Shown here: positions 1-34,762 of the stretch, one piece after another
Layout of the letters: each line of letters begins with the position of its first letter
Numbering within the stretch: the stretch's first letter is position 1
Source: Mycoplasmatota bacterium
Lineage (GTDB): Bacteria > Bacillota_I > Bacilli_A > RF39 > UBA660
Assembly: GCA_012727915.1 (NCBI GenBank)
Contig: JAAYGD010000001.1
Coordinates: 1 to 34,762, forward strand
Reading direction: 5' to 3'
DNA: 34,762 nucleotides
Translations under genes and position numbers: made by a program
The notes under the pieces: generated by a model
What the model saw: the letters and a program-made list of their open reading frames with translations, nothing else
What the model was told of the DNA's origin: nothing
The model's database searches: none

Positions 1-904
1 CTGATTGTGCATCTGTACTTCCACTTATTGTTCCTGATACACTTGCTGCTTTTGTCCATGCTTCACTTACTGTTAATGTTGGTACACTTGGTGCTGTTGT
101 ATCTACTCTATTTGGTGGTGATGTACATGATGTTGTTAATCCAGCATTATTACTTATTAATACACTACATGTGCTTCCATTTGTTGCTCCTGTTACACAT
201 GACCCACCTGCTGTTGATATTCCTGATTGTGTATCCGTACTACTTGCTAATGTAAATGATTGTGTTCCACTTGCTTTCCATGGGCTTATACTTGGTGTCC
301 ACGTTCCACATACTGGTACTGATGTATCTACTCTTGTTACTGATGTTGGACTTGTTGTACTTGATGTTGATAATCCTACATTATTTGTTGCTGTTACATA
401 GTATTGATAACAATTTCCGCTTGCTACTGTTGATGTATATGGGCTTGTTTGTGTTCCTAAACTTGTCCATGCTCCATAAGCTCCACATGTTCCGTTTGTC
501 ATTGTTGCACTTCTTCTATATAATGTATAATTTGCCATTCCTGATTCTGAATCTGTTGCTGAGAACGTTACACTTTGTGTTGTACCTGTTATATATCCAT
601 TTGTATAAGATATTGCTACACTTGTTGGTGCTGTTCTATCTATTCTTACTACTTTTGATGTTGTTGTACTTGATGTTCCTGCTCCATTTATTGCTCTTAC
701 TGTTACTGTTGTTTGTCCTGCATTTGTTACTGTAAATGCTGTTCCTGTTGTCCATCCTAATGTTGTTGCTCCACTCATACTATATTCATATCTTAATATT
801 CCTGATTGTGCATCAACACTTCCATCTATTGTTCCTGATACACTTGCTGCACTTGTCCATGTTTCATTTACTGTTAATGTTGGTACGCTTGGTGCTGATG
901 TATC
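1..904 (-). repeat. Diverged intragenic repeat module B: copies at 641-904 and 1-103 (partial)
   Basis: DTSAPSVPTLTVNETWTSAASVSGTIDGSVDAQS versus DTTAPSVPTLTVSEAWTKAASVSGTISGSTDAQS. Confidence 0.9.
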
Positions 905-2170
905 TACTCTTGTTGTTCCTGCTGGGCTTGTTGAACTATTAGATGTTAATCCAGCATTATTTCTTGCTAACACATAATATTGATAACAATTTCCACTTAC
1001 TACTGTTGATGTATATGGACTTGTTTGTGTTCCTAAACTACTCCATGCTCCATATGTTCCACACATATTATTTGTTAATGTTGCGCTTCTTCTATATACT
1101 GTATAATTTAATATTCCTGATATTGTATCACTTGATGAGAATGTTACACTTTGTGTTGTAACTGTTATATATCCGTTTGTATACGCTATTGTTGGTACTG
1201 CTGGTGCTGTTCTATCATATGTTACTAATCCTCCACTTGTTACATTTGTTTGTTCTAATCCTAAATTATTCCATATATCATAATAATTGCTTACATTTAC
1301 ACTTAATGATCCTTCAGTTAAAGCTGCTTCTGCTGCTGGTATTGTATATGTTGCTACTCTTGTATTTCCACTTCCTGTTACTGTTGCTGTTCTTCCTCCT
1401 ATTGTTACTGTTGGATCTGTTACACTCTTAGTAAATGTTAAATTTAATGTTACTGTATTTCCATTTATTGCGTACTTATTATTTGTTGTATTATTACTTA
1501 TTGCTACTGCTGTTGTTACCATTGGTGGTATTCCGTCATATACTATTACTGTTCTTGTTTCTGTATCTATTGTATCCCCCAAATTACTCTTTAAAACATA
1601 ATTAACTGTATAAGTACCTACTGTATTTATATCTATATCACTTGTTACTGTTACTCTATCTGTAGCCAAATTACCAAACTCATCGACTGCAATAAAACCC
1701 GGTTCTACATATACAGTTGGTTCATATATAGTATTTTGTCTCAAATAAAAAGGATTATCTCCTATTAAAGTAATAGTTGAAAAAACCAATTCACACATAT
1801 TTATATCTTCAAAAACTTGAACATTACCATTAAATTCTTTTAAAGCACAATAATTTTCTTTAAAAAGAGTAAAAGCTACTTGTCCTCTATCGTTTAAAAA
1901 AATAGTTCCAGAATCAGGTAAATCTCCAGTTACTTTGACATCTTCTTCTACAAAATTACCATCCACTATATTTATTATTTTATTTTCATAATCTTTTAAT
2001 ATAGAAGAACTTTCCAGTTTCCTAGCAATAGAATTAGAGGACGCTTCAAAAGCTCTTTCTTTGGAACCATCAATGATATTTAATACATTTGGTATAGCAA
2101 TTGCTAAAATTGTACCTAAAATTATTATTACAGATATTAGCTCTATTAAAGTAAAACCTTTTTTATTCAT
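1..2170 (-). CDS. Large type IV prepilin-like surface protein (>723 aa, 3' end off window): class III signal, pilin domain, DUF5011-like Ig domain, then tandem Thr/Ser-rich Ig-like modules
   Basis: Not in ORF track. Hand translation from ATG at 2170 (SD AAGAGG upstream): MNKKG|FTLIELISVIIILGTILAIAIP..., then ITLIGDNP..YVEPGFIAVD..VGTYTVNY..RTVIV (DUF5011-like). The frame appears open to position 1, with repeated D-x-T/S-x-P...D-x-x-SG...N-x-A/V-G modules. Confidence 0.92.
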   Translation of the reverse strand, partial: MNKKGFTLIELISVIIILGTILAIAIPNVLNIIDGSKERAFEASSNSIARKLESSSILKDYENKIINIVDGNFVEEDVKVTGDLPDSGTIFLNDRGQVAFTLFKENYCALKEFNGNVQVFEDINMCELVFSTITLIGDNPFYLRQNTIYEPTVYVEPGFIAVDEFGNLATDRVTVTSDIDINTVGTYTVNYVLKSNLGDTIDTETRTVIVYDGIPPMVTTAVAISNNTTNNKYAINGNTVTLNLTFTKSVTDPTVTIGGRTATVTGSGNTRVATYTIPAAEAALTEGSLSVNVSNYYDIWNNLGLEQTNVTSGGLVTYDRTAPAVPTIAYTNGYITVTTQSVTFSSSDTISGILNYTVYRRSATLTNNMCGTYGAWSSLGTQTSPYTSTVVSGNCYQYYVLARNNAGLTSNSSTSPAGTTRVDTSAPSVPTLTVNETWTSAASVSGTIDGSVDAQSGILRYEYSMSGATTLGWTTGTAFTVTNAGQTTVTVRAINGAGTSSTTTSKVVRIDRTAPTSVAISYTNGYITGTTQSVTFSATDSESGMANYTLYRRSATMTNGTCGAYGAWTSLGTQTSPYTSTVASGNCYQYYVTATNNVGLSTSSTTSPTSVTRVDTSVPVCGTWTPSISPWKASGTQSFTLASSTDTQSGISTAGGSCVTGATNGSTCSVLISNNAGLTTSCTSPPNRVDTTAPSVPTLTVSEAWTKAASVSGTISGSTDAQS
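329..1216 (-). repeat. Diverged intragenic repeat module A (104 aa): copies at 905-1216 and 329-640
   Basis: Both read DRTAP..I.YTNGYIT.TTQSVTFS..D..SG..NYT.YRRSAT.TN..CG.YGAW.SLGTQTSPYTSTV.SGNCYQYYV.A.NN.GL; offset 576 bp at both ends. Confidence 0.92.
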
Positions 2171-2194
2171 ATATTTACCTCTTATTATAAGTTA

Positions 2195-2223
2195 ATAATA
2201 ACAAAAATATATAAACTTTTCAA
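2195..2223 (-). promoter_or_regulatory. Putative sigma-A promoter of the large prepilin
   Basis: TTGAAA (2223-2218), 17 bp spacer, TATTAT (2200-2195) with extended TG. Confidence 0.55.
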
Positions 2224-2227
2224 TAGT

Positions 2228-3490
2228 TTACAATATATTATTTATATTTAATAACATTATTTCTTTTAGTTTATTGATTTCTTCAATATTTCCTTTTTCT
2301 TTTATCAATAAATAATTAGATGAATGCCCAATTAAATATCCATCTTTATATGTTTCTGGAATAATAATTGCTTTTTTATTAATAAATTTATTTTTATAAT
2401 TGTTTTCCAATTCATTAGATAAATCTATTAATATTTTTGATCTTTTTCTCTTAGTTATTGAATCAATTTGATTTTGCATTAAAGCTGCTTTGGTTCCATT
2501 TCTTTTAGAATAAGGAAAAACATGTAATTTAGAAAAATTAATATCTCTTATTGTACTAACGGTTTCATTAAAATCTTCATCAGTTTCATTAGGGAAACCA
2601 ACAATAACATCAGTAGTAATAGAAATATCTGGCCTTATTTGTCTAATAACATCTATTTTGTTTTTAAAATAATTAACATCATATTTTCTTAACATATCTT
2701 TTAAAGTTTTATTACAACCGGATTGAATTGGAATGTGTAAGTGCTCCGCGATAATATCGATATCTTTTAAGCATTTTAAAAATTTATCATCTATTTCTGT
2801 TATTTCTATTGATGATAATCTTATTCTTTTTAAATTATCTATTTTACTTAAATTAATTAATACATCTGATAAATCATTTATTCCTTTTTCTTTGCCATAA
2901 TGACCTGTATGAATACCCGTTAATACTATTTCCTTATACCCATTATGAACTAATTTAGTTACTTCATTTATAATATCATCCATATCTTTTGATCTAATAT
3001 TTCCTCTTGCATAAGGAATTATGCAGTAAGAACAATAATTATTGCATCCATCTTGAATTTTAACAAAAGCTCTTGTTTTAGTATTAAAATTATCTATTGA
3101 CATATTTTCAAAATTACATTTATATATATCTTCAATTTTATATATTTGTTTTTTATTTTTGATATAATCTTCAACTAATTCCACTATTTTAGATTTATTA
3201 GATGTCCCAATTATTATATCTATTCCATCAATATTTATTTCTTTATTAACTTGAGAATAACATCCTACCAATGCTAAGGTAGAATTAGGATAATTATTTT
3301 TTATATGATTTATAGTCTTTCTTGTTTTTATATCAGCATTATTTGTAACCGTACAAGAATTAATTACATAAATATCAGCATATTCTTTAAATTCTACTAA
3401 AGAATATCCTTTTTCTTTAAATTTACTCATCATTACTTCAGTTTCATATAAATTAACTTTACATCCCAAAGTATAAAAAGCTACTTTCAT
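2228..3490 (-). CDS. mtaB: tRNA t6A37 methylthiotransferase MtaB (radical SAM)
   Basis: N-terminal TLGCKVNLYE, INSCTVT, VGCYSQ; KIQDGCNNYCSYC; LTGIHTG; HVFPYSKR.GT.A. Confidence 0.93.
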   Translation of the reverse strand: MKVAFYTLGCKVNLYETEVMMSKFKEKGYSLVEFKEYADIYVINSCTVTNNADIKTRKTINHIKNNYPNSTLALVGCYSQVNKEINIDGIDIIIGTSNKSKIVELVEDYIKNKKQIYKIEDIYKCNFENMSIDNFNTKTRAFVKIQDGCNNYCSYCIIPYARGNIRSKDMDDIINEVTKLVHNGYKEIVLTGIHTGHYGKEKGINDLSDVLINLSKIDNLKRIRLSSIEITEIDDKFLKCLKDIDIIAEHLHIPIQSGCNKTLKDMLRKYDVNYFKNKIDVIRQIRPDISITTDVIVGFPNETDEDFNETVSTIRDINFSKLHVFPYSKRNGTKAALMQNQIDSITKRKRSKILIDLSNELENNYKNKFINKKAIIIPETYKDGYLIGHSSNYLLIKEKGNIEEINKLKEIMLLNINNIL

Positions 3491-3501
3491 ATTTCCTCCA
3501 C

Positions 3502-3529
3502 AAAAAAACTTATACTATAATTATAAGTT
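3502..3529 (-). terminator. Probable intrinsic terminator after the membrane-anchored hypothetical gene
   Basis: AACTTATA/TATAAGTT inverted repeat followed by a T run on the minus strand; weak AT-rich stem. Confidence 0.45.
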
Positions 3530-4027
3530 CTTTCTAAATTCTTTCAAACTTTTTAAAAAAGTTTCATTTATATCATAATCAGGAACTTTATAAGACTCCT
3601 CTTTAGGAATAGTAACATTCGAATTTGGAGTGGTTCCTTTTAATAATTCTTCATAACTAATAACCGCAGTTTTTTCTTGTTCATCTTCATATATATCAGT
3701 AACATCTTCATTAACATCATATGTTACTTTTTTAATTTCATCTACAATCTTTTTTAAATCTTTAGTTTTTTCATTAGATTCATCAATAGAAATATCAACA
3801 TTTGTAGATTTTTTTATTTCTTCTAACTTTTTTTCATCTTCTTTAATTAATTTCAATTGTTTATTTTCTATTATTTGCTTAGTATTATTTTGTAATACAG
3901 CCATTACAATCAATACTATCAATATTAAAAATAATAATAAAACAACATAAAAAACTAATTTACCAACTTCGTTTAATCTGTCGTAAAAAGAACTAAAGTT
4001 TAGTATATAAATATTAAGTATATTCAT
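3521..4027 (-). CDS. Hypothetical protein with one N-terminal TM helix and an acidic coiled cytoplasmic region (168 aa)
   Basis: Start moved to ATG 4027 (SD AGGAG 5 nt upstream); hydrophobic LVFYVVLLLFLILIVLIVMAVL followed by an E/K-rich region. Confidence 0.8.
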   Translation of the reverse strand: MNILNIYILNFSSFYDRLNEVGKLVFYVVLLLFLILIVLIVMAVLQNNTKQIIENKQLKLIKEDEKKLEEIKKSTNVDISIDESNEKTKDLKKIVDEIKKVTYDVNEDVTDIYEDEQEKTAVISYEELLKGTTPNSNVTIPKEESYKVPDYDINETFLKSLKEFRKNL

Positions 4028-4142
4028 ATTAACTCCTATCAATATAATTTTATCATAAATACAAATTAATAAAACTATTTTTTTACCCAGTTTACATCTT
4101 CAAATACATTATATATTATAAAAATATTATTATCAACTTTAA

Positions 4143-4171
4143 TTGAAAAAAAACATTTTATTTGATATACT
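4143..4171 (+). promoter_or_regulatory. Putative sigma-A promoter of the Clp-like ATPase
   Basis: TTGAAA 4143-4148, 17 bp spacer, TG-a-TATACT 4163-4171; SD AAGGAG before ATG 4199. Confidence 0.7.
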
Positions 4172-4198
4172 TTAATATAAGAATAAAGGAGTTTTTTT

Positions 4199-5170
4199 AT
4201 GGTAGAAAATTTATTTGATGAAACAGAACTAAATAATGTTGCTAATAGTAGTACGTCTATAAGTAAAAACTTTAAAATGATAGATAGATACGGCGAAATA
4301 TTAACTGATAAAGAATATATTACAGATCCCGCAATAGCAAGAGATGAAGAAATAAAAAAAACTATGCTTACTCTTTTCACTCCAGAAAAATCTCCTGTTT
4401 TAGTAGGTAAACCTGGTATTGGTAAAACCGCTATTGTTGAAGGTATAGCATATAGAATTCAAAGAAATGAAGTTCCTGATGCATTAAAAGGTTTTAAAAT
4501 TATAAAAATAAATGCTGTAGCAATGGTTGGAAGTATAGTAAGTGAAGGCAATCAAGATGCTAAGGTTCAATTATTAATCGAAGAAATAGAACAATTGAAT
4601 AAAACAATATTATTTATTGATGAAACTCACACTTTAGTTGGAAATAAAGAAAATGGTGGACTTGATTTTGCAAATATATTTAAACCTTCTTTATCAAGAG
4701 GAGACATAAAAATGATAGGAGCTACCACTACAGATGAATTTGATTATTACATAGTAAAAGATAAAGCTTTCTTAAGAAGATTAGAAAGAATTGATATATT
4801 AGAACCTAATGCAGAAATGACACTTAAAATATTAATGGGAACATTACCTAAAATTGAAAAAACAACAGGAGCAAAATTTAATTACTCTTCATTTATTACA
4901 GAACAAGTAATGAAGTTTATCGTAGATATGACTAAAGAATACAATAGAATATTTGAATCAGCTTCTAGATATCCAGATGTATGTTTTGTAATTATTACTA
5001 AAATGTTCTCTTTTGCTATCTTTGATAATAGCAACGAAGTTAAATTTAAACATATATGGGAAGCAGTTAAAAATACAAATACAGTTTATCCTGATGTAAT
5101 AAAAAAATATACTGAAATATTTAAAATTCAATTTAAAAGAGAATTAGAAGAAGAAAATGTTATAATATAA
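4199..5170 (+). CDS. Stand-alone single AAA+ domain resembling ClpA/ClpB NBD1
   Basis: DPAIARDEEI, Walker A GKPGIGKT, VP-D-ALKG, Walker B ILFIDE, KPSLSRG, IGATT, DKAFLRR, RYPD; only 323 aa. Confidence 0.88.
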   Translation: MVENLFDETELNNVANSSTSISKNFKMIDRYGEILTDKEYITDPAIARDEEIKKTMLTLFTPEKSPVLVGKPGIGKTAIVEGIAYRIQRNEVPDALKGFKIIKINAVAMVGSIVSEGNQDAKVQLLIEEIEQLNKTILFIDETHTLVGNKENGGLDFANIFKPSLSRGDIKMIGATTTDEFDYYIVKDKAFLRRLERIDILEPNAEMTLKILMGTLPKIEKTTGAKFNYSSFITEQVMKFIVDMTKEYNRIFESASRYPDVCFVIITKMFSFAIFDNSNEVKFKHIWEAVKNTNTVYPDVIKKYTEIFKIQFKRELEEENVII

Positions 5171-5187
5171 ATTATAAGGAGAAATTT

Positions 5188-5442
5188 CTGAAAAATGAAG
5201 AATTAATTGATACAATAGCTCTTGAGTCTGCAAAAATTTATATAGCTGATCAAATAGGACTAAAGAATGAACAAAGAAATGCACCTTATGGTGAACATAG
5301 ACCAGACCAATCAATATTTGAGGGCCGTTATGCTGATCCAGAATTAATTGCAGAAAAAATGTTAGAAGTTTATCGTTATACAAGAGAAAAACTAAAAAAA
5401 ATAGTTACTATAGATCAAAACAATACACCCAAAATATATTAG
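5188..5442 (+). CDS. Unannotated 84-aa hypothetical protein, probable CTG start
   Basis: SD AAGGAG then 6 nt then CTG. Open frame (M)KNEELIDTIALESAKIYIADQIGLKNEQRNAPYGEHRPDQSIFEGRYADPELIAEKMLEVYRYTREKLKKIVTIDQNNTPKIY* fills the gap between the ATPase and the terminator. Confidence 0.72.
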   Translation: MKNEELIDTIALESAKIYIADQIGLKNEQRNAPYGEHRPDQSIFEGRYADPELIAEKMLEVYRYTREKLKKIVTIDQNNTPKIY

Positions 5443-5457
5443 AAATTAATATTAAAT

Positions 5458-5482
5458 AAAAAACTATCAATTGATAGTTTTT
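5458..5482. terminator. Bidirectional terminator between the convergent ATPase operon and dnaJ
   Basis: AAAAAACTATC-AATT-GATAGTTTTT palindrome with A/T tails on both sides. Confidence 0.8.
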
Positions 5483-6593
5483 ATTTTGTTTTTTTAAGAT
5501 AATTATTATATCTATTAAATTTTTCGTTTTCTAAATCAGTATTAGATAAATCGTTAATTAATTCTCTTTGTTTTCTATCTAATTTAGTAGGAGTTATGAC
5601 TTTTACTATTACAAACATATCTCCTTTTCTTTTTGTTTGAACATTTTCAATTCCTTTTCCTTTTATTCTGTGTCTATCTTCGTTTTGAGTTCCTGCTGGT
5701 ATTGATAATATAACATTACCATAAACTGTTGGAACTTCTTTTTTGCATCCTAATATGGCATCTGTAATTGTAATAGGTAAATCTATATATATATCATCTT
5801 CTTCTCTATAATAAAATTCATGTGGTTTAACTTTAAATTCTATATATACATCTCCATTTGGACCACCATTTACTCCAACTTCTCCTTTACCCGCTACTCT
5901 TAATTGATTTCCATTATCTATACCAGGTGGTAAAGTAACTTTTATTTTTTTGTTCTTTTTTACTATTCCTTTTCCATAACAGGCTGAACAAACCTTATCA
6001 TATGATTCTCCACTTCCTCCACAAACATTACAAGTAGTTCTTGTTTGAAAAGATCCTAATATAGTTCTTTGCTCTTGGATTATAGTACCTCTTCCCCCAC
6101 ATTTAGAGCAAGTATTTATACCATGTCCACCTTTTCCGTCACACGCTTCGCATTCTTCATAAGTATCTATTTCTATTTCCTTCTCAGAACCAAACACTGA
6201 TTCCTCAAATGTTATTGTCATAGATACACTAACATCTCTACCCTTTTTTCTTCTATTAGAAGTTGTATTATAACCACCAAATCCAAAAGAAGAACCAAAA
6301 ATATCTGAAAATATATCTCCAAAATCGAAATCATTTGGATTAAATCCACCATTAAAACCACCGGCACCATTATTAAATGCTTGATGTCCATATTGATCAT
6401 ATTGTGTTTTCTTTTCTTTATCAGATAAAACTGCATAAGCTTCTTGAATTTCTTTAAACTTAGCTTCAGCATCCTTCTCTTTACTTACATCTGGATGATA
6501 TTTTTTTGCAAGCTTTTTAAATGCTGATTTTATTTCATCTTCAGATGCACCCTTAGATATTCCTAATGTTTCATAATAATCTTTTTTGTTCAT
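5481..6593 (-). CDS. dnaJ: Chaperone DnaJ
   Basis: J domain with HPD, G/F region, four CxxCxGxG motifs. Confidence 0.98.
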
Positions 6594-6607
6594 TCTTCCT
6601 CCAACCT

Positions 6608-6630
6608 AAGAAAAGAGTATTGCTACTCTT
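6608..6630 (-). terminator. Intra-operon hairpin between dnaK and dnaJ (partial terminator or mRNA stabiliser)
   Basis: Minus strand AAGAGTA-GCAA-TACTCTT followed by TTCTT. Confidence 0.6.
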
Positions 6631-6635
6631 ATTTT

Positions 6636-8942
<2,307 letters not shown>

Positions 8943-8946
<4 letters not shown>

Positions 8947-9938
8947 TCCCTCTCAATCTTCTTCTTTACATAATCTAAATAACTAACTACCTTATCGTAT
9001 TCCATTCTTTTTGGACCTATAATCGCAATAGTACCTTCTTCTCCATTAATATTATATTTTGTCTTTATCATAGTAACATCTGAATCTATATTACTTTCAT
9101 CTCCAATATAAATATTAATACCATCTTTGGTTTCTTCAACAGTATGTATTAAATCTTCATCATTTAATTTTTTAATTATTTTTCTCATTTTTTCAGAATC
9201 ATCAAATTCTGGTTGAGATAACATATTAGTTTTAACCGATACATTATAATTATTAGATTTTTGAGTAAATTCATTAAATGCATCATAAAATATGTTATAT
9301 ATAGCTTCATGTTGTTTAATATAATTACCTATTATAGGTTTAATTTCAAACTCTAATTTTTCACTTACTTCATCAATTGGAGTTCCTATTAACAAACTAT
9401 TAATCAAATCTACCATTTTTTTTATTTCTTCAACAGATAAGTTTTTTCCTATATTAATAGACTTATTCTCTACATGACCTTTATCTGTTATTATGATTGC
9501 TACAAGCGAAAACTCACTAATAGGTATTACTTCAATTTTTTTTAATTTATTATCAGCTGAGGATTTTCCCAAAACTATAGAAGTATAAGATGTCATATCT
9601 GATATAATTTCCATACTCTTAGTTATAGCGTCAGTTAATATCAATTTATTATTCTTAAATATTGTTTGTAATTTTAAAACTTCTTCTCCAGTCATTTCTT
9701 TAGGTTTCATTAATTCATCAACATAATATCTATAACCTTTTTCACTAGGTATTCTTCCTGAAGAAGTATGAGTCTTTTCTAAATAACCTAAATCTTCTAA
9801 ATCAGCCATATCATTTCTTATTGTTGCTGATGAACAATCTAATTCATCACATAAAGATTTTGATCCAACTGGTTTTACAGTTTTAATATATTCTTCAACT
9901 ATTTTTTTTAATAATTCTTTTTGTCTATTAGTAATCAA
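8943..9938 (-). CDS. hrcA: Heat-inducible repressor HrcA (TTG start)
   Basis: PVGSK, SSATIRNDM, HTSSGRIPS.KGYRYYVD, IIGPKRM.Y; SD GGAGGTG. Confidence 0.97.
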
Positions 9939-9966
9939 TATGCCACCTCCTCAACCAAACAATATG

Positions 9967-9995
9967 ATTATATTATATCTTTTTAGCAATGTCAA
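9967..9995 (-). promoter_or_regulatory. Consensus sigma-A promoter of the hrcA operon
   Basis: TTGACA (9995-9990), 17 bp spacer, TATAAT (9972-9967). Confidence 0.9.
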
Positions 9996-10009
9996 TAGAA
10001 GAGTGCTAA
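9983..10009. promoter_or_regulatory. CIRCE operator (HrcA site)
   Basis: TTAGCAatg-N9-GAGTGCTAA versus consensus TTAGCACTC-N9-GAGTGCTAA: one perfect arm, two mismatches in the other. Confidence 0.9.
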
Positions 10010-10035
10010 AAAAGAAATATTATTCATATTTCTTT
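10008..10035 (-). terminator. Probable terminator of rnfCD
   Basis: AAAGAAATAT-N5-ATATTTCTTT hairpin with the T run abutting the CIRCE. Confidence 0.6.
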
Positions 10036-10061
10036 CTAAACAATTTAATTTACTTATTATT

Positions 10062-11138
10062 TTATATGGTTCTAGACACAAAATAAGATACTATAACCGC
10101 AAATATTACTCCTATAAGGACAAATATATAACCATAATTACTATCTTGTTTTGATTTAACTCCCAATCTATCTAACAATAGAACTAATATATTCATTAAT
10201 ATTACTGCTACTAATATTCTTTCTGGATTATCAGTTAAAAATCTAACGCATACAGTTAACACCCCTAACCCCAATCCATATAGTATTTGACCAACACTAG
10301 TAGTTGGTGTAGTTACAGGGTCTGTCATAAATACAGCTATAAACAATAAACTTCCACTTAATAAATTAAATATTGGGAACCATATTCCCTCTCCATGATT
10401 AGAAGCAATCATAAACGTCATAATAAATACTGTAAGCAAATATGATAATGTTACTTTCCATTTAATTACTTTTAATATAGAAAGAAATACAAAAGATAAT
10501 AATATCAAAAATGCATTTGTTGTTCCTATGCTTCCAGGAACTGTTCCAAATAGAAAATTAAATAAATTACCATAAGGAGAAACTAAATTATTATAATTTA
10601 TTGATGTATAATCTAAAGTAACTACTGAAGAATATTTTTCAAGTTCTAATGGATTCAAATAATTAGAAAAATTTGATAATAAACTTCCAAATAATAATAT
10701 TATAATTACATATCCTAATGCTGCAGGATTAAAAAGATTTTCTCCAAAACCGCCATATATCATTTTTCCAAATAAAGTTGCAACTATAGCTCCTAATATT
10801 ACAACATATATTGGAACATTTATTGGTAACAATAGAGATAAAAATAAGCCCGGAATAATTGAATAAAACGGCAAATTCTTTTTATATCCCAATCTATTAC
10901 TTTCAATCTTTAAATATATTCTTTCAGTAAAGAAAGAAGTTATACAAGCTACAATAATTACTATTAAAGGATAAAATACATCTAATAGAGGGTATTTATT
11001 TTCTATAAATACTAAAAACACATTCTTATAAACCGAAAACAACAATAATGGAATTAATACCAATAATAGTCTTTTATAAATTAAATCTGTAGAATCTTCA
11101 TCTCTAATATGAGGTCCACTATCAATCGCATATTTCAT
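10062..11138 (-). CDS. rnfD: RnfD/NqrB-family membrane protein, divergent (358 aa)
   Basis: Start moved to ATG 11138 (SD AAGGAG); SGPHIR, KMIYGGFGENLFNPA, PGSIG, TDPVTTP; multiple TM helices; directly after rnfC. Confidence 0.85.
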   Translation of the reverse strand: MKYAIDSGPHIRDEDSTDLIYKRLLLVLIPLLLFSVYKNVFLVFIENKYPLLDVFYPLIVIIVACITSFFTERIYLKIESNRLGYKKNLPFYSIIPGLFLSLLLPINVPIYVVILGAIVATLFGKMIYGGFGENLFNPAALGYVIIILLFGSLLSNFSNYLNPLELEKYSSVVTLDYTSINYNNLVSPYGNLFNFLFGTVPGSIGTTNAFLILLSFVFLSILKVIKWKVTLSYLLTVFIMTFMIASNHGEGIWFPIFNLLSGSLLFIAVFMTDPVTTPTTSVGQILYGLGLGVLTVCVRFLTDNPERILVAVILMNILVLLLDRLGVKSKQDSNYGYIFVLIGVIFAVIVSYFVSRTI

Positions 11139-11139
11139 A

Positions 11140-12378
11140 CTATCTACTCCTTTTAGCTTTCTTAACAAAGCTTCTTACGTCTATATTAGATGGGCATATA
11201 AATGAACACATACCACATTCAATACACTTTTCTGGATTTAATTTTTTTAATGCTTCAGGATTATTAACTTTATCTTTAATTAAAACTGGCACAATATTAG
11301 CGGGACACATCTCAACACATTTCCCGCATCTAAAACAAGGATAAACTTTCTTATCTTCTATATCATCCAAAAATAAAATTCCATTTAAGTTTTGAGTAAC
11401 AATTAAATCATTCTTTGGAAGAGCTCTTCCCATCATTGGACCACCAGATACATATTTAATTGTATCTCCCGCAATTAATTCAATATTTGGCAATACATCT
11501 TTAAGATTTGTTCCAATTCTTAATAGCGCATTAGTAGGTTCTTTTACTCTTTCTCCACTAATTGTCACAAATCTTTTATCAATACAAGTATTATATTTTA
11601 AAGCTTTATATATTGAATATATTGTAGATATATTATTAACTACTATTCCTTTTTCTTGAGGAAGCTTATCATAACTTTCTTTAGTAATTTCTTTTATTAA
11701 AGTTTTCTCCCATCCAATAGGATAAAAGTCTTTCACACTTACAATATGAATTTTAGAATAATTAATCGTATTGTTTGAATAAATAGATAATAAATCAGAA
11801 TATTTCTCGTTAATTGCTATAAAACACTCTCTTAATTTATTAATACTAATTATTGCGTTAATCGTTTCTATTATTTCTTTAAAATATTCTTTTGCTAAAA
11901 CATAGTCAGAAGTAATATAAGGCTCACATTCTACTGCATTAACTATTAAAGTTTTTAGTATTGGTTCATATTTAATATAAGTAGGAAAATTTCCCCCTCC
12001 CATACTAGTAACTCCATATTTTTTAAGTAATTCTAAATACTCTTCTTTAGTATATGCATTGATATCTTCAACCATTTCTTCTTTTGGTTGTCTTCCTTTT
12101 TTTTCAATTACAACACATTTAACAGTTCTTCCATCTAAATAAACACATTCACTAATATCATTTATAATTCCATTAACTGGAGACACAATAGAAAAATCCA
12201 AATCTTTTTTTATAGCTATTGGATCATTTTTCTTTATTTTTTTACCTTTTTTTACTAAAATTTCAACATCAGTAGAAAAATTAACTACCAACGGCATATA
12301 TATAGTGTCTATATCACTTAAGTCAATTAATTTATCTTTTGATAAATAATCTTTATCTTCAAATTCTATTTTATTCAT
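11140..12378 (-). CDS. rnfC: RnfC-family NADH/FMN/2x[4Fe-4S] electron-transfer subunit
   Basis: SPVNG, MGGGNFPT, NAVECEPYITSD, YPIGWEK, GGPMMG, CFRCGKCVEMCP, CIECGMCSFICP. Confidence 0.9.
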   Translation of the reverse strand: MNKIEFEDKDYLSKDKLIDLSDIDTIYMPLVVNFSTDVEILVKKGKKIKKNDPIAIKKDLDFSIVSPVNGIINDISECVYLDGRTVKCVVIEKKGRQPKEEMVEDINAYTKEEYLELLKKYGVTSMGGGNFPTYIKYEPILKTLIVNAVECEPYITSDYVLAKEYFKEIIETINAIISINKLRECFIAINEKYSDLLSIYSNNTINYSKIHIVSVKDFYPIGWEKTLIKEITKESYDKLPQEKGIVVNNISTIYSIYKALKYNTCIDKRFVTISGERVKEPTNALLRIGTNLKDVLPNIELIAGDTIKYVSGGPMMGRALPKNDLIVTQNLNGILFLDDIEDKKVYPCFRCGKCVEMCPANIVPVLIKDKVNNPEALKKLNPEKCIECGMCSFICPSNIDVRSFVKKAKRSR

Positions 12379-12458
12379 AAGAAATTCCTCCTTATTATTC
12401 TATATAATAATAACATTATTTATAACAAAAATAAACTATAAAACATAATATTTATTTA

Positions 12459-13433
12459 TTAAGTTAATTTTATTCTTTCATAAACATTTACTTCTTTATC
12501 AATAAACACTTTTATATTTGTTTCTTTACCAAATCTAATAACACATAAATCACTTATTACAATTTCTTTATAATTATTAATTTTAAATTCATAACAAAAA
12601 CCTTCCACATCATTAGTTTGTTTTTCAATATTTAATCTATTAGACGCAAATATTATAATACTATTTTTTCCTAAAGAATTACATTCAACTACACAATAAT
12701 TGTCAATTTTAATAATAGTTTTTTTATTAAATTGAAATATCTTGGGTTTAATTTCATTATCTATTACTACTCTCTTTATTTCATCCAAATTAATCCTTTT
12801 TAATATACTTCCATTCTTCACTATTCCTGGTGTATCTATTAAAGTTAAATTATCATTTAATTTAAAACTAATGTTTTTTAATGTGGTTGATGGATAATAA
12901 CTAGTCAACAATTCCTCTTCTTCATTTAAATAATTTTTTATTAATTTTTTTATTAATGAAGATTTACCACTATTTGTGTAACCCACAACATATATATTGT
13001 TTTTTAACTTTAATAATAAATCATATAATTTATCTAAATTATGATTATTTTTACTACTAATAATAATATAATTCATATATCCAGGATATATCTTTTTTAC
13101 GTTTTCTAATAATGTATTTTCATTATTACTTCTTGGAATTATATCTTTTTTATTTATTACTAAAATACTATCTTTTTTTCTATCTCCAAGTATTTCTTCA
13201 TTATTTAAATTTAAAATATCAACTACATGCAATATAGTTGATTTTTCATCTTTTAATATTTCATTTATATTTAAATAAAAATCATTAGAATTGAAGTTTA
13301 AATATTCACCATAATTTTTTAATCTAAAACATCTTTTACATAATTTGTTTTCTTTGTTTGATTCTACATATCCATCTTTATCTGAATCAGTATTTTGAAG
13401 ATCTATTCCACACCCAAGACATTTATTAATCAT
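12459..13433 (-). CDS. yqeH: Circularly permuted ribosome-biogenesis GTPase YqeH
   Basis: N-terminal CxxC...CxxC (CLGC, CKRCFRL); NKKD precedes GYTNSGKS and DTPG; adjacent to yqeG. Confidence 0.9.
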   Translation of the reverse strand: MINKCLGCGIDLQNTDSDKDGYVESNKENKLCKRCFRLKNYGEYLNFNSNDFYLNINEILKDEKSTILHVVDILNLNNEEILGDRKKDSILVINKKDIIPRSNNENTLLENVKKIYPGYMNYIIISSKNNHNLDKLYDLLLKLKNNIYVVGYTNSGKSSLIKKLIKNYLNEEEELLTSYYPSTTLKNISFKLNDNLTLIDTPGIVKNGSILKRINLDEIKRVVIDNEIKPKIFQFNKKTIIKIDNYCVVECNSLGKNSIIIFASNRLNIEKQTNDVEGFCYEFKINNYKEIVISDLCVIRFGKETNIKVFIDKEVNVYERIKLT

Positions 13434-13947
13434 AATAGTTTCCTTTAATAAATCCCAATTTTTTTAATCTTAATCTTAAAATTTTTTCTATTATTCTTTT
13501 TGATTTAATTAATATACTCTCTTTAGAGCTAATTCTTTCCACTAATATAGTATATATTCCCACCCTATTACCACCTAAAATATCAGTTAATAATTGATCA
13601 CCAATGAGTGCAATTTCATTTTCTGCAAACCTATATTCTTTAATTACTTTATTAAACTTCTTTTTAAAAGGTTTCCTAGATTTAGCGGAACAATCAACTT
13701 CTAATTTTTCTTTAAAAGGTTGAATTTTCTTTTTCTTAGCATTTGAAAATATTATTACTCTAAACCCCATTCTTTTTAATTTTTCTATTAAATCTATTAT
13801 TTTTTTACTAGGTTTTTTCATATCATTAGTAATAATTGTATTATCCAAATCAAAAAGTAAACATTTAATACCAATGCTATTTAATTTTTTATAATCAATA
13901 TCATAGATATTTTTTTGATACATATCGGGTTTAAATTTTTCAATCAT
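13426..13947 (-). CDS. yqeG: YqeG-family HAD IIIA phosphatase
   Basis: DLDNT, FSN, KP, IGDQLLTDILGGNR.G. Confidence 0.93.
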   Translation of the reverse strand: MIEKFKPDMYQKNIYDIDYKKLNSIGIKCLLFDLDNTIITNDMKKPSKKIIDLIEKLKRMGFRVIIFSNAKKKKIQPFKEKLEVDCSAKSRKPFKKKFNKVIKEYRFAENEIALIGDQLLTDILGGNRVGIYTILVERISSKESILIKSKRIIEKILRLRLKKLGFIKGNYYD

Positions 13948-13983
13948 GCCATCACCTATTATTAATTATACTATATATTTCTT

Positions 13984-14682
13984 TTATTTTAAACTAAATT
14001 CATATAAACTTATACCAATTGCTATTGTTAAATTCAAAGAATCTATTTCATTACTATGATTTATTACTACACTTTCATATTTTTTATATGATTCATCCAA
14101 ACCACTCGATTCATTACCAAATACTAAAGATACCAAATTATCCTTTTCTATTTCATTTAATTTGAGTTTACCATCAGTCATAAAAGTATATATTTTATGT
14201 TTATTATATGTTTCTTTATATTCATCAAAACTAGAAAACAATTTAATGCTAACACCAAATATAGAACCCATAGAAGCTCTTATAACTTTTGGATTAAATA
14301 TATCTACTGATGGAGTAATGATTGCTAAATTTTTATAATTAAATCCCAACATAGTCCTAATTATAGTTCCAACATTACCCATATTAGATGGATTTACTAA
14401 TACCACATGAGGCTCATTTAAATCTAAATTTGAATAATATTTATTAAATATTCCAATTACATAACAATTTTCTTTATCACTAATTTTCTTTATTAATTTA
14501 TCATCATATGTATATTCAATTTTGTTATTACACAATTCAATTATTTTGTTTTCTATATCTTTATTTATTTCAGATGAAAAAATAATTTTAGAAACAGCAA
14601 TAATCTTTCTATTTAATAATTCAATTGTAGGAAATATTCCTAATGTATAAGAATAATCCATATCTTTTTCATATCTTTTCAT
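13984..14682 (-). CDS. TrmH/SpoU-family RNA methyltransferase
   Basis: GNVGTIIRT, RASMGS, VFGNESSGL, DSLNL. Confidence 0.9.
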   Translation of the reverse strand: MKRYEKDMDYSYTLGIFPTIELLNRKIIAVSKIIFSSEINKDIENKIIELCNNKIEYTYDDKLIKKISDKENCYVIGIFNKYYSNLDLNEPHVVLVNPSNMGNVGTIIRTMLGFNYKNLAIITPSVDIFNPKVIRASMGSIFGVSIKLFSSFDEYKETYNKHKIYTFMTDGKLKLNEIEKDNLVSLVFGNESSGLDESYKKYESVVINHSNEIDSLNLTIAIGISLYEFSLK

Positions 14683-15752
14683 ATTATCTCCATTAATATT
14701 TCATTCATTTTATAAACCCATTCTTCATTAATAAAAGCATATCCTTCTTTATTATCAATCTTTCCTTCTTTTATTAGTTTATCTAAAAGACTAAGTATAT
14801 TAGAATTATATTTTTCATTAAATTCTTCAATATTAATACCCTTTATTTTTCTAAATCCAAGCATTAAAGCGTATTTTATATTTTCTTTTGATATATCAAT
14901 GCTATTATATTTATAATTATTGTTTAAATATTCTGTCAAATTCTTATTGTTATCTATTCTATTATTACCAATAAAAGAAGATGCTCCCAATCCAAATCCA
15001 TAATATTCATCATTATTCCAATATACTAGATTATGTTTTGATTCAAATCCTTTTTTAGAATAATTACTTATTTCATAATGAATATAATCATTAGATTTTA
15101 ATCTATCTTCAATCATTTTATACATCTCATAATCTAAATCTTCATCTATTGGTTTAATTTTATCTATATAGAGTTTTGTATGAGGCTCAATCATTAATGA
15201 ATAGCAAGATATGTGTTCCGGATTTAAACTTAAAAAAATATCTAAATCTTTTTCTAATATTTCTAAAGTTTCATCCTTAACTCCATAAATTAAATCCATA
15301 TTAATATTATTAAAACCAATGTTTCTAATAATTTCAATTATTTCAAAAACTTTATTATTTGTTCTTTCAATTCCAAGAGTATTCAATATTTCTTTATCAA
15401 AAGATTGTATCCCCAAACTAATTCTATTAACTCCATTTTTTTTAAGTAATATTAATTTTTCAAAAGAAATACTATCTATATTACATTCAAAAGTAAACTC
15501 TTCTAATTTAGATAAGTCTAATATTTTAATAATATCAAATAAATATATTAATTCATTTATAGATAAAACTGAAGGAGTTCCCCCTCCAATATATAGAGTT
15601 CTTATGGGTTCATTATTATATCTTTCTTTTATTTCTTTTTTTAAAGCATCCAAATAAGGCATTACCCATTTATCTATATAAAATATTTTACAAAAATCAC
15701 AATAAAAACATATAGAACTACAAAAAGGAATATGTATATAAACTGATTTCAT
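14679..15752 (-). CDS. hemW: Radical SAM heme chaperone HemW (HemN-like)
   Basis: YIHIPFCSSICFYCDF, GGGTPS, YEISN, HNLVYW; downstream of lepA. Confidence 0.92.
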   Translation of the reverse strand: MKSVYIHIPFCSSICFYCDFCKIFYIDKWVMPYLDALKKEIKERYNNEPIRTLYIGGGTPSVLSINELIYLFDIIKILDLSKLEEFTFECNIDSISFEKLILLKKNGVNRISLGIQSFDKEILNTLGIERTNNKVFEIIEIIRNIGFNNINMDLIYGVKDETLEILEKDLDIFLSLNPEHISCYSLMIEPHTKLYIDKIKPIDEDLDYEMYKMIEDRLKSNDYIHYEISNYSKKGFESKHNLVYWNNDEYYGFGLGASSFIGNNRIDNNKNLTEYLNNNYKYNSIDISKENIKYALMLGFRKIKGINIEEFNEKYNSNILSLLDKLIKEGKIDNKEGYAFINEEWVYKMNEILMEII

Positions 15753-15754
15753 AA

Positions 15755-17539
15755 CTATTCCTCATCCATACTTAATACTGATAAAAAGGCTTCTTGTGGT
15801 ATTTCAACGCTACCTATTGTTTTCATTCTCTTTTTACCTTCTTTTTGTTTTTCTAACAATTTTTTCTTTCTTGATACATCTCCACCATAACATTTCGCAA
15901 GTACATTTTTTCTCATAGCTTTTATATCGGATCTCGCTATTATTTTGCTTCCAATAGATGCTTGAATTGGTACTTCAAATTGCTGTCTAGGTATAATATC
16001 TTTTAATTTGTCTACTACAGTTTTTCCTCTTTTATATGCAAAATCTTTATGAACAATAGTACTTAAAGCATCTACCTTTTCACCATTAATTAATATTTCT
16101 AATTTAATTAAATCACTTGCCCTATAACCTATTACTTCATAATCAAAAGAAGCATATCCTTTAGTATATGATTTTAACTTATCAAAGAAATCATATACTA
16201 TTTCTGATAAAGGCATTTCATAATGAATATTTACTCTAGCTGTTGTAATATACTCCATATTAATAAATGTACCTCTTTTATTTTGGCACAAATCCATAAC
16301 TGGTCCAATATAATCAGAAAAAACAATTATATTAGTATAAATATAAGGTTCTTTTATTTCTTTAATATTAACTCTATCAGGCATATCAGTTGGGTTTTGT
16401 AATGTAGTTACTTTTAAATCATTAGTAGTTACTTCATAAATTACTGAAGGTGAAGTCGCAATTAAGTCTATATTAAATTCTCTTTCAATCCTTTCTTCAA
16501 TAATATCCATATGAAACATTCCAAGAAAACCAACTCTAAAACCAAATCCTAAAGATTCAGAGGTTTCAGGTTCAAATATCAAAGCAGCATCATTTAATTG
16601 AAGTTTTTCTAATGCTTCTTTTAAATCTCCATATTTCTTTGAATCAATTGGAAACAAACCACAATATACCATGGGTTTCATAGCTCTATACCCAATTAAA
16701 ACTTCATTAGTAGGATTTCTTTCTAATGTTATAGTATCTCCTACTTTTATATCTTTAATATTTCTAATCGCAGCAGTAATATAACCAACTTCTCCTGCAT
16801 TTAATTCTTCTCTTTTTTGTTCTTCTGGAGTATAAACACCCAATTCTACAACTTCATATGTTGCTCCAGTCGATAACATTTTAATTTTATCTCTAATCTT
16901 TATCTTTCCATTAACCACTCTTACTAAACAAATAACTCCCCTATAGCTCTCATATTCACTATCAAATATTAGTGCTTGTAATTTATCATTATTTGATTTA
17001 GGAGCAGGTATTCTATCTACTATAGCATCCAATAATTCTTTAATCCCAATATTTTCTTTAGCACTTACTAGCAATATTTCTTCTTCCATAAAACCAAAAG
17101 TATCTACTATTTCTTTTTTTACTTTTTCTACATCAGCATTGGGCAAATCTATTTTATTTATTACAGGTATTATAGTTAAATTTCTTTCCAAAGCTAAGTA
17201 AACATTTGCTAAAGTCTGAGCTTCTATTCCTTGAGATGCATCTACAACTAAAATAGCACCTTCACAAGCCGCTAAACTTCTAGATACTTCATAAGAAAAA
17301 TCTACATGTCCTGGTGTATCTATTAAATGAAAAGTATAATCTTTATACTTTAATTGAACTGCATTTAATTTAATAGTAACACCTCGTTCTTGTTCTAAAT
17401 CCATAGAATCAAGAATTTGATCTCTTTTATCTCTTCCTATAACAGAATTAGTATGTTCTAATATTCTATCAGCAAGAGTACTTTTCCCATGATCTATATG
17501 CGCAATAATACTAAAATTTCTAATGTTTTCTAAATTCAT
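15755..17539 (-). CDS. lepA: Elongation factor 4 LepA
   Basis: [51 protein letters not shown]. Confidence 0.99.
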
Positions 17540-17577
17540 GTCATCACCAATTTGATTATACTATATTAAAAGAATAT

Positions 17578-17602
17578 AAAAAAGCATTTTATTAAATGCT
17601 TT
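17578..17602 (-). terminator. Intrinsic terminator after glyQS
   Basis: AAAGCATTT-N4-AAATGCTTT hairpin with T tail on the minus strand. Confidence 0.7.
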
Positions 17603-17619
17603 ACTTATTAATTTATTTA

Positions 17620-18981
17620 TTAAAATATAATTCTATCCTGAATATATTTTTCTATATCATCAACTTTAACAATATCTTGCTTCATAGTATCTCTATTTCT
17701 AATAGTCACAGTATTATTATTTAATGTATTATCATCTATGGTAATACAATAAGGAGTACCTATTGCATCTTGTCTTCTATAACGTTTACCAATATTAGAT
17801 GTTTCATCATAACTAATTAAAAAATATTTAGATAATTCTTCATACAATTGATTTGCTTTTTCAGAGTGATTCTTTTTTATTAATGGTAATATTGAAGCTT
17901 TATAAGGTGCTAAATAAGGAGATAATTTCAACACTTCTCTTTCAGTACCATCTTCTAAAGTTTCTTTAACATATGATTCAAATAATAATGCAAGAAGTGT
18001 TCTACCCACTCCATAAGTGGATTCCACAATATAAGGAATATATTTTTCATTAGTATCTGGATCTAAATATTCCATTGATTTATTTGAGAATTCTTGATGT
18101 TTAGTTAAATCAAAATTAGTTCTATTATGAGTACCATTTACTTCTCCCCATCCAAAAGGAAATTTATATTCAATATCACAAGCTGCTTTTGCATAATGCG
18201 CCAACTTATCATGGTCATGAAATCTTAAATTGGATTCTTTAATACCTAAATCCATATAAAACTTTTTGCCAAATTCTTTAAAATAATTATAATGATCCAT
18301 ATCTTCGCCTTCTTTACAAAAGGTTTGATATTCCATTTGTTCAAATTCAATAGTTCTAAAAGTAAAATTACCTGGTGTTATTTCATTTCTAAATGCTTTA
18401 CCAATTTGACCAATACTAAATGGTAATTTAGCTCTCATACTTCTTTGAACATTTAAAAAATTAACATATTCTCCTTGAGCGTTTTCCGGTCTTAAATATA
18501 CAATATTTTTTGAATCTTGAGTAACTCCTTTATGTGTTTCAAACATAAGATTAAAATTTCTAATATCAGTAAAATTATGTTTACCACATTTAGGGCAAGG
18601 GATTTTATTATCTTTAATGAATTTAATCATTTCATCTTCATTCATCATATCAGGATTAGAATTTGAATCAAATTCATTTATTAATGTATCTACTCTATGT
18701 CTTGTTTTACATTCCTTACAATCTAATAAAGGATCACTAAAGCTACTAACGTGTCCAGAAGCTTCCCAAACTTTTGGATGCATCAAAATACCAGCATCTA
18801 TTTCATATGCATTTTTTCTTTCTTGAATAAATCTTTTTCTCCAAGCATCAATTATATTATTTTTTAGTTTACTACCTAAAGGTCCATAATCCCAAGTATT
18901 AGCTAAACCATCATATATTTCACTACCTTGAAATATAAACCCATACTGTTTACAATAGTTTACCATTTCTTCCATATTCAT
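17620..18981 (-). CDS. glyQS: Glycine--tRNA ligase, homodimeric class II type
   Basis: SEIYDG, WDYGPLG, LRPENAQG, FRNEITPGNF, EFEQME, LAHYAKA, IGKRYRRQDAIGTP. Confidence 0.96.
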   Translation of the reverse strand: MNMEEMVNYCKQYGFIFQGSEIYDGLANTWDYGPLGSKLKNNIIDAWRKRFIQERKNAYEIDAGILMHPKVWEASGHVSSFSDPLLDCKECKTRHRVDTLINEFDSNSNPDMMNEDEMIKFIKDNKIPCPKCGKHNFTDIRNFNLMFETHKGVTQDSKNIVYLRPENAQGEYVNFLNVQRSMRAKLPFSIGQIGKAFRNEITPGNFTFRTIEFEQMEYQTFCKEGEDMDHYNYFKEFGKKFYMDLGIKESNLRFHDHDKLAHYAKAACDIEYKFPFGWGEVNGTHNRTNFDLTKHQEFSNKSMEYLDPDTNEKYIPYIVESTYGVGRTLLALLFESYVKETLEDGTEREVLKLSPYLAPYKASILPLIKKNHSEKANQLYEELSKYFLISYDETSNIGKRYRRQDAIGTPYCITIDDNTLNNNTVTIRNRDTMKQDIVKVDDIEKYIQDRIIF

Positions 18982-18991
18982 ATAATGCCTC

Positions 18992-19726
18992 CTACATATT
19001 TTTTAATTTATTAATAAACTCTTTACTATTTATATATAATCCTGTGTATTTTTCATAATAATCATTTAAATACTTATCTATCTCAAATTTTATTTTATCA
19101 CTAACTTCTATTTTAGATATTTTTGATATATCTAAATATGAATACATTCTTATATGTTTTATAGTATCAATCGAATATAGTTTTTCATTTGTTCTACAAT
19201 CTTTGCATAACAATCCATGTCTTTCAAGCGATAAATTAATAATATTATTTTTATTTCCACATATAGAACAACTATCTAATGATGGGGATACTCCCAAATA
19301 ATTTAATAACTTTAATTCCAATATATTTGTTAATACTCCTGCATCTAATTTATCATTTAGCTTTAATATAGTTGAAATAAAATCATTGAATAATTCATCA
19401 TATATATCTACTTGTTTCGCTACTTGATAAATCAATTCCATTAAATAAGTTGTATATCCAATATTCATAATATCTTTTTTTATATTACTTAAATTATTTA
19501 TTATATCTACATTAGTTAATGTTGATAATTTACCTTCTTTATAATATATATTAAACTTTCCATAAGTCATTTTAGATGAAGCACTACATAAAGTACTTTT
19601 TGGTTTTTTGCATCCTTTAGAAATTACTGAAATAATACCATATTTTTTTGTAAATATTTCCATTATTTTACTTGATTCCAAGTAATCTCTTTCTTTAAGG
19701 ATAAAACCCTCTATTATTTCTTGCAT
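18992..19726 (-). CDS. recO: DNA repair protein RecO
   Basis: N-terminal OB-fold pattern (DYLESSKI..IFTK.YG..KG), ELKLL, CSIC...CKDC; era-recO-glyS context. Confidence 0.92.
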   Translation of the reverse strand: MQEIIEGFILKERDYLESSKIMEIFTKKYGIISVISKGCKKPKSTLCSASSKMTYGKFNIYYKEGKLSTLTNVDIINNLSNIKKDIMNIGYTTYLMELIYQVAKQVDIYDELFNDFISTILKLNDKLDAGVLTNILELKLLNYLGVSPSLDSCSICGNKNNIINLSLERHGLLCKDCRTNEKLYSIDTIKHIRMYSYLDISKISKIEVSDKIKFEIDKYLNDYYEKYTGLYINSKEFINKLKNM

Positions 19727-19734
19727 AATAGCTC

Positions 19735-20598
19735 CTATCTATCTTTTAAGCCTAATTCAACTAAATATTTTTCTTTATCTCTCCAATCTTTAATAACTTT
19801 AACATTTAAATTTAAAAAAACTTTCTTCTTATAATATTCTTCTATTTCTATTCTAGCTCTAGTTCCAATTTCTTTTATCATAGAACCATTTTTTCCTATA
19901 ATTATTTTTTTAATATTTTCTCTATCTACTATAATTGATGCTCCAATATTAATAATGTTTTTCTTTTCTTCAAATTCTTCAATTATACAAGTTACTGTAT
20001 GTGGTATTTCTTCCTTAGTTAGATGTAATACTTTTTCTCTTACTAATTCACTTATATAGAAGTTTTCATCTTTGTCTTGAACAAATAACTCTTCATCAGA
20101 AGTAATAAATTCTTTTATTGTTTTTAATAATTCTTCTATATTATCTTTTTTATATGCGCTAATAGGCACAATATGAGAAAAATTATATAATTTAGAATAT
20201 TCATCTATTTTAGGTAATAATTCATCTTTTTTAACTAAATCAATCTTATTTAATACTAAAATAGTAGGAATATCAGTTAATTTATTTATTAAATATTTAT
20301 CCCCTTTACCCAAATCTTCAGTAACATCAACAACCATTAATATTAAATCCACATCTTCCATAGATATATAAGCTTTAGAATTTAATATATTTCCTAATTT
20401 ATATTTAGGTTTATGAATTCCAGGAGTATCAACGAAAATTATTTTAGTATCTTTATCTTCATAAACACCTTCAATATTATTTCTAGTAGTTTGTGGTTTA
20501 TTTGATATAATTGAAACCTTTTTATTTAATAAACTATTTATTAAAGTTGATTTTCCAACATTAGGTCTTCCAATTATACTTACTATTCCATATTTCAT
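19735..20598 (-). CDS. era: GTPase Era
   Basis: GRPNVGKST, PQTTR, DTPG, NKID, KH-domain IIIGKNGSMIK. Confidence 0.97.
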   Translation of the reverse strand: MKYGIVSIIGRPNVGKSTLINSLLNKKVSIISNKPQTTRNNIEGVYEDKDTKIIFVDTPGIHKPKYKLGNILNSKAYISMEDVDLILMVVDVTEDLGKGDKYLINKLTDIPTILVLNKIDLVKKDELLPKIDEYSKLYNFSHIVPISAYKKDNIEELLKTIKEFITSDEELFVQDKDENFYISELVREKVLHLTKEEIPHTVTCIIEEFEEKKNIINIGASIIVDRENIKKIIIGKNGSMIKEIGTRARIEIEEYYKKKVFLNLNVKVIKDWRDKEKYLVELGLKDR

Positions 20599-20972
20599 AG
20601 ATTCTCCTCACTAAATGAATAAGGAGTAAGTTGATCTAATGTATATATATTTTCTAATCCATTTAAAGAATATATATATATTTTTGTTTCCTTATTTAAA
20701 TAATCAACTAAAGCTCGTCTACATACAAAACAAGGAGTAACTGGTTTATCTGCCATAATATGTAGCTCAAAAAAATCTTCTTTGTTATATCCATTTGATA
20801 TTGCGGAGTATAAAGCATTTCTTTCAGCACATATACCAGCATTTGGAGATGAAGTTTCTACATTGACACCCTTAAACTTATTACCATCTTTTGTTAACAA
20901 AATCGCAGATACTCTAAAATTATAATATTTGCTTTTGGAATTATCTAATAATTTTTTTAAATCTTCTATCAT
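20595..20972 (-). CDS. cdd: Cytidine deaminase
   Basis: GVNVE, CAERNA, PCFVCR. Confidence 0.93.
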   Translation of the reverse strand: MIEDLKKLLDNSKSKYYNFRVSAILLTKDGNKFKGVNVETSSPNAGICAERNALYSAISNGYNKEDFFELHIMADKPVTPCFVCRRALVDYLNKETKIYIYSLNGLENIYTLDQLTPYSFSEENL

Positions 20973-20975
20973 TTT

Positions 20976-21413
20976 TTACCTCTTAAATATTAATTCTAGT
21001 ATTTGAGGAAAGAACACATATATCCCTACTATAGTTGCAAGTAATACTGAAGTTAATACTGCTGCTGAAGCACAATCTTTTGCTACCTTAGCTAAAGGAT
21101 GATACTCTTCAGTAACTAAGTCAACAGTTGCTTCAATCGCAGTATTCAATAACTCTGCAACTATAATTACTGTCATTACTAAAAACAATAATATCCATTG
21201 TGTTCCTGTAATTTCAAAAACAATTCCACAAAAAATTGCAAATATACTAAAAAATATATGTAATAACAAACTTTGTTCATGAGTATATGCATATTTATAT
21301 CCATAATATGAATTGACCCAACTTGCAATAAATCGTTTAAATCCATATTTTTTTGGACTAACTTCTTTTTTACCTTTTAATTTTTTCTTTTTATCTTTTG
21401 ATACCGTACTCAT
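20976..21413 (-). CDS. dgkA: Diacylglycerol/undecaprenol kinase family protein
   Basis: AELLNTAIEATVD, AKVAKD..SAAV; three TM helices; ybeY-dgkA-cdd-era context. Confidence 0.92.
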   Translation of the reverse strand: MSTVSKDKKKKLKGKKEVSPKKYGFKRFIASWVNSYYGYKYAYTHEQSLLLHIFFSIFAIFCGIVFEITGTQWILLFLVMTVIIVAELLNTAIEATVDLVTEEYHPLAKVAKDCASAAVLTSVLLATIVGIYVFFPQILELIFKR

Positions 21414-21831
21414 TTAAAATGTCCTCCTGTAATTTAAACATTACTATTTCTTCTTCTTTAATCATATGATCATAACCTAATAAATGCAATAATCCATGAA
21501 TTGATAAAAATGATATCTCTCTCTTAAGTGAATGATTATATTCAATGGCTTGTTCTTTTGACTTCTCATATGATATATAAATATCTCCTAATAATCTTTT
21601 TCCTTCGAACATAGACTTATCTATATCTTCTAATGCAAAACTTATTACATCTGTTTCTTTATCTATATTTCTATATTCTTTATTTATTTCTTTTATCTTA
21701 TTGTTATCTATAAATATTACATTAAATTCAACATTATCTATATTTAATTTTTTTAATGCATATTCCAATAAATCTTTTAAGTCAAAATCTATTCTGTATT
21801 TAATCTCATAAAATATATTAATATTATTCAT
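21391..21831 (-). CDS. ybeY: rRNA maturation RNase YbeY
   Basis: TDVISF, LGDIYIS, HGLLHLLGYDH. Confidence 0.97.
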   Translation of the reverse strand: MNNINIFYEIKYRIDFDLKDLLEYALKKLNIDNVEFNVIFIDNNKIKEINKEYRNIDKETDVISFALEDIDKSMFEGKRLLGDIYISYEKSKEQAIEYNHSLKREISFLSIHGLLHLLGYDHMIKEEEIVMFKLQEDILNEYGIKR

Positions 21832-22451
21832 TAATCCCCCAATATTATCTTATACCAATTTGTTACATATAACACAAATAACAGAAATATAATAACTAAT
21901 ACTAAATTTATAAACCATTCTTTCTGTAAACTATTTGGAAGTTTTTCTTTTATCTTATAGAACAACATATAAGTAAAATATCCTATTGAACCTCCTATTA
22001 CATTTAATATTATATCATCTATATCGAATACTCTACCAATATTTAATTGAATTAATTCAATTACTGTAGATATAAAAAACGAAAGGAATATTGCGGCATA
22101 TATTTTAGATGTTCTTGTATAATAAGTAATAAACCAACCAAGAGGAGCAAATAGTAAAATATTTCCAACTACATTTCTAAAAAACAATTCAGAATCAATT
22201 TTATATCTAAGCATCTCTTTAAATGGTATATAATTAGAAAAACCATAATTATTATCTTGAAAAGTAACTATATAGAATAAAAATAAAACATATATTACAA
22301 ATACTAAACTAACTAATTCTCTATATAAAACAAATTTATCTTCCTTATTATATATAAAATACATTATTCTAATAGACGCTAAAACAACTACAAATATTGC
22401 AGTCATTGGCCATATTTTATTAAGTGTATCTAGTAGAGCATCTTTAATCAT
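21831..22451 (-). CDS. VanZ-family membrane protein
   Basis: NYIPF, GNILLFAPLG, IELIQ, RVFDIDDIILNVIG. Confidence 0.9.
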   Translation of the reverse strand: MIKDALLDTLNKIWPMTAIFVVVLASIRIMYFIYNKEDKFVLYRELVSLVFVIYVLFLFYIVTFQDNNYGFSNYIPFKEMLRYKIDSELFFRNVVGNILLFAPLGWFITYYTRTSKIYAAIFLSFFISTVIELIQLNIGRVFDIDDIILNVIGGSIGYFTYMLFYKIKEKLPNSLQKEWFINLVLVIIFLLFVLYVTNWYKIILGD

Positions 22452-22470
22452 AAACTCTCCTACAAAATAT

Positions 22471-22481
22471 ATTATATCACA
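22471..22481 (-). promoter_or_regulatory. Extended -10 promoter for the vanZ-ybeY...glyQS cluster
   Basis: TGTGATATAAT just upstream of SD AGGAG; -35 not evident. Confidence 0.6.
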
Positions 22482-22482
22482 T

Positions 22483-22514
22483 AAAAAAGAGCAAATTAAT
22501 TCAATTTACTCTTT
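22483..22514 (-). terminator. Probable terminator after yqeY
   Basis: Minus strand AAAGAGTAAATT-N5-AATTTGCTCTTT followed by TTT. Confidence 0.6.
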
Positions 22515-22933
22515 AATATTTCACTTGCTAATTTTGTATCTGCTTTACCTTTTATTTTAGGCATCAATACTTTCATAACATTCCCAAAATCTTTTGAAGA
22601 TATAGCGTTAACTTCTTTAATTGAATCATCTATAATTTTTTCTAATTCTTCATTAGAAATTTGTTCTGGCAAATAACTTAATAATACTTCTATTTCTTTA
22701 TTTAATGTATCTATTGTATCTAATCTATTTGCTTTTTTAAATTCTTCAATACTTTCTTTTCTTAATTTTATTTGTTTACTTATAATATCAATTATTTGAT
22801 TATCATCTAAAGGTTTCATTATTTTCTTTTCTTCAATTTGAACTGCACCCTTTAATAATCTCAAAGTAGCTAATTTTATTTCTTCTTTAGATTTCATTGC
22901 CAAAATTAAATCTTGTTTAATTTTTTCGTTCAT
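22496..22933 (-). CDS. yqeY: GatB/YqeY domain protein
   Basis: AMKSK...LRLLK, RKESIEEF, YLPEQ, GNVMK..KGKAD; follows rpsU. Confidence 0.92.
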   Translation of the reverse strand: MNEKIKQDLILAMKSKEEIKLATLRLLKGAVQIEEKKIMKPLDDNQIIDIISKQIKLRKESIEEFKKANRLDTIDTLNKEIEVLLSYLPEQISNEELEKIIDDSIKEVNAISSKDFGNVMKVLMPKIKGKADTKLASEILKSKLN

Positions 22934-23139
22934 TAATAATCTCTTCTTCCTTCAGAAGTTTTGCTCTTCTTTTTACTATTTTTAATTGCGTTTTTCTTGG
23001 CTTCTCTTTTTTCTACACCTGGTTTGGTATAGTGTTCTCTTTTCTTATATTCTGAAAAAACACCGCTTTTGGCAGAGTCATTTTTAAATCTTTTGAAAGC
23101 ACCTTCAAAATTGCCATTTTTTACTATTACCTTTGTCAT
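22933..23139 (-). CDS. rpsU: 30S ribosomal protein S21
   Basis: KRFK...G...E.KKREHY.KPG; start set at ATG 23139 by spacing from SD AAAGGAGG. Confidence 0.93.
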   Translation of the reverse strand: MTKVIVKNGNFEGAFKRFKNDSAKSGVFSEYKKREHYTKPGVEKREAKKNAIKNSKKKSKTSEGRRDY

Positions 23140-23175
23140 ATACATCCCCTCCTTTGCGGTTATAAATTCAAAAAA

Positions 23176-23204
23176 ATTATATCAAACTTTCTTTGATTTT
23201 TCAA
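23176..23204 (-). promoter_or_regulatory. Sigma-A promoter of rpsU
   Basis: TTGAAA (23204-23199), 17 bp spacer, TG-a-TATAAT (23184-23176). Confidence 0.75.
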
Positions 23205-23221
23205 CATCAAAAAAAGAGAGA

Positions 23222-23416
23222 TTAATTATCTTCTTTCTTTTTTTCCTTGCTTAATACTAATTTACCTTTATAAAATCCACATTCAGTACATACTCTATGT
23301 GGTTTAATTACTGCTCCACAATTAGTACATTTAGTTGTTTGTGATTCTTCTATTTTGTAATGTGTACGACGCATTCTCTTTCTAGTTTTACTAACTCTTC
23401 TAAAAGGAACTGCCAT
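23222..23416 (-). CDS. rpmF: 50S ribosomal protein L32
   Basis: MAVPFRRVSKTRKRMRRTH, CTNC...CTECGFY. Confidence 0.97.
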   Translation of the reverse strand: MAVPFRRVSKTRKRMRRTHYKIEESQTTKCTNCGAVIKPHRVCTECGFYKGKLVLSKEKKKEDN

Positions 23417-23433
23417 AATATCCCTCCTTAACT

Positions 23434-23868
23434 TTAATCTTCATCTACAAGTTTCCAACCATCACCTTTGATATTACTTCTATCTAAGTTTGGACTCAAA
23501 ACTTTAAGTGGAATCTCTAATACAATATTTTGCCATATTAATGGAAGAATATCAACAGAATTCTTATCTATTTTTAAATATTCTTCATTTTCTTTTGATT
23601 CTAAGTCAATTACCTCATATATTTTAATATTAAATGGATAATTAACATCAACCAAAGATACTGAACATGGTAATATCATATAACCATCAATGGACATTTC
23701 TACTATAATTAAATCATCTTGTTCTCTTATAAAACTACCTTTAATATTTAATGGGCTCAATTTTCTAATGTCAGTTTTTTTAATATAACTGTCATCTATT
23801 TTAATATTTTCTTCAAAAGATATTTCATCTATTGAATAATTAAGTAGTTTACTAATATCAATAATCAT
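23434..23868 (-). CDS. YceD/DUF177 family protein
   Basis: LPCSVSL, NIVLEIP.KV, GDGW; immediately upstream of rpmF. Confidence 0.88.
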   Translation of the reverse strand: MIIDISKLLNYSIDEISFEENIKIDDSYIKKTDIRKLSPLNIKGSFIREQDDLIIVEMSIDGYMILPCSVSLVDVNYPFNIKIYEVIDLESKENEEYLKIDKNSVDILPLIWQNIVLEIPLKVLSPNLDRSNIKGDGWKLVDED

Positions 23869-23885
23869 ATTTCCACCGCTATTAC

Positions 23886-23943
23886 ATTATACTAGCATAT
23901 TTATATTTTTGCAACAGAAAAATTATAGTTTAAATGGTATAAT
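23886..23943. promoter_or_regulatory. Divergent promoters for yceD-rpmF (-) and the ABC operon (+)
   Basis: Minus: TTGCAA (23914-23909), 17 bp spacer, TATAAT (23891-23886). Plus: TG-g-TATAAT 23935-23943. Confidence 0.65.
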
Positions 23944-23959
23944 CATAATGGAGGCTAAT

Positions 23960-24862
23960 ATGAAGTTAGAACTAATAAACATAAATAAAAGTTTTAGTAA
24001 TAAAAAAATATTAAAAGATATATCTTTTACAATAAATAGTGGTAAAGCAATGGGGTTTTTAGGAAGAAATGGTGCTGGAAAAACAACTACTATTAGAATA
24101 ATAATGGATGTATTTAAAGCAGATAGTGGCTCTATAACAATAAATGATAAACCTTTTTTAAAAAAAGATTATAAAATTGGATATTTACCTGAAGAAAAAG
24201 GAATGTATCAAAAGATACCATTGTTAAAACAATTAGTGTATTTTGGAGAATTAAAAGGATTATCCAAAAAAGAAGCTATAGAAAAAGGAACAGAAATAAT
24301 AAATAAAATGGGATTATCCGAATATCTCAATAAACCTTTATCTATGTTAAGTAAAGGTAATCAACAAAAATTTTTTATTGCGCAATCAATTATAAATGAT
24401 CCAGATATATTGATATTGGATGAACCCTTTGGAGGCCTTGATCCAGTTAATGCTCAAAGTTTAAAAGATATTATTAGAGATTACATTAAAAAAGATAAAA
24501 TTGTAATATTTTCAAGTCATCAAATGTCACACGTAGAAGAATTTTGTGATGATGTTACTTTTATAAAAGATGGAAAAATAGTATTATCAGATAACCTAAA
24601 TAAATTAAAAAAAGAAATGGGAAAAAATAAAATAAAAATTAAATTAATAGAAGATAATGAAGTAGAAAAATTAAATATAATTAAAGATATATTAATAAAA
24701 AAAGAAAATGATTATATAATAATTGAATGCTTAAATAATAAAAAAACTAATGATTTATTATTAGAAATATTAAACTTAAAATTAAACATTGAAGAATTTA
24801 GTAACTATGTACCAAATTTAGAAACTATATTTATAAAAATAGAAGGTGATAAAAATGAATAA
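23960..24862 (+). CDS. ABC-2 type transporter ATP-binding protein (YhaQ/NatA-like)
   Basis: GRNGAGKTT, GYLPEE, LSKGNQQK, ILDEP, SSH; start moved to ATG 23960 (SD GGAGG). Confidence 0.93.
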   Translation: MKLELININKSFSNKKILKDISFTINSGKAMGFLGRNGAGKTTTIRIIMDVFKADSGSITINDKPFLKKDYKIGYLPEEKGMYQKIPLLKQLVYFGELKGLSKKEAIEKGTEIINKMGLSEYLNKPLSMLSKGNQQKFFIAQSIINDPDILILDEPFGGLDPVNAQSLKDIIRDYIKKDKIVIFSSHQMSHVEEFCDDVTFIKDGKIVLSDNLNKLKKEMGKNKIKIKLIEDNEVEKLNIIKDILIKKENDYIIIECLNNKKTNDLLLEILNLKLNIEEFSNYVPNLETIFIKIEGDKNE

Positions 24863-26087
24863 TACTATAAAAGTATTCTTATTTGAATTTAAAAATAAAT
24901 TTAAAGAAAAGACCATTATGATATCATCAATAATAATTTTATTATTAATATTTATTGCAACCTTTATTCCAAGTATAATAAATAACAACAAAAAAACAGA
25001 AGAAGAAATAATTAAAGAGCAAATAGAAGAAATGGAAAATGTTGGTTATATAATAAATGATAAAGATATCGAATCTTTTTTAATAAATGATAAATCAGAA
25101 TTAAAACTCGCAAAAAAATATTCTAATGAATCAGTTTTAATAAATGATATTGAATCAAAAGATATTAAAATTGGTTTTGTAATAATAAATGAAACCAATT
25201 ATAAAATAATTAGATTTGGATCAGAATTTGCATTCTCTGAAGTATATGATTATGGAATAAAAGATAACCTAACAATATACGCCAAGAATAAATTCTATAA
25301 AGAACACAATATAGATCCAATGTTAGTTAGTAATGCAGAAAAAATTGAAATATCATCAACAATACAAGATATCGGAAAAAGTGCTGAAAACAACTTTTTT
25401 ATCGCTTATATAGGTACATTTATAATATATTTTATAATAATTTTATTTGGAGTATCAGTTTCAACAACCATAGCTAGAGAAAAAAATGATAGAACTATGG
25501 AATTATTAATCACAAATACTTCATCAACTAGTTTAATAGTTGGAAAAGTATTAGCTTCTTTAATATTTAGCATCGGTCAAATTATTGCAATGTTATTAAT
25601 AGGATATATAGGAATTCTTTTAAATAAAGCAAGCTATCCACCAAACTTTTTAAATATTTTAGTTCAAAATATATCTCCATCTTTAATTATAATATTTTTA
25701 TTATTCTCATTCTTTGGATGCTTAATGTATTTTTTTGTATATGCTTCTTTAGGATCACTAGTTTCAAAAGTTGAAGATGTTAATAATGCAATAGGACCCA
25801 TTCAATTAATATTTATAACATCATTTATGATATCTATGATAAGTATGAATACCCCTAATTCTTCTTTACTTACAATATCATCTTTTATACCATTTACCTC
25901 ACCTATGGCAATGTTTGTTAGATACTCTATGACCTTAGTACCATTAATAGATGTTATAATATCTCTAATATTACTTATAATTACATCTGTTTTACTAGCG
26001 TATTTAAGTATTAAAATATATAGGCAAGCCACTTTAAATTATGGTAATAAACTATCATTAATAAAAGTATTAAAGAATATAAAGTAG
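24855..26087 (+). CDS. ABC-2 type transporter permease (YhaP/NatB-like)
   Basis: N-terminal TM, large loop, EKNDRTMELL, GKVL, SFIPFTSP; overlaps the ATPase stop. Confidence 0.9.
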   Translation: MNNTIKVFLFEFKNKFKEKTIMISSIIILLLIFIATFIPSIINNNKKTEEEIIKEQIEEMENVGYIINDKDIESFLINDKSELKLAKKYSNESVLINDIESKDIKIGFVIINETNYKIIRFGSEFAFSEVYDYGIKDNLTIYAKNKFYKEHNIDPMLVSNAEKIEISSTIQDIGKSAENNFFIAYIGTFIIYFIIILFGVSVSTTIAREKNDRTMELLITNTSSTSLIVGKVLASLIFSIGQIIAMLLIGYIGILLNKASYPPNFLNILVQNISPSLIIIFLLFSFFGCLMYFFVYASLGSLVSKVEDVNNAIGPIQLIFITSFMISMISMNTPNSSLLTISSFIPFTSPMAMFVRYSMTLVPLIDVIISLILLIITSVLLAYLSIKIYRQATLNYGNKLSLIKVLKNIK

Positions 26088-26093
26088 GTGTTT

Positions 26094-27164
26094 ATGAAAA
26101 GTACAGGAATAATAATAGAATATAATCCCTTTCACAATGGTCATCTTCATCATTTAAATGAAACAAAAAAAATGTTTAAAGATAATGTTATTATAGCGGT
26201 TATGAGTGGTAATTTTACTCAAAGAGGAGATGTAAGCATAATAAACAAATGGGATAAAACTAAATTAGCGCTTAACTTTGGAGTAGATATTGTTGTAGAA
26301 CTTCCCTTTCATTATGCCACTCAATCAGCAGATTTTTTTTCAAAAGGAGCATTAGAAATACTTAACGAGTTAAAAGTAGAAAATATAGTTTTTGGATCTG
26401 AATCTGGAGATATTAATTTATTATATAAATATGCTTCAAAACTAATTAATGATAATCCAATATTGATTAATAATGAATCATATCCATCAAATATTTTAAA
26501 ATCAATAAATATTGAAAAACCTAATGATATATTAGGTATAACCTATATTAAAGAAATAATAAGAAACAAATATAATATTAAAGCATATACTATAAAAAGA
26601 AATACTAATTATCATAGCAAAGACTTAAAAGAATGTAGCGCAACCAGTATAAGAGAAGCACTAAAAACAAATAAAAAAATAAATGAATATATACCATATA
26701 AATTTAAATATGAAAATTTAAAATTTATTGAAGATTATTATTCTCTATTGAAATATAAAATACTATGTACTGATGATTTATCAATTTATAATGGGGTTGA
26801 TGAAGGATTAGAAAACAGAATTAAAAAAGTAATAATTAAATCTAATTCATTAGATGAATTAATAAATAATATTAAAAGTAAGAGATACACATATAGTAGA
26901 ATAAAAAGAATGTTATTGCACATATTAATAAGTTTCACTAAAACAGATAATGAGAAGTATAAGAATATTAATTATATTAGAATATTAGGATACTCTAATA
27001 AAGGTATTAAATACTTAAATAAAATAAAAAGAGATTTAAATTTACCTTTAATTACTAATTTTAATAAATATAAAGATTTATTATATTTAGAATACAAAAC
27101 TTCTTCAATATATGATATTAATAATATTAATTTTGAATTTAATATGCCTATAAAAAAAGACTAA
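26094..27164 (+). CDS. tmcAL: tRNA(Met) cytidine acetate ligase (YlbM/TmcAL)
   Basis: EYNPFHNGH, MSGNFTQRG, FGSE, PNDILG, SATSIR, KRYTYSRIKR; start could alternatively be GTG 26088. Confidence 0.9.
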   Translation: MKSTGIIIEYNPFHNGHLHHLNETKKMFKDNVIIAVMSGNFTQRGDVSIINKWDKTKLALNFGVDIVVELPFHYATQSADFFSKGALEILNELKVENIVFGSESGDINLLYKYASKLINDNPILINNESYPSNILKSINIEKPNDILGITYIKEIIRNKYNIKAYTIKRNTNYHSKDLKECSATSIREALKTNKKINEYIPYKFKYENLKFIEDYYSLLKYKILCTDDLSIYNGVDEGLENRIKKVIIKSNSLDELINNIKSKRYTYSRIKRMLLHILISFTKTDNEKYKNINYIRILGYSNKGIKYLNKIKRDLNLPLITNFNKYKDLLYLEYKTSSIYDINNINFEFNMPIKKD

Positions 27165-27178
27165 ATAAAAGTCTTTTT
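27154..27178. terminator. Bidirectional terminator between tmcAL and the LRR prepilin
   Basis: AAAAAGACT-N7-AGTCTTTTT between convergent stop codons. Confidence 0.7.
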
Positions 27179-28214
27179 ATGATTTCGACCATATACATGT
27201 TTGACACGTTGAAGTATAATTTCCAGCTGCTCTTGAATAAGTTGTTACATAAGAATTATAAAAATTATTTGATATTGAAGTACTTGATACATCTACTAAA
27301 GAAGGCATATTAATATTAACAATTGAATTATTTACAAAAGCCTCTATTCCTATCGAATTAACAGTTGAAGGAATAGAAAGACTAGTTAATTGATTTCCAT
27401 AAAAAGCTCTTTCTTCAATAGACCCTACCCCATTTGAAATAGATAAATTAGTTAATTGATTATTTTCAAATGCTGAAACTCCAATTGTATTTACACTAGT
27501 AGGTATATTAATATTATTAATAATATTTCCACTAAAAGCATATGAAGATATAGTAGTAACACTATTTGGTAATATTATACTTTTTAGAAAATTATTTTGA
27601 AAAGAATTTGAACCAATAGTATTAACTGTATTTGGAATTATTACACTTGTTAGTCCAATATTATCAAATGCAGAAGAACCAATTATCGTTAATGTTTTCC
27701 CTCCTAAAGTACTTGGTATAATTACATTTTTAGAGCAACTTAAATCATATCCAATAACAGTTGCTTCAGTTACTGAACTAGAATAATCAAAACAACTTTC
27801 GTCTACACTTTCTGGAACATTTAAAATACAAATAGAATCTTTTGTAACAGATACCCTCTTTTCATTAAATTCTTTTTTTGCGCACAAAGTACCATTAAAT
27901 AACATAATCGCTACATATCCATTATAAGTAACATAAATAATGCCTTGATCAGGTAAAGTACCATTATAAGGTATTGAATCTCCTACAAATATACCACCTG
28001 AAATAGTATATTTTTTATCTACTGGTACATTAAAAGATAAATCTAATAATCTATCACTAGCAGCTTTAACTAAATTCTCAGCTCCTACTCTAATAGACTC
28101 AATTTGAGAATTTTCTATAACTTTTAAAATTCTCGGAATAGAAATAACTAAAATTATTGCTAACACAACTATAACTGCTAATAATTCAATTAAAGTAAAC
28201 GCTTTTCTATTCAT
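27177..28214 (-). CDS. Type IV prepilin-like protein with C-terminal BspA-type (LRR_5) leucine-rich repeats
   Basis: MNRKA|FTLIELLAVIVVLAIILVISIP; six ~22-aa repeats of the form IG..AF..N.L..I.IP..V.. Confidence 0.92.
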   Translation of the reverse strand: MNRKAFTLIELLAVIVVLAIILVISIPRILKVIENSQIESIRVGAENLVKAASDRLLDLSFNVPVDKKYTISGGIFVGDSIPYNGTLPDQGIIYVTYNGYVAIMLFNGTLCAKKEFNEKRVSVTKDSICILNVPESVDESCFDYSSSVTEATVIGYDLSCSKNVIIPSTLGGKTLTIIGSSAFDNIGLTSVIIPNTVNTIGSNSFQNNFLKSIILPNSVTTISSYAFSGNIINNINIPTSVNTIGVSAFENNQLTNLSISNGVGSIEERAFYGNQLTSLSIPSTVNSIGIEAFVNNSIVNINMPSLVDVSSTSISNNFYNSYVTTYSRAAGNYTSTCQTCIWSKS

Positions 28215-28223
28215 TACTAACTC

Positions 28224-28883
28224 CTAATATAGTTCTTTTTTCTTTTTAGCAACTAACAAAATAATTCCAATAGTACCTAAAGTAATTATTGAAAACGATA
28301 TATAAATATAGTAATCCAAAAACCAATCTAATAATATATTAGATAATTTTTCTTCTTTAATTACAGTAGGTTCTTCTTCTATTTCTTTTTTATTATTTTT
28401 TTCTTCTATATAAGAATTAATTTTTTTTATAAATTCTTCTTCAGAAATTTTAGTATTTACATTTTCTTTACATAAAAAGTATTCTTCATTACCTATACAC
28501 AAATCATTATCCTTATATACATTATAATAAGGTATATTAATAACCTTAGAAGATATATTAAAACCATCACAAACACTATTTGGATTTGAATATATTTTAA
28601 AAGACATTACAGTTCCAGGTATAATACCCTCAATAATATTATTTTCTATAGTATATGTTTCATTATTATAATCAATTACAATATCTTCTATCATATTTAA
28701 AATAGTTACTTTATATAAAATTTCATCTTCATTTTTATACTTTTCTAGTACATAATTAAAATTTAAAGATGCATTTCTTAATTTAGATTTTTCACTTAAA
28801 GTACACATTGGATTTAATGTATCATTATAGCCTAAAACAATAATAGGAAAAATTAAAATTAATAAAAATAATATTTTTTTCAT
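28224..28883 (-). CDS. Hypothetical secreted protein with C-terminal membrane anchor
   Basis: Signal peptide MKKILFLLILIFPIIVLG, four Cys, acidic linker, C-terminal TM plus KKKK; its TAG overlaps the SD of the prepilin. Confidence 0.82.
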   Translation of the reverse strand: MKKILFLLILIFPIIVLGYNDTLNPMCTLSEKSKLRNASLNFNYVLEKYKNEDEILYKVTILNMIEDIVIDYNNETYTIENNIIEGIIPGTVMSFKIYSNPNSVCDGFNISSKVINIPYYNVYKDNDLCIGNEEYFLCKENVNTKISEEEFIKKINSYIEEKNNKKEIEEEPTVIKEEKLSNILLDWFLDYYIYISFSIITLGTIGIILLVAKKKKELY

Positions 28884-28907
28884 AATTCCCCTTATTTTAT
28901 ATATAAA

Positions 28908-28918
28908 ATTATATCATA
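28908..28918 (-). promoter_or_regulatory. Extended -10 promoter for the hypothetical/LRR-prepilin pair
   Basis: TATGATATAAT upstream of SD AAGGGG. Confidence 0.6.
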
Positions 28919-28937
28919 AATATATCGTTTTGTTAAT

Positions 28938-28968
28938 AAAAGAGAAACTATTAATTAGTTTCTCTTTT
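28938..28968 (-). terminator. Intrinsic terminator at the end of serS
   Basis: AAAAGAGAAACTA-N5-TAGTTTCTCTTTT perfect 13-bp inverted repeat spanning the stop codon. Confidence 0.8.
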
Positions 28969-30237
28969 TATAAACTCTTTTCCGCCCATATATGGTTGTA
29001 ATGCCTTAGGTATTCTAATACTACCATCTTCTAAATAATTGTTTTCTAAGAACGCTATTAAAGCCCTAGGAGTGGCTAATACAGTATTATTTAATGTAGA
29101 TACATATTCATTGTTTTCTTTTTTAACTCTTATTCCTAACCTTCTAGCTTGAGCATCACCAAGTCTTGAACAGCTTCCAACTTCAAAGTATTCTTTTTGT
29201 CTTGGACTCCAAGCTTCAATATCACAAGATTTAACCTTTAAATTTGCTAAATCACCACTACAACACTCCAAAGTTCTAACAGGTATCTCTAACGTTCTAA
29301 AAAAATCTACAGTATATTTCCACATTTTATCATACCAATCAGCTTCTTCACTTCTATCACATAAAACTACCATTTCTTGTTTTTCAAATTGATGTACTCT
29401 ATATACACCTCTTTCTTCAATACCATGAGCTCCAACTTCTTTTCTAAAACATGGTGAATATGAAGTTATTTTTATAGGTAATTCCTCTTTTCTAATAATT
29501 TGATTCTTAAATTTACCAATAACAGAATGTTCTGAAGTACCAATCAAAAATAAATCTTCATTCTCAATTTTATACATCATAGCATTTAATTCTTCAAAAC
29601 TCATTACTCCATTTACAACATCACTTCTAATCATAAAAGGTGGTATACAATAAACAAAGCCCCTATCTATCATATAATCCCTAGCATAACTTAACATTGC
29701 AGAATGAAGTCTTGCTATATCTCCCATTAAATAATAAAAACCATTTCCACTAGTTCTACCAGAACTCTCTTTATCCAAACCATTTACAATATTCATAATA
29801 TCTGCGTGATAAGGTATTTCATAATTTCTAATTATTGGTTCTCCAAATCTTTCTACTTCAACATTTTCACTACTATCTTTACCAATAGGAACTGTTATAT
29901 CTATAATTTGAGGAATAGACATCATAATTTTATCAATTTCACTTTTTATTTCTACTTCTTTAGATTCCAAATCAACCAAATTTTCATTTAATTTAGATAC
30001 TTCTCCTTTTATATTATTAGCTTCTTCTTTTTTACCTTCTCTCATCAATAAACCAATCTTATCACTATTTTGATTTCTCAATTTTCTTAAATTATCAGCT
30101 TCAACCTTAATATTTCTAAATTTTTCATCTAAATCTCTTACTTGATCAACCAGCACTACCTTCTCATCTTGAAATTTTTTTCTAATATTTTCTTTTACTA
30201 ATTCACTATTTTCTCTTATTAATTTTATATCAATCAT
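28951..30237 (-). CDS. serS: Serine--tRNA ligase
   Basis: MIDIKLIR, N-terminal coiled coil, GTSE, CFRKEVG, RVHQFEKQE, DIEAW, EVGSCS, TLNNT. Confidence 0.97.
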   Translation of the reverse strand: MIDIKLIRENSELVKENIRKKFQDEKVVLVDQVRDLDEKFRNIKVEADNLRKLRNQNSDKIGLLMREGKKEEANNIKGEVSKLNENLVDLESKEVEIKSEIDKIMMSIPQIIDITVPIGKDSSENVEVERFGEPIIRNYEIPYHADIMNIVNGLDKESSGRTSGNGFYYLMGDIARLHSAMLSYARDYMIDRGFVYCIPPFMIRSDVVNGVMSFEELNAMMYKIENEDLFLIGTSEHSVIGKFKNQIIRKEELPIKITSYSPCFRKEVGAHGIEERGVYRVHQFEKQEMVVLCDRSEEADWYDKMWKYTVDFFRTLEIPVRTLECCSGDLANLKVKSCDIEAWSPRQKEYFEVGSCSRLGDAQARRLGIRVKKENNEYVSTLNNTVLATPRALIAFLENNYLEDGSIRIPKALQPYMGGKEFIKRETN

Positions 30238-30255
30238 AAAACTCTCCTTATATTC

Positions 30256-30284
30256 ATTATATCTTTATATTTATTAACTTTCAA
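30256..30284 (-). promoter_or_regulatory. Proximal sigma-A promoter of serS, downstream of the T-box terminator
   Basis: TTGAAA (30284-30279), 17 bp spacer, TATAAT (30261-30256). Confidence 0.65.
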
Positions 30285-30336
30285 TCCAAAACTTTCTTGG
30301 AGACTTTTCTATTATTCATATTACTCCTTTTCTAAC

Positions 30337-30520
30337 AAAAAAACTTTCATTCCTAAGGAACGAAAGCCGTGGTACCATCCTATTTACTTCTCTTAATATA
30401 ACGGTATTTACCGGAAATGTTTACATTTCACTCAAAAGTAGATTCATAAACTATATATGTTAATTTTCACCAACCATTAACTCTCTATAATACATTTATT
30501 TATTACTATTCTCTCTCTTA
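30337..30520 (-). ncRNA. T-box riboswitch, Ser specifier (UCU)
   Basis: AGTA loop-E (30507-30504), AGAGAG, apical stem GTTAAT/ATTAAC enclosing GGTGAAA, GAA-TCT-A specifier (30442-30440), T-box AGGATGGTACCACG (30381-30368), terminator CTTTCGTTCC-TTA-GGAATGAAAG plus T7. Confidence 0.9.
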
Positions 30521-30864
30521 GATTTTCCAAAAATTAATTCTTTAGTTTTTTCTAATATACTCTTTCCAGATTGTTTTAGTTCTATTGAGGATTCTTCTTT
30601 CGGAAAAATTCCACAACTCATTTCTAATATGCTCTCTCCAGATTGTCTTGCTTTTTCTAAAAATAGCATTTCCTCTTTAGTCATTCCATAAACACTTTTT
30701 TCTAAAGTACTTAGTTTATTAAATCTTCTTGTTCCTATTTTTTCAATAAAATTTGTTCTTTCAGAAATAGTGAAAGCGTTTTTATATCTTTTTTGATCGT
30801 TTTCACTCATTTTTGAAACTAATGTTTCTTTTTCTTCTTCAGAAAAATAATAACTATACTTCAT
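30496..30864 (-). CDS. Hypothetical protein (122 aa) with a short internal duplication
   Basis: SD GGGGG, own TGATATAAT at 30895-30887; RQSGESILE / KQSGKSILE repeat. Confidence 0.75.
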   Translation of the reverse strand: MKYSYYFSEEEKETLVSKMSENDQKRYKNAFTISERTNFIEKIGTRRFNKLSTLEKSVYGMTKEEMLFLEKARQSGESILEMSCGIFPKEESSIELKQSGKSILEKTKELIFGKSKRENSNK

Positions 30865-30899
30865 CTAATATTCCCCCAACAAAATAATTATATCACTAT

Positions 30900-31664
30900 T
30901 TAATATAATAATCTAATTATTTCTAGTGCAGTTATATTAAAATAACTTATTATTAATGCTCCAACACACAAATAAGGCCCAAATGGCATCATGTGTTCTT
31001 TATCTTTAAAATAATAATAACAAGATATTGGAAAAGCTATAATAGTACCTAAAAATACTGCTATTAAAGCATTTTCCCACCCAAGGAATAATCCTACTAT
31101 AAGCATTAATTTTATATCTCCCCCACCCATAGTTTCTTTTTTAAATACTAAATCCCCAAAAGACTTTACTAAATATAAAAAAGCAAATGGTATTAAAGCA
31201 TCTAATAATATATCTTTATATATTGAAAATCCATTTATTAAAATCATTGATACAACAAAAAAAGTGAAAAACACAAAGATTATTTCATCTGGAATAATCA
31301 TATATCTTATATCAGATACAATTACGATTACTGAAAAAGAAATAAATAATATAGAAAAAAGTAACTCAATACTTAATCCAAATATTAAATATGATAAAAA
31401 GAATAATAAGCCAGTTAATAGCTCAATTAATGGATAAATAATGCTAACCTCTTTTTTACAATTCTTACATTTACCACCTAAAAATATATATGAAAATAAT
31501 GGTATTAATTCTAGTGAACCTAATTTATGATTACAATTAACACAGTGAGATGCAGGAAAAGCAATAGATTCTTTTTTAGGGACTCTATAACCTACCACAT
31601 TGAAAAAAGATCCCATTATTGTGCCTATTATAAAGAAAAACATTGGATATATATTAGTTAACAT
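30900..31664 (-). CDS. pilD: Type IV prepilin peptidase (PilD/ComC, A24A)
   Basis: GSFFNVV.YR.P, SHCVNC, GKCKNC, YPLIE, SD...IIPD, MGGGDIKL, PFGPYL. Confidence 0.96.
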   Translation of the reverse strand: MLTNIYPMFFFIIGTIMGSFFNVVGYRVPKKESIAFPASHCVNCNHKLGSLELIPLFSYIFLGGKCKNCKKEVSIIYPLIELLTGLLFFLSYLIFGLSIELLFSILFISFSVIVIVSDIRYMIIPDEIIFVFFTFFVVSMILINGFSIYKDILLDALIPFAFLYLVKSFGDLVFKKETMGGGDIKLMLIVGLFLGWENALIAVFLGTIIAFPISCYYYFKDKEHMMPFGPYLCVGALIISYFNITALEIIRLLY

Positions 31665-31676
31665 ATTAATCTCCTA

Positions 31677-33989
31677 TTACATTATTTCTGTATACATATT
31701 AAACATAGGTAATATTACAGACATTAATATTATACCAACTAATACAGTTAAAAACACTATCATTAATGGTTCTATAAAAGTTTTTATTTGAGTAACAGAG
31801 TTTTTATGTTGCAATTGGAAGTAATCAGACACCTTCATCATCATATCTCCAAGTTCTCCAGTTTTTTCTCCTGTAAGCAACATTTCATATGCAATTACTG
31901 GGAAAGCCCAATGATTTTTAAATGCATTAGAAATAATTCCACCTTTAGCCAAATTAGTAATTGTATCAAATATTAACATCTTATATATTTCATTATTTGT
32001 AATCTTACTTAACACTTCCATACTATCTGTTATGAATACATTGTGATTTAATAAAGATCCAAATGTTTTTGTAAATGTAGTTACTTCATTATATATAATA
32101 ATTTTACCAAATACCGCAACATGCATAGTTGCCCATTGTACTATCGTTCTAAATGCCTTTACCGACTTATATAATGCTTTAAATATTAAAAATATAGCAA
32201 ATAATCCCATCAATAAATAAAATATATTTTTTCTCAAGAAATTACTAGTATCAATGATTATCTTTGTAATGGTTGGTAATTCTGCGTCCATTTCTTTATA
32301 TATACCAACAAACTCTGGTATAACAAATATTAATATAAATATTATTACACCAGTTGCAAAAACAAATATTACTAACGGATAAGTCATAGCTGATTTCATT
32401 TGTTTTCTAGTTTTATTCATTTCATCATAGTAAGTAGCCATATCATCTAAAACTTCAGGAAGGTTTCCTGATAACTCGGATGATTTTATCATATTAACTA
32501 ATAATCTTGGAAAAGAATCTCCTTGTTTTTCAAGAGCGCTACTAAAATTTTCTCCCATTGTTAATTCATAATTTAATGATTTATATAAATTTTTATACTT
32601 TCTTTTATCAGTTTGTTTTTCTAATATTTTTATAGCTTCAAGTAAAGGTAATCCAGATTTTAAGAAAGTAGACAATTGTGTTAAGAAGAAAACCAAATCC
32701 GCTCTTTTAATTTTTCCTCTTACTAATTTAGTTAATACATCTTGACCATAATTTCTTTGAGGTGTAATTTCATATACCTCATAACCTTCCGCAAGTAAAT
32801 AAGAGTGAACTTCAAGTTTAGAAAATGCTGGAAAAACTCCTCTTTCAAGTTCCCCTGTTTCTAATTTTTTAGCAACATATGTAAAATATATTTTTTGTTC
32901 ACTACGAACAGCATCTTCTCCTTCAAAATCAATCAAAAGAACTTGTCTTTCCATTTCGGCTTTATTTTCTCTATACCTAACAAATGCAAGATTTTTATAC
33001 CATTTCTTAATCTTTTGTTTTAAAGGAATATTTTTTTCTTCTTTTTGCTTTTCTTTTTGTTCTAATTTTGCTTTTTTAATCTTTATCGCATTTTCTTTTC
33101 TTCTTTTAGATTCAGATTCTTTTGCAGCTTTAAGTTTGGATTCAGTTTCAATTTTTTCAATCAATTGTTTTTCTTTTAATTTCTTTTGTTCAGCTTTAGC
33201 AATAATTTTTTCTTCAGCTTTTTTTCTTTTTTCTTCCTTTTTTTGTAATTTTAATTCTAATTTCTTTTGTTTTTTTGGTTCTAATTCCTGTTTCTTTAAT
33301 TCTTTTAATCTTTTAGCTTCTTCAATTCTTTTAATTTTTTGTTCTTTTTTAAGAATCTTTTCTTGTTCTTTTCTTATTCTATTAACTTCTTTTAATGTTT
33401 CTTTATCAATGTTCTTATTAATAATTTCATTATTACTCTTTTGCTTGTTTCTTTTTTCTAGTTTTCTTTTTTCTCTTAACGCTATTTTATATTCTTTCTT
33501 TCTTTTCTTTTCTTCTATTCTTTGTAATCTTTCTTGTTCTTTTTTTGCTTTACTTGCGTTATTCAAAGCTTTTTTATCTATATCTTTTTTATTATCCGGT
33601 TTTTTTCTTCTTTCTAGTTTCTTTTTTTCTTTTAACGCTATTTTATATTCTTTCTTTCTTTTCTTTTCTTCTATTCTTTGTAATCTTTCTTGTTCTTTTT
33701 TTGCTTTATTTGTAATCTTCAATACTTTATTCTTTTTATTTTCATTTAATATTTTTTTATTTTTATCTTTTTTAAATGGTAATAATATTGTATTTTTTAA
33801 TATTAATTCTAAGCCATAATAAAAATATATAAATGATTTTACTGGGATCATTAATATTTGTCTTAATCCTTCTAAGAAAAAGACTATAATTTTTTTTATT
33901 AATTTAAAAGGAAAAAGAACACTCCTCTTTATAAAAGAAGTATTTTTTTTCAATGGAGACGATAACAAATTGTGTGTCTTTTTTTCCAT
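31677..33989 (-). CDS. pilC: Type IV pilus platform protein PilC (GspF family) with a long charged N-terminal extension
   Basis: C-terminal ~400 aa: QLSTFLKSGLPL, GENFS.AL, SGNL, AMTYP, GEKTGEL, IEP; preceded by ~365 aa of K/E/R-rich sequence. Confidence 0.94.
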   Translation of the reverse strand: MEKKTHNLLSSPLKKNTSFIKRSVLFPFKLIKKIIVFFLEGLRQILMIPVKSFIYFYYGLELILKNTILLPFKKDKNKKILNENKKNKVLKITNKAKKEQERLQRIEEKKRKKEYKIALKEKKKLERRKKPDNKKDIDKKALNNASKAKKEQERLQRIEEKKRKKEYKIALREKRKLEKRNKQKSNNEIINKNIDKETLKEVNRIRKEQEKILKKEQKIKRIEEAKRLKELKKQELEPKKQKKLELKLQKKEEKRKKAEEKIIAKAEQKKLKEKQLIEKIETESKLKAAKESESKRRKENAIKIKKAKLEQKEKQKEEKNIPLKQKIKKWYKNLAFVRYRENKAEMERQVLLIDFEGEDAVRSEQKIYFTYVAKKLETGELERGVFPAFSKLEVHSYLLAEGYEVYEITPQRNYGQDVLTKLVRGKIKRADLVFFLTQLSTFLKSGLPLLEAIKILEKQTDKRKYKNLYKSLNYELTMGENFSSALEKQGDSFPRLLVNMIKSSELSGNLPEVLDDMATYYDEMNKTRKQMKSAMTYPLVIFVFATGVIIFILIFVIPEFVGIYKEMDAELPTITKIIIDTSNFLRKNIFYLLMGLFAIFLIFKALYKSVKAFRTIVQWATMHVAVFGKIIIYNEVTTFTKTFGSLLNHNVFITDSMEVLSKITNNEIYKMLIFDTITNLAKGGIISNAFKNHWAFPVIAYEMLLTGEKTGELGDMMMKVSDYFQLQHKNSVTQIKTFIEPLMIVFLTVLVGIILMSVILPMFNMYTEIM
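33476..33708. repeat. 77-bp perfect direct repeat (33476-33552 and 33632-33708) inside pilC, period 156 bp
   Basis: Both copies encode KAKKEQERLQRIEEKKRKKEYKIAL with identical nucleotides. Confidence 0.95.
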
Positions 33990-34031
33990 TTAGTAACACA
34001 CCTCCATAGCCAACCCCTGTATCTTGATTTT

Positions 34032-34059
34032 ATTATATCACAAAAAGAGATATTTTGAA
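34032..34059 (-). promoter_or_regulatory. Putative promoter of pilC-pilD
   Basis: TGTGATATAAT extended -10 (34042-34032), weak TTCAAA -35. Confidence 0.6.
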
Positions 34060-34083
34060 CATTTATTAATAATTTATAACATG

Positions 34084-34109
34084 AAAAAAGATAGAATAAT
34101 CTATCTTTT
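34084..34109 (-). terminator. Intrinsic terminator after the Cys-rich gene
   Basis: AAAAGATAGA-N4-TCTATCTTTT hairpin with T6 on the minus strand. Confidence 0.8.
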
Positions 34110-34114
34110 AATTA

Positions 34115-34762
34115 TTAATTATATACTACTCTATTTTGACATTGTAATGTGCCTGATGCTGTACAAGCTGTTGTTGTCCAAGATCCAAAACTATTCCATG
34201 TTGCACAACTTCCTTGAGCATATGTTTCGCATCCACAAGTCGCTGCGCGACATGAGTTATATGTTTGACATCCACATCCACTTGTTCTACATGAATTGTA
34301 TCCACAGGCTGATGCATTTGCACATGAATTGTACGATGTACAACTTCCCGTATATGTTCTTTTTATGTATGTACTAATTCCAGTTTGTTTCCATGTAGGT
34401 GTTTGATCACACCCTTTAGCACCTGATTCGCTTCTACATTTTGTTTCACACCTATTTGAAGTTGTAGACCAAGATATGGAACTGGCTCCTTTTAAACAAC
34501 TACAAGTACAAGTATATGCGTTTACGTTACATGTGTTATAAACTTGATTTGGTCCTGCTGACCCTGATGCAGAGCAGCTACTTGGATATGTTTTGCTCTC
34601 AACATAATTTCCCCACCATGCACAACTACATGATGAGTTTGGACATGATGCTGCTCCACATGCTGAATTTGCACAAGATTTATAAGTGGCACACGTACAA
34701 GATGAATTTGGACAGCTCTTGTATTGAGTACATGCTCCATTGTTATATGTTGCACAAGATGC
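34115..34762 (-). CDS. C-terminal 215 aa of a cysteine-rich, probably extracellular protein (5' end off window)
   Basis: Not in ORF track. Open frame ASCATYNNGACTQYKSCPNSSCTC...WNSFGSWTTTACTASGTLQCQNRVVYN* ending TAA 34117-34115; 30 Cys; followed by a terminator. Confidence 0.9.
   Translation of the reverse strand, partial: ASCATYNNGACTQYKSCPNSSCTCATYKSCANSACGAASCPNSSCSCAWWGNYVESKTYPSSCSASGSAGPNQVYNTCNVNAYTCTCSCLKGASSISWSTTSNRCETKCRSESGAKGCDQTPTWKQTGISTYIKRTYTGSCTSYNSCANASACGYNSCRTSGCGCQTYNSCRAATCGCETYAQGSCATWNSFGSWTTTACTASGTLQCQNRVVYN

Follow-up and report, generated by a model that had tools for sequence, protein, structure and literature searches.

The question raised by this locus is what kind of protein ends in 215 residues that hold 30 cysteines in two facing blocks, and what such an ending may be for. 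The window, meaning the whole stretch of 34,762 nt analyzed here, is one entire contig of a Mycoplasmatota bacterium of the RF39 lineage, and the gene runs off its right end, leaving the 3' end (215 aa plus stop; 34115..34762, minus strand) of a large gene. Its neighbors in the window are housekeeping and pil genes. The earlier note had read pilC and pilD beside it, and Pfam matches place both downstream: a pilC-like platform protein (31677..33989, minus strand; PF00482, E 2.5e-53) and a pilD prepilin peptidase (30900..31664, minus strand; PF06750, PF01478). The PilC protein has a long Lys/Glu-rich N-terminal extension of ~350-400 aa, partly repeated, which is also found in the relative L002. 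Between the Cys-rich gene and pilC lies a terminator-like hairpin (34084..34109, minus strand) whose core is identical at the ends of paralogous genes on contigs C49 and C18 of the same genome.

Upstream, the gene can be followed on contig L005, which shares 1,112 identical nt with the window and extends 1,013 nt further, through Ig-like modules and then a 65-aa Ig/PKD-like domain immediately before the Cys-rich part (the pre-stalk domain). L005 is possibly not independent of the window's assembly, but the junction of pre-stalk domain and stalk is backed by contigs of run X4 that span it. The start of the gene is not reached, as stops or a frameshift intervene upstream in L005. At the opposite contig end a paralogous class III pilin-like Ig-repeat gene (2..2170, minus strand) is likewise truncated, and its last 127 nt recur exactly as L005:507-633. 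By its sequence, this identity reads as the signature of a repeat common to the paralogs and collapsed in assembly, and the 5' part of the Cys-rich gene is therefore ambiguous. Read depth in run X4 (34-47 for shared-module contigs versus 10-11 for the stalk) gives a hint only of the same. No contig of the window's genome overlaps the window's right end. A circular contig joining both ends into one gene was rejected, being a solution that would circularise dnaK, lepA, glyS, and serS and that is also contradicted by the different 5' neighbor in L005.

The 30 Cys in 215 aa, divided 10/8/10/2 around a 93-aa center as first described, were reproduced exactly from the translation. By Cys position, an outgoing arm of 10 Cys (Cys3-Cys47; 34622..34756, minus strand) leads into a 93-aa tip with 8 Cys (34343..34621, minus strand), in which a partly conserved collar, resembling the base module in inverted copy, surrounds an inner variable loop (residues ~82-131; 34371..34520, minus strand). 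Gap comparison identifies a returning arm of 10 Cys (Cys141-Cys186; 34205..34342, minus strand) that mirrors the first, and the family consensus a W-rich base with WxxWxxW, two Cys, and a C-x-x-R-x-x-Y end (34118..34204, minus strand). Successive Cys are separated by 7,5,4,1,5,4,4,4,1 residues in the outgoing arm, 15,14,6,1,1,15,3,8,22 across the tip, 5,5,4,4,1,5,4,1,7 in the returning arm, and 13,7 in the base. Facing-gap rules were derived from the other 35 relatives with long arms and applied to this protein; of the 5,040 possible orders of the second arm's gaps, no more than 4 fit the first arm as well as the order actually present, and the mirror in this protein thus exceeds chance. In sequence, the arms share repeat units that read in the same direction and stand in mirrored order; in DNA they are direct repeats (168 nt at 76% in L072, short repeats of 60-85% in the window gene). 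Direct units in mirrored order are what would be expected of antiparallel pairing about local two-fold axes.

A profile search of 1.84 billion representatives matched mostly multi-Ig proteins, and only Cys-rich-tailed members were kept; 73 sequences with the pre-stalk domain gave 72 that were nonredundant, and 64 of these had a Cys-rich tail (8/72 dropped), with 6-72 Cys per tail.

For the whole chain we lean toward the following: the sequence is the C-terminal end of a large protein built of Ig domains, which is likely to be a type IV pilin of the modular kind, and its antiparallel, disulfide-stapled stalk would hold out, at the end of the pilus, a ligand-binding tip that can be exchanged. 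Such a protein would be exported and processed by PilD through a class III signal, as seen in its relatives, and Ig-like spacer domains would lead to a base in which the W-rich C-terminus is predicted to meet the strand running from the pre-stalk domain into the outgoing arm. From there, the mirror code suggests the nested pairs Cys3-186, 11-178, 17-176, 22-171, 24-165, 30-163, 35-158, 40-153, 45-147, and 47-141, each unit pairing with its own copy about a local two-fold axis. Recombination in shared modules, between paralogs or strains, may account for the swaps observed, exchanging tips or whole 3' cassettes and altering stalk length, with selection probably retaining products whose arms are balanced. 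The tip would bind the surface of a partner cell, most likely another microbe.

The variable center proposed in the earlier note is borne out by tips replaced both between strains and between relatives. In a contig of run X3 the window's flanks are retained, one (242 nt) showing 1 difference and the other (257 nt) showing 13, and 147 other bases stand in frame in place of 34371-34520, so that 50 tip codons of the window are exchanged and both arms retained; this swap is known from one contig, aligned at 85% likeness. Among more distant relatives, P0007 and P0019 are 100% identical in the pre-stalk domain, 93% in the base, and 25% in the tip, with arms of 29/30 versus 6/6 Cys, and P0004 and P0019 are 61% identical in the tip and 50% in the pre-stalk domain. 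The pilC upstream DNA (window ~34016-34110, 4 differences) is preceded in runs X7 and X8 by a different gene end, reading TCYQ-stop like that of the C18 ladder described below; a sister species is a possible source of these contigs. Loose contig ends past the first pre-stalk codons, 22-30 letters each, read like three other cassette types, and behind the stop of the C18 gene, ahead of the shared terminator, lies a remnant of a W-rich-type gene end. In L002:3-812 an Ig module is joined, at a short shared motif, directly to the returning arm, the outgoing arm and tip being gone, a junction that by its sequence is a deletion or a misassembly. No adjacent recombinase was found among the 34 scanned window ORFs, with the upstream side covered for ~1 kb, and the four PF00589 genes of the genome all lie on other contigs. 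Downstream of the gene, where the terminator-like hairpin and pilC lie, there are no inverted repeats. A search of the genome, 93.8% complete, gave no PF00078 match that would point to a diversity-generating retroelement, and the variation seen is block replacement. With no adjacent recombinase or reverse transcriptase seen, tips and cassettes are likely exchanged by homologous recombination between the modules that the genes share.

Turnover of tips between strains and paralogs would be equally expected if diversifying selection drove it, that is, if the same fold-back stalk carried a tip that varies to evade phages, predators, or host recognition, as a decoy or shield, rather than to pick a partner. 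Some tips are indeed tiny, such as that of P0015 with 7 residues between Cys. Against this, many tips are 60-130 aa long with Cys of their own and are reused across scaffolds, and the analogous modular pilins, PilV, and TraN bind through their variable ends according to the accessible parts of the papers cited below. We regard the decoy as unlikely, though it is the alternative that fares best.

Returning to the stapled, tip-presenting stalk, the structure prediction proposed as a check upheld the arms in a relative and not in the window's own protein. In the AlphaFold model of L008 (36-row alignment) both arms have pLDDT 91-97 with periodic strand-turn elements and the tip 49-52. In the extended model of the window protein (48 rows) pLDDT is 98 for residues 1-70 and 93-98 for residues 261-284, with arms and tip at 42-67. 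With a cut-off of E<=0.001, Foldseek matched neither model (PDB; viral set), leads from the ESM Atlas all stayed under 0.9, and a wide structural search covering residues 1-64 of the window model matched only the Ig-like pre-stalk domain (Ig/PKD-like fold; Z 6.2, rmsd 1.9, 63 aligned). The base may resemble the Trp-Arg ladder of thrombospondin type 1 and WSXWS proteins, in which a WxxWxxW strand packs against an RxR strand; motifs of this kind are present in the base, and no Pfam TSP match was found among 20 members. The fold-back stalk, considered by itself, we hold to be very likely.

Whether the staples are disulfides or metal had been left open in the earlier note. Nested Zn-Cys4 sites occur in the zinc region of DnaJ, and in the arms CxxxxC mirrors CxxxxC. 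Metal would suit an anaerobe, and the near-identical DNA among the matches listed, from 20 runs in 9 studies, comes from digesters, bioreactors, landfill, and wastewater, together with terrestrial samples (RNA datasets are absent from the listed holders). Moreover, searches of the genome (93.8% complete) for the DsbA, DsbB, and VKOR families found none. The Cys counts speak against metal, as multiples of four are not favored (28 tails at 0 mod 4 and 33 at 2, the picture being the same when the terminal Cys pair is left out), and His makes up 1.1%; on these two grounds disulfides are favored over Zn. Three-Cys units with gaps 4,6,6 are also added per arm, and the genome encodes a candidate oxidase (C23:4175-5338, plus strand; L090:1176-2339) with a signal peptide, a thioredoxin-like CPHC domain, a multi-pass membrane domain, and two further Cys. 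This protein, which matches no family above cut-off, is a candidate extracytoplasmic disulfide catalyst judged by its domain layout; it occurs in 39/57 family genomes at E<=1e-10, and its co-occurrence with the stalk is weak (20/27 versus 14/30 genomes at E<1e-50, hand-counted, p=0.058). Metal staples are accordingly disfavored, and we consider them improbable.

The disulfide ladder makes a prediction for the whole family, namely that the two arms change together, as had been anticipated in the claim of in-step expansion. After removal of 4/64 tails without a definable tip, arm Cys counts co-vary with r=0.91 (n=60), and with r=0.89 in the 36 largest, those with at least 12 arm Cys that were used for the register tests. 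The Cys count is even in 61/64 tails versus 48% in random cuts; odd counts occur in 3/64 tails and in 3/11 hand-cut arrays. The tip center lies near the middle, mean arm asymmetry being 0.15 versus 0.47 for a random center (0 of 20,000 draws as low), and tip length is unrelated to arm size (rho 0.09). When Cys are paired from the outside inwards, the facing gaps follow a code of 4-4 (92), 5-1 (57), 4-3 (31), 7-7 (27), and 1-5 (24), with 4-6/6-6/6-4 and 4-8 as well. Facing gaps carry 1.36 bits of information in the antiparallel register, versus 0.24-0.35 in parallel and 0.29-0.82 when slid, and swapping arms between proteins lowers this to a mean of 0.28 bits (maximum 0.44 in 2,000 swaps), a result unchanged when the outer five rungs are skipped. 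The register is thus specific to each protein and not an inherited family pattern; the relatives are kin, so p-values overstate, and the swap control retains that relatedness. Rung by rung, the code is kept in P0003 (23/23 Cys) and P0007 (29/30 Cys).

These controls bear on the more ordinary explanation that tandem Cys repeats form sequential local domains flanking an insert, the mirror being a by-product of duplication. It is in keeping with the direct DNA repeats noted above and with a few unbalanced members: P0011 (27 versus 35, its returning arm having about six extra gaps), P0130 (12 versus 3), P0121 (2 versus 15), and L014 (5 versus 11), the uneven arms of several small members being partly artefacts of the boundary rule. 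Duplication alone does not give a palindromic unit order, and the match is informative in the antiparallel register, not the parallel one, and is protein-specific, leaving sequential domains very improbable. Other scaffolds carry the same ladder too, among them Sec-exported proteins and glycine-rich domains. One such glycine-rich domain, a homolog of the window genome's ALK/LTK-type domain, precedes the Cys array in P0002 and P0017, and the array is followed by a short Gly-containing tail, an arrangement that, at the level of domain order, fits a closed-loop insert.

The case for a pilus comes from the N-termini of the relatives and not from gene position. The export signal called for in the earlier note is present as a class III pilin signal in 35/50 relatives, and the window gene would share it; among the others 6/50 have another hydrophobic N-terminus (one a mis-started class III) and 9/50 are fragment-like. 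PF07963/TIGR02532 matches occur in relatives, and the class III signal is also found in the paralog at 2..2170, which shares the upstream module. The proposed link through the pilC-pilD position did not stand, a stalk gene lying beside pilC in 1/33 other loci. Type IV pilus machinery is encoded in the genome, with PilC, PilD, and two PF00437 PilB-type ATPases over cut-off, and manual reading of 20 pattern hits gave 16 class III genes. One pilin-like class III gene in the window (27177-28214, minus strand) carries BspA-type leucine-rich repeats. Modular type IV pilins are marked by extra C-terminal modules, here the Ig-like domains and Cys stalk, and the assignment fits, subject to the gene's own N-terminus. 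That the stalk is real and the window gene a non-pilus, Sec-exported or defective copy, as its unseen start, the broken frame upstream in L005, and the Sec-type N-termini of five relatives might suggest, is the least probable account, given an upstream module base-for-base common to the class III gene in the window and the class III signals of all four closest full-length relatives (P0003, P0004, P0007, and P0157).

The window genome (0.87 Mb, 25% GC, 93.8% complete) holds further members of the group. A giant class III pilin, L044 (C18:24468-28190, minus strand), has the same pre-stalk domain and a ladder of CNPYS and CYDT repeats. Two more stalk paralogs lie at C49:1-507 (plus strand; L004), whose tip resembles that of P0003, and C41:29412-33860 (plus strand); the other end of C49 carries a truncated class III gene with a module in common with the window's left-end gene. 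A 730-aa membrane-anchored protein with 43 Cys (C26:9715-11904, plus strand) has CPxGY-type units on both sides of its center and, from that layout, is possibly another nested hairpin. The large Cys-rich proteins encoded at C2:4292-7813 and C57:1-2883 look exported and are related to each other, their C-terminal halves diverging.

In the window's order, 299 of 300 sampled genomes belong to one family. A protein search found the stalk family in 16/299 genomes of that family, and larger counts came from the pre-stalk profile (40/400, a profile that also catches some plain Ig-like proteins) and the base profile (17/400); none of 382 scored genomes of other families in the phylum had the stalk family. 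The absence of a named family was upheld, the stalk having no Pfam or NCBIfam match and no PDB sequence relative. In the literature searched, mostly open-access, there was no account of the stalk family, though the modular-pilin list of PMC8179133 could include members. RF39 is described as genome-reduced and auxotrophic in the available text of PMC12306168, and the part of the RF39 genomics paper PMC7301438 that was accessible contains no word starting "pil". In Saccharibacteria, type IV pili mediate host binding, according to the section seen of PMC11623550. A more ambitious reading extends the present one to an antibody-like pilus repertoire across these uncultured, genome-reduced Bacilli, in which paralogous pilins would end in a self-complementary disulfide ladder whose context-free mirror code serves as length ruler and recombination scaffold, and knobs would be swapped within species to choose host or partner cells; we put this forward tentatively, as possible and somewhat doubtful.

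The architecture is unnamed, and its pairing code predicts every disulfide from the sequence, which makes it directly testable. It would offer a natural scaffold to display small Cys-rich binders at set distances, a handle on partner attachment in a widespread uncultured lineage with reduced genomes, and tips that could act as baits for the hosts needed in cultivation.

The following comparisons rest on the portions of each cited paper that were available. The modular type IV pilins PilB and PilC of S. sanguinis (PMC8179133) have an N-terminal class III signal, as do relatives of the window gene, and resemble it in their large C-terminal modules and in a proposed tip location and adhesive role. 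Their effector is a vWA or lectin domain, whereas the effector here is a nested Cys ladder that has no name, numbers 6-72 Cys, and bears a variable tip; several paralogs per genome trade modules. The PilV shufflon adhesins of the IncI plasmids TP114 and R64 (PMC9045228) are minor pilins in which the N-terminal part stays constant and the choice of partner is set by C-terminal cassettes that can be exchanged, a plan probably shared by the present protein. PilV has clustered invertible cassettes, sfx sites, and an adjacent Rci, none of which was seen here on the visible side; instead the paralogs are dispersed over the chromosome, and exchange also takes place within the stalk, where the inner tip alone is replaced.

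TraN (PMC9246713) resembles the present protein as a Cys-rich fold-back protein, predicted to be fully disulfide-bonded, whose variable tip sets the receptor. It is an outer-membrane conjugation protein, in contrast to the pilin signal found in relatives here, and its repeat units differ; the region has no Pfam match to TraN, and the neighbors described above form no conjugation locus. The bovine ultralong CDR H3 (PMC10523490, PMC7498065) shares an Ig-like domain, an antiparallel stalk, and a small, variable Cys-rich knob. In the pilin-like protein, however, the stalk is itself repeat-built, variable in length, and predicted to be Cys-stapled, and no somatic diversification is implied; Foldseek rows for cow Fabs were not significant (E 3.6-8.8), and the likeness to an antibody knob is one of analogy only. 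What the present analysis adds is the mixed-unit mirror code, tested against controls, and the exchange of tips and cassettes at the level of strains.
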